A stretch of 64,000 bases of DNA from Calcarisporiella thermophila CBS 279.70 (taxonomy: Eukaryota; Fungi; Calcarisporiellomycota). A program made the position numbers and the translations under genes. Each line of letters begins with the position of its first letter. The stretch's first letter is position 1. The stretch lies in the NCBI RefSeq assembly GCF_041956535.1, contig NW_027192201.1:359202-423201 (forward strand), given 5' to 3'. This document shows, piece by piece, positions 1 through 64,000 of this stretch. Below the pieces are notes generated by a model. That model saw only the letters and a list, made by a program, of their open reading frames with translations, did no database searches and was not told where the DNA came from.

Positions 1-184
1 GCTCCACTTGTCCAGGTAATTCGAAGTCGCGAGCGATTCTCTCTGCAAGTTCACTTATGGATTCGTCATCGTGTTTAGATGTGAAAGGGGAGGTTTCAAA
101 CGAAGCTGGTGAAGGACGTGAGGCAATATGGTACCAACAGCTTTCGAATGTCAGTGGGTGCTCAAAATTGAGCCTAATCCTCAT
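1..184 (-). CDS. 5' end of a probable coilin (coilin N-terminal domain), runs off window
   Basis: ATG at 184 opens MRIRLNFEHPLTFESCWYHI...SISELAERIARDFELPG with no stop to the window edge; resembles the coilin N-terminus (RLRLxFxxP..W..I..F). Homol-D-like box 67 bp upstream. Confidence 0.6.
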   Translation of the reverse strand, partial: MRIRLNFEHPLTFESCWYHIASRPSPASFETSPFTSKHDDESISELAERIARDFELPGQVE

Positions 185-763
185 CTCTATTAAGTAGAGC
201 TTAACAGCTGATCTCGAGGCTAAAAATAACAGTATAGCGAATTATTACAGCAGTCACATATATACACCAAGAGATTTTTAATTTCGGTCATTTCCTAGGG
301 AAGAAAATTTTCTCTTTTCTAGGTTCCAATCCTGAACAGATATACTGAATTTGGGAGATTTCAAGTTGGATCATACATATCACATTTAGAATGACATCTC
401 AGCATCGATTTTTAGGAAAATCTACACTTGGGAGGTGAACCAGTCGAGGCAGGGAAAGTTTCTTTACCAAGAAATAATACTCGTGCCCGGGAATGGTATC
501 ACTTCCTTTCGATGAAAAGAGAGTATACTTTGTCCGATTTTTCCGATCTATACAGAGCATAATTAAAGGAGAATTTGCTCTGTATAGATCGCTATATAAA
601 ACCTAAAGGGTAGATGGATTTATTAATATCCAGCCAGGTTGTTACATTAATAAAGAGATAGATAGTTTGTTTCTTGGTAATATAAAAACAGTGGTTATCA
701 CTACAAAAGCCAGGCTAAAAACATAGTATAAACAGTCTTAGCAAGGTATTTCATAAGAATGTC

Positions 764-1675
764 TTATATAATCATGTGGGCAGGTATTGAAAGTAGCTCT
801 TTGGCATTCATGTCAAATGGAAGAGTGATTGACACGGAATTCGAAATACTCGTCACCTCATGATAAAATCCAGGAGGTGTATAGAGGACATCACCCGGAC
901 TTAGGTCCACAACCCAAAGCTCTGACTTCGACATTTCAGGCCAGCGCGATAGTACATTATAGACACTCGCTGTGATTTCTTCAACTGTACGCTTGATTGC
1001 ATGATGACTAAAGCATTTTCCGAGCCCTCGCACCCTACTTAAATGAGTTGGTCCTGACACACCATTGCATGGATAAGGACGCACACCATCCTCTTCGGGA
1101 GATTGGAGCACAAACCGCTTCTCACCTGAAAGCTGAACAAGCAGGCCATGGCATCTGTCATAGTGCAAAGGAGTCACGCAGCCCGCAGTGCTAATCCATA
1201 TACGCGTTAATTCAGCCCGAATTATGTCTTTCTCATTCTCACCGAAAAATTTGTTAGACAGCTCCGAAATACCAACGTGTTTCTGGAGCATATGTTCGGT
1301 TAATTTTCCTCGGTAATAGAATCGCTCTTCATTTACTCCACCATTGAGCACGCTCTCGAGCGTAACTTGTCTCTTTACGGCAAATTCTTCATTGTCTAGG
1401 AAATTCTCCTTATCAAGCGCCTCTAGAACTTCTATCATAGAGTTCATATCATTTTTCGACTCCTTATTCAAATACTGTATGATCTCTTCAGCGAGAAAAT
1501 GCGGGCTTGACCATTTCATCAGGTTAGCTTTGGAAATCAGCCCGCGCAATAGCACAGGCCGTTTCCCACGATATCGGTGTTGAAAGAGTTCGGGACTTAA
1601 CTGATGCGCGCTTAGGGTGTCAACTGCGCGCGGTCTTAGAAATGAGCCCGACAAAAGCGCGTCGCCTGCCGTCAT
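764..1675 (-). CDS. JmjC/cupin-like 2-oxoglutarate Fe(II) oxygenase (JMJD5/cupin_8-like), intronless
   Basis: RPVLLRG N-terminal motif, TPLHYD (HxD), QLSGEKRF, L.PGDVLYTPPGFYHEV (distal His). Confidence 0.85.
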   Translation of the reverse strand: MTAGDALLSGSFLRPRAVDTLSAHQLSPELFQHRYRGKRPVLLRGLISKANLMKWSSPHFLAEEIIQYLNKESKNDMNSMIEVLEALDKENFLDNEEFAVKRQVTLESVLNGGVNEERFYYRGKLTEHMLQKHVGISELSNKFFGENEKDIIRAELTRIWISTAGCVTPLHYDRCHGLLVQLSGEKRFVLQSPEEDGVRPYPCNGVSGPTHLSRVRGLGKCFSHHAIKRTVEEITASVYNVLSRWPEMSKSELWVVDLSPGDVLYTPPGFYHEVTSISNSVSITLPFDMNAKELLSIPAHMII

Positions 1676-1948
1676 AGCAAAGCCTAAAACAGTTTAGTTC
1701 CTCCATAGATCTACATTTGTTTATTTGAATGATTTCACTTGTTGCGGGCAGCATCTTTCGAACTCCGCAAGTAAGGTGAAGCGCGTTCCTGGATATACCT
1801 TCGCATATTGCCGCCGCGCGATCTATCACGTCTTGATCGTCCAACTCCTGATTTAGGCTACTTGGCGAACAAATCTATTGCTTTTACACGCTCCCCTTAG
1901 TTTCAATTTAATAATGATAGCAATACCCTAAGCCTATTTGTTCGTGTA

Positions 1949-4900
1949 ATGGAAGTGTTTGTTGTGAAATCTGCTGGAGATGCAAAACCTCCAACCCCAC
2001 CCATCATCCGAAGCACCGCGCCAGCGAATCCAGCACCATCAACAGGAAGTACTGGCAGGAGGCGAGCTAGAAAATCAGAGATAATGAAAGTCACTCCTCT
2101 CGTAAGCCATTTTTTACAACTTTTACAGATAGAGATCATTCTTGAATGCAATGAAAGAACCACTCACATTGGCTGCATATTCACCCATTTAGCTTGAATT
2201 AGAGCGCATTTTAGGACTCACATCTTCTAGTTCCGCCTGTATCGCAACTGCACCTGCTCTCGATCTTCTGGCGTATGCCGCTGGATCTGTCACTGTGCTT
2301 TATAACCACCGCAAGAACAAGCAAATCCGATTTCTAAATGCCGACAGCTCTGTATCAATTACTTGTCCCTCTCCAGCACAAAATGGAACCTGGTCATCTA
2401 GCTCGGGAGTCAGTCCTCTTAATCGAATGAATGAACCAGGCTCTTCCAACAATACCCCCAATACTACTAGCTCAAAAAATCCTGCAAATCAACGACCCAA
2501 GCCGATTGTGAGCCTGGCGTTCTCTCCAGATGGGGAGTATCTGGCCGTTGGTGAAGTAAGAGGGATGTTCCTGTAGACATATTCCTAGCTTTTAACAATT
2601 ATCTTATATAGACTGGGCACCAACCGCGGATATTAGTATGGGAAGTGAAAACTGGCAATCTTATGATGGAAATGCGGGGTCATAAATATGGCGTTCTTGC
2701 TCTCGCTTTCTCTCCACAGTCAAAGTTTTTGATATCACTAGGATATCAGGTATATGTGTTATCTACTTGATTCTGTTACATTCCTTACACTAATGAGTAT
2801 TTGATAGCACGACGGTTTCTTGAATGTCTGGAATTGGAGGACCGGCCAAACAGTTGCGTGTAATCGAGTCACTTCAAAAGTATCTATTGCATTGACGCAA
2901 TCCATTTAGCAAACACCTAACCGACTTTTCCAAATTTTATTAGGTCAATGCTATCTCTTTTTCACGAGACGGTACTTATTTCGTAACAGCTGGTCTCCGA
3001 CACTTTAAATATTGGTATCTCGACTCGAAGAAAAACAGCACGAATGCCCCGAAGAGTCAAACGCAGAGCCGTCAGATCCTGGATGGTCGCAATGGAATCT
3101 TGGGGGATTTTAAGAACCACAACTATGTCGATGTTGCATGTTGTAAGATATCAGATAACGCCTACTGTGTTACAGCCGATGGAATATTGTGTTTGTTGAA
3201 CGAAGAAAGATCCATGGATAAATGGGTTGATCTCCAGGTGAAATTTTCTCCTATCTATTTTTTTCGACACTGGTGGTGGCAAAGCTTATAGGGGTGTTTT
3301 TATCTTGTTATTTACAGGTGACAACAGCATATTCGATTGACGTATCAAATCAGTATGTTGTTTGTGCATGCTCAGACGGTATTATTCGGTAAGCAGAATT
3401 AGTTTTCATCGCAAAGCTTATCCTTCCGCTAATAATTTTGTACGGTAACTACCAAGCCTCTTTGAGCCAGTGACCCTCGTTTATCGGGGAACTCTCCCAA
3501 AACCTCATCCTCTCGGTATCGATATTACAAAGCAATTTGGAGAGTCATATCCAAGTAGTCGACAGGACGACATTTATCCTGACACAATCGCTACATGTCT
3601 AGACGACTCTATTGGCAAAGTATTTGCGATCTACAGTGATCGCAGTTTGTTTATTTGGGACATCAATGACATTAGCAAGATTAGGAAATACAGGAGCTTT
3701 TTGTTCCATAGTGAATGTGTGTGGGGCGTAGAGGTATATTTTAGCTAAATGCCGTCTCTACCCATATTGTATTTACTATTGTTTATTTATAGATGCTTCC
3801 GATACATGATTCTCCACAGAGTAGCCGTAGTTCCAACCATAGGCGATTGCCAATGGTTGGCAATTTTGTCAGCTATTCAGCCGATGGCACCGCTCGCTTT
3901 TGGAATATTGATTCGCTTAATCCCAAAGATCCAAACTCGAACGTCGAGGCTAACGTAAAATCAACCTCGGCTGAAAACAACCAAAATAAATCCTCCAATA
4001 GTGCCTTACGAAGAAACATCTATAGCAAGGAAATGGTCAATATGTTATTTATTGATCCGGAGAGCGCAGAGGGAATGAGGCGAAAGGAAAATGGTAATTT
4101 AAGAAATTTTGGTCACATTAATATATATTAATATTTTTAGTTATTACTTAGAATTCTTGGATCAAAATACATCCATCACAGGACCTGATTACGGTATTCG
4201 CGCACTGAGGATAAGCTCTGATGGCAAATTAATGGCAACAGGAGATCGCGCTGGAAACCTGAGGTGAGTAACTATACATGTTGTTTTTCCAGTTTCTCTA
4301 TTAATAAAACCTCACTTTTTCTTATATGATTAGGGTTCATAATCTTGAGACATTCGAGCTAATCACCTATCAAGAAGCTCATGACGCTGAGATAATGACT
4401 ATCGACTTCACGCGGCCTAGACGAGAGGGTTAGAAATCGAACAGAATACTGAAACTTTTGATCACAGCGCCTTATTTTTTCTTACAATTTTAGAGGAGCC
4501 TTATTATATTGCAACGGCTAGCCGAGATCGTCTATTGCATGTCTTCGATATTCGTCAAAATTATCGGTTGTTGCAGACGATGGACGACCACTCGTCATCC
4601 ATAACGGCGGTGAAGTTCTCTGATGATGGAAGCCGGCTTGTTAGCTGTGGAGCTGATAAGAGCATTATTTTCCGGTGCTTCTTGGAGGTATATGGATTTT
4701 ATCTAAGGTGTATTTGCTCAGAATACTAATTCATATATGGAACCTAGAACGAGGATCCCCCTTATGCAACTTACCATAATAGTAGCGGTCGAGCGACCGT
4801 ATTTGACATGGATATGAGTAATCTTCATCGGTATATTGCCACTGTATCCAGTGATAGGCGATTCAATCTGTTCTCAATCGACTCTGGCAAACCTGTTAAA

Positions 4901-7537
4901 ACCTACAAGCCGGATACAGTTGATGAGCTCTCCAATGGCGTCGAAGGTGGATCACTCATCAGGATATCCCTCGATCCCTCTGGAACATTTGCAGTTGCAT
5001 GCAGCTCCGACAAGAGTATCCGTCTTTTTGATATTCGTACGGGGCATTGCCTCACCCGGGTGATGGGACACTCAGAGCTTGTAACCTGTGTCAAATTCTC
5101 ACAAGATTGCTCGCGCGTAATCAGTACGAGCTCGGATGGGTGCATTTTCATCTGGCGATTACGACCGGAATTTGTGCGCAAAATTCAGCAAAGAATCGCC
5201 GAGAGATCCGAGGGAGAGCGTCGATCGATGTCGCCCCAGCTTGGAAGCGCAGAAAATGAGTCCATTGAATGCGATAGCAGTAGTAAAAAAGACCCAATAA
5301 ATCAGCATAAACAAGTGCGTCGTACATCAAGCATTGTGCTGCGAAAGGCTCCGCGCACCTCTTTAACATCACTCTCACCAACGGAACGGAAGAACGACGA
5401 CCTCTATAACCGCCTATCTTCTTCCGTCTCAGCCACCACCAGCACCTCCACTACAACTCAGAGAAAGAGATCGGGCAGCGCTAGTGAGGGTGGGAAAATC
5501 ACCTCTAGCCCTCAGACCATTTCTCATCACTCAAACGTAAGACGGAGTCGCGAAAGTTTAGCACCTGAGGATAGAAGGCAAAGGCGTACAAGCATGCCAC
5601 CAAGTCGAGGCAAAGAGGACCCAACTGTGAGCGACCGTGGGGAAGGGGGCGGGCCAGTCAAGCGTGGGGGTGTAATGGCACCTACTAAATCATGGAAACA
5701 AAAAACAGCAGATAACCAGCCATTCAGTATTAGCCGCCGGGCTCCTGCCGAGTCCACCAAAGTTCCAAACGATGTGGATAGTCTATACGCTCCAAGTGTG
5801 ACTACGCCTAACACCAGCCCGGCGGTTGATACGCAAAGAGAGCCGCTTTTCTCGGAGTCCGTAAACCGCTCCTGTGATGAAGAGCATCAAGGAGCCTCCT
5901 TAGAAACTGACACAGAGCAGAGAGATTGTGTGTACCAACAGGATCCAATGACTTCGCCGGCTGAGACCCGTTCTTCTTCTATGCCTGAAGAGCAGCAGTA
6001 TACGAGCCAAAATGTGAAGCCACCGTCACGCACCTCTGGATCAGAAGGCGACTCGGAAGACAATGAGTTAACTGCTTCTGAATACTCTCTTGAGGATGAT
6101 GGAGATGAATCCGATTCGGATGGTGTGGATGACGTATTGTTAGAAGATGCATTAGCGCTGGATTTAACTGGACAATTCCCGGTCACACCACTACCAAGAC
6201 GCTCCGTTGTTCGACGGTTTAGTAAACAATTGGAGGATGGGGACTCATTGCCTGGCCAAAACGACGAAGATAAAGATGAGGATAATGATGGAGAAACAAC
6301 CCCTTGTGGCGATAGGACCTCTGACGACGAAGACGAAGGGTCTCTCGTGGATAAATCAAAGCACTCTCGACTTGGAAAGTCTTCACATCGATTCTCGCGG
6401 CTGTTGCAAGAAGACGACGATAACGAGGATATAAGTAAGAAACTGGAATTGTATCTGCAACAGCCCCACGAATACAGGACCACCACACCCGCTCACTCGG
6501 TATCTGCCACCCCGCGGCCACCTAGCTCGTCGTCTACGGCCACCGATCAGCATACGCCTGGTTCTGCTTCAACTCCTGGGTTATCCGATAGCGCAAAGAA
6601 GCGGCTTAGCTTTTCATCGATGTTTTACCTCTCTTCAGAGGAGGAGCCCAAGAACGGGTTAAAGAAATATAGCGTGCCCTTTTCGATTCGGCTGGCTGAG
6701 GCCGCAGAAGAGCACCGCACGACAGTGGGGCAGCACCTACCAACAAGCCCTCTACCGGAAGAGGAGAGTGTGTTCCACTCACCCACACCGAATCCCGCCG
6801 CCGCAAAACCAGACCAACTGATAGACGGAGGATTTGGCCATAAAACCTTCATTAAAACTGGTAATAGAAAAAGGGAACTGGGCTTGGCAGAGAAAGAAAG
6901 CGCTAGGCGAAGGTTGGCATCCATCGGCCTTTTGCCCCCTACGCCCAAACACTCTTCTATTAAAAGGGATGAGGATGGGCAAGGGTCTAAGCAGGAAACA
7001 TCCACTGCAAGGACACAAAAGGAGCTCAAACCGATTGAAAAGAAAGAGGAGAAAAACGAAGATGGCTCATCGGAGATACCACAAGAAGCGGTAGAGGAGA
7101 GGTTGAAAACAACGGGTAAATATACACTTCCACCCTAATACCCACTGGTTAAAAAAATTTATTCGTATGCATTACTTCGCTTAGCAGGTGAAAATAAAAT
7201 CGACCCAGTAGAAAGTGCGGAGAGGGATACGGCCAAAGAAAATATTATCGACGTGCTCGAAGCCAAGCTTGAGGAAGTTGCCTCTCTCGTTGAGGACACT
7301 CTCTCCAACTACACCTCTCTACTTTCCACAAGGCCTGATGCTATCTCTCGTGTGGAAAACAGGCTCTCTGAGATTGTAGAGAAAATCAGGTATCGTGCAA
7401 CAATCCCTAGTAAGTCAGCCTCGGTCACGGATACAGCCAGTCCCGAAAACCCCATCATTCATGCAATGCTGGAGAGTTACTCGGAACAACTGTTACGCTT
7501 GGTGAGCGATAAATTGGAGAAGGTCGGAAATAATTAA
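1949..7537 (+). CDS. WD40-repeat protein, WDR62/MAPKBP1 family (multi-exon)
   Basis: Many WD repeats across GT-AG introns ([45 protein letters not shown]), a long S/T/acidic disordered region, and a C-terminal helix [16 protein letters not shown] like the MAPKBP1 tail. Confidence 0.85.
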
Positions 7538-7761
7538 AGGCACCCATCTCACTTTATCATTTTTAACCTTGATTTACACTACCAAATTTTTTTATAATGC
7601 CACTATTTCATTACTCTGTTACCATCACATTCCCCCACTGTTACTTATTTTAACACCTTTTCACTTCGTTCACTCTTTGATCACTTCAATACATATGAGT
7701 TAAAGTGATAAATGGAAATTCTGATTTATACTGAACAATTTATACAATGCAAATGTTTTTT

Positions 7762-9467
<1,706 letters not shown>

Positions 9468-9627
9468 CGTAGAGAAAGGGTATTAAGATACTGTTTAATG
9501 ATGTTAAATCCCTCAATTATAGAATGTGACTTGCCAAGGTTTTCAATATCAGCCAATTGCACGTCACTACTCCGATTAACATCATCCCAGAGTGGCCTTT
9601 AGGGATAAAAGGATTAACTAGGGAAGA

Positions 9628-12419
9628 ATGAATTTGGAAGGCGCGTCGATATCCGAAGACTTGACGCCCGAAACGAGTGATATTGTACTCCCGAACCAGC
9701 ATGAGCATGTGTCACAGATTGCCGTCGATGTAAACGCATAAACCACTCACTGTGCTATCCACACACATTTAACCCCATTTTCCAACATTGCCATTAACAG
9801 ATTGGCGGCTCCTTGGTCAAACTAGTGTACTTCACCCTCCGCCCTAATGGGAGCGAAGGGGGACGTCTGAATTTTGTAAAGTTTGAAACAGAACATATTG
9901 ACCGATGCATCGAATTCATCCGCAAACTTCTTTCCGAGAGAAAAGACAATGAGAAAGTGGTTATCAAAGCAACCGGTGGTGGAGCATACTTGTTTTACGA
10001 TAAATTTAGGAACGAGCTTGGAGTAGAAATCGAGAAGGAGGATGAGATGGAATGCCTTATAAGAGGTCCTCAAAAGAAAACCCTTCAGTAGATAAGCCCA
10101 ATATTCCTAACTCCGTTGCGTGGTTTCTGTGTTAGGTCTGAACTTTTTCATCACCGAGGTTCCCTATGAGGTCTTCACTCATAACAAAAATGATCCCATG
10201 ATTTTTGAAGACTCACCTAGTCCCAACGAAATGTTTCCTTTCCTGGTGAATCGACATGGGCTTTTATCAATGTTTTGCTCTGTAATGTTACTGACTTCTG
10301 CGGTATTATAGCTTGTCAACATTGGCTCTGGTGTGAGCATTATCAAAGTGACAAATTACGACGAGTTTGAACGTATTAGCGGAACATCGGTTAGTATGCG
10401 CCTCATACTTTCTTTTCTGGTTGCGACGGCTTAAGATTTTTAATTGTATCCAGCTTGGAGGAGGAACTTTTTGGGGGCTAGCCTCATTGCTAACCGAATC
10501 AAAAAGTTTTGATGAGATGCTTGAACTCTCCAACCGTGGAAATAACCGAAATGTAGACATGCTTGTGGGCGATATATATGGGACAGATTATTCCAAAATC
10601 GGGTTGAAATCCACCGTGATCGCGTCTTCAATGGGCAAAGTGTTCAACAGGAAAAGGAAGCAACAGGAGAAATTTCGCCCAGAGGATATTGCAAGCTCGT
10701 TACTGTACATGGTTAGGTACTTGCTCCATCCTTTGCCTTCCTACTCTGCCTATCATTTTATAGTTTATTTTCTTTCAGCAACAATATTGGGCAAATAGCC
10801 TATTTAAATGCAAAAGCACACAACATCAAAAGGATCTACTTTGGAGGATTCTTCATAAGAGGTTTAACGCAACTTGGACATCCCCTGTTTCATCATTATT
10901 TAACTCACGCGTTCTCTAACTCTTCTCATAGGCCACCCCATCACCATGCAAACTCTCTCCTTTGCCAAAAATTTTTGGTCCAAAGGCGAGGTCAAGGCGC
11001 TTTTTCTCCGACATGAGGGTTATCTTGGTGCGGTGGGGGCTTTTCTCAAGTTTGATACACGCCGCCCTCGCCGGTCCTTCTCCTTCTCTGAAAATTTCAC
11101 CATTGCACATAAGATTACCAATGATTCCCTCAACGCGTATGGCGTGCTCGATCAGATGCCGTTACGATTGGTTATTTTTCCTAGGCTTACTAACGACTAT
11201 CACCCGGACACGGTTGAGCTGACAGAACCCACTGCACAGAGGAGGTTGCTTGATAACTTGGAGAAAAATTTGAACAGTTTGCTAGAAGTAGTTGAGAAAG
11301 ATGGGAAAGAAGAGGCCGTGTTGCGAAAACGTCTGGTAACTTTCAGTGGCCTCTTTCGTGCACACCTCACTCGACTTCGTGAGCAACCAAACATGTACGG
11401 GAACTTGAGCGTACGAAGCATACTGAACCTGCGAGAACAATGCCTGCGCGAAATTGGGTGCCCTGACATTTTCGCGAATATTAAAAGGAGAGAAAACCGA
11501 GATTCATTGGAAGTGTTGCCAGCTATGCTAAGGAGACTAGATGAGATTCATCCGGAAGAGGAGAGGTTGAGAGAGATGATCCATAATATTCTGGCTGGTA
11601 CGAGCACTTGTTGTCCAAAGACGAAAACTCCACTCATATGCTATTTTCAACTATTTTCATTACATATTACATAGGTAACATGTTCGACTGGGGTTCAACG
11701 AAAATCCTCGAGATGCTTTGTGCAGGCACAATGGACTTCAAAGACGCCCAGCAAAAAATTCTCTATTCGCCCGAGCTAACAAACACGCAATTCCTAATTG
11801 AGCGTCTCTCGCGCAAGCCTTATCGCAAGGTAGTTATCTTCGTGGACAATAGTGGCGCTGATATCGTGCTCGGGATATTTCCATTTGCTAGACATTTGCT
11901 ATCGAAGGGCACCAAAGTGATATTGGCAGCGAACACTTACCCGGCAGTGAATGATGTGACGGTAAATTCATAATTGCCTATTGGATTAATGAAGAAAAGA
12001 AATAACGATTTATTTCTCATGCCTAGTATGACGAATTAATTCAACTAGTGATCGAAGTTGCAAAGATGGATGAGATGATTTCTTCGGCATGGGAGTGCCA
12101 ACAACTCGAGGTGTTCGGTACAGGTAGCTCTAACCCGTGCCTCGATCTCAGCCGAATCAGTGAAGATTTGGCTGAAGCTTGCCGGGATGTTGATTTAGTT
12201 GTTCTCGAGGTATGCAAACGCTATTTATACTTTGAGACACTGGCTGCTATTTGAAACTGATGTTGTTAGGGTATGGGTCGAGCAATTCATACGAATTACC
12301 ACGCTGCGTTCCAGTGTGATTCCTTGAAGATTGCAGTGATAAAGAGCGATATCGCGGCAAGCGTACTTAATGCGCGGCTCTACGATGCGCTCGTGTTATG
12401 GGAAGAGCCAAAAGCCTAA
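9628..12419 (+). CDS. Type II pantothenate kinase fused to a DUF89/ARMT1-like damage-control phosphatase (PANK4/plant PANK2 architecture)
   Basis: AVD|[47 protein letters not shown]; C-terminal GNMFDWG, VDNSGAD, EGMGR motifs. Confidence 0.92.
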
Positions 12420-13431
12420 GAGCAGCGAGGCCGCTCCGATCTGGAAATGATCGATTACGAGGTCACGCTGCACACGCCTTCGCCTCATCTGATATATTAA
12501 GTAATAAACCGATTGTATCTCCTTATTGAATTTCGTCAGCATTGTGCAAAGCACGTCAATGCACAATGCGGAGGGTAATTTGGTGCAAAAAGGAAAGCAG
12601 TCACAGAAACGGGCACAAAAGACATTTGCCGCTGTGAATTTAAGACAAATTGATATCGGGATCTGGAAAAGGGTCCCTTGATCCAACTCGGATGAAAAGC
12701 GCTTCAACCAACGGGTTCTCAAACAGCTGGGAAATGCCTGGGCTGGACCTGGGCAGGACAGAGCGCGGCTTGCTCAGTGCAGAGCAGCTAAGCGGAAATG
12801 TCTTGGGAGGAGCTCGATCCTCCTTAAGACGATTTCCCTTTCGGGCTATTTTAGACTCACAAACCCTCGGGCGCAGCTTGTCAAGATGAGCAAGATTTGC
12901 CCTCAGGTAAGGCCGAGTGTTTTCCGCTCGTGAGCGCAGGATTTGGAAGCGTTTTCCCCAGCCTTGCTCTGATAGAGTTCCCCGTGGTGGGGCATTATGC
13001 AGCAAGCACCTTCAAGGTTCTCCCACCCGCCCGCCTCAAAAACAGTCAAGGTCAAGTGTCTCCCGCTAAACGCACGCCATCCGTAAAGCTAAATAGGAAT
13101 GCGCGCTGTTGGTTGTGGGACGTGAAAAGGAAAGGATAGCACATAGCTGAGATTTGGCCAAGGTGAAACTCAATCGTCATTCAGCAACCCTAAGTGAAAG
13201 ATTTAAAATGCATCCCGTGAGCAATGTTAACAATTAAAAAAGTAAAAAATGTCAGGATTTGGTTTCCGACGGGCAAATATTTTCTATAAATCCATTCAAG
13301 TGGACCTTCCCAGTTGCCAATCGCCTCTGTGATCCCTTCAAACAAAATCCACAACCTCTTTGCTCGAATCGTTTTTTCTTCCTGCCCATTTTTTTTTTCT
13401 ATATCAACTCCCCCGGCTCATATATAACAAA

Positions 13432-14723
13432 ATGCCCAGCGACAATTGTGCAATTGCATGGATATTGACATTTGCAACCAGTGCAGCCTGCATATCTGGG
13501 GGTTAGAATTTTCATTCACACAGGCTCATTCTACTAATCATGGCTAATGCTTTTTCCTTTTCTCTCTGCAGCCTCTATGCTCTTCTTGGACAAGATTGTA
13601 ATGAAATTCACAAATGTCCAAGGGCAGCATCGTGATAGCTGGATCAAGAGTCCCTCTTTTACCTCTTGCTCGTTGTCTTTATCTGCCGGTGTTATGGTAA
13701 CTTACATAGAAATAGAAGCGTAGGGGGGGAATCACTCTTATCCTCTTCTTTATTTTTTTTTTCAAAACCTTCCAGATTTTTTCATCCTTTAACATCTTGC
13801 TTCCTAATGCTCGCTCCTCTTTTGAACATTCTCTTATGATGCACGAAATTACCGCAGGAGTTGCCACTCTTGGTCTTTACTTTGTCGGAATTATAGGAAT
13901 GGCACTTCTCAATTCTTTATTATGCTCCAAACACATACACAATCACGATCAATTGAAAATCGAATCAGGTACCGGCAGAAAACCTTCATTTAGTTATGGT
14001 AGCATTCCTCCAAATCCACCCAGCGTTTCATCTGAGAGGACGAAACTACTGAGGGAGGAGACTGTGGAACTAGAATCACAAGTGGATGAGCAGGCCCAGA
14101 GAGAACACTTACGGCGGATGGGTTTCCAGACAGCACTTGCTATCTCGCTACACAAGTTTCCAGGTAGATAGAGAATCCCTCTGTTGGCTGTGGATAGTAT
14201 GCTAACTTTTTGCCTCTTCAGAGGGGCTATTTACATTTCTTTCGACTACTTCTTCACCAACCCTTGGCTTTTCGCTCTTCCTTCCAATCGCAGTACACAA
14301 TTTTGTTGAGGGAGTTACCATTGCGCTTCCCCTTTATATCGGTACGGGCTCACGCCGTACAGCCTTCTTCTATACAATTCTCATGGGCGGCCTTAGTCAA
14401 CCGCTTGGAGCTTTGATAGGGGCTGTATCCATGTGGTGGCTCGGTGAGAAATTTCGTGATGGACTACGGCCTATTATCATTGTGATGATTCCAATTATTT
14501 TTGCAATTGTGAGCGGGATGATGTGCTATATCGCAATTCAGGTATTGTTTCTATTGGGCTGCTTTTGCTTCATGATATAATCTCTTATCTCGGTTTCTTT
14601 ATTGTTCAATAGAGCATGCTACCTTATGCAGTTAAAAATGACCATAAAGGAAAGTTCGTTGCGTACGGGTTCTTCTCTGGGATTGCTATTATGGGGCTTA
14701 TTTCAGCTCTATTGAATGAATGA
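13432..14723 (+). CDS. ZIP-family (ZupT-like) zinc/metal transporter
   Basis: Multiple TM segments, HIHNH loop, LAISLHKFPEG and IAVHNFVEG signatures. Confidence 0.88.
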
Positions 14724-15043
14724 TCCCTCTTCTTCCCCCATGCTTTTGTACATAACTTTTGTATTAGCTTTGCTGTGGTATAATTTTGATGCTTGCATTT
14801 GCTCTATTTTTACCTTTCCCTTTTTATTATTGCTTTTTTTCTCCATTGAAAAACAAAACAGATCATTAGGTTTTATTTCGTATTTATCCCTATTGTGCCT
14901 ATTTTATTTTTTTTTTCGAGCCGAGAAATTTTTATAATAAAGTAATATAGAATGCTGCGCCAATTTCTCTCGAAAGAAAACCATCTTCCAAGAGAGTATC
15001 AAGTCCCTCCTTTCTTTTTTACATTACATCCATCCGTCTAGCA

Positions 15044-15799
15044 ATGGTAAGAAAGAGCCAAACATCCATCCTCCCTTTATCCAGATGAGGGAGTCTATCT
15101 TTGTCTTATTTGTTTCGTGGGGGATATGTGCTTTGGAGATGACATGGCAGCATCAAAATGAGATTTTTTTCAATTTCAACAAATTGGTCCCTTTTTACAC
15201 TGTTCAATCTTTTGATGCGCGATCTATATCCTCTCCCAATGATCCATATTAATCATGTATTGTATATGCTTATGCTAGGCTCCCGTCAAGGCCTACGAAC
15301 TTCGCACTAAAAACAAGGCCGAGCTCGAGAAGCAGCTTGATGAACTCAAGCAGGAGCTCCTGAACTTGCGTGTTCAGAAGGTTGCCGGTGGTGCTGCTAG
15401 CAAGCTTACCCGGATGTAAGTTTCTCTTCTCGGTTTTATTGGTATTGTGCATGAGAGTATTCACTTTTAATGGTTCTTGACCATTTCCATTTCTTAGCCG
15501 ATCTGTCCGTAAGTCCATCGCTCGTGTCCTCACTGTCATCAGCCAGAAGCAGCGCGAGCAGACCCTCCTCTTCTACAAGGGTAAGAAGTACCTTCCCCTT
15601 GATCTTCGCACAAAGAAGACGCGGGCCATTCGCCGACGCTTGACGAAGCACGAGGCCTCTCTTAAGACCGAGCGCCAGCAGAAGAAGGAGCAACACTTCC
15701 CTCTCCGCAAATATGCTATCAAGGTAACTATGATGGACACGCCTAAACTATGAATACCTGAGTAGGGCATTAATAATTTAATCTTTTAATTAGGCTTAA
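15044..15799 (+). CDS. RPL35: 60S ribosomal protein L35 (uL29), 4 exons
   Basis: ATG-only first exon, then [34 protein letters not shown]...[10 protein letters not shown]...[16 protein letters not shown]...FPLRKYAIK|A*. Confidence 0.95.
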
Positions 15800-16022
15800 A
15801 TGTGTTTGTTCTAGAAAATAAAGTCTATACTTTTGGACTCTTTCTTCGATTTTAATCGTTTGCTTGCAAATATCTGGAAGTTTTGACAAGTATTGCATTG
15901 AACAAGGAGCAATTAAGAAAAACTTAGAGTTATTTTCCAAAAAGTTTGCTTCTTCATCTGGAGCATTTGAAAAATAAAAAAGAAGGGGCATACCATTTAC
16001 CAAAACCAAAATTTCATTTTTC

Positions 16023-16346
16023 TTATTGATACAAATGTACAATTCCGTACATCAGGGTATGAAATAGCACAAATGATAAGAGTCCACCAAACACGCCCTC
16101 CATCCAAATTTCGCGTTCTTTTTTGAAATAAAGGTCAGGTCGAAATTGACATCTTACGAACAATGCGAGCGATGATGTCAAGGCAACAATTCCATAAAAT
16201 GCAAAACCCTTCCATCCCGATAATCCAAGCACTCCAGCAGCAGATCCTGCGATCGCTGCAACAGCACTGCGTGCAAAAGTAAGATGCCGATTGTTGTACT
16301 GTACGTAAAGCTCGACGTACTGTGGTTCTCCCTTTTGAGATGACAT
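16023..16346 (-). CDS. EMC6: ER membrane protein complex subunit 6
   Basis: ~107 aa; AGSAAGVLGLSGWKGFAFY and GLLSFVLFHTLMYGIVHLY match the EMC6/Rab5ip pattern. Confidence 0.88.
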   Translation of the reverse strand: MSSQKGEPQYVELYVQYNNRHLTFARSAVAAIAGSAAGVLGLSGWKGFAFYGIVALTSSLALFVRCQFRPDLYFKKEREIWMEGVFGGLLSFVLFHTLMYGIVHLYQ

Positions 16347-17195
16347 CTCCAAAATAAAAGGATGGGAACAGTTAACGGAAAATAATTGGTGAATCGTATA
16401 CCCCTAAAATAGGTTTAAAGCAACTCTGTTGCAAATTAGGACCGTAATATTACAATTGGGAATCAACGCCTAAGAATGCCGATACCTGAGAGTATGAAAT
16501 AGCTCTACTATATCTTAACAACAGGCTAGAAAGAGGCTTATCCAAGTTGTCCGATGTTGGAGATTTTCTTTGATTGTAATTGACAGTCCCGATCTTGACT
16601 TACAGATTCGAGGAGATTCAAAATACAATAGGGAGTAGACATAGCGAAGGCCCTGTACTCCAGAATTACTTAGCTATAATACCTTCATGGCTACCTTTAA
16701 TAGGGCTCATCTTTATTAGCATTGCCATTCTCTACACTTTCGTCACCATCACACTTTTACATTACCCACATAACAAGAAAAGATAAGAGGCCACTACCAT
16801 GGAAATTTAACCGCTCTATATTAGGCATCACAAATTTTTGTTGCTAAACACTGCATTCAAAATGCAGCAAGCTACTAACCTCTGTAGAGATATGGAGAGG
16901 TTATCTTCAATTTTAAATTTTCTCATAATTTGCTAACTGTGTTGAGGTTAAGAACCACTTTAGGACGTGTCCTCTTTAGATTTGACAACTCTCTGTTGGA
17001 AATTTAGTCACTAATATCATTATTAAATTAGAATAAAATTAACCCAGTCTTTAACTATCAACAATGCTATACAATATAAATAATTTCTTAAAGAATTCCA
17101 GTCATCCTAGGAGTAGAATATTCCTCAGGGTTGGTGAAATCCTTAAAGAGATTAGAAAAAATATCAAAGAAAATTCGCAACTCAAATCTACCCAT

Positions 17196-18050
17196 TTACA
17201 TGCCGTCTGTTGCTTGTGCTTGGAGTAAACTCCTATAGTCAGTGGAGAGAGTCTTAATCTCTTCCATGATTTTATCTCTGAGCGACGCAGTGTCGATGTT
17301 AGGACGATATGGTCTTACGGTTGGCCAAGTCGTGTAAGGTCGCTTAGTGGTCGTCGACTTCTTTGTCGTGTAGGGCCCGGTAGTGGTAGGTTTGGATGTG
17401 GTGGGTTTGGATGTGGTGGGCTTTTTAGTATAGGGTGTTGTTGTGTAGGGGCCAGTAGTCTCTGATGGCTTCTTCGGTTTTTTCTTCTTAAAGATCCTGT
17501 GGAATATATCTTTGAACAGGTCGAATTTCTCCTTGATCGACTCGAGGCTCTCCTTAAACTTATTCCATTTTTGCTTTTTCTTTTCTACCTTCTTCTTGAA
17601 TTTGTCCTTCAAAAAGTCTTTAAACATCGTCAAGGGATTGTATTTTTTGAGCTTGTCGTAGGCGTCCTTGAAAAAACTAAGAGGTGAAGACGAGCCACCC
17701 TCTTTATCCTCTTTCATCTTGTCAATTTTCTTGGAAATGTCCTTCGCGATCTCGCGAGCGTTGCTGATTTTCTGCTTAAGGGTACCGGTTGGCTCCGCAC
17801 CAATAAACGTCTCAACCTTGTTGATGAACTGGATCTGCAATCGCACCTTCTTCTCCAACTCATCCACATCCTCCACTTCATCTCCATTCTCGAGTCCCCT
17901 CTGGATTAAGTCGTTGCTCTCAGCCAGTATTTCGTCCACTTCATCACGCCGAGCTTTCTGGTAAACCACATAGTTTCCATGAGGTGGCAGGGCCATCGCA
18001 CTGGCCGCCATCGATACCACCGCTGATATTACGACAATGAAAAACTTCAT
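17196..18050 (-). CDS. Secreted protein of unknown function: signal peptide, Lys-rich helices, Thr/Pro repeats
   Basis: Intronless 284-aa ORF, hydrophobic N-terminus, KARR dibasic site, repeats TTGPYTT and KPTTS. Confidence 0.75.
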   Translation of the reverse strand: MKFFIVVISAVVSMAASAMALPPHGNYVVYQKARRDEVDEILAESNDLIQRGLENGDEVEDVDELEKKVRLQIQFINKVETFIGAEPTGTLKQKISNAREIAKDISKKIDKMKEDKEGGSSSPLSFFKDAYDKLKKYNPLTMFKDFLKDKFKKKVEKKKQKWNKFKESLESIKEKFDLFKDIFHRIFKKKKPKKPSETTGPYTTTPYTKKPTTSKPTTSKPTTTGPYTTKKSTTTKRPYTTWPTVRPYRPNIDTASLRDKIMEEIKTLSTDYRSLLQAQATDGM

Positions 18051-18822
18051 GCCTTAGTTGGATTACTGATGGTGCGAAAAAAAAAAGAAAACACTGCGTT
18101 CTCAAGAAAGAGGATCGAAAAGACTATGTCCAAAATTCAACAAACATATACACGAAAAATATGCCAGTGCAACACCGGATACCCTGGAATAGAATTTGGA
18201 AGATCATACATGTCATCAGCTTATAGGGAAATAGTTTCTCTATATCGGACTATATTTCCGGACATAAACTTCAATTTTTTCTTATGACAGGGTTAGAGGT
18301 CGTCAATGCTAGGCTGGTACTAGTCGGCTATGATCCTCATCCGACAAGCCGATTGCAAGTGTTTCAGAAAAACGGTCATTGATCGTACAAAATGAGCGAA
18401 GATTTCTGCCAAAGTAGAGATTTCTCTCAATTCGATGAACCCTTGCATAAGATCATCATTGAATTCCAACGTAAGCCAAATAGTATGAGAAATATTAACT
18501 GGAGCATTATGAAATCTAACCCCGGTATTGGGTAAAGCTTGCACTACTACTTTAGATATCCCTATGTTTGTTCACTATCCAGCTCAAATGAGCGTCGGTT
18601 TTGGCCAAGTTTCTGAATAATAATAAAGTTACCAAATTCAAGGGCGAAATCTGGATACCCTTATATATCAACATAAACTGGAGTGAATATTTCCGCGCAA
18701 TGACAAATGCGACCATATCTTATATTACTAACAAAGATTTTGCTTTTATTTCATCCTCGAAAATATAGTCAACGTCTCAAAATGAACAATAAATTGGGGG
18801 TTAAAGCGAAAAGCAGGAACAT

Positions 18823-19835
18823 TTAGGCACGCGCTCCCTGCTGGGCAGCAAGGGTCTTGGCACGCTTAGCCATCATAGCCTGAGACTTGGCTCCCATAAT
18901 GCCACCACCCCAGTGACGGCGGTTCTCCTCGTATTTGTCGTTGAAGTTAGTCTTGACGGCAGACACAAGGCTAGCAAACTCTTGCTTGTCCTCCGGGCGC
19001 ACATCAACGAAGGCAAGTGCGGTAGCAGTCTTCTTGTGAACAGCTACACCCAAACGAGCCTTGTTCTTAACAATGCAGTACGGGACACCCATCTTGCGGC
19101 AGAGAGCGGGAAGCCACACAACAATTTCGATGGGGTCGACATCATCGGCAATAACGACAAGCTGAGCCTTCTTCGCCTCAATAAGAGCTGTGATGTGGTT
19201 AATACCATACTTGATCATGTAGGGCTTCTTCGACTCGGGCTCCTTGCCAGCAGCCTTGGCCTCGGCGGCAGCCTTGAGACGCTCACGCTTCTCTTGGGCG
19301 GTCTCAGGGCGGTACTTGTGCACAAGTTTGAAGAGCTGAGTGGCAGTGTTCTTGTCAAGCGTCTTGGTGAATTGATTGATCGCCGGCGGGACCTTGAGGC
19401 GCTTGCTCAGAATTCTCTTCTGGCGCTGAAGACGCACGTACTCGGGCCATTTGACGAAACGGGTCAGGTCACGAGTTGGCTGGATGTCCTGGCCTAATCA
19501 AATCAATCATAGGATATTGAATACAGACCTTGTATAGAGCCAATCGAGTGCATTATAATTACCAATGCCGAAGTTCTTGGGGCGCTTCTCGAAGAGAGGG
19601 TTCTTCGGGGCCTTGGTAGCCTGCTGCTTCTTGATGGGGTAAGGAGCAGGGGCAACTTTCTTAGCGGACTTCTTGGCCGGAGGCTAATCAACAATCAGCG
19701 ATCAATTTCGTTAGCATTAGTTCGTAAAAAAACATCTACATCTTCATTATTCACATCCATCCATCTCTAATAGATGCATCCATCTATAATCCATGGAAGT
19801 GATATAAACAAGCTTTATGAAAGATACGCTACCAT
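18823..19835 (-). CDS. RPL8: 60S ribosomal protein L8/L7a (eL8), 3 exons
   Basis: M|[14 protein letters not shown]...[14 protein letters not shown]|[39 protein letters not shown]. Confidence 0.96.
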
Positions 19836-19938
19836 GATGTTTCGCCGACTTGTCTAATAAGGGGAAGAGGAGGAAACACATCGAGCGAAGTCTTGAACGC
19901 TAAAAAATAGAGAAAATGAATGATGACGTCACAAGAGA

Positions 19939-19946
19939 CAGTCACA
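19939..19946 (-). promoter_or_regulatory. Homol-D-like box upstream of RPL8
   Basis: Exact CAGTCACA ~104 bp upstream of the ATG; this is the known fission-yeast ribosomal-protein promoter element. Confidence 0.6.
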
Positions 19947-20519
19947 AAAATTGACAAAATACTAGACCTCACTTCCATTGACAAAAAGCTCTTGCTATTA
20001 TCTAGAATATAAAGATACATAGCAATACGCAGCAATACGCAATAATAACTCTAACGACCTTGGAAAGCTGAAATAGCCTCTTCTGTATCCGTATGGAGAT
20101 ATTTGTATATTAAGCTCTATTTTAATAGGCTTAGATAACTCATCATTTCAACTCTCAATTGTCCTCTTGCCCTTTCACTACAAGCCCCCAACCGTTAATC
20201 AGATATTTTTGATTATCTCCTGACTCACATTCACTCTAGGCCGAAAGCGTCCGAAAAAACTATTTAGACCTTAAGGAGCTATAATTATTGAGCAGGCAGT
20301 ATGTTTGTATATAATATACGAAGGATTTAATCTTTTTTCCTGCTTTGCTTTGTCTAAATGGGGTAATGCTTGTTGATATTATCCAAAATTCCACCAATTA
20401 TCCGGAAACATTACTAACATGTTAAACTTAATGAATAAATATATTAGATATATTACAATTTGCAAACCGCTCGACTGCTGTTGACTTTACTTAAAATTTG
20501 TCCTTTTCACTCCTAAAAC

Positions 20520-21477
20520 ATGCATCACGCCCTGGCAAGAGCGATATTCCATTTTCTCGGTGTACGAAATTCCAAACACAAGGCGAATCCTCCAACATGG
20601 GTTGTATTAATTTATACATTCATCGGATCTTTTGCGGCAATAGCCGTAATCATTCTGATGTCTACGTTAAGCAATGAATTCAGACAACTAGGGGCTCCAA
20701 ATATTGTTGCAAGCTTCGTGAGTAGCTTTCTTTTCTTTTGGTATTGTAAATGCTCACCGGTATTTTTTATTTATTATAAAAAGGCCGCCAGTGCTGTTTT
20801 AGTCTATGGAGTAATCGATTCACCCTTAGCGCAGCCCAGGAACCTTAGTAAGTTCAAAAAATGGAATCAAAACTTATGTTGCGACCATATAACCTATACC
20901 AATCTTTTCTCCTTAGTTGGCGGACATTTTGTTGCTGCAATTATCGGCGTATCTATCGAAAAGCTTTTTAACCTCTCACCCAAGCACGAATCTCTTATAT
21001 GGCTCTCAGCCGCTTTATCGGTTGCAATTTCCATCGTCGTTATGATAGTTTTAAAGATTACGCACCCTCCAGCTGGTCTATTTACTTCTTTGTTGAAGTC
21101 ATATGATTCATACAAACTAAATACATTGTATATGAATAGGCGCAACCTCAATGATCCCAATTGTCGGAGGGCAAACATACCGTAATCTTGGATATTGGTA
21201 TGTCCTTATTGTTATAGCAGAAGCTGCAATTATGTTGGCAGTTGCTCTTCTGGTCAACAACTTACAAAGAAGATATCCGAGTTATTGGTGGATTCCATCG
21301 CCATCACCTCCACCACCTCCTCCCCAAGTACCTACTTGTTCCTGCAAATGCGTATGCAAAATTGAAGTTTTGGGAAAGGAAGAGAAACCTCAGTATATAG
21401 ACATTGAGATAGATGAAACTGAAGATGTTAAAAATAATAATCACCAAATATCTCATAATATCCAAATTCCCCAATAG
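20520..21477 (+). CDS. HPP-family membrane protein
   Basis: ASF|AASAVLVYG..SPLAQPRN, GGHFVAA, ITHPPAGA motifs. Confidence 0.88.
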
Positions 21478-21941
21478 AACAATTTATTTATTTACTCTTG
21501 TAAATTACAGATTTACTATGTATAAGATCTATATAATTCAATAAAGAGACTGGGAGCGCAGCAACCAGACTAACTATGTACAATTACTTTTTTTTTCAAC
21601 CGTTTTATGCATATTGGAGGGCACATTGCAGTAGTTAAGACATGCTTCTCGCGATTTTTCTATTAAGAATATTTTAACAGCGTAATAGGTACATTCTAGT
21701 CAGTCTATATTTCTGCGTTCAAAACATTTAATCTTAGCGCTATCAATATGAACCTTTTGTTGTAAAGTTTGCTGTGTTTTACACTTACTGTGATTTCATA
21801 ATGAAATATATGGCCAATTTTTGGATAAAAAGGAGCGACAATTCTGTCACTGATAATATCCGTTGCAGCCACAAATAATGCCCTATTTAAATAGGTAATG
21901 AATAAGGAATACTAGTATTCAGCAATAATTAGAATAATATA

Positions 21942-23873
21942 ATGACAACAACAAAACGGGAAGAACACAACTACATATCTCTCATTGAATCAAAAGAACA
22001 AGATGCGCAAGATTCTCGTGACAAATCACGAAAACGAAAGAGAAGCGAGATAGAGGAGAAACTCCGTGGAGAGATGCCATGGTTAAAGGGCAAAGATTAT
22101 TATAAATGTGGGAGTTTTGCGAGAAGGTTTTTGACATTGTAGAATAGTTAACTTGCTAAACACTTGGGCTGATCTGATCTTTACTTAAAGATTGCATCAA
22201 GAAGTTTTGGATTTGGTTCAATACCTGAGCCCAACCCCTGAGGAACATGTTATGCGTCGTTTGGTAGTCGAACGCGTTCGACAGGTGGTTCACAATTGGT
22301 GTCCCGAAGCTTTCATCATGTGCTTTGGAAGCTACGACACCCAGCTCTATTTGCCGACAAGGTAAGATTAGAAGAAGTTAGTATTTCACCACAGATCTGA
22401 TAATATTCTATTTCACGCTAAAGTGACTTGGATTTGGTGATGTATAATGCAAACTCTATATCGACTAAACCCGTAGAAATGCTGAAAAGCCTGGCCGAAG
22501 CATTAGTTAATGAAGATATAATGGAGGGGAATGTCACAGTTGTCGATAAAGCAAGAGTAGATAGATAGCGTTTATATATTCTATATTGCGATTACTCACA
22601 TTTGAATGCTAGGTACCTATCATCAAGTTTAGAGAAAAATATACGGGAATTTGCGTTGACATTTCCTGTGAGATTGTCTCGGGTCTCGACGGTGCTCGTA
22701 TCGTTAAAGATTTTCTTGGTTCCACTCCCGCACTCCGTCCCCTCACCTTATTGATCAAGCATTACCTTGTCCAGCGTTCAATGAACGAAGTATTTCTTGG
22801 CGGCCTTGGTAGCTATGCCGTTTTATGTATGGTGATGAGTTTTCTACAGCTTCATCCTATTGTACAATCGGGCTTTATTCAGGCGGAGGAGAACTTAGGA
22901 GTATTGTTACTGGAATTTTTTGAACTTTACGGACAGTATTTCAATTACGATAGGGTGGGGATAAGACTAACCAATCGTGGGTCATATTTTCAAAAGGTGA
23001 GAAATATATCAAACTCGATTATTTATTGACACACTTAACAGTGACTTTTCGGTTGGTAGTCAAAAACTCTGCAGGATATGGAAAAGAGAAGAGAGAAAAT
23101 CTTGCTAACTATCTTAGATCCACAAGACCCTTGTGAGTATTCATACATATTTGGTTTTGGTTTATTACTTTTTTCGCCTTTATAACTTCGATTGTTTTTT
23201 AGCAAATGATATCGCCAAAGGTACATATCACATAATCCAAATCCGCAAGAGTTTTGCCATCGCGTATGAGATTATAACTGCTGCGATATTTCAAGTTTAT
23301 GGTGCGCAATCCTCTTTGTCAGCCGAAAATATTGCACAGTCTGTTCCAGAAGAGGCTCGTCAAACTGGCTCAATCCTTGGAGCGGTATTCAGAATTCCAC
23401 CTGACGTTATGCAGAACCGAGCTCAAATACTTGAGGCCTACCAAGCCGGTTCATTGCATCAAGCAGTAGGTGTGACTTATAGTGATGAACCAAAATTACT
23501 CAATACGGCAGTAAATGATGAAGCAATGGTTACATCTTTGCTTCAATCACGCGGAACGAATGTACGCATTGATAAAACGTTGCTTGAGGATGATACCGCC
23601 GCAGGACGGGAAGCTCAAAGTGAGGAAAGATCTAAAAAATTACATTTATCGGATACAATGCAAGATAGAAGAGAGAATAAAAATAGAGTGGCAGGCGAGG
23701 TGGGGGAAATGCAAGAGTTGAGAAGGATAGGCGTGACAGTTAAAGTGGGAGATAATTTAGCAGATGTGGCGCGATTAGACAAAACTATTATTGGTAAGTC
23801 TCATGAGGATGAAAATGAGATCCCACCAGAATATAATACCGAAGAGAGCAAAATAGAGAGCAAGGAGAATTAA
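21942..23873 (+). CDS. Non-canonical poly(A) polymerase Trf4/Pap2/Cid14 (TENT4) family
   Basis: FGSYDTQLYLPTSDLDLV catalytic motif, ARVPIIKF, NEVFLGGLGSYA, NLGVLLLEFFELYG, DPQDP.NDI. Confidence 0.9.
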
Positions 23874-24248
23874 ATGCATATATGCTCAAAATTTTTCATG
23901 TTTTGATAATGACACTATAGTGTAATTTTAGTAACCATAGAATATTTCACAATAAAGATTTTACTATATAATTGGTATGACTCAAATGTAGGTTAGCTTG
24001 GAAAATTTATGCTTACGGACCCGTTAAAGGTCTATTTGTTTTAAAGTAGAGACTAGTATTGAACTGGAAAACGATAAATCTTAATCATACCAAATATAAT
24101 TGCCCGACAATTTCCCCGCATATTAAATTCTACTTTCAACTTGCGGAAATTCAACTAACAGACCGAGATCTATTTAATCTAAAATCAACAGTTCATCTTT
24201 TTCTCAATTCATTTTACCTATCATGTTTTCAGTTGAAATTTTACGGCT

Positions 24249-24993
24249 ATGACACATCGTTTTTATCCTCTTTTCGTTCTGCTAATCTTAGCTGTTCTTG
24301 GTGCATATGGCTGTGAACAAGAATGTCGAGATGCGATCAACCATGTGTTTGCGGACAATTATACACCAAAAATAAAAGAGGAATTTTCAATACTCTACGG
24401 AGAATTAAATAGCACTATATCGACAGATCCTCATTATTTAGAGTTATTGCAAGCGATTACTGTTGGTAGGTGATAAACTTCGTAAGATATAATAAAAAGA
24501 TTAAAGTTAATTAAACACCTTTGCAAAAGCTCTTAATGATATACAGGATAATATCGCTATCGGCCTTGTAAAAATGATGGATAAATCAGTTTGTAAGTAC
24601 TATTTTTTATTAATATCACTTTTCCGTATTTTAATTCGTAGATCTTATATATTAGTTTCCAAATACAAAGGCCACTGCGACTGGGCACCTGGAGAAGTGT
24701 GTGGTTCTCCTGTCTCTGTCTCCTATTTCGTTCTTGATGCTTTAAATTTAACACGCAGCGCCATCAAAAATGAGCTTAAGAACGGCGCAGAACCAAATGG
24801 TAGATATGCATCAGCGATATTTACTGCTGTAATAGAAGTAACTGGTAGCGAATACCACGTTGAAGAACTTCAAGATGGCGTCAATTACGCGCTAGAAAAA
24901 TTTAGAATAGATGTAGATGAACATTTCTGCGAAGTAGGTTGTTGGGATAATTGGGTACCTAACATAAGGAAGATACTCGCGCAGTATCCATGA
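24249..24993 (+). CDS. Small secreted Cys-containing protein, unknown function (3 exons)
   Basis: Signal peptide ending AYG|C; six Cys (CEQEC, HCDW, VCGSP, FCEVGCW); GT-AG introns keep the frame. Confidence 0.7.
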
Positions 24994-25649
24994 TAATTCA
25001 ACTTGGATATTTCATTACTTGAACTTTCTCTCATCTGGGCTATCTCACCTCATCTCTTTTCCTGAATAGACTCACTTTTTATCTCTTTATAACTATTATT
25101 ATTTAGGTTATTCCCTTTCATGTTATTTCTAGCTCACTTTTATCATATGTACAGCGTATGAAAACCATGTAGTTTCAAATATGTTTTCTCCCTTGTATAT
25201 TATCATGCTTATACAGACATAAACTGATATAATTTGTTAATTATAATTTATGGTTGGGTTTTCTCTCTGACTATTCATAGACTTAAACACTGAATTTAAA
25301 ATTTTGGAGGAAAAGTTTGGGCTCACATCAATATAAATTTATATATCAGAAGAAGTATGCAAAAGATTCGCTTTAAATCAAAATCTGATACAGTTATTTT
25401 AGACATATTAAAATTGGACTTTTTTTTTTATTTATCAGACCCATTGTCCTTTTATACCTCAAAACATTAAAAAACGAGGCTGTTGTAAAACTATTATTCT
25501 ATCCTACGCTCTCGATTTTTTTTTTCCCCTTGGTATGTATTATTTTAACATCCACTTGATGATTTTTATCTGAAGGGAATGGAAGGGTAGACTTCTACGT
25601 CAAAATCACCCAGGTACTGCCCCTGGCCTCCCATCCTGCGCACTCGAAT

Positions 25650-26322
25650 TTTTTTTTTTATCAATCGACGGAGACTTTTATTAGTTTCCGTAGCTTACAA
25701 GAGTTAATGATTACAATAAAAGAAGAAAGGGGGGGAATAAAGGGGTGGGGATATAGTTGGGTGGCAAGGTGGAACTTAGGTTTTGACAATTTATGTTAGC
25801 CCAGAAAGGGAGAGAAGAGAAGAAAGCAAAGAAACGCAAGGGGGTAAGAACATAGAGCAAGGTGATGAACGTGGAGTAAGGGAATAAAGGGTAGATTAGA
25901 TGTATATAGTGATCGGGTATTTGGTGAAAAATATGAAATAAAGAGGAGAGGAGGTAGGGAGAGAGGAAGGGTTGCTCCGTCACTCCAGTTTTAGTTTTGC
26001 TCTATCCGAACTTTCTATTACCGCTCCCTGACTGCACCACCTTCTTCGGAATAACTCTATCTCTCGTCTTTTTCGTGCCTTTATCAGTTCAGCTCCGATA
26101 GTCTCCTCGATGTCCATTTTGGCACGGACGATGATTGTCTCGGGTGACGCTCGAATGCATTCGAAGTGGTAGGCGATTCAGTCCCGATAGATTTGCCATA
26201 ACACCGAATCGAAGACGATTTGAGCCGTGTGTCTTACTGTCCTCGGGGCTTCTGGTAGGTCGCCAAGTACGAGGTTCCTGGGGCTCAGCACCTGAGTGTT
26301 TAGGGGGTCTGAGATGGTGTTG
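25650..26322 (-). mobile_element. 5'-truncated non-LTR retrotransposon (L1/Tx1-like ORF2 C-terminus, 3'UTR, poly(A))
   Basis: Poly-T at ~25649-25659 with TTTATT (AATAAA on the minus strand) nearby. Flanking direct repeat CACTCGAAT at ~25641 and ~26330. Degenerate minus-strand frame ...VLWQIYRD*IAYHF...LFRRRWC...LE* ends at 25980. Confidence 0.75.
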
Positions 26323-26329
26323 ATCCTCT

Positions 26330-26393
26330 CACTCGAATACCTTGTGACTGTCAAAATTACTTGTTCATAATAAAAACCAATTTTCTCGTAACA
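26330..26393. mobile_element. Right end of solo-LTR-like element A (left boundary uncertain; interrupted by the non-LTR insertion)
   Basis: Ends AAAAACCAATTTTCTCGTAACA, homologous to the ends of elements D and E; followed by AGTC. Confidence 0.65.
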
Positions 26394-26397
26394 AGTC

Positions 26398-26645
26398 TGT
26401 CATAAACTAGAGCGATATAACTAGGGGATGCTCGGGGAACATAGATAAAACTATAGGTTTATTCAAGAACAAGGCGTGTATGTTGGAAGTTCTCATTAGA
26501 GTGTTCCTTTTATACTATAAGATATAATAACTATATAACCTGTTAACTAATAAAGCTAATGAATACTGGTTTATAACTAGTTCCTAATTAATGTCGGAGC
26601 TTGAATATCGTTGGAATAGCTTGATATGTGACTCGACTTATGACA
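26398..26645. mobile_element. Solo-LTR-like element B (248 bp)
   Basis: TGTCATAA...TTATGACA termini; AGTC on both sides. Confidence 0.8.
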
Positions 26646-26649
26646 AGTC

Positions 26650-27068
26650 TGTTACGTGGGTTTTGGGGTTTATCGTGAATATTTTTGCGTAAAGAAAACA
26701 ATTGAAAGATTTTCTTGAAAAAAATAAGACAATAAATTTCAAGACTATTACTCAATATAAAAAAACTAATCCGCCTCCCCGTTCACTCACGCTTGAATCT
26801 CTTCTTATATAACAAAATTAAACTAAATAGAACGAACCGATTAAACAACTGGTTAAACGAACTGAATAGACAAACTGGTTAAACAACTAGTTTAACAAAA
26901 CAGAACAAACTTGAATAAAATTTTCAAAGCGCTAGTAATTTGCCGAAAGGTTATTATGGTAACAAAAACTAATTGTGCATAAAGTTAAAGAAGAAAAGAA
27001 GTATTTTTTTTTGGCTTGTAGTGGCGCAGTTATGACTGTCTGTACGAAATACCGATATTCCCGTAACA
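26650..27068. mobile_element. Solo-LTR-like element C (419 bp)
   Basis: TGTTACG...CGTAACA termini; AGTC on both sides; internal short repeats (AACTGGTTAAAC). Confidence 0.8.
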
Positions 27069-27405
27069 AGTCTGTTACGGGCGAAAGGAGGTTTGTGCGG
27101 AGGGGTATCCGGATCTTAATAATAAAAATAAGAGATTGGTCTTAATTATTCAGGGAATTGGTGTTGAACATTAAAATAAACCGAAGGGTTTAAATAGAAT
27201 TGTGATCAAAGGAGAATAATTCTCACTGGTGTTCAAGGATGAGATAGATAAGACAACAAAGTATCAATCAACATCAATAAGATAGCCATGAGGGAGTATA
27301 AGAGTAACCACGAGGGCGGCGAGTAACCACGAGGGGTCGGCAACGTAGCGGTAATCAATTCCATTGGCTACCCTACTTGAAAGATATCGCGCTTTCTGAA
27401 TGTCT

Positions 27406-27536
27406 ATTTTTTTTGATCAATGCCGAGTCTTTATTGTATAGGAAGACTCTAAAATATAATTGTTACATTATTATAAGCAATAAAGTGAAAGGGAAGCCAA
27501 AGTTAAAGCTTTGTGTGATATCGTAGATCGAAATGA
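27406..27536 (-). mobile_element. Very short 5'-truncated poly(A) retroelement 3' end inside element D
   Basis: Poly-T, then GATCAATGCCGAGTCTTTATT; flanked by the 15-bp direct repeat GCTTTCTGAATGTCT (27391-27405 and 27537-27551). Confidence 0.7.
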
Positions 27537-27566
27537 GCTTTCTGAATGTCTTATTTTTTTTTTTTG

Positions 27567-27959
27567 NNNNNNNNNNNNNNNNNNNNNNNNNNNNNNNNNN
27601 NNNNNNNNNNNNNNNNNNNNNNNNNNNNNNNNNNNNNNNNNNNNNNNNNNNNNNNNNNNNNNNNNNNNNNNNNNNNNNNNNNNNNNNNNNNNNNNNNNNN
27701 NNNNNNNNNNNNNNNNNNNNNNNNNNNNNNNNNNNNNNNNNNNNNNNNNNNNNNNNNNNNNNNNNNNNNNNNNNNNNNNNNNNNNNNNNNNNNNNNNNNN
27801 NNNNNNNNNNNNNNNNNNNNNNNNNNNNNNNNNNNNNNNNNNNNNNNNNNNNNNNNNNNNNNNNNNNNNNNNNNNNNNNNNNNNNNNNNNNNNNNNNNNN
27901 NNNNNNNNNNNNNNNNNNNNNNNNNNNNNNNNNNNNNNNNNNNNNNNNNNNNNNNNNNN
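27567..27959. other. Assembly gap (N run), probably holding another poly(A) retroelement
   Basis: Preceded by the target repeat plus poly-T-G; followed by a third copy of GCTTTCTGAATGTCT at 27960-27974. Confidence 0.8.
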
Positions 27960-28029
27960 GCTTTCTGAATGTCTATGTGACTTCCTCTGTGACTTCCTCG
28001 TACAAAAACCAATTATCTCGTAACAAGTC

Positions 28030-28374
28030 TGTTACAGGCAAAGGGAGATTTCGTGGAGAGCTGTGCGGATTCCTTAATAATAAAAATAAGAGATTGGTGA
28101 GGAACAGTAAAACAAAATAGAGGGGTTTAAATAGAATTAAGAGATAAAGGAAATAGCTCAACTGGTGTTCAAGGATAAATAAAGATAAACCAACAAAATA
28201 GCAATCAACCTCAACAAAGTAACCATGAGGGAGCATAAGAGTAACCACGAGGGGTCGGCAACGTAGCGGTAAACAATTCTATTGGCTGCTCCACTTTAAA
28301 GATATCGCGCTTCATGAATGCCTATGTGACTGCCTCTGTGACTTCCCCGTACAAAAACCAATTATCTCGTAACA
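28030..28374. mobile_element. Solo-LTR-like element E (345 bp), tRNA-proximal and uninterrupted
   Basis: TGTTAC...GTAACA; AGTC on both sides; ends 11 bp before the tRNA. Confidence 0.82.
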
Positions 28375-28385
28375 AGTCACGAATA

Positions 28386-28402
28386 GCTCTAGTGGCGTAA
28401 TT

Positions 28403-28442
<40 letters not shown>

Positions 28443-28459
28443 GAGTCCACCCTTGAGCG
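28386..28459 (+). tRNA. tRNA-Asn(GTT)
   Basis: Cloverleaf: acceptor GCTCTAG/CTTGAGC, A box TGGCGTAATTGG, anticodon arm TTCGG-CTGTTAA-CCGAA, B box GGTTCGAGTCC; T6 Pol III terminator at 28461. Confidence 0.96.
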
Positions 28460-28570
28460 ATTTTTTCACTCTAATTATTTTTGTTTAACGATTATGAAGT
28501 GACTGTTTATTTAAATATTATTTGTTGCATGTTTTATATCAATTAACATCTCATCTTGTGTCCTAGGAAA

Positions 28571-29656
28571 ATGATGGAGAAACGAAGAGCTCCATCCGAT
28601 AATGGCGACGCGAGGCGAAAAAAATACAAAGTAACATTTTGCTTACTTTTGAATATTTAACGTAATTAATAGATGTTTTCCCAGGAGAGAGCAAGGGGTT
28701 TAGGATTTGGCTTAGGTCCTGGGATGTCGGGAATTTTGGTAACATGCACTCGTGGTAAAGAACAACAGAGCGTTCGGGAACTATACAGCATTTTTAATGA
28801 GGTATTAGTTGTTTTTCATCAATATTCCAAGTTTTTGATTTTTGAAACATTCAAATCTTGTAGTACGCAGATAAATTATACCCCAGCTCCGCTGATAAAG
28901 GTGAAGAGAGTCAAGAAGAGCAATCTGTAGAGGATGCGGTAGCACGAGAACTTGCAGAAATGAAGAAACCACATAAAGAGAATCGTTTTGCAAGTCTTAT
29001 GACTCAGACTGAATGTGGTTAGTGTTATCGCCAGTAGTGAGGGAGTTGTATTGGAGAATTAAATATCTCCTATTTAGTGGTATTCATCAAGGTGTGTAAT
29101 ACAATTGAGCCTGTATCCTTTGTACAGTATATACTGAAGGATTTGGTAGAGACAGGAATGAAAAAGACGAGGTAGTTTCCTTTCCAAATCATATTACTGA
29201 ACTGCTAACTAATTTTGTTAATGACAATTTTGTGCTAGATTCTCACAAAGACTCGTTCCTTTTTCTAAGACTTGTTATGCTAATATGAATGACATCCTTG
29301 CCATGGCTCGAGAATTGATCAAGTCCCATTTCGAAAAGGAAATGCCAATTCGAGTATGTTAATGCATATTGATTTCGAAATATTGAAAAATACTTATTAC
29401 TTTTTATTGAATACTCTAGTATGCAATCATTCCAAAAATTCGACTCAATGATAGAATTAATCGAGATGAATTGATTCGTTCCCTTGCTGAGCTCGTTCCA
29501 AAACAACACAAAGTTAGTCTCGACCAGCCCGAGTTGTGTATTCTCATTGAAGTTTTTAAGAGCGTGTGTGGGATGAGTGTTGTTCGAGATTATTACGAAC
29601 TAAAAAAGCACAATTTGAATGCATTATTTGAAGAAGGCAACCAAGAACATGGATAA
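28571..29656 (+). CDS. TAN1: THUMP-domain tRNA acetylation adaptor (Tan1/THUMPD1)
   Basis: GMSGILVTCTRGKE, KKTRFSQRL.P, HKVSLDQPELCILIEVFKSVCGMSVV.DY..LKK.NL. Confidence 0.87.
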
Positions 29657-29872
29657 ACCTTATACTATTGTTGATATTTATTAGACATTATTGGGGGAGA
29701 GGGAATTGATGTTTTTTGAGAGAGAGCATAAAGTTGGAAAATTATAAAGTGAATTATAACTAGATTATTAAGCAAGTATATGTATAAAGACATTATATAT
29801 ATATAGAACTATCTAATTATTTGGCATGAAAAGTTAAGGCTTAGATTATAGAGAAAGATTGGATATTATCTA

Positions 29873-31024
29873 CTAAAGTTGTGGGTCGAACAGGAATCCT
29901 TCCCTTCGATCGCTAATAAAGGGAAGTGCAACCGGTAGCATTTTTGATGTCTGCAAATCAGTCAAAAAGCCTGTTGCTACCTGACCCTGTTGAGTGGGTG
30001 ACTGCTGCTGTCGCATACCAAGAGGATTTTTCGAAAAGCTCAGCCGAATTCCACCTTTCATCGAGCTGCTTAGAGGTCTTCCTTGTAATTCGGCTAAGGC
30101 ACGTGCCGCATAATCTATGGTCTCAAACTCAACAAAACACATGGGGCCGTTTGCTTTTGTGCGGAAGCACATGCGTTTATAACCTCTGCATGCAGAAAAG
30201 AGTTGTCGAAGCTCATCTTCACTCGCGCTGTGTGGGAGGTTTCCAACATAGAGCGTATTGCAAGGAGGATTTTGGTCAGCGGGGTTGGCAGGGATGGGTA
30301 GGCGGGCATAGAGCGGCGGAGGGGTCTGGACTGGCTGAGGGGCGGAAGGCATGGTTGTGTGCAAATTCAGTGGGGCAAACCTCTCCCAAGCTTTTTTGGC
30401 AATAGGGGCTGACTGCGAGCGCGATAGGTACACGGGCTCGTCGTCAAGGCATTTCTTTATAGTGTTGGAGGAGCGCAAGAATGAGTCGGAGAAGACATCA
30501 AAATCGGGAGGTGGCAGTAGATCGCTTGGAAGCGAGTAAAAAGGGTCATAATGTTTGGGGGGTGTGAGTGGTGGTATGCGTTTGGTGGTAGAGCTGGTTG
30601 AAGAAGGAGTGTTGGGTTGCGATTGCGTGTCAGCGGAAAGTCCGCGCTTAGTGTGAAGATTTTTCTTGGCCATCTCAGCCTTAAGTATGTTGCCTTTGTC
30701 CGCATCTACTTTGCGGCCGCTAAGGATTTCACGAGCCTCAAGCGCCTCTGCACGAGTACGAAATTTTGCAAAGCCAATCTAGAATTATATCAAATGCCGA
30801 TTGTTATTTCCTAGAATCTTCACACTAATACCATTAAAACTAGTAATATTTACTGTCTGCTTCCTGCCTTCTTCTCCCTCATTAGGCAGTGGTACTTTGA
30901 GCGTTGCAGCTTCAAAGCCGGGCGCAAAACAGAACATATTCTGAAACTCACGCTCTTGCATATCGTCCGGAAACCCCACGACGAATATTGTGGAGATCTC
31001 CTCGCTTAGCTGCGTTTGTGTCAT
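29873..31024 (-). CDS. Whi3/Scw1-type RRM RNA-binding protein
   Basis: [24 protein letters not shown]; [18 protein letters not shown]; GPMCFVEFE; [13 protein letters not shown]. Confidence 0.9.
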
Positions 31025-31781
31025 TAGAGAGTAAGATTGCAATTATGTGGGTTGAATGCTCGAAATTATTTTTCAGAATGATAAAAAGGAAGGGCAATTT
31101 AATACTGTAAAATGAGGCGGATATATGATGTAGAAAGTGACAATGAGGGATGCAATTAGATGTCGAAGTGTGAGGATATCCTAATGACTTCTCAATTAAC
31201 ACTCTGAAAATAACTATAACGAAAGATAGGAAAGAAAGAGAACTGGAAGGAAATGACCACAAAATCTATTCTTTATATATTAGTGTTTCTTTTGACGCCT
31301 ATGCACAGGACAAAAAAATGTTCTGTGCGCGAGTGCAGCATCATCAGGAAAGCAAAGGCAATCTCCAAAAGAAAAAAAAAGGTATAATGGGACCGTGCAC
31401 TGAGTATAAAAAACCCTTTTTGAGTACGTCAATCTTTTTGATATCAATATTAAGTTAGAAGATTAGAGAGGATTTGCATATCTCATGCGGGAATCTATTA
31501 ATGGCAAATTCCTTAGGATATCAATGAGGATTGACTGATCTTCGTACATCTTTTGCCATTTTCATATCCTTATTCTCTTTTTGTACTTACTAATTAACCG
31601 TTAGATTTATTTTTCCTGCAGATTATTTTCTTAAATTTTTCTAAAACAAGAATATTTAATAATATCGCTTTTTCTCGATTAATTCTAAATGTCTATATGA
31701 CGTATATTGATGACATCACTAGTATTTTCACAAAGAATTTATCTCAGTTTCAGTATATATATATTTTCTTTGTAAAAAATA

Positions 31782-32454
31782 ATGCCTCGTTATAGGTCCA
31801 ATTCTCGTTCATCTTCTCCACGTCGCCATCGGTCTCGATCTTTCTCGCGTTCACCTTCTCGCTCTTTCTCGCGCTCCAGATCTCCACCCCCTAAAAGTAG
31901 CAAAATATACGTTGATAATTTGACGCGAAATGTTACACGCGAACATCTGGAAGAGATCTTCGGACGATATGGGAGAATAATAGATATAGACTTACCAATG
32001 AATAGAACCTGTAATAACCCAATTCTTTTCGTATTTTGCTAATGATAACACTAAAATTAAATCATTTTTTTAACCAATAGTGGGATCAAATCGCGGTTTT
32101 GCCATTATTGAATTTGATAATCGAAGTGGAGCTGAGAATGCTATTCATTGTATGGATAAAGGTCAGCTTGATGGAGAAACGCTTGCATGTGAAATTCACG
32201 CCCCAGCCCCTCGTGTTATTGGACGTAGTAAACGTTCAAAATATGACAGCTACGTACCACGACGTCGTTCTCCATCTCCTCGTCGGAGGAGGTCATTTCA
32301 CTCACGGAGTAGAAGTAGGAGTCGATCGTACTCACCAGAGGAATATAGAGGAAGAAAAAGGAATAGAAGTAGGAGCTATAGTAATAGCAGGAGCAAGAGT
32401 TATAGCGATAGTAGGAGTAGGAGCTATAGTAGGAGTAGAAGTTGGAGCGACTAA
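31782..32454 (+). CDS. RNPS1-like SR/RRM splicing factor
   Basis: RS tracts flank an RRM (IYVDNLTRNVTREHLEEIFGRYG, NRGFAIIEF, MDKGQLDG). Confidence 0.82.
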
Positions 32455-32934
32455 AATAATTTTTCTCTTGCACTTTTTATTCTCGAAAGCAAAATATTGA
32501 ATATATTAATAGCAGAAATATTAAAGATCCGATGTTTTACAATCTTTAGTAAGAAAGGTCAAAAAACACGCATTAATAATTAGTGACATTCCATTCGATA
32601 GAGAAAATTAGGAAGGTGACTCTTTCAATATCTGAGAAAAATAGAATAAATATAATACAGGAAGAACAAAAGAAAAAAACGCATAATAATATATAAGAAA
32701 TATCCATTCTTTTTAAATTAATGGAGAAATATATTAAGAGAGAAAGGATAAATATGCACTAATATTATAGCTTTTTCTTTTACAACATATATCCTTTTCG
32801 GGGTCTCTCCAGAAAATATAGCTTCAATTTTTCAAAAACAAAAGAGTAAAGGAACAAATAGCAGAAAGAAAATGAAATAAGAATCAAGTGGGAGAAATAA
32901 TATATATAAATAAAATATAAAATAAACAGTCTGT

Positions 32935-34262
32935 TTACCCGGACGTTGATGTGGAGGCATTCGACTGTGCAGCCAATTGTCGCTTAAGCGATTCGATCTC
33001 TCTAGCCATTTCATCTTGCCCAACTTTTAATTTGTTAATATATTCGACCGCTACATAAAAAGAAACGTATTAGAAATGAATCTAACTGTGTAAACGGGTA
33101 ACTGCTTGCCTTTACTCAGAATTTCCCATTTAGAAGTCTTCATATTTCGATCCAAAGGAAGTGTATGCCGTAACTCATCAAAGAGATCTTTCATCTAACC
33201 ATTAAATAAACAAAATCTGGTATTTAAAATCTTGGCTAATATAGATATTACTTTTATAAGTTTACCTCTTTCCTTCGTTTTCTTTCTGCCAACTTATGCG
33301 AGATTCTTAACTCGGGAGAACGAGAATATGGAGTTTCCAGTCGATGTGGATGCTCATCTGCAAAACCTCCACTTATATATCTTCCTTCAACTCCAGGCAT
33401 CGTTGGCATAGATGCACGCCGAGGTATAGACGGTGTATCTCCACCAAAAAGAGAAGCCCGTCTGTGTTCAAGATGAGGAGGAAGTAAAGGTTCTCTAACA
33501 TTCGATTGGGAAAGATATTGGGTAGGTGGAGGCTGCAAACGAGGTGGACTGGAAGGAGCAGATTGTGAATCGAAAAATGGGCGAAATTGTGTGTATGGCG
33601 GGCGTAATTGTGTAGAACTACCCGAAAAGCCTATCGGTTGCTGATGTGAGGAGAGTAGATGTTCTGTTGATGATAAAGTGGGTGCATTTGGAGGCTGATT
33701 TGGAATCTCAGCAATAGAATGTCGACGACCAACTGCTGGCTCAACTAAGGGAGGAGCGCAGAGACGAGCGATGCTAGAGGGTGGTGAGGATGATGTAGAA
33801 GAGCCATTGGAAGCGTAAGAGCTACGGCGTTCAACAACGGCGGGAGCATTTGGGATCGTGGTACTAGAATAACCGTCTACGTGGCGAGCATCTAGCGGAG
33901 TGAGTGCTGAGGAATGTGCAGCGGGATCAGTTATAGAGCCACGCCGAGGATAGATGTCCGGATCGAGGGCCGGAAGGACACGAACAGGAGGAACTGTTTC
34001 TGTAAAATGAATCAAAAAGGGATGAGAAAAATTGATTAATGTTGGATATTAAAGTATTGATTATTCAAGAATCGCCAATAAAACAATCACCTGGTGGAAT
34101 GCGAGGGAGCATTAAAGAGGGGTCATTACTTTGCGAAGGGTGGACCGTTGCAGTTACGACAGATGATGCATAAGAAGGAATTGAAGGATGAAGCGGATGT
34201 TCGTTATAAATATTCGTTCGAGGCGCATGTTCTGGTGGTCTCTGATCCATGTAGATCGACAT
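32935..34262 (-). CDS. bHLH transcription factor (Esc1/DevR-like)
   Basis: PYSRSPELRISHKLAERKRRKE|MKDLFDELR..LP..KTSKWEILSK|AVEYI; last intron is GC-AG. Confidence 0.88.
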
Positions 34263-34708
34263 TAATAAAAATAAAAAGATTGAGCTTAGATGTTATTGAG
34301 AGAAACCAATTATCACAAATGCAATTATGTCGGCAATATATAAGTAAGGGTTGCAAAGTCCACAAAAGATTTATTAATCTTGAAGGGGAACTTTATAAGT
34401 TATAATAAAAATTCGTACTCTCCAAAATACTTGTAATACCTAGTAAATAAACAAAAATTAGGTTTAAGATGGACTAAAGAATAACGGAAATTTCGGGAAT
34501 GAAAAAAAGTATCCATTTGTTTGCTAGCGGATAAACTGTTGTCGAGGCCTTTTTTTTGGTTATATTCAACTTCAATACATGATTTGAAATAATGTTTGCT
34601 AATTGCATACGGGTTCTTAGGCAACAAAAGCCGAAGGATATAGTTCGAATACTAAAAGTAGCGACGAAAAATGCGAGATATGAGATATATTTACAGTTCT
34701 TGGAACAA

Positions 34709-36090
34709 TCACAAAAAGTATTGGATTTCCTATAGGATAAAGAGAAATGTTAGATAACTTAAAAAAATATGAATTCAGTATTCCTCTTCCTGCCTTATTC
34801 TCGCCAAGCTGTTGGCTTGGCCCGTCATGCTCATTTTCAGGTGCAGCATCAAACACGTTGAAGTGTCGCTCCCCATTTTCTCCAACCTCAAGTATAGATG
34901 CTTTATTTCCACACCGATAACAGTAATTAGGCGCAGACCATACAGTTGATAAGGATCTGTCATACAATTCCTATGAAAATTTTAGCCTAAGAGATAGTCA
35001 ACCAAATATTTATAAGCTTACTTGGTATCCCTCCATACATAATTGGTGTGCACGGAGAATGTGCTGAATATTATTAGTTTGAAGAAATTTTTTCACAACC
35101 ATACCTCCGAATGTAAACCCTGCTCCCCTAATTATTTACCGTACAGATCTATCAAAAAGTGTAAAGCTTTTTAATTAAGTCATTTTTTATTCTTACCTGG
35201 GTGAGAACTGGAATTCATCTTTTGCTTCATCAGGATCTGACCATACTAAATCTGCCATTGGACCTTCATGAGGTATTTCTACAGAAATTGCAAAAAATTG
35301 AGATAAACCATAATAAACATATCTGATTATGATAACTACCTCTAAATCGATCAATAAGTTTTATTTGATCAATGCAGTGAATGTAAGGAGAGAGGCCTAA
35401 AAAGATAGTAATTGTTAGCGTTGGTTTTAAAACAATTAAATGTACTATATAATTGTACCCCCATGGACACAAAATATTGAGTTATCAATCACGACGGATA
35501 GCGTAAGAAAATCGAATAAATCCGTAAAATATTGCCATACATTAACCGACCCATACTTGCGCATACACTCGGTATAGAATCCGTATGTCTAAATTTAGAC
35601 CACATCATTTAGTTTTATTCATGTCCTTCATTGAAGCTATTGTGCACTCACCTGAGTAACCGCCCGCGATTCATGATTTCCTCGCACTAGATATACACGA
35701 TTTGGATATCTTAATTTTAAGCATGTCAATAGTGAAATAGTTTCCACACTAAAGAGTCCCCGATCCACATAATCTCCAAGAAACAGATAATTGGTTGAGG
35801 GACAGAAACCGCCAATGCGAAATATTTCGATTAAATCATAAAACTGACTATTATTGGTCATATTCGAATTATATGCGAGATTTAAGACTATTGGGCTATA
35901 TGAGCAGTGTAGTGAAATGTGCATACCCATGGATGTCTCCAACTACTGTAACCGGTGCCTTGATGTGCACGACATTACTTTCATGCATAAGCAGCTCCTT
36001 TGTCCTTTCACAAATATCCCGCACAGTCGCCTCTGAAAGTAGCTTCTTCTGGTATAATTGCTCGATGCACACGTCCAGATCTAACACCAT
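34709..36090 (-). CDS. PPG1: PP2A-related Ser/Thr phosphatase, Ppg1-like
   Basis: [29 protein letters not shown]; C-terminal EIQYFL* reached via a GC-AG intron. Confidence 0.85.
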
Positions 36091-36373
36091 CTTTAAGCTG
36101 ATCGCCAATTTCGCGTTTCTCCTTTCTGAGAGGTGGTGTCCAGGGAATGTGACGGCACAATCGGAGGTTGAAATTTTCAACGTCACATGCTAATGGCCAA
36201 TCAACGATAAAGCACTCCTGCTCGAGAAATAAGGTAAGTTTCTGGTTTTTTGTGCATCCTCCATTTATTTAAAGACAGGTATTGTTCTCTCCCTTAACTA
36301 TCTTCTAATTAGCTTGAAGAGTCTTTTTTTTTTCATGCACTTTTGTTTCATTGTGCTCTTGTAATAGCTCACA

Positions 36374-37766
36374 ATGGATTCTGATGAAGTCGCTGCTGTA
36401 AGTTTTTCTCTTTTCAATTTATCATTTTACATATGTCAATTGCACCTGTCATATCCACAAAAATATATACTTTAAAATGCGTTTAGGATGTTGTATGAGG
36501 GTTGGAACAATATTTCTGATAAACGAGAAATCTCAAGTTTTAAAGTTGAGCTATATTCTTTGTTAACTCAAAACTATTTCAAATATCTATAGCTCGTTAT
36601 TGACAATGGTTCCGGTATGTGCAAGGCTGGCTTCGCCGGCGACGACGCACCACGTACAGTAAATATTTTAGCTTAAGACGGCGGAGAAGAAGCTCCTATA
36701 ATCCTCTGAATTTTTTGTACTCTTTTAGGTTTTCCCGTCTATAGTAGGATCTCCCCGACATCAAGGTATGATGGTCGGTATGGGACAAAAGGATTTCTAT
36801 GTTGGCGACGAAGCTCAATCAAGGCGCGGTATTCTTACCCTACGTTACCCAATTGAACACGGCATTGTAACAAACTGGGATGACATGGAAAGAATTTGGC
36901 ATCACACTTTATATAATGAACTGCGTGTCGCATCCGAAGAGCATCCTGTACTTCTTACAGAGGCCCCGCTTAACCCTAAATCGAACCGGGAGAAGATGAC
37001 TCAAATTATGTTTGAGACCTTCAATGCACCAGCTTTCTATGTTGCAATTCAGGCAGTTTTATCACTGTACTCCTCAGGAAGAACGACCGGAGTAGTTCTT
37101 GATTCTGGAGATGGTGTAACACACACCGTACCAATTTATGAGGGCTATTCATTACCGCATGCAATTCTTCGCATTGATCTGGCTGGTCGCGATCTGACTG
37201 ATCATCTTGCCAGACTTTTGACGGAGCGGGGGCATTCGTTTACAACGACTGCAGAATACGAAATAGTGCGTGATATCAAAGAGAGGTTATGTTATGTGGC
37301 TTTGGATTACAACAAAGAGTTGAACTGTGTTCAACCATCTGCTACCGAAAAATCCTATGAACTTCCGGACGGCCAAATGATCGTAATAGGCAGCGAGCGC
37401 TTCCGTGCCCCCGAAGCTTTGTTCCAACCGTCTCTAATCGGACTTGAGAGTATGGGTATACATGAAACCACCTTTTACTCAATCATGAAGTGCGATGTCG
37501 ACATCCGGAAAGATCTATACGGAAATGTTGTATTGTCAGGTGGAACAACTATGTATCCTGGCATTGCTGACCGCATGTTCAAGGAGATAAATTCTCTTGC
37601 TCCGTCTTCAATGAAAGTCAAGATTGTCGCACCTCCAGAGCGGAAATACTCGGTGTGGATTGGGGGCTCCATCTTAGCTTCACTATCCACCTTCCAGCAA
37701 ATATGGATCACGAAGAATGAATATGTTGAATATGGGCCAAGTGTGGTTCATCGCAAATGCTTTTAA
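36374..37766 (+). CDS. Actin, divergent paralog (3 exons)
   Basis: [59 protein letters not shown]; many substitutions relative to conventional actin. Confidence 0.93.
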
Positions 37767-37962
37767 AGATTTTTTTAGCTATATTAATATTTTTGGTTGA
37801 GAAGTAAGTGAAGGGGATCAAAATTATCTCTATTTCTTTTTTTTTTTTGCATTACGCTAATACCTTTTGTATAGGAAAAATATATTCGGTATTTTATTTT
37901 AAGAGAAACCTAAGATTAATTGTACAGTATACCTAAAACAATCCAGGATGTTGTTTATCGTC

Positions 37963-37970
37963 TGTGACTG
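37963..37970 (+). promoter_or_regulatory. Homol-D-like box upstream of RRP8
   Basis: Exact TGTGACTG 66 bp before the ATG. Confidence 0.55.
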
Positions 37971-38036
37971 TTTTCTCGTACATTATTTCATTTTAAACTT
38001 GCTAATTCTTATTCTGGAATTACATATCAAAAAACC

Positions 38037-39438
38037 ATGTCAAATCTTTTTGAGGTTCCAGGGTGGGAAGTCCCTAATTCTATTACTAGTGCTGCGAAAC
38101 CTGTGAGCAATCGTGAGAGGAAACGGCAGCGAATTGTTGAAAAAGTTCTCACTGGTGAAAGACCGTTTTTGAACGAAAAGCAAGAGAAAGATACATCAAA
38201 GGAGAAAAAGGAGGGAAAAAGAAAAGTTGATCACAAAAAACCGACGAAGAAAAAAAGAAAGAGAGCAAAATCGATTCAGAGCACGAATGAAGATGAGGCC
38301 GAGAGTATAATGGAGGATACGTTTGAGGAAGAAAATATAGAGAAGAGTGAAAAGAAAAAGAAGAAAAAGAAAACAAATAAACCTAACGGCTCTAATGAGG
38401 TAATCCCTATGGATAAGGAAAAAGTAAGGATTTTATAGTGCTTTGTTTAGAACAAACTAATGATTACGTTCATTTCTTAGACACATTCGATAGTAGAGGA
38501 AGAGGAATCAGAAAAAGGAGAGATCGATGAAACAGAAAATGCAGCGTCTTTGAAAAATAGTAAAAAGGCATCGGTGAGCGGCCATATTACAACACTTTTA
38601 ATTTATTATTATCTTTACTGATTTTAATCTAGGAGAGTAAGGTACTCACTCCTCTCCAACAAGCAATGAAAAAGCGACTTCAGGGATCCAAATTTAGGTG
38701 GATAAATGAGAAGCTCTACACCACTTCGAGTCGAGAGGCTGTCAAACTCTTCCAAAAAAATCCAGAAATGTTTGAAGAAGTAAATTATTTTCAGTTTAGT
38801 GCAATTACCCTATATTTGCCTCACTCTTTTATTTGATCATCAGTACCATAAAGGATTCAGGTCTCAAGTTGAAAGCTGGCCCGTTAATCCCGTCGATTCC
38901 CTTATCTCTTACCTCAATACCCGACCCAAAGAATTGATTGTTGCTGATCTCGGGTGTGGAGATGCTAAAATCGCGGAACATGCACACAACCATGTTCTTT
39001 CTTTCGATCTTGTGGCAAAGAACGAGCGCGTTGTAGCCTGTGATATTGCCAAGGTATAGATGAGCATTATATTGCACCATTTCACAGAATATTTATCATA
39101 TTATCGCTTAGGTCCCTCTCCCGAACGAATTCGTTGATATTGCTATATTTTGTCTGTCACTCATGGGTGTTAACTTCATGGATTTCATACGCGAGGCACA
39201 CCGCATTCTTAAGCTTGGAGGCGAGCTGCGAATTGCTGAAGTCGTGAGCCGGTTCGAAGATGTTGAAGGATTCGTCGAAACACTTGAGACAATCGGATTC
39301 GAACATAAGGAAACCGACGCATCGAATAAGATGTTTATTGTGTTTAGCTTTAAAAAGGTTGGGGCGCAGCAAAGCAAAAGGAAGCCAACAATTGTAAAAG
39401 AAGCAGTCTTAAAGCCATGTGTTTATAAGAAGAGATGA
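38037..39438 (+). CDS. RRP8: 25S rRNA m1A methyltransferase Rrp8/nucleomethylin
   Basis: LQGSKFRWINEKLYT, YHKGFRSQVESWPVNP, VADLGCGDA, FCLSLMG.NF, LKPCVYKKR*. Confidence 0.93.
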
Positions 39439-39687
39439 TTGGATATTGGATTTTTGCCACCGAATTTCATGTCATTGCTTGTTCTCTAAAACCCATATTC
39501 TGTTTTCGTATATAATTCAATTTATTCTCGAATACTTATCTTTTTTTTTTTTCATTAATGGATTTTAGAGCTTCTACATTGCGTTGTATATTTCTGACGA
39601 TAGCCGATCAGCTGTTTATTTTTTACCTTAATTGAAAAAGAAAGGAGTGATTACTCGAGCATATAAAAATAGTTCGTACGGGTGTTA

Positions 39688-40570
39688 ATGTTTGATTTTG
39701 AACGCCAAGTCTCTACAAGTCAAATCGTTCCCTCTTCGCAGCGCATTTCTCCTAATTATCCTCAGATTAAGTTTAATCAGTTTGATACTTTTGCTCATCC
39801 TAGCTGCAATGAATTTAATTCAAAACTAGACAAAGGAACATTTAACAATCCAAAAATTGAAAGAAGTTTTGAGATTCGCCACTCAACTTGTTGCATTTCC
39901 CCCTACTCTAATTACGGATTTACAACACCAGAATCACAGGGACATCTTCAATATTATCAGTCGATATCTAACCTGAATTTTCGAACGGAGCTTAGCGTAC
40001 GACGACTTTTAGAACTGAACTCGACGAATGAAGAAAATGAACCCGTTGTTATATTTGGTAGAGGAAAAGAGTTAAATAGTGTTTTGGATCATATGTAGTT
40101 TATTTAATGTACCTTTTCTTTAGCACATATTGTTGCAATCTATCCCCCTAAACATCAAAATTCATTCGAATTTGAGCTTAGCGACCTCGCACCTGCTTGC
40201 CCATCACTACGCTGTCATGTTTATCATAATAATGCGCAACTACTACGTAAAGAATTTGGCTTATATAAGCCGCCAGATTTACCAGTACGTGTTGTGGGCA
40301 TCCTATGCAAAGATAAAGTACTTCGAAGTAATGAAATAAGACGGTAGGTAGGAATCCCTGTACACATTCTATTCATCTAAATTCCCTGGCGTATATATAT
40401 ATAGAGCAAAACCATTTGAAAAAGAATCGTTGCAGAGAGTAATAGACCAAGAACTAATAGCGACAAGCCAATCAGCTAGGTATTCAAAAGTAGATATGAA
40501 AGAGGTTGAAGGCGAGGACGAATTTGAGATTGAACGGGAAAAAGAATGGCAGCTTTCATATAATTTGTAA
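39688..40570 (+). CDS. Hypothetical protein with a possible C-terminal OB fold (3 exons)
   Basis: Spliced frame ...VVIF|AHIVAIY...FEFELSD...LRCHVY...PVRVVGIL...NEIR|RAKPFE; the strand pattern recalls RPA2/STN1/SPATA22 OB folds. Confidence 0.5.
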
Positions 40571-40742
40571 ACATATCGATCCATCGCTTAAGAAAATCAC
40601 TGAAATGTGGATAGAGGCTTTCTCCACATTTTTCGAGAATTAATCTACAATTTTTTGCCCAAATATTAACAGCTTTAGTATTTTTCTATATGAGATCAAT
40701 CGAGACAAATTTATTAGACTATAAATGTATAGCTAAAAAAAT

Positions 40743-41724
40743 CTAATTAATCTCTTTGTATGGATATTCTAAAGTGCAATCCTTCCGTCTCCATAGTTTT
40801 TTTCTCTTTTTTGTGGTAACGTGTTCAGCCCAAACCTCTACACACTGTTCCTTTTTGAATTTGCGTATGAAAGATGGATCCCTAATATATCTGGCAGTTA
40901 GAGTTGTTCTTCAAAAGGGTACAAATAAGAAGACTCACCATAGCTCACTTGCAATACCCAGATCCTTACAGCAACGCATTAGTGCATTACTTTTACACCC
41001 CTCTGCTGCAGTAGGAAGCCCCGATGGCTCAAAATAATCTTGCTCGCCGCGCGCTATGGATACAAATCGGCCATGGCACAAAAGTGCGTATTCCCGGGAA
41101 ATATTTTTCGGGGTTACTGAGTGATCTCCTCGCGGTACCAAGCCCCATCCGCCAGGTCCAAAAGCGCGATTTAGAATTCGACGGTATTTAATTTCAGGGA
41201 GGTAGAGTAGGCCGTCTAAAATATATAAAATAACTTAATACCATTTCGCACAAGTACATACTTTTAGTAGTATCATATACCTGGCTTGATCTCTACATCT
41301 TCTGGATTTACCGGCTCCATGAGAACATTTGCAACTTCGGATGGAAAAGGCTTAACAGAAATTCCATAGAAGGAATTGGACCAATCTTTTTGTTCGAAAT
41401 TCAATGTCCCAAGTTCTGTGGAGGCAGGGAAAACTGTATCAGTATTATTGTCTGGATTGAGTTGATTTGATGTAGGAGAGGAATCAGAGGAGGAATTAGG
41501 CACGTTGGATTTGGATAAAATGCTATTTGAATTTGAATTGGACTCGGTGGAAGAGTTAGACGGTTTTGCGACGGTAGAAGAGGTGAGCTGTGCGCGAGAC
41601 TAAATTGAAAACATAAGAGTATTTTCAAGGTAAAAATGAAATTTCATAATTGGTATACCTGAAAAAAACGTATAGGTAGCGGCATCAGCCGTTTACTTAA
41701 GCGATTTAGTACTGAAGGCTGCAT
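40743..41724 (-). CDS. MGM101: Mitochondrial genome maintenance protein Mgm101
   Basis: [66 protein letters not shown]. An alternative in-frame ATG lies at 41763. Confidence 0.93.
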
Positions 41725-42070
41725 AACAAAATGGATGTTGACATAAAAGTTCTCTGTTATCATTAATGTGGTCAAGACGATATTATAATGATATTGTGAC
41801 TGTAAAAATCAGAAAATCTGATGTAATATGCACTGCATTCGAGTATATCGAGGAATTCGTACAGTTATTTTTCATCTATTTCCGATCGGTCGAGGCAAGC
41901 TCCTTAAGTATATCTATCAGGGGTAAAGGTGGACTTATTGACGCGCGAATAGGAAATTCAGTTTTCTGTTAAACAAAGTGGGCTATATTGAAAATTCCAG
42001 TAGATTAAAAGTCTTCCCCAGCAATCAAACTTAAAGAGGTCTTTGAGAAACATACAAAGTGACAATCATT

Positions 42071-42802
<732 letters not shown>

Positions 42803-43387
42803 CTGCTAATCCCGAATATCTATTTTCCTCCTTATATATTCTTGTGGATGACCAGTTCACGGTCTGTCGCCCCAAGATGAGAAATTGATTCATTTTCTTT
42901 TTACTATCTCAAGTTTTTTTCTACTACACTTTCATCTGTCAACATTATCTATTATCCTCTTTCTAATTTCTAATGCTTTATTACTTTTAACAACTGGTAT
43001 TTCACTTTAGTATTTCTTAAAGAAACTCCTTTCATCGTTGGAATAATTTATTTTGTAACGAAATACATCCAAAAAAAGCAACATGGGAGAATATATTAAA
43101 ATACAACGACAATTTAAATCCGCCAAATGAATCATCTTTAGTACAACAGGAAATAAATATATTAAATAGTAAAAGCACGTAGCAGTGGGTAGGGAGTGAA
43201 AGAGGAAGGATAAAAAGAGAAGAAAGAGCAGAGGGGTACGTAGAGCGAGATGAGTAATGTAGGGGTAATAAAAAGTTGAAGACTAAGTATACTTTTAAAA
43301 GAGCGATGGTCCGCAAGAAAATAATGCCAGAATGTAAAAGAAATTTGGGAGATGGAAATAAGTGAACTTCTCTTCAGCTGTTTAATT

Positions 43388-44628
43388 TCAATCAGTTCTC
43401 CATAGTTCCCTATTTCCCACATTTTCCACTGGCTGTTCATCTCTTTTTTGCTCATCCATACCAAAAGCATCATTATCCTCTTCGACATCACATTTTTCTT
43501 TATCCTCCCAAGTGGGGCGTCGCATTTGTTGCCGAAATGCCTCTGCAATTAGTCGCGCATCTAACGCGCTCAAAACTCGATTTGGCGTTGCTAAATCATC
43601 AGCTCGATCTTCAAGTCCATCACCATGCTGCTTCCCTGGTACATTGAAAACAGCATCTGTCCGTCCGTCAAAAGAATATCCATTTCCAGTAGATTTGGAA
43701 ATGGGCGAATAATCAGAATCTTCATGCAGAAGATAGCCCTGAGATAAACCCCTAGGAGCACCCGAAATATCCGAAGACAGAGAAAGATGCCTGTCCCGCC
43801 TGATTCGTCGTAGAAGTAAAATGATTACCACCAATGTCGCAATTAAACAAGCTGCAGCACCTGCGATTGTACCAACCATCCACGGCTCAAGAACATCATT
43901 TTTTGCAGCTGTGCGCGACTCTGAATTGTTTGATGTATTATTAGACGAATTATTGGAGGATGGCGACTCTGTTACAGTGATGGTAGGCTGCTGAGAATTG
44001 CTAACTGTCACTGTGACTGGAATATGAACTGATGTTATGAGCACTTTAGTTACTGGTTGCTGCAAGGTATTTGAAATAAAGAATGTCGGCCCATTATCTA
44101 ATTGATGTTGACTGTCTAAATCGGGAATCGACAGCCTCCATACAAATTTTCTGGTAGCCGACACATTAGGTCTTATAACCGGCACCCAATCTGATGAGAC
44201 ATGCACATCTAGTGTTCCGTTATTACTAGTATCCCAGTCCTTCACTAGTTTAAATGTGTCTGCGGATAGGAGCTGAATCTTAACTTGCAGAGCATGCGAA
44301 ATCCATGGATTACGATTATTCCATACAAATTGGTTAAATTTATCAGCCTCCCAAGTATCATTCTCTTTTGGGAAACAAAAAATGTCAGTTGCAAGATCCT
44401 TACAAGCGGTATCATTTGCTATTTGAATTTATAAAAACATAAGAAAAAAATGTCAGCTACCATGAGAATATACAAAAATATAATTTAAACGCGTTAAATC
44501 TATTCACCTTGACGAATATATAGACGGTCATTCTGATAAGCCATCGAGAAAGTGGATGTAAAAAAAGAGTAGAGAAAGAGCAAGATGATGAATGAACAAA
44601 ATCTCCACTCGAAGTATAATCTGAACAT
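43388..44628 (-). CDS. Type I single-pass membrane protein (Mid2/Wsc-like topology)
   Basis: Signal peptide in exon 1, S/T/N-rich stalk, TM segment VGTIAGAAACLIATLVVIILLL followed by RRIRR. Confidence 0.7.
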
Positions 44629-45301
44629 AATAAATTAATTATATATAATCTTATACTCGGAAAATGAAAGGCAAGAGAAAAATAATTAATAAAAGGGGGA
44701 AGGGGCGGTGGATGGAGAGATTGCGGGAAAATGATGGGTATTTTATTGGTATAATTAACAGAGTATATAAAATAATGGTAATTAAAATGGGGAATTAGAA
44801 AGCTAATCTTAGAATAAAATAAGCCTTAACGATAATAATTTCTGTGGATATCACAAAACTCGGAAAAGATTAAATTAGATAAAAATAGAAATACGACTCC
44901 AGTCGCCTAACTCGTGTTAAGCCACATTCGAATTAGAATATATAATAGGGAAATATAGTAGACGTATAGGAAAGAGTATAAAATTAAGCTATAACAACCC
45001 TTTATACCTTCTGTAATTTCAAAATAATCATATAACAAACGACAATTTTATCTTTCAGGTTTGGAATCTATTTCTGAGGTCGATCTGATTAGAATTATAT
45101 TAAGGAGAGAGAGTTATAGTCGGATTCATGAAATGTTTAGGATAGCAAAGAACAAGAGATGTGGTAAGACAGGTCGACTTATATAATAGCACGCTATGTT
45201 AGTTGTACTCTGAGAATTACTCAGAGTACAATTAGAACAAGAGATTTAAAAAAAAAAAATCCAACTCCTTTTCGGTCCGAAAGCACAATTGAAAAGAAAT
45301 T

Positions 45302-48300
45302 TTAACCAGCAACTATATGTAATATTAGGTAGGCAATGCTACCTATCAAACGAATTGCAGAAAGAACAACAACACTCCAAAGGACAATGGCTAAATAGGT
45401 ATTCTAATAGTAGAGCGATTATGTTAGTCCAAAAGATGATACTGATAAAATAGCGATAGCTCATCCTACCGTATAATCTACACGGTCTGTAGCATCTAGA
45501 AAAAATAAGGAAAGGATGGCATTAGTAATCTTGCTAAATTGTGTAAAAAAAAAAGCCATACTCTGTTGAATTCCAAAGCCAGTGAGCATAGTAATCAATA
45601 CAACAAGAATCGCATTTGTCAAAATCCAGAACACAACTAACTGAGTTCTAAACGATCGATAGTAATCTTCCCGTTTAGTCTTGTCATCACGGGCTTGTCT
45701 GGGCGGTTCTGCTTTACGACTCATTTCTGACATTGCCTCATCAAATGCCGCATCAATATCTTTAGGCTCCGTTGGTAACGTAACATCCGCCGTATGTACA
45801 CCATTCTCCTGTTTTGTGGTTTTCACCACACCTAAGTCGGTCGCCACAGTATCCCCTTTGGTTCCCCATGATATATCATGAGTGTTACAAAAAGCATAGA
45901 TGTTAAGCACGTTGATGTAGGAGGGCATCATGAAAATATACTGAACGAATGATGTGAACATGTGCCAAGGATCGAAATAGAGTAATGATGATAGGAAATA
46001 TATGAAATACGTTAGAGCAAATGAAATGAGAATATCACGAAAGACTCCATTGCTTATAAGCGCAATAAACCGTTCAAATCCAGCCCCTGCAGTGGAGTCA
46101 ACAGCAAGTTTTATACTCTGATAGGTGATATATATAGAGGCGAAAAGCATATATCCCATGATTAGAGCAAAGAAGATCATAATGGCAGTGTAAGCCCATT
46201 TCGATCTATTGAAAAAAAAAAAGATGTATCAGTGAATTCTTATGCTATTGAATGCTAATTTGGATGCTGTAATTGATTACCCTTGTGGTCGATTACCCAA
46301 TGCCATTACAAACTGTATAATCAGCAGCATCAAGTACACAAAACTCAATACCTGTCGAATAGTTGTTGCAACCCCTGAAGCAAATGGTGGGTTGGCAACT
46401 CGTTCTAGTGCGGACGCCAAGAAATAAAACGTAATGTAAAAATTCGCAGGCGCAAGCCAGGCAAATATGAGAGAGTAGAGCTGATAAAGGAATTCGATGT
46501 GTAGCAAAAGCAGACGAAATGCTGAGTGTCCGGTGCGGTAAATATCTGTAAAATGGCAAAGAGCATAAACAGCTGCAAAAAAGGAGCCATTAAGCCAGCG
46601 GCGACGTTGTGAGATGAACTCCGGTACGGAGTCAGGGACGTCTGTTTCTCCACGCGCTGATTTTACATAACGCAGCACCCATGCATCACGTTTCTTTGCA
46701 ACTAGCTCAAAACATAAAATGCGGTCTTCTGCAAGGTACATATTTGCGGTGAAAACATCCGCGTCCCCACCATGCTGGGTTTCACCTTTGAAATAAGAAG
46801 CAAGTGGGCCTTTACCGGTCTCATCATTTTGCAGAGCGATGTATCGATAGGCGGAAAAAGCGCCTGGTAATACAGATATGTAGCCGAAAACAGACTCGAG
46901 AGGTTTATCAAGAATATTCGACATTTTGTACTCGAAATTTTGCGCTGCAACGAGAGGATTCAACAGGTTAACCCATACCTTGCCCTTCATCGCGACAATT
47001 TCCCCGCATGCACCACCGACATTCGAGTTGAGGTCGAAGGTCTTCCATATGTGATAAATCGATGTATTCCCTGGTCGCGTACCAACATCCAATAATACAC
47101 AAACATTAGGATTGAGCACAGGCCCAAACGCACTGAAAAACCATCGGTGGGAGTTGATTTTTTTCTGGTTTTTTTCCTTGAGACAAAAGAGCATTTGTAC
47201 AGGAACTAATTCAAGGTCTGCTCCTCTTAGTCTTAGATCCGGGTCAATAGAGATTTGCGTCGTAAACTAATATATCAAGCATTGGCAGTCAATCCATTTA
47301 TACTAGATAATGACTACAAGATATTTATGTATCTATTTACCTCATAAATATGCGATGTTACTGGTTTTCCATTCACCACATTCTTTGCAACTCCGTCCTG
47401 GTAGACGCCCATTATCGAGAGCAAATTTAAAACCCGCGGATGGATCTTTGCGCGTCCATCAGATATAATACATACAACAACTTTTTTCCATCCCTCACGC
47501 CCCCATGTGCGTGAGCGTTCACGAGTACAAAGGTGAGCTATATTCTTCATTACACCATGCATTGTCCGGGCAAAAAGTATTTCGTCTTCCTAAGTATCAA
47601 AATGTCATTTGATTTAAGAATATTAAACGTGTGCATATAGTAGAGGTATTCAGTACATTATACATCGTTATACAAATAAATAGCTCCGTGCTACGACCCA
47701 TGAGAGCTTGACGTAGAGTAAGATGTTCCTTCATAAAATCATTTGGATCACAAGTGGCAGCAGAGTATCGCATGTGGGTAAACTCTTTTTCTTCCTTAAA
47801 CTTGACCTTTTCCAAATAACGAGATGACACCGGACAGTCTAGTATTAAATTGCCTCCCGTCTGAAGATTTGGCGAGAAAATATCGTTATGAATTGAAATA
47901 GTAATTTTTTTTCAAATGGTTATTACTGTGCAAATATAATTGTACTCACCAGTTGAACGCGCTTGACCGTTTTATAACGTCGAGGTTGGCGCCGCGGCGC
48001 CTCACCATAACGCAAAAAAGGAACGCTTGCTTCTGCAGGATAAATATCAACAGAGTGCGCAGGATTCTGTTGCTGGAAACCATATGGAGGATAAGGCTCT
48101 ATATCTGGTACGCGTTCACTGTAGCCCTCAGGAGGATAGTCAGAGATAGGATGCGAGTCGTTAGCGTGGGAGATTGTGTGTTCGTCTATTGCATAAGGAG
48201 TGTGTGAAACTTGTTCGTAGTTTTGCGGGGGATATTCTTGTGGTTGTGAAGGGTAATCTTGAGATTGAGTCGGATAATCCTGGAGTGGATAGTCGTGGTG

Positions 48301-48360
48301 CGGTTGGTGTGTGTGAAAGCGATTGCGGTTTCCAGCCGAAGAAGCAGAAGAAGGGTACAT
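45302..48360 (-). CDS. Chitin synthase, division 1 (class I/II-like)
   Basis: [66 protein letters not shown]. Confidence 0.95.
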
Positions 48361-48760
48361 TTTATCCAAATGAGATTTCTTTGACGCTCGCACCCTGAAG
48401 CTCAAAGAAGAGGGCCAAAACTATGGAAAAGAACTCAAGAAATTTAAGTCGATGAAATTCACGCTTATGATTTCCTTAAAGGAAGGAAGAATATGAAGAG
48501 AAGATAACTATGAAGAGTGAAAAATTCTACCAAAATTGCATTTAATCAGTGCACAGCCATAAACTCCGAATTCATCGGAAAGTTATTTTAAGTGTCGTCA
48601 ACATATTTATCAAAATAGTATAATAAAATTAAGTGGTCTCATAAACTGAAATCACCTTTTCCAGCAAAATGATTTCGGTTGGTATGGAAAAAGAGTATAT
48701 TTTGCCTTGTATTTACAATACAATGGCTAATGATTAGTGTATAGCTAACTAAATTATTGT

Positions 48761-50657
48761 TCATAAGTGTCCAATTTGAAATGTTCGTCATTTTCGAAGC
48801 TGCTTCATTTCCTCCAAACTTTTACCAGAAGTTTCCGGCATAATAAAGTAGAGGAACACCCAAAAGAGCGAGACAATACCTGCGTACAACCAGAACGTTC
48901 CTGACGCGGTGATGCGGAGCGTAAGAGTAAGGAAAGTAACGTTGATAATAAGATTGCACACCCAATTGGTAGCTATTCAGGAAACCAGTGAATAAATATT
49001 CTTGTATGCATGATTCCGCACTATTTACTTACCGGTCGCAAAACTGGACGCCTTTCCACGAATTCCTAATGGGAACAGCTCGCTCTGAACCAGCCACGGT
49101 ATATTCCCCAGTCCAATTGCATAGGATGCCACATAGAAAACTAAGCTAACAAGCGCTAGCCAAGGACCCACGCTTGATGTATAAGGACAAGTGTCATAAA
49201 GCTCCACTCCTGCGTTCTTATCCACACACAAGTTGGTTACAACGCTGAATCCGCAGCGGGTGTCCTGTAGACACCGACCACAATTGGTCGCGTACGCAGC
49301 GCATGTGGACTGTTCCACTATGAGGCCTGAGATTAGTACGAATGCACCACCCATGACAGCAAGTCCAACTATCATTCCCCACATAGTAGAGAGAAGAAGT
49401 TTGCGCCTGCCGACTTTATCGAGGATAAGGAGAGCAACCACAGTCATAAGCATATTCGTTCCCGCAACCAAAATTGAGAACGACGTAGCACTTTGATTTG
49501 AGGAAAATCCAGCCATGCGCAGGATAGTGGCCTAATTTCGAAAAAAAAAATAATTAGTATTAAAAAAACCTTTTTTTAGACTAATACTGTTGAAACTGAC
49601 AGAATAATACATAGCGGTATTAAATCCACTCAGCTGCTGAAGTGCCTGTAAACTGCACGCAACCAATAGGGAACGACCTTCTTTCCGGAAACAATCCAGA
49701 TAGGTTGTAGCATCCTCTGCTCGCACCGCATCTTCAATTGCTTTGATTTCAGTAGATATAAAGCGCTCTGATACCTCCTCTCCATATACTCGTTCCAATG
49801 CACTTCGAGCGAGCTTCACATTACCCTTCTTGATGAGGAAACGAGGACTTTCAGGGAAGAATGGAAGAACTATATTTATATGAGTATACCACTATTATTT
49901 CGTCAAATAGCCGATATTATGTGAGTATATAACATACTGAAAAGCTGAAGCAGAGCTGGAACTCCAGCAATAGCCATCATCCAGCGCCATCCATTTTGTA
50001 CGTTGGTGAGACCAGTTGCGATCAGATAAGAAACCAGCTGTCCTCCAGTGATTAATAGGACATTCATAGTCACCAACTGACCACGCAGATTCCTAATATC
50101 ATAAATATGTTAGAATATTATTGTAATAATAAAACAGGATGGGATATGAACTTGGGTGATAACTCAGCTAGATATATAGGGACAATATGTGAGGCCAATC
50201 CTACGCCGAGTCCAATCACAAATCTCCCAGCTAATAATGCTTCGTAGTTTTGAGCAGCAGCCATGACTGCAGCACCAATAATAAACATAGCACTAGATAA
50301 AAGCGTCAATGGTTTTCTCCCAAATCGATCTGTCGAAGCACCAGCAGATACTGCTCCTACGATCGCACCAACGTTGAAAGTGCCTCCCACCACCAACTCT
50401 TGCTGCACATGATTGAGCGAGAACTCTTGGGCTATGGGAAGAAGTGAACCGGCGACAATGCCCGTGTCATATCCGAAGAGAAAACCGCCAAGAGCTACAG
50501 CGGTAACGACGAGCCAGGCGAACCCTGTGACACGCCTTCTGGGTTGTTCATCAGTGAGAAAGCAGTCATTGTCCTCATCTACCTTGCTATCTACCTTCAC
50601 TCTCATGTCCTCCTCCACTTCTTCCTTGTTCATAGCGTCCAAGTTTTTGTTCGTCAT
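48761..50657 (-). CDS. MFS sugar porter, myo-inositol transporter-like (ITR/HMIT)
   Basis: GGFLFGYDTG, DRFGRK, PESPRFL, QQLSGFNTAMYYS, DKVGRR, PETSGKSLEE; Cys-rich extracellular loop. Confidence 0.9.
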
Positions 50658-51849
50658 CAAGCTCTCAAGTTCGAGTGAAAGCTGCCTACACTCCGTTTGT
50701 GAGAAAAAGAAATTGGGCGAACTTTTTTTTTATACATCATCGAATTCTTTTTCCTTTTGGTTCTTTGCCCTTTGCTCCGAGTGTGTAACGGTAATTAATA
50801 TTTCAATTGGGCCGAGAATAGATATTCGGGATATCCCAGTCAATAGTTAATTAACAACATATAGAAGTTTACGGTCGTGACTTAATATCCGAGCAAATAA
50901 TTTTTTTGGAGGATAAGCGCTAAGCGTTGCTCAAATAGATGGGTGACGATATCATGTGCCTATACCGAAATGCCCCCCGGGTCTATGGGGATACTCTAAT
51001 GCTGGACCTATTTTCCCAGGATATGTACAAGCAAAGATTCGATATCACGGCGGAGTGATGTGCAATGGAGACTATAATACCCGTTTTCCTTGCTTGGATT
51101 GCGGGTGCAACTAGGTCTTCACATTTTCTATTTTAAAATGTACAAATCTCAGCACATGCTGTTCAAGCTAATTGTAGTGTCTGTAGGACACAAACTCGAC
51201 GCATCCAATCCAATAGGCACTATGAAGAACTCCTATCCAGAAATGTAAAATGCTCTCCTGGCTCTTTATAACATGGAATAAAAATTGCCCTACGTTACAT
51301 ATCAACAGAGTAAAACAGACACCAACGTGATGGTACAACTTTTTGTTATTCGTGGGGAATGAAGGGCTAGCGTCACCAGAACAAATTTACTAAACACCAC
51401 TCCGGGTTCATTCGTCATCATCTAGAGAAATTTTTTTCGGTCGATACGCGTTTTCGATAGGAACAATAAAATTGCGCAATTTTCCAACAAACCTCTATAT
51501 TAAAGTGGTTTAGAACTGGGCTATTTTAGAAGGGCTTTTGCATGTATTATCGGAAAAGTTGCAAGGGTTCGATTAGAATAATTTTGAGGCTAATTTTTTT
51601 TCTCATGGCGGTGAGCACGACCTAATGACCTTTTAAAATGAAACTATAAATAATCCTCCGTATGCCGCCGATCATGTACAGAACTTGTTTCGCTTAGAAG
51701 GCTTGGAATTGGCAAAAGCATGAATTCAGAGAGCACAGATCAAATTGGGCCAGTGTTTCAATCCTCATATTTTCAAAGCCTACAAGCTGGTACTTTTTAT
51801 TTCTTTTGTATTCAAATTCTTCAAAGTTCTCTCAGAAAATAAGAAAAAA

Positions 51850-52580
51850 ATGCCATTTAAAAATTCTTTTATTATCCTACTTATTTTCGTGGGAGTCGTT
51901 GCTGCTGCACCGTTTGTCACGCAGCCGATTACAGGCACTGTTTGGCAAGCTGGGAGCCAAGTTCAAATTGTTTGGTATACACTCACGAATGTAATTTGAT
52001 ATATAATTCCACAACGCTAACTTTATTCTCTCTTTTTTGAATTGATATTCAAGGACAAATGGGACGCCTGGGCCTCTGCCAATTAAGTATGTGTAAAAAT
52101 ATAAAGGTTGGAATAACACTAACTAAAGTTTTGGACCTGTATGAAATACTTAGGCTCATGCAAGGAGATCCTCGAGCACTTCAACAAGTAGCAGTCATCA
52201 CGGATAGCGCTGACGGCGCGTCAGGATCTTACGCCTGGAATATCCCGGCAAATCTCCCAGAGGGAAGCCAATATTCCATTGCGCTCGGGAATCCGCCAGA
52301 TATCAATTATAGCAACGTTTTTACCATTAAGGCAGCTGGTGCAGGTGCTGCTCCAGGTGGCTCACCAAGTCCTACTGGGGCGACTGATCTCGCTCCCGGC
52401 AGTGTATCAAACACAGGTTCAACAGGCATGGTGCCTGCTCCGAGCTTGACTGTACCTGCCCCCAGTGGAGCTGCTACAATGACAATGCAACCGGGAGCGA
52501 CATCAACACAGAGAAGCGGCGCGTCACATGCAGCAGTTGGAGTGTTGTTAGTAGTGCCCTTGATTGCATTAGGGCTTTAA
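51850..52580 (+). CDS. GPI-anchored Ser/Thr-rich cell-surface protein with a Kre9/Knh1-like N-terminal domain
   Basis: Signal peptide, P..GTVWQAG....I.W, GSYAWNIP, YSNVFTI, S/T/P/A tail, hydrophobic C-terminus. Confidence 0.8.
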
Positions 52581-53070
52581 AGTGAACAAAATGGATAACG
52601 GCGTTATTAGTTAACAAGCATTTAGTTTAAAAGTTGAGCCATAACGCATGTTCTTCGACTTCATACTCGCCTGTTTTTATTATATGTATTCCTTAGATTG
52701 TAGATAAATTTGGATATGCGCAATCAGTCTTCCAGTTTTAGCTCTATAATAATAATCAACACTTATAATTGCATTATCTTTTTTATTGTTTAAACGTGAT
52801 ATATTGCATGCATCTAGGTTGTTCCAAAAATTGCCGCAGCGCAAACAAGCGCCGCGGCTCAATTGTTGATAGAAAGGGGTGTCGGCAGACGCGCCATCAG
52901 CAAGTACTTCACTTGACGCGCATTCCCCCTTGAGAAAAACGGTGAGGACTGCGATTCTTGGTCGTCGTCTTTTTGGGGAAAATGGACTCATAAGCCACAA
53001 ATTATGGGAACAATTAAATTCGATTTTTGAAATTTTATATATTAAAACTTGTTAGCCAGGATATGATCCT

Positions 53071-55033
53071 CTATAGCCGCTTCCGTTTCTTCGACTTCTT
53101 TTTCATTTGACTGGAAGTTTCAATATCTCTCTCACTCGTTTTGAGCTTTTCAACTCGTTTTTCACTTTCCCTGGTATTTGAGTCCTCGCCACCTGACCTG
53201 ACAAAACATGAGACAAAAAAGCCGTTTGTAAAATCCTGGGCAGGCATGCAGCGAACCAGTGCATCAGCTTCTTCTCCCTCTCTTCCAAGCTCTTCCGAAA
53301 TTCCTCTTCTTTCCCACGTCGGCAAAACGTTTTGTCTTCTTGCAAGCTTCCATCCTTTTTCTTCTCCCTTTTCTAGAGCCTTTTTAACAACGTGTTCGTT
53401 TTCTATTGCATGCACCGAGCAAGTTGAATAGACAATTTTTTTCACCTTTGGAACTATAATAAAATTATTGCTCAGTTAGAAAGTTGGAAAGGCAAATACC
53501 GATGTTTATATATTACACTTCATAGCATGTAGAATGGTCGAGAGTTGGAATTCAGACAAGCTCTGTAGCCGTTTTTCAAAGTCAGTTGATATTTTGGTAT
53601 CGTTTTCAATCATGCCCTGCTCGTCCTCTTCATCAACTAGGTGATCTAGCCTGCTGATAATACCTGAACCGGAACACGAGGGATCAAGGAGGATAAACTC
53701 GATCTTTGTTTGTTTTTAAAAACAAATTATAGGAAATAATGAAAATAATAGGATAACATGACGAATATGTTACCTTGGAATATTTCGGATCCTCGGGATT
53801 AGCTTCCAAAAATGATCCACAGATAGGCTCAATATCTTAGAGAAAAAAAATAATTCGTTAGCAAATCCTAACCTATATAGGATATCCCACATGTATACTC
53901 ACTTTGACAGCCTGCTTTTCCTACCATCCGCTTAAGAAGTCCTAGTCTTCGATTATCTAGGTCAAATGCTATTACTTTTCCCGTGTTTTGCATGATTGCA
54001 CTGAGGTGACTTGTCTTGTTTCCTGGAGCTGCACAGGCGTCAATAACATATGAATTTAGAGGGGGAGCAAGCACAGTGGCCGGGAAACAAGATGCTTTAT
54101 CCTATGACAAGAAAAATCGTCAAAAGGTGTTAGCGTAAGACAGGAAGAGGGAGGTACTACTTGGAGGATTATATCCCCGGAAAGGTAAAGTGGGTGTGCA
54201 TGAAGATCGGTGTTTGCGGGGAGTACTAGCAAATCCGAGAGGTGAAAATCTCGCCTTATTGTTTTTGGTCTAATAGTAGAAATGAGAAAGATGGTCAAGT
54301 TAAGCTCAAATATGCTCGGGTTCTTCCGACTTACGGAACTTCTGTCAAATCCTTTAGTGGCTCACCGAGTTTATAGCCTTCTTTCTGAAATCGCTCTATT
54401 ACTTTCTCGACAGTGGTTTTATGCGCGTTTACTCTGATATACCGGGGCACCTTGGCTATGATGAGGGTAATAAAATATAAAATATAAATAAGATAACAAG
54501 AGGGAATATTTCTTTGTGTACCTGCGTCTTTTGCTTTTTGTGAAATCAAATCTTCGTCTGATTTAATTTGTAGCTTTACTTTTGCTTTGACAAGTTCAGC
54601 GCGAAGTCGAGTTTTATGTCGCATTATAGACTGCTTTGCGGGGTAACTGTCAGAACATTGAATGCCTCGTGAGGTGAAAAGAAGATCATGTATCATAGCC
54701 AATGCAATTCCTCGTGATATCTATAAGAGGCTTTAATAAAATTGATCGATAGATTAGAAGATAGAAGAGGTTTTACCTTTTTCTCATGTTTCAATATATT
54801 GGAGTTGTCAATTATCATGGATAAAACAGTTTTGTCTATATTTTGGTTCTTTCATGTTGTAAATGAATTCATGTATCCACTCTAAATGAATACTTACATT
54901 TTAGAGTTTCACAAATGAGTGCATACATGCGTTTTTTATCTTTAACATTATCAGACAGGGTGAGTGATTTGATTGTTCCCTCACGTCGGAGTAGTTTCTC
55001 CACGATTTCCCCCGCCTGCTTGTAAAATGCCAT
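53071..55033 (-). CDS. RCM1: 25S rRNA m5C methyltransferase Rcm1/NSUN5
   Basis: PRYIRVN, IILQDKASCFPA, IDACAAPGNKTSHL, LLDPSCSGSG, VYSTCSVHAIENE, TNGFFV. Confidence 0.93.
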
Positions 55034-55347
55034 TTTCGATGAATTGCAAAGAGTTAAAGAGTTCCTAGTAGGATTGTGACAGTGTTTGCAATTAGTGACT
55101 GTCAGTGGCAAAAATAAGTGATAAACTGAATTTAGATTTCAGCAATAGTATGCTGTTAGTTTTGTTAGTTTTTAGCTTTTAGTAGCGAGATTTCGTTTCA
55201 ATGCGCTCTCTCAGGCTAACTTTTCACAAAATGTAGGTTCTTAATTAATCCGAATGGCATTCTTTTTCATTGCCGCTCATTTCATATGCTCATAAACAAA
55301 ATTACTGACATATTTACACCAAGTAAAAAAAAAATACAGCTTCTGAT

Positions 55348-56115
55348 CTATTCCATAGGATCTTCCTCTTTCACTCTCCTGTGATATTATAAATTCTCAG
55401 CAATAAAAAAAAAGAAATCAAAGATAGAGGAGTCTTACCTCCGTCGACTGCCTTTCTTTCCGGTTCCTTCTTGCTGATCTTCAGCAGCCGATGACCCTTC
55501 AGTCGCTTTCTCAGATGGGTCAGGAATATCTGCTACGACGTCTCTAAGGAAATCAAACTGTTCTGTAGAAAGGACAGTTTTTTTTCTAAATCAAAGATTA
55601 ATGGGAGAAAGCGAGATTAATCAAAGAGATATATTTACAAATGGGCTACGGAGAGCCTTTTCGCATTTCGCACTCGCGCTTCTTTGCAAGCTTCATCGAT
55701 CAGGGATTGCATGAAGAGTTCTAAAGCTTTGGCTATTAACATCAAAAACAATATTAATAAAGCATAATAATTCAACCGCAAAGAGCTACAGAAAGGTAAA
55801 ATAGATAGACTGTATATTGTATTACTGTGTTAAAAAAAAGAAGGATATTTACAGATCAGAACTGGCGTTGCTTGGGCCACCTTTCCTACATCTTCATCCA
55901 TCTGCATAATCTTTTTGATACGGGCCTAATAAGCATAAAAATATATAAGAAATTAATACATTTTACAAAATAGATTTACAATTATTTGGTTGCTCGATAA
56001 AAAAACAATATATTTAATGACGAAATTATAGATAATATAGTGTTTTTCATATTATAGAATGTTTGTAGGGCAGTATACTTACCACAGGGAATTTAGTTTT
56101 GTATTTCTTCTTCAT
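55348..56115 (-). CDS. BUR6: NC2 alpha subunit (Bur6/DRAP1), 5 exons, absent from the ORF track
   Basis: [11 protein letters not shown]|[25 protein letters not shown]|[11 protein letters not shown]...HL|[17 protein letters not shown]. Confidence 0.9.
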
Positions 56116-56647
56116 TCTGATTGACTTTACTAGATTTTAACGCGTCCTGTGTGCTAAATCCGATATGTGAAGGGTAGAAAAATTCTGAATCGTATGGTGG
56201 CTTAGCTAATTTACCCTAATACTAAACTTCAAGTTAGCTTCCCAACAATTGTATACTCTGTTCAACCAAAGTGATCTTATTTGCAGAAAGGCTTAGTAAT
56301 AATAACATTCTCATGGTAAGCATCTCTTTTGGTTTGCACAAATTAATATATTATTTTGTATTCGAGGTATGAGAAAAATCATATATATAAATGAAATACC
56401 TCGTGGATCTCCTATTTATTCATAATTCACGTTGAAATCAAAATGATATGTAATCAGTGCTTCCCTTACTATGTAAAAATATGAATATCAATGTTTTGCA
56501 GCCATATATTAAAAAAATTTCTTATTTACAAGAGGTGAGTATGAGAAAAAAGGAGCTCATCCATGTCTAATACATTCAGAACATAGACTCTAGCAATAAC
56601 AGCTTGCACAATGGGTGATCAAGAGAAGTAATAATTGGAAAAAGACA

Positions 56648-57002
56648 TCAAGATTTAATTCTATTCACAGCTTGAAAATTAAAGATTCCTCTCATCCAGG
56701 TCTTAATTCCTTCGATTGCTTTTCCTTTCTCATTGGCAATTCGCGCTGCAGTGGTTCCTCCTCTTGCAGCTCTTAGAATATGAGAGCCGATGCCCCAGAA
56801 AAATCCATTTAGAAATGGCATTAATACATGATCACGCATAGTAATAATTAAAACTCGCGCAATCCAACTCGACTCGCGATGTGTCTGTTTTTTTGCATCC
56901 TCTATATCATGCTCATATTTTTTTTTGGAGTCGAAGATCTGGGATCTTGTCCACGGGCAAAATATTGTCCAGGTGATGTATGTGACGATCTTGCGATGGC
57001 AT
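56648..57002 (-). CDS. Probable Mim1/Tom13 mitochondrial outer-membrane insertase; apparent 1-nt frameshift in an A9 run
   Basis: HVLMPFLNGFFWGIG resembles Mim1 NLxLPFINGxMLGFG. The ATG at 57002 joins this frame only if the A9 run (56918-56926) is A8. Confidence 0.6.
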
Positions 57003-57193
57003 TTCTCTGAGTGGGAATCTGTAAAATATCAAATCAGGTAGATTTAAATTAATAAAGAGTATATGACGTTAAAGTAGTTACGTCAGTATATTTAATTAAT
57101 TTTTCGTGTTTTTTTCAACGCGGTTTCTTTCGGGTTTCTTTTTCTAATATTCCAGCGCGGAATCATTCAGCCTTTCCTGTCGAAGCTCATTTT

Positions 57194-60100
57194 ATGTCGT
57201 TACCTTTTGATCAAAGTAAAGATTTGTTTCCTATAGGAGATGTAGATCAGAAAATGATTCCCAAACGAAATAAACCTTTGTCGCTTTCTCTGAGGAAAAA
57301 GAGCTTGGAAATCAGACCCTCTAATACTTTAGAGGTAATTTATATGAGACTTTTACCAACTCCTTCTGAAATAGATATCTCTATTATTACATAGTTTATT
57401 TATATTCTTCTACTTTTGTTCTGTACTTATTCCCTTGTAGAATCTATGGAAACGTGACCGAGAAAATTTGCAAGATTCTTCGCCTCTCAAGCGAGCCAAA
57501 GTACTCCCAAGAATCTAGCTATATTTTCATCTAATTGTCATCCTGTAAATGTTAATACCTACTTAATTTTTCTTAGATCGGAACATCTAGTACGATGATC
57601 CCTAATGACACAATCTCATTTAAGGAGCGACTAAGTGTAGGGGAATGTCCTGTGTGCAATACAACTTTCCACAGTGTGCTCATTAGTGAACTCAATAATC
57701 ACGTGAATAATTGCTTGGGAAATGATAAACCTCAAGCAATTGTTAGTGCTACTGGCTCGTCAATAACAGGAGTTGCCAATGAAGAATCTGTTGAGGCCAT
57801 GTTAGGCAGTTTCAAGGAAAATTTCGACTCTTCGCTGGACTTTACGATGATAGAATCAGAGACAGTAAATTTTATGCTTGCAGTCTTCTTAGGGAAGCTC
57901 CTAATTCTTTTGCATACGATCTATTAGCCTGATAGAATGGATTCGGATATTGACAATCCGACGATTTGTCCAGAAACTTCACAGGAGCAAGAGCTCTCCA
58001 AATCTACTGAGTCATCTAGTTGCAAAGCCGTTCTTAAGGAAAAGCCTATAGATGACTCAGAAAACTGCCTAATTCAGCAAAAACAACTGCGAAATACCAT
58101 CATTGTTGAAGATGATCAGATCAATTTCGTCGCTTCGACTAGTGAGAAAGAAAATCAATTTCCGCAGGTTCCGTCCCTCTCCACAAAGAAAAAGCCGCCA
58201 GTCAAAGGTGGTGAGGACATGTTCACACGGGATCAAGTAAAAGATTGGTCTCCGGCGCGTATCAAAGCCTGGGAGGCTCGATATTCAAATGCAGAAATGT
58301 TTTACTACCGGTTTGTCGGTAAGCCGTCGATTTTTTTTTTTTTGATGTTATAAATGGCTTGAGATTTTCTTCTGTCTTTAGATCCCGGTGAATATCAGAT
58401 CAACGGCAGTTTTACCAAGAAAGACCACGATGCATTCATGAAGAGATTAGAGGAATGGAAAGAGAAGGGCTATAGAATTGGATCTTCATGGGGAATCTTC
58501 AGCATGGGAGTCCCTCACAGAGTATTTATAATATTGAATATTCTAAGTATCAATCCAGATGGTCATAGTTCTCTATTAAATTTTTTCCATAGGCTGGCTA
58601 TCAATGCAGTAGCTACTACCGAAAATTGATTGAACAAGGAAAACTTAAAGATGAAAGTTATGCTATGATAGAAGGAAAGCTCCAGATGGTGAATAAGGCA
58701 CGTAACTTGGGAGGAGAGGTTGCTACCAGTAAATTAAGTGACGCTTGGCAAACGCCTGAAGTGAAGGAGATTGAGGCAAATGTGAATGAATGGTTGAAAG
58801 AGTTTCATGGTCGAAGCGGGTAAGTATCCATCTCTTATGATCTCCGAGCGTTTACAATATAACGTATTTTAATTTATACTAGCGAGAGCATCCCTCAGCG
58901 GGTTAGGAGAATTCCAGCTGCTAGAAGTACGTCAGCAAATGCGTCTCCTCGACCCATTTCACAGCGCAAGCTCGGTGGAAACTTGCGCCCTCTGATGCCT
59001 GGAGAAAATTATATTGATGATGACGACGATTCTTTCCAATCCTACAAAGAAAAATTGGAGAATCGCAAACGAAGATTCATTGCGCGGCTTGATATGTCTT
59101 CAAGATTGGAAGAGTACCGTCAATTTTTAAGGTAAAATTTGATATACTGTAGTCCCTTTTAAAGCTAATGTTTAAAATGGAATGCCATACAGTGTGAATG
59201 CGCATCTGCCTCAAGCTTGTAGACGGTTTGTACCCGTCATATGCCGCACAGGGGATTTCCGTTCCGTTTCAAAGGCTTGGGAAGTGCCTACCCCCGAGAC
59301 CTACACCTATGAGCCGAAAGAAAGATCCTTTTCCAGTATCTTCTCTCCTTTCTACAAGGTATATATATGCATTTGATTACCTGGGGATTTGTATTTACTC
59401 TCTTATGTGTCAGGTAAAACCAAAACGGATAGAGGCCCCCGATCCATTGCAAGTCATTATTCCAAAAGAACCTGCGCAGTGGGGGGTGAAGATGATTACA
59501 CCATTATCTCTTCTGAATTCCATGGGGGACAAGAATAAACTGAGTGAAAACATGTAACTATCTAACTACTAAATGTTAAACGAGTTGTTGCTCAATTTTA
59601 TGATATATAGTTATCTGGAGGTGGATGACATGCTTAGTCTGAACTTGGATACAATTTCCACTGAAGCAGGGCAGGAGCGTTTCGATTTTCAGGGTGTGCT
59701 AATCGACCCACCGTGGGATTTTTACCTTAAAGATGATCTCCATGATGGGAACTGCTATCTCACCATTCCTATGTTTGTAAGTAGTCAAGATTTGCCATTG
59801 CAATTATATTTGATGCATTTATGTTATATGCTTTGATTTTAGGCCTCTATAATTGAGAAGACGACTCAGTATATTAAAAGTGGTATATTTTTTGTGTGGA
59901 CTCATAAGCTACTACAAGATTCGGTGTTGAAGGTGATGGACTTCTATGGTAGGTTTCGTTTAGTTTTTTTGTCTTTACTCTTCCGCCAAACAGTCTGTAA
60001 CGAGATCTCGGTCTTATTATTTTAGACTGTAAATATGTGGAAAACCTCGTTTGGTATAAGAAATGCATCAACAATGCGAACCTTGACCGTGTTTCTCCGC

Positions 60101-60837
60101 ATTTCAGGGTGTCGAAAGAGATTTTACTTATGTTCAAGAAGGTAGCGTTCTACTTTTTTTTTTTACTCTTGATCATCCAAAATAAGCTGTGTGGTTTGAA
60201 ATAGGGCGACGACTTTGAAATGAGACATCAGAGAAGCGCAGATGTAATTATTGATTTTGAGACCCCTCCTGAACTCTGGTCTCAAGAAGGCAAGTATTTA
60301 ATGGCTTCTTCCTTTCTGTCAGATCATTTCATTGCATGCAATTTTTTTTACACATAGAATACACTATGCCAAAACCAGTAGAAGTATATCAAATGATTGA
60401 AACACTTCTTCCAGCTGCTTCCTACGATGCAAGTAAGGGTCGGGGGCGATTGCTTGAATTGTAATTTTTCCTACATTTTATTGTTATCATTCTGTCTTTT
60501 ACTTTAACTTACCCCTCGTATACCTTCACTTAGATGGGCAAAACGTTCTAGCCCGCGACGAAAAGGATGGATTGCGGTTCACCAACGAAAATCTCCTAGA
60601 GCTCAACTTTGTCAACCACTGGATACTGATGTGAAGGAAGAAATTGGGGAATCAGAATTTGAGGAGGAGTTACCACTTGACGTTATACCTCTAGACGATG
60701 TGCTTATAGATTTTGATGTTGCAGATCTTGCCTCAAGTCCGCCCGTTGAAAGCAAACCAGATACTCCGTGTGGAGAGCAGGAAACAATAACGCGAGATTT
60801 TATTGAAATCGAGAAGAATATGTGTGATCTCAATTAA
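57194..60837 (+). CDS. UBZ-like finger + p1-like Myb domain + MT-A70 (MTA9/AMT6-7-like) adenine methyltransferase, 15 exons
   Basis: CPVC..LNNHVNNC; FYYRFVDPGE..NGSF...WGIFSMGVPHRAGYQCSSYYR; LIDPPW (DPPW 59705-59716), FFVWTHK, YVENLVW, SKEILLMFKK, RHQRSADVI, KP..VY.MIETLLP, LLELWA. One continuous frame can be built. Confidence 0.85.
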
Positions 60838-61153
60838 GCCTGTATAGAAACTTATTTGTTGTGTGATTATTATTATTTCATCTTATACAATAATTTGACT
60901 GCATCCTTGACACCTTATTTATTTCAATCCCCCAGTTGAAATAAATTAGATGTAGATTTCAAGTCAGAAAGCATGTGTTGTACCTATCTGAAATTCGAAG
61001 AGTCTGTGGCGAAAGCTGATTGGCAAGGGATAAAAAATATCATTGCTCTATTTCTCTTTATTACCTCTCAATTGCTTCGTTAGCTTACAACAGATTAGCA
61101 AGTGAAAAAGGGAGGGAAAAGATTAAAACGGCCACTCCTTTACTCCACACACC

Positions 61154-63785
61154 ATGGCGAACTATAACTATGACGAGAATGGGGCTACGTTCAATTACTT
61201 TAGTTTGACACTGCTAGCCCTCTTCCTCGTTCCATCTACATATTCTCTCTTCACCTATGGCTCTCAAGGTAGTGTGATTTTGGCCCTCACAGCTGTGATT
61301 TAGATTCGATCGCTAATCTTTCACTTCTCTAAGATTCCAAGAAGGACAAATTAACGTGTCCTTGTACCGAGTGCAAGGAGAAACGCGCTCGACAGAAACG
61401 CCTCCGCGGCTCGTCCAAACAGATTTTAAAAAGGTAATTGACTAAAAACGCTACGCTGGAATAGCTTGCTAAAGAATCCACTACATGTGTAGACTTCTAC
61501 TTGTTTCAATCGGCTGGGCTCTCTTTTCTTATTTCGCTTATCGTGCTGCCAACACCAAAGTTGAACTAAAGTTATGGGATCCTTACGAGATTCTTGGACT
61601 TAGCGAGGTGAGGCTTGGTCGCCCATTACGATACCTTCATGGTGCGCATTGGCTAATGTCATCTCGAAATTTATTAGGGAGCGACAGAATCACAGATTCG
61701 TAAAGCCTATAAAAAGCTCAGTAAACAATGGCATCCAGACAAGGTCTCAGAAGACTTAAAAGAGGAGGCAGCAACCAAATTTGTGGAGATAAACAAGGCA
61801 CACAAAGCGTACGTGGGTTGAGTGATTTCTCGGTAGGATAGTTTAACAAATATATGTATACGTTACAGACTAACCAACGAGGAAATGCGAAAGAACTTTG
61901 AAGAGTGGGGTCATCCCGATGGAAGACAAGGTACTTACTTTTCCATCGTAATTCAATGTAGCTTCAGCTAATCTGACAAAACTCGGATTTTTAATCTAGC
62001 CTTCACGGTGGGAATCGCACTACCTAAGTGGCTAGTAGAAGCCGAATACAATGTTTTTGTTATTGGTGTATATGCACTTGGCTTCGGAATATTACTGCCT
62101 GTGCTCGTGGGTCGTTGGTGGTACGGCTCTCAAAAATACAATAAGGATAAGATCATGAATGCCAGTATGTCGAGATATTTCAAAGAGACAAGAGAGAATT
62201 CGTCGGTACATCGTAAGTGAATTGGATATATTATAAAATCTCTTTTGAGCGTGTGTGATGATAGAGATTCTTTTAGGTTTACTTGCGGTTCTGTCCACCT
62301 CCGTTGAATATCAAGTTCTTTACGATTCCAAGCCGACCAACAACAAGGCGCTTGCCAAATTGAAGGAGCAAGTAGAGGAAGAACTCGAAACCCGCTATGG
62401 TGAAAAGATGGATATTAATGAACGGGTATTGATTCCGCAGTCCATAGTCTCTTTATATCTACTAAGTTTTCTATTTCTCGCTAGTTTGCATCTCCAGCTG
62501 CCGAAAAGGCACTTGTGTTATTATATGCACATATGCTGAGACTAAAGGTTTCGGACACCGAGTTGGAAAAAGGTGTGTTTTTATTTGATGAACTGCAGAC
62601 GATTATTTATATCTGACCCTAAATATTACTTGGTGTGTTAGATCAAATGATAATTGTGGAGAAGGCGATTCATTTGATTCTCGGAATTTTGCAAATCGCG
62701 CTGGCGCATAACTGGTTCGACACAAGTGCACACTGCATGGAGCTTTCACAGGTGAGTTTTTTTTTTATAGGAGCTGTGCTCTTCTGGAGCAAACTGATTC
62801 GCCCTGATTTTTCTAGTATCTTGTCCAAGCTCTGCACCCTCAAGATCCACAACTCCTACAGCTCCCTCATTTCAACTCCCAGCTTTTGCGGGTGTGTAAG
62901 AACCGCAAGCGCCCAATCCGTACGATTGCACAACTCGCAGAAATTCGAGAGGACGATCGCAACGCTATGCTTAAGCTTGAACCAAGAGACAGTGCAGATG
63001 TGACATCAGTGATGAAGGGGCTTCAGCACGTGGAGTTGGTGAAAGCTTACTTCAAGGTTGCCGGATACGACATTATCATTCCAGGAGCCATTGTTACTTT
63101 TCTCGTCAAACTTAGACTTTCGACGCCGGCAGCCAATGGACACATCAAGGGCGAAGTACCCGCTGGAGTAGAGGAAGAAGAGGATGAAATTGACACAGTA
63201 GATCTATTGTTGTCCGGCAAGAAAAAGAAGGAGGAGAGCGAGGTGAAGGCCCATGAAGTACATGCACCCCATTTCCCTGGCGGAAAACGCCCTGGCTGGT
63301 GGATTTTCCTTGCGGATCCAAACTCGAACCGTATCCTGGTACCTCCCGTCAAAGTGACAGACGTCACGACCTCGGGGAAGGTAGTTCGTATTCAGTTCCC
63401 TGCACCCAATCAAGCCGGCCTGTATGCTTTCACCTTGTTCGTGAAGAGTGACAGCTACATCGGAGCAGACATACAGCAGGACGTAAAGTTGCACATCGAA
63501 GAAGCGTCGGCACTGCCTCCTGAACCAGAGCCCGAGGATGATATTTCCGAACCTGATGAGGATTCAATTGCCGGTCAAATGGAGCTTATCCGCAAACAAG
63601 GATTCGTTGCGGCGGCAATTGGTGGGTCACAAGGAAAAGACGCCGCCAACAAGGGCAAACAGGTTCAAGCCCATGACGAGGACGATGAGACCGAAACAGA
63701 GAGTGAGGACGAAGACGATGGACATGGGCATCACCATCATCACCATCACCACCATGATCATGAATGCGATTCGGACGATGATTAA
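61154..63785 (+). CDS. SEC63: ER translocon subunit Sec63
   Basis: NYNYDE N-terminus, WDPYEILG..WHPDK J domain, GHPDG, GIALPKWLV, Brl domain, KSDSYIG, acidic tail. Confidence 0.95.
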
Positions 63786-64000
63786 AGGGCTGTACTCTTC
63801 CTTTTCATTCTATATTTTGATTAATTTTTTTTTTCTTGTGTTTTTCGGTATTAATAAAACAAAGATTTTTCAGTTCCTCTTGGTTGATGGCCTTTTTACT
63901 AATTTTCCAATTAAGATGGGGAGAATGGAAATTAATTTCATTTTGAGATTTGTTGAGGGCAGTTTCAGCGTGTAATATTCTTTTGGTCCATTTTCATTAC

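Follow-up and report, generated by a model that had tools for sequence, protein, structure and literature searches.

Structure of the gene and its encoded protein

The window, that is, the whole 64,000-nucleotide stretch of Calcarisporiella thermophila DNA that was analysed, contains at 57194-60837 on the forward strand a gene of 15 exons comprising 893 codons and a TAA stop, as read from the splice sites and reading frame in the DNA (Table 1). The spliced coding length is 2682 nt. Introns range between 55 and 106 nt and have GT-AG borders throughout, with the exception of the GC-AG intron 13. A database query with exon 10 yielded the public C. thermophila protein VTP21DRAFT_1296 (893 aa), which is 100% identical at each residue; junction peptides of the exon-derived model agreed with it at all exon borders, and this identical protein was used for all full-length analyses. 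The initial annotation had spliced the 15 exons into one frame and a single chain, a reading borne out by the public protein, by linker exons that are free of stops and keep the frame, and by an uninterrupted 781-codon ORF covering both domains in Dispira. The gene is thus supported as encoding one chain with a Myb-type block and an MT-A70 domain.

Table 1. Position of features within the window.
Feature	Residues	Position	Strand	Basis
Exons 1-8		57194-57334, 57441-57500, 57577-57864, 57928-58318, 58382-58521, 58593-58819, 58883-59131, 59193-59358	+	Splice sites, frame
Exons 9-15		59414-59553, 59611-59776, 59843-59948, 60026-60141, 60205-60289, 60358-60460, 60534-60837	+	Splice sites, frame
Basic N-terminal motif KPLSLSLRKKS		57272..57304	+	Orthologue alignment
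C2HC zinc finger, UBZ4 type, C-x2-C-x14-H-x3-C	91-113	57646..57714	+	Pattern; PDB comparison
Extended Myb/SANT-like block (160 residues)	255-415	58201..58817	+	Alignment, AF2, structure matches
Linker	416-559	58818..59428	+	Alignment; predicted structure
MT-A70 domain, AMT6/7 (MTA9) clade	~560-815	59429..60600	+	Pfam, PDB profile, Foldseek
Motif IV DPPW	633-636	59705..59716	+	Read from sequence
RHQR of E-M-R-H-Q-R loop	737-740	60223..60234	+	Alignment; invariant
Intron 13, GC-AG, donor GCAAGT		60290..60357	+	Splice-site reading; same junction in public protein model
Acidic C-terminal tail, sequence not conserved	816-893	60601..60834	+	Alignment

The basic N-terminal motif has an SL..RK/KR pattern common to the aligned orthologues from Umbelopsis, Apophysomyces and the Mortierella group and, judged by its sequence, is probably a nuclear localisation signal. 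The zinc finger reads CPVC-x14-H-x3-C followed by L; this fits the UBZ4 pattern C-x2-C-x(11-14)-H-x3-C with L..H...CL and has the spacing of both Pol kappa UBZs, in keeping with the UBZ-like C2HC finger first annotated here. The best matches to the finger in the PDB were the UBZ fingers of Pol kappa and RAD18, at E values of 0.11-0.43, and no Pfam family matched it in a single-exon search. Among the orthologues examined, the pattern was found only in C. thermophila and Endogone. The linker is mostly predicted at low confidence, with pLDDT below 55 where the MT-A70 model starts, and has few conserved positions (e.g. Q545).

The MT-A70 domain and motif IV

Single-exon queries of the window gene against Pfam gave nothing useful, including no MT-A70 match, exons 10 and 12 each queried alone against the PDB yielded no match, and a scan of the genome with PF05063 missed the gene. 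The same scan returned L008, a sugar-transporter-like gene that was rejected as a false match. VTP21DRAFT_1296 matched Pfam MT-A70 (PF05063) over residues 627-807 at 36.9 bits against a cut-off of 23.9. When a profile of the family was compared with the PDB, AMT6, MTA9 and AMT7 were aligned at E values of 5e-35 to 8e-34, outscoring MTA1 (~1e-18), METTL3 (1e-7) and METTL14 (1e-5). An AF2 model of the domain had a pLDDT of 76.8, with a core above 85, and Foldseek placed MTA9-B and MTA9 on top, with MTA1c chains at an E value of 5e-15; METTL3 and METTL14 were also matched. The RHQR and YVENLVW features noted initially were both found, the latter encoded in exon 12, and assignment of the domain to the AMT6/7 (MTA9) clade is supported by profile and fold searches.

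Ciliate MTA9/AMT7 and MTA9-B/AMT6 (PDB 7yi8, 8xyl, 9o6k, 9u92), the closest matches by sequence and fold, are the non-catalytic partners of MTA1/AMT1 in the MTA1c complex. Shared with them are a C-terminal LLEL...GW and two loops: EMRHQR, the counterpart of the ciliate ELRHQR or 'Multiple Interaction Loop', the role of which has been described (bioRxiv 10.1101/2025.07.08.663716), and IETLLP, corresponding to the hydrophobic LLP loop. In the alignment of fungal orthologues, R737, H738, Q739, R740, L776 and P777 show little or no variation, and RHQR was present in all AMT6/7-like proteins surveyed. The ciliate proteins differ in having unrelated N-terminal tails and neither a Myb domain nor a UBZ finger.

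Motif IV was initially described as intact, and the reading holds: DPPW fits the pattern [DNSH]PP[YFW] and is invariant in 16 of 16 fungal orthologues checked, as are E604, K722, E723 and E792. Where the fungal orthologues have DPPW, AMT6 of ciliates reads NIKW and AMT7 reads NALW. Across the survey DPPW, DPPL and NPPW occurred in many AMT6/7-like lineages, with [DN]PPW common outside the ciliates; loss of motif IV is therefore a ciliate trait and does not define the AMT6/7 clade.

The cofactor region was aligned by eye over a short stretch, which reads AKRSS...VHQ in VTP21DRAFT_1296 and GRQHN...GNQ, GRKNN...GNE and ARNLL...GNE in the METTL3-like, MTA1-like and METTL4-like genes of the same genome. 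Residues R536, H538, N539, N549 and Q550 of METTL3 make cofactor contacts in the METTL3-METTL14 structures. In the 16 fungal orthologues residues 798-799 are variable and residue 809 is H or R. Since the equivalents of METTL3 H538, N539 and N549 so placed vary or are replaced, catalysis by the window protein appears doubtful from its sequence. METTL14, the non-catalytic partner of METTL3, retains an xPPx motif IV with degenerate cofactor contacts and is inactive, providing an analogy for a DPPW-bearing protein that is not an enzyme. It differs in belonging to another MT-A70 clade (E 1e-5), in acting on RNA and in carrying no Myb or UBZ module.

The Myb/SANT block and its relatives

The Myb block is interrupted by introns 4 and 5, its three-helix core lying at approximately 58393-58652, and its mean column identity across 14 orthologues is 63%. 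The AF2 model, a Myb/SANT core with extensions, was confident (pLDDT 91.3, pTM 0.84). Best fold matches were the Myb domains of SNAPC4 (Z 4.8, rmsd 1.4 over 53 residues) and RAD (Z 4.7) and that of c-Myb, Z scores of 4-4.8 being modest, and the Pfam Myb family gave sub-threshold matches in 4 of the 14 orthologues. The model and these fold matches confirm the existence of a Myb-like block, which would be expected to bind DNA.

The block had further been likened to p1. The p1/AMTP1 and p2/AMTP2 proteins (Q22VV9 and I7M8B9 in Tetrahymena) are subunits of MTA1c that bind DNA and resemble homeobox or Myb proteins, and share with the block a three-helix Myb/homeodomain-like module that is here covalently joined to the MT-A70 domain. 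In ciliates this module adjoins the MT-A70 domain of AMT6/7 and touches the RHQR loop (bioRxiv 10.1101/2025.07.08.663716). No closer likeness was detectable against PDB chains by sequence or by fold. Searches with the L013 Myb exon (see below), VTP21DRAFT_1296 and a 14-sequence profile returned no ciliate p1, p2 or AMTP chain at E ≤10, and p1 and p2 were absent among the matches listed (top 50) for Foldseek and two VIA-align runs; in the PDB constructs compared, the DNA-binding domain may be missing or badly represented. A C-terminal region of the p1 type, for binding MTA1, was not found. Lax et al. (PMC12019607) report that two asparagines of the recognition helix are conserved in fungal P1. 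Placed by our alignment to the R3 pattern of Myb, the corresponding residues are Y343 and S347 in the window protein, and Y and N in the L012 and L013 proteins. Neither asparagine of a classical Myb recognition helix is retained in the window protein, which speaks against DNA binding by its block.

Three further genes of the same Myb subfamily (L012, L013 and L026) are present in the genome; these, the short MTA9 paralogue and Mta1 were analysed as single exons. The Myb block is 40-56% identical to the L012 and L013 proteins over three exons, and its comparison with the L013 Myb domain using hhalign gave a probability of 99.5% (E 2.9e-23). The L013 domain matched c-Myb at 6.7e-9 in a PDB search. 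A Chlorophyta cluster of the Atlas, which carries Myb and U-box Pfam domains, has the same extended shape (TM 0.61, 118 residues). Unlike the window protein, L012, L013 and their green-algal relatives lack an MT-A70 domain and have a RING/U-box-like module at the C-terminal end. On these comparisons, the nearest kin of the block appear to be Myb proteins with a RING/U-box-like module, and these may represent the fungal P1. The C-terminal exons of L013 gave only a weak alignment to the COP1 RING in the PDB, where the MTA1-binding part of p1 was also sought with these exons and not found, and a literature search found no paper joining U-box, Myb and 6mA.

Distribution among fungi and proposed role

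The genome carries a separate MTA1/AMT1 gene (L004, on contig C2), which matched ciliate MTA1 chains at 2e-48 and ends FGRKNN...GNE, and a second, short MTA9-type gene with DPPF and without a Myb domain. METTL3- and METTL4-like genes are also present, as is a METTL14-like gene on contig C10. The search for separate subunit genes thus recovered both MTA1 and MTA9; for p1, it yielded the three Myb-subfamily genes, and the Myb exon of L013 showed no detectable likeness to ciliate p1 chains in the PDB.

A Myb domain, DPPW and RHQR were found together in 28 of 28 orthologues of at least 500 residues whose models reach motif IV. These span the Mucorales, Umbelopsis, Mortierellomycotina, Endogone, Bifiguratus and Dimargaritales and form a single tree cluster (SH-aLRT 97), and the colinear layout recurs in independent annotations of many genera. 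Judged by these sequences, the Myb, MT-A70 and DPPW layout is standard and conserved within one fungal AMT6/7 lineage, and old rather than a one-off fusion. The special fused or streamlined writer put forward in the initial annotation is not supported, given this shared layout and the separate MTA1, MTA9-type and Myb-subfamily genes in the genome. JGI models of approximately 20 Mucorales are short, and the Syncephalastrum locus is split into three models. The possibility that the short models represent separate transcripts was rejected, as one of the Syncephalastrum splits falls within the MT-A70 fold at a gap of 13 nt.

The window gene has orthologues in Rhizopus stolonifer and numerous other Mucorales, and the Mta9 of Rhizopus microsporus and Mucor (Lax et al., PMC12019607, PMC11258239) belongs to the same clade and the same phylum-level lineage. 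In PMC12019607, R. microsporus Mta1 and Mta9 are reported to interact in a two-hybrid assay and to be essential, and a duplication of Mta9 is reported for Rhizopus (PHZ11537.1 and PHZ11228.1 in R. microsporus), which parallels the long and short pair of C. thermophila. Both papers, as far as their accessible text extends, call Mta9 non-active. For Mta9, that text mentions neither a Myb-like domain nor an intact DPPW, either of which the figures or supplements may show.

The reading we prefer, with a probability of about 0.6, is that the window gene encodes a 'long' fungal Mta9, an AMT6/7-clade partner of a separate Mta1/AMT1 in the writing of symmetric ApT 6mA. The long Mta9 would pair with the Mta1/AMT1 encoded on contig C2, and together the two would write symmetric ApT 6mA. 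Its MT-A70 domain would serve as a structural, DNA-engaging partner devoid of independent catalysis, supplying two conserved loops, RHQR and LLP, to the interface of the dimer and the DNA. The extended Myb/SANT domain at its N-terminus would add, in cis, a contact between the complex and DNA or chromatin. This contact would be analogous to that of Tetrahymena, where the DNA-binding domain of the separate AMTP1 clasps the AMT7 loop; in ciliates, contact between Myb and MT-A70 domains arises on DNA only. The UBZ4-type finger, a lineage-limited extra, could bind ubiquitin and in that way link the long Mta9 with ubiquitinated chromatin or PCNA. Partnership with Mta1 is suggested by the invariant RHQR, the conserved ETLLP, the separate MTA1 orthologue and the reported Rhizopus Mta1-Mta9 interaction.

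Invariance of DPPW, E604, K722-E723 and E792 across very long-separated lineages speaks against a scaffold role, such constraint exceeding what a pure scaffold seems to need; the ciliates lost the motif.

It is possible, though unlikely, that the long Mta9 is catalytically active, either adding a second active site to the complex or working as an enzyme that targets itself through the Myb domain it carries. Since motif IV has degenerated freely elsewhere among AMT6/7 lineages (NIKW, NALW, NPDW, NKGW), retention of DPPW suggests selection, and the four further residues are invariant in the same 16 orthologues. However, the positions equated with METTL3 H538/N539 are variable, the asparagine in the G-N-E/Q of the METTL3-, MTA1- and METTL4-like genes is replaced by H or R, METTL14 is inactive despite its xPPx, and Mta9 is treated as inactive in the literature (PMC11258239).

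An unlikely elaboration is that the AMT6/7-type subunit of Mucoromycota and Dimargaritales is no passive scaffold but acts as a two-pocket, self-targeting maintenance writer, with UBZ4 coupling to ubiquitin added in Calcarisporiella and Endogone. The invariant DPPW pocket might then methylate, or accommodate an adenine or 6mA flipped out of the opposite strand, and the protein's own Myb domain might replace or duplicate the role of P1.

A role independent of Mta1 is improbable. Here the protein would be a pseudo-enzyme reader, its DPPW pocket holding a flipped adenine or 6mA, or a member of another complex, targeted by the Myb and UBZ modules. The short MTA9-type gene could be the regular Mta1 partner, the motif of the aromatic pocket is preserved next to a cofactor region that is partly degenerate, and the UBZ finger is found in C. 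thermophila and Endogone; against this, the long Mta9 shows no variation in the loops through which its ciliate counterparts contact AMT1, and the Mucorales, in which binding of Mta1 to an Mta9 copy is reported (PMC12019607), carry the long form. That the single chain arose artificially, from an annotation merging adjacent Myb and MT-A70 genes, as the short Mucorales models and the three-model Syncephalastrum locus might suggest, is hardly credible in view of the Dispira ORF, the stop-free, in-frame linker exons of the window gene, a Syncephalastrum split that denotes truncation and not a gene border, and the colinear layout in independently annotated genera.

The model of symmetric 6mA writing comes from ciliates, in which a single subunit is active, its partner is dead and DNA binding falls to separate proteins. 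A large fungal group, in which 6mA is abundant and, in at least one species, essential, has a different partner subunit, in which a DNA-binding-type domain lies within the same chain and DPPW was never lost. Domain drawings based on Pfam only, together with truncated Mucorales gene models, conceal this architecture. Should the long Mta9 prove a plain scaffold, the gain would lie in improved annotation rather than in a new mechanism. The long Mta9 of this thermophile may be suited to biochemical and structural work.

Gene structure and single-chain architecture

Read from the sequence, the window gene is an intron-rich eukaryotic gene whose splice sites and frame yield 15 exons totalling 2682 nt, equivalent to 893 codons and a TAA stop. 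Its 14 introns measure 55-106 nt each, 13 being GT-AG and one GC-AG, and the G+C content is 43% in exons and 30% in introns. Pfam and PDB sequence searches with single exons yielded nothing useful, the queries being too short. Used as the sole query in an exhaustive protein search, exon 10 retrieved, at 100% identity over its length, the 893-residue public protein P0001, named 'uncharacterized protein VTP21DRAFT_1296 [Calcarisporiella thermophila]'. The junctions of P0001 match those derived from the DNA exactly, and full-length analyses were performed on this protein. The public model also uses the GC-AG intron, a hint that transcript data went into building it. A basic motif in exon 1 is shared, on alignment, with the N-termini of Umbelopsis, Apophysomyces and Mortierella-group orthologues.

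Coordinates of the features discussed (G000, C. thermophila genome, with C-numbers denoting contigs)
Feature	Location	Strand	Remarks
Window gene (long Mta9)	57194-60837	+	Myb block and MT-A70
Intron 13	60290-60357	+	GC-AG, GCAAGT donor; sole non-GT donor in the gene
Motif IV DPPW	59705-59716	+	window gene
C2HC finger, C-x2-C-x14-H-x3-C	P0001 residues 91-113		spacing of both UBZ fingers of DNA polymerase kappa
MTA1/AMT1 orthologue (L004)	G000:C2:370048-373419		
Short MTA9-type gene (L020)	G000:C6:475890-479141		near 477 kb; about 1077-1858 within the locus
L012	G000:C6:302190-305285		extended Myb subfamily
L013	G000:C4:127998-131102		extended Myb subfamily; close paralogue of L012
L026	G000:C31:68400-71600		extended Myb subfamily; Myb part without first helices
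Syncephalastrum racemosum locus (L024)	MCGN01000001.1, 3242-5631		co-linear gene split into three models

Strong comparative sequence evidence favours a single chain, as the initial annotation proposed. The Myb signature, DPPW and RHQR follow one another in constant order in every one of the 28 fungal orthologues that are 500 residues or longer and whose models extend to motif IV; one more orthologue of this length, P0030, lacks the motif IV segment but does have the other two features. Orthologue P0035 was not caught by the Myb pattern and its membership was established by hhalign. Several annotation pipelines produced these models, and the organisms represented are Mucorales, Umbelopsidales, Mortierellomycotina, Endogone, Bifiguratus and Dimargaritales. 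In Dispira parvispora both domains lie in a single uninterrupted ORF of 781 codons, to which P0001 residues 233-812 align as one tblastn segment. The fusion is thus not unique to this gene: as far as sequence databases go, Myb, MT-A70 and DPPW together are the norm for fungal MTA9.

Approximately 20 JGI models in Mucorales (among P0039-P0061) are C-terminal fragments of 147-226 residues of the long Mta9 gene. That these represent separate genes was rejected, since one of the cuts in the Syncephalastrum locus falls inside the MT-A70 fold with a gap of 13 nt; the short models are therefore truncations, and look like a systematic mis-annotation hiding the architecture. The Bifiguratus adelaidae model P0034 has a terminal DUF202 membrane segment where the normal MT-A70 C-terminus would be expected, and is probably chimeric.

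The MT-A70 half and motif IV

Pfam MT-A70 matched P0001 residues 627-807 with 36.9 bits against a cut-off of 23.9. Searched against solved structures, P0001 matched ciliate AMT6 (MTA9-B), MTA9 and AMT7 best (1e-13 to 1e-15), with MTA1 at about 1e-6. The gap widened with a 19-sequence profile, which gave 5e-35 to 8e-34 for AMT6/MTA9/AMT7, about 1e-18 for MTA1, 1e-7 for METTL3 and 1e-5 for METTL14. The core of an AlphaFold model of residues 540-815 was confident, and its top Foldseek matches were the MTA9-B and MTA9 chains of MTA1c. Two loops of P0001, EMRHQR and IETLLP, correspond to the 'Multiple Interaction Loop' (ELRHQR) and the hydrophobic loop of AMT6/7; the Tetrahymena loops touch AMT1, the AMTP1 DNA-binding domain and DNA (bioRxiv 10.1101/2025.07.08.663716). 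On these sequence ranks, predicted-fold matches and loops, the window protein is a member of the AMT6/7 (MTA9) clade, in agreement with its first assignment. The DPPW reported there is likewise intact, whereas ciliate AMT6 and AMT7 have NIKW and NALW.

RHQR was present in all of approximately 100 AMT6/7-like proteins collected by profile search, from which motif IV was read after alignment to the family model. Planoprotostelium shares DPPW with the Myb-bearing fungal forms, Kickxellales and chytrids have DPPL, and Ostreococcus, Paratrimastix and many proteins from marine metagenomes have NPPW; other lineages have a degenerate motif, as ciliates do. Outside ciliates, therefore, motif IV is commonly retained. 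A quick maximum-likelihood tree, built without the C. thermophila short MTA9 paralogue (known as exons only), grouped every Myb-bearing form in a single cluster (SH-aLRT 97), with the fungal DPPL forms falling into a different one. Because the Myb-bearing forms cluster together, the fusion looks like one old event preceding the Mucoromycota/Dimargaritales split, with a separate short lineage alongside. The AMT6/7-like metamonad protein P0036 (Paratrimastix pyriformis; NPPW and RHQR, without the Myb block) has a very long branch. AMT6/7-like models from several species of Coemansia and Dipsacomyces (P0081, P0093-P0095, P0097, P0101, P0107) add the cytidine-deaminase domains PF00383 and PF08211, and may be either genuine fusions or adjacent genes run together.

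The 28 Mb C. thermophila genome holds a full MT-A70 set. A separate MTA1/AMT1 orthologue on contig C2 (2e-48 to ciliate MTA1 chains in the PDB) features DPPWQLATHAPTRGV and a C-terminal FGRKNN...GNE; METTL3-like, METTL14-like and METTL4-like genes, assigned by motifs only, lie on C21 (L001), C10 (L002) and C8 (L003). A second, short MTA9-type gene on C6 has DPPF at motif IV and DIELRHQRNPD, without a Myb block. The search for separate subunit genes thus recovered MTA1 and a short MTA9, and for p1 candidates only. With these two genes and three more Myb-subfamily genes still present, the idea of a streamlined writer is not supported.

Within the long Mta9 family D633-P-P-W636, E604, K722-E723 and E792 are invariant. 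METTL3 residues R536, H538, N539 and N549, which are cofactor contacts in METTL3-METTL14 structures, were equated with a stretch of long Mta9. There, the METTL3-, MTA1- and METTL4-like genes of the same genome keep R-x-[HN]-N or R-N, plus G-N-[EQ]; long Mta9 has K-R-S-S and V-H-Q. METTL14 keeps EPPL and does not bind the cofactor, and long Mta9 similarly keeps motif IV beside an altered putative cofactor-contact stretch. Long Mta9 is probably a partner and not an enzyme (probability roughly 60%), although this would leave the invariance of DPPW unaccounted for. That long Mta9 is itself an enzyme is unlikely, given that among orthologues the equated positions 798-799 vary freely and 809 is H or R.

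The Myb/SANT block, zinc finger and P1 candidates

Residues 255-415 of P0001 show 63% mean column identity among orthologues and were modelled by AlphaFold with pLDDT 91.3 and pTM 0.84. The predicted shape comprises three short helices, a three-helix core, then a β-hairpin and a long helix. The core superposes, with modest Z scores, on the Myb/SANT repeats of SNAPC4 (Z 4.8, rmsd 1.4 over 53 residues), RAD (Z 4.7), c-Myb and CoREST. Pfam Myb matched 4 of 14 orthologues, all below threshold, so Pfam-based domain drawings would miss the domain; three orthologues are named 'Myb-like domain-containing protein' in UniRef. The best PDB matches of the finger were the UBZ fingers of Pol kappa and RAD18, with E values of only 0.1-0.4, and a pattern check across fungal orthologues placed this UBZ4-type finger in Calcarisporiella and Endogone only.

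In L012 and L013 a Myb domain at the N-terminus is joined by a highly charged linker to a RING/SP-RING/U-box-like module at the C-terminus; hhalign matches this Myb domain to the Mta9 block with a probability of 99.5% (E 2.9e-23). In a shape search the extended block recurred in a mainly green-algal cluster (TM 0.61 over 118 residues), in which Pfam assigns a Myb domain to 44% of members and a U-box domain to 33%. Feature look-alikes were most frequent in Chlorophyta and Mucoromycota, a spread resembling the published distribution of AMT1 and p1 (PMC12695648). This relatedness, cluster make-up and distribution make L012, L013 and L026 reasonable, if unproven, candidates for fungal P1/P2. None of the searches connected these loci or the Mta9 block with the ciliate p1/p2 chains in the PDB. 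The two recognition-helix asparagines reported for fungal P1 by Lax et al. (PMC12019607) correspond in the present alignment to Y/N in L012 and L013 and Y/S in the window protein. Of the p1-like Myb block first described, the Myb-type domain stands, and these searches gave no specific likeness to p1.

Proposed complex and standing of the family

Mta1 and Mta9 pair in Rhizopus two-hybrid data (PMC12019607). From these data and from homology with the ciliate complex, the MT-A70 domain of long Mta9 would pair with Mta1 and use its RHQR and LLP loops to help grip DNA. The clamp in Tetrahymena is closed by the DNA-binding domain of a separate protein, AMTP1, which contacts the RHQR loop of AMT7 (bioRxiv 10.1101/2025.07.08.663716), whereas here a Myb-type domain of comparable kind is tethered to Mta9 itself by a linker of approximately 150 residues; it might close the clamp in cis or provide an additional contact with DNA or chromatin. 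The UBZ4-type finger could provide a link to ubiquitinated PCNA or histones, to which the PCNA-recruited AMT6 complex of Tetrahymena (PMC13297926) is a loose parallel.

In their searchable text, fungal and comparative papers treat P1 as a Myb protein in its own right and Mta9 as an MT-A70 partner that is not active (PMC12019607, PMC11258239, PMC12695648, PMC13297926, PMC7145601, PMC4738411); the same text, figures and supplements aside, mentions neither a Myb domain nor an intact DPPW for Mta9. The long Mta9 architecture is thus widespread and already in databases but unremarked, and is no new system. That it is the family norm removes the uniqueness of the window gene; the family-level observation still merits specialist attention.
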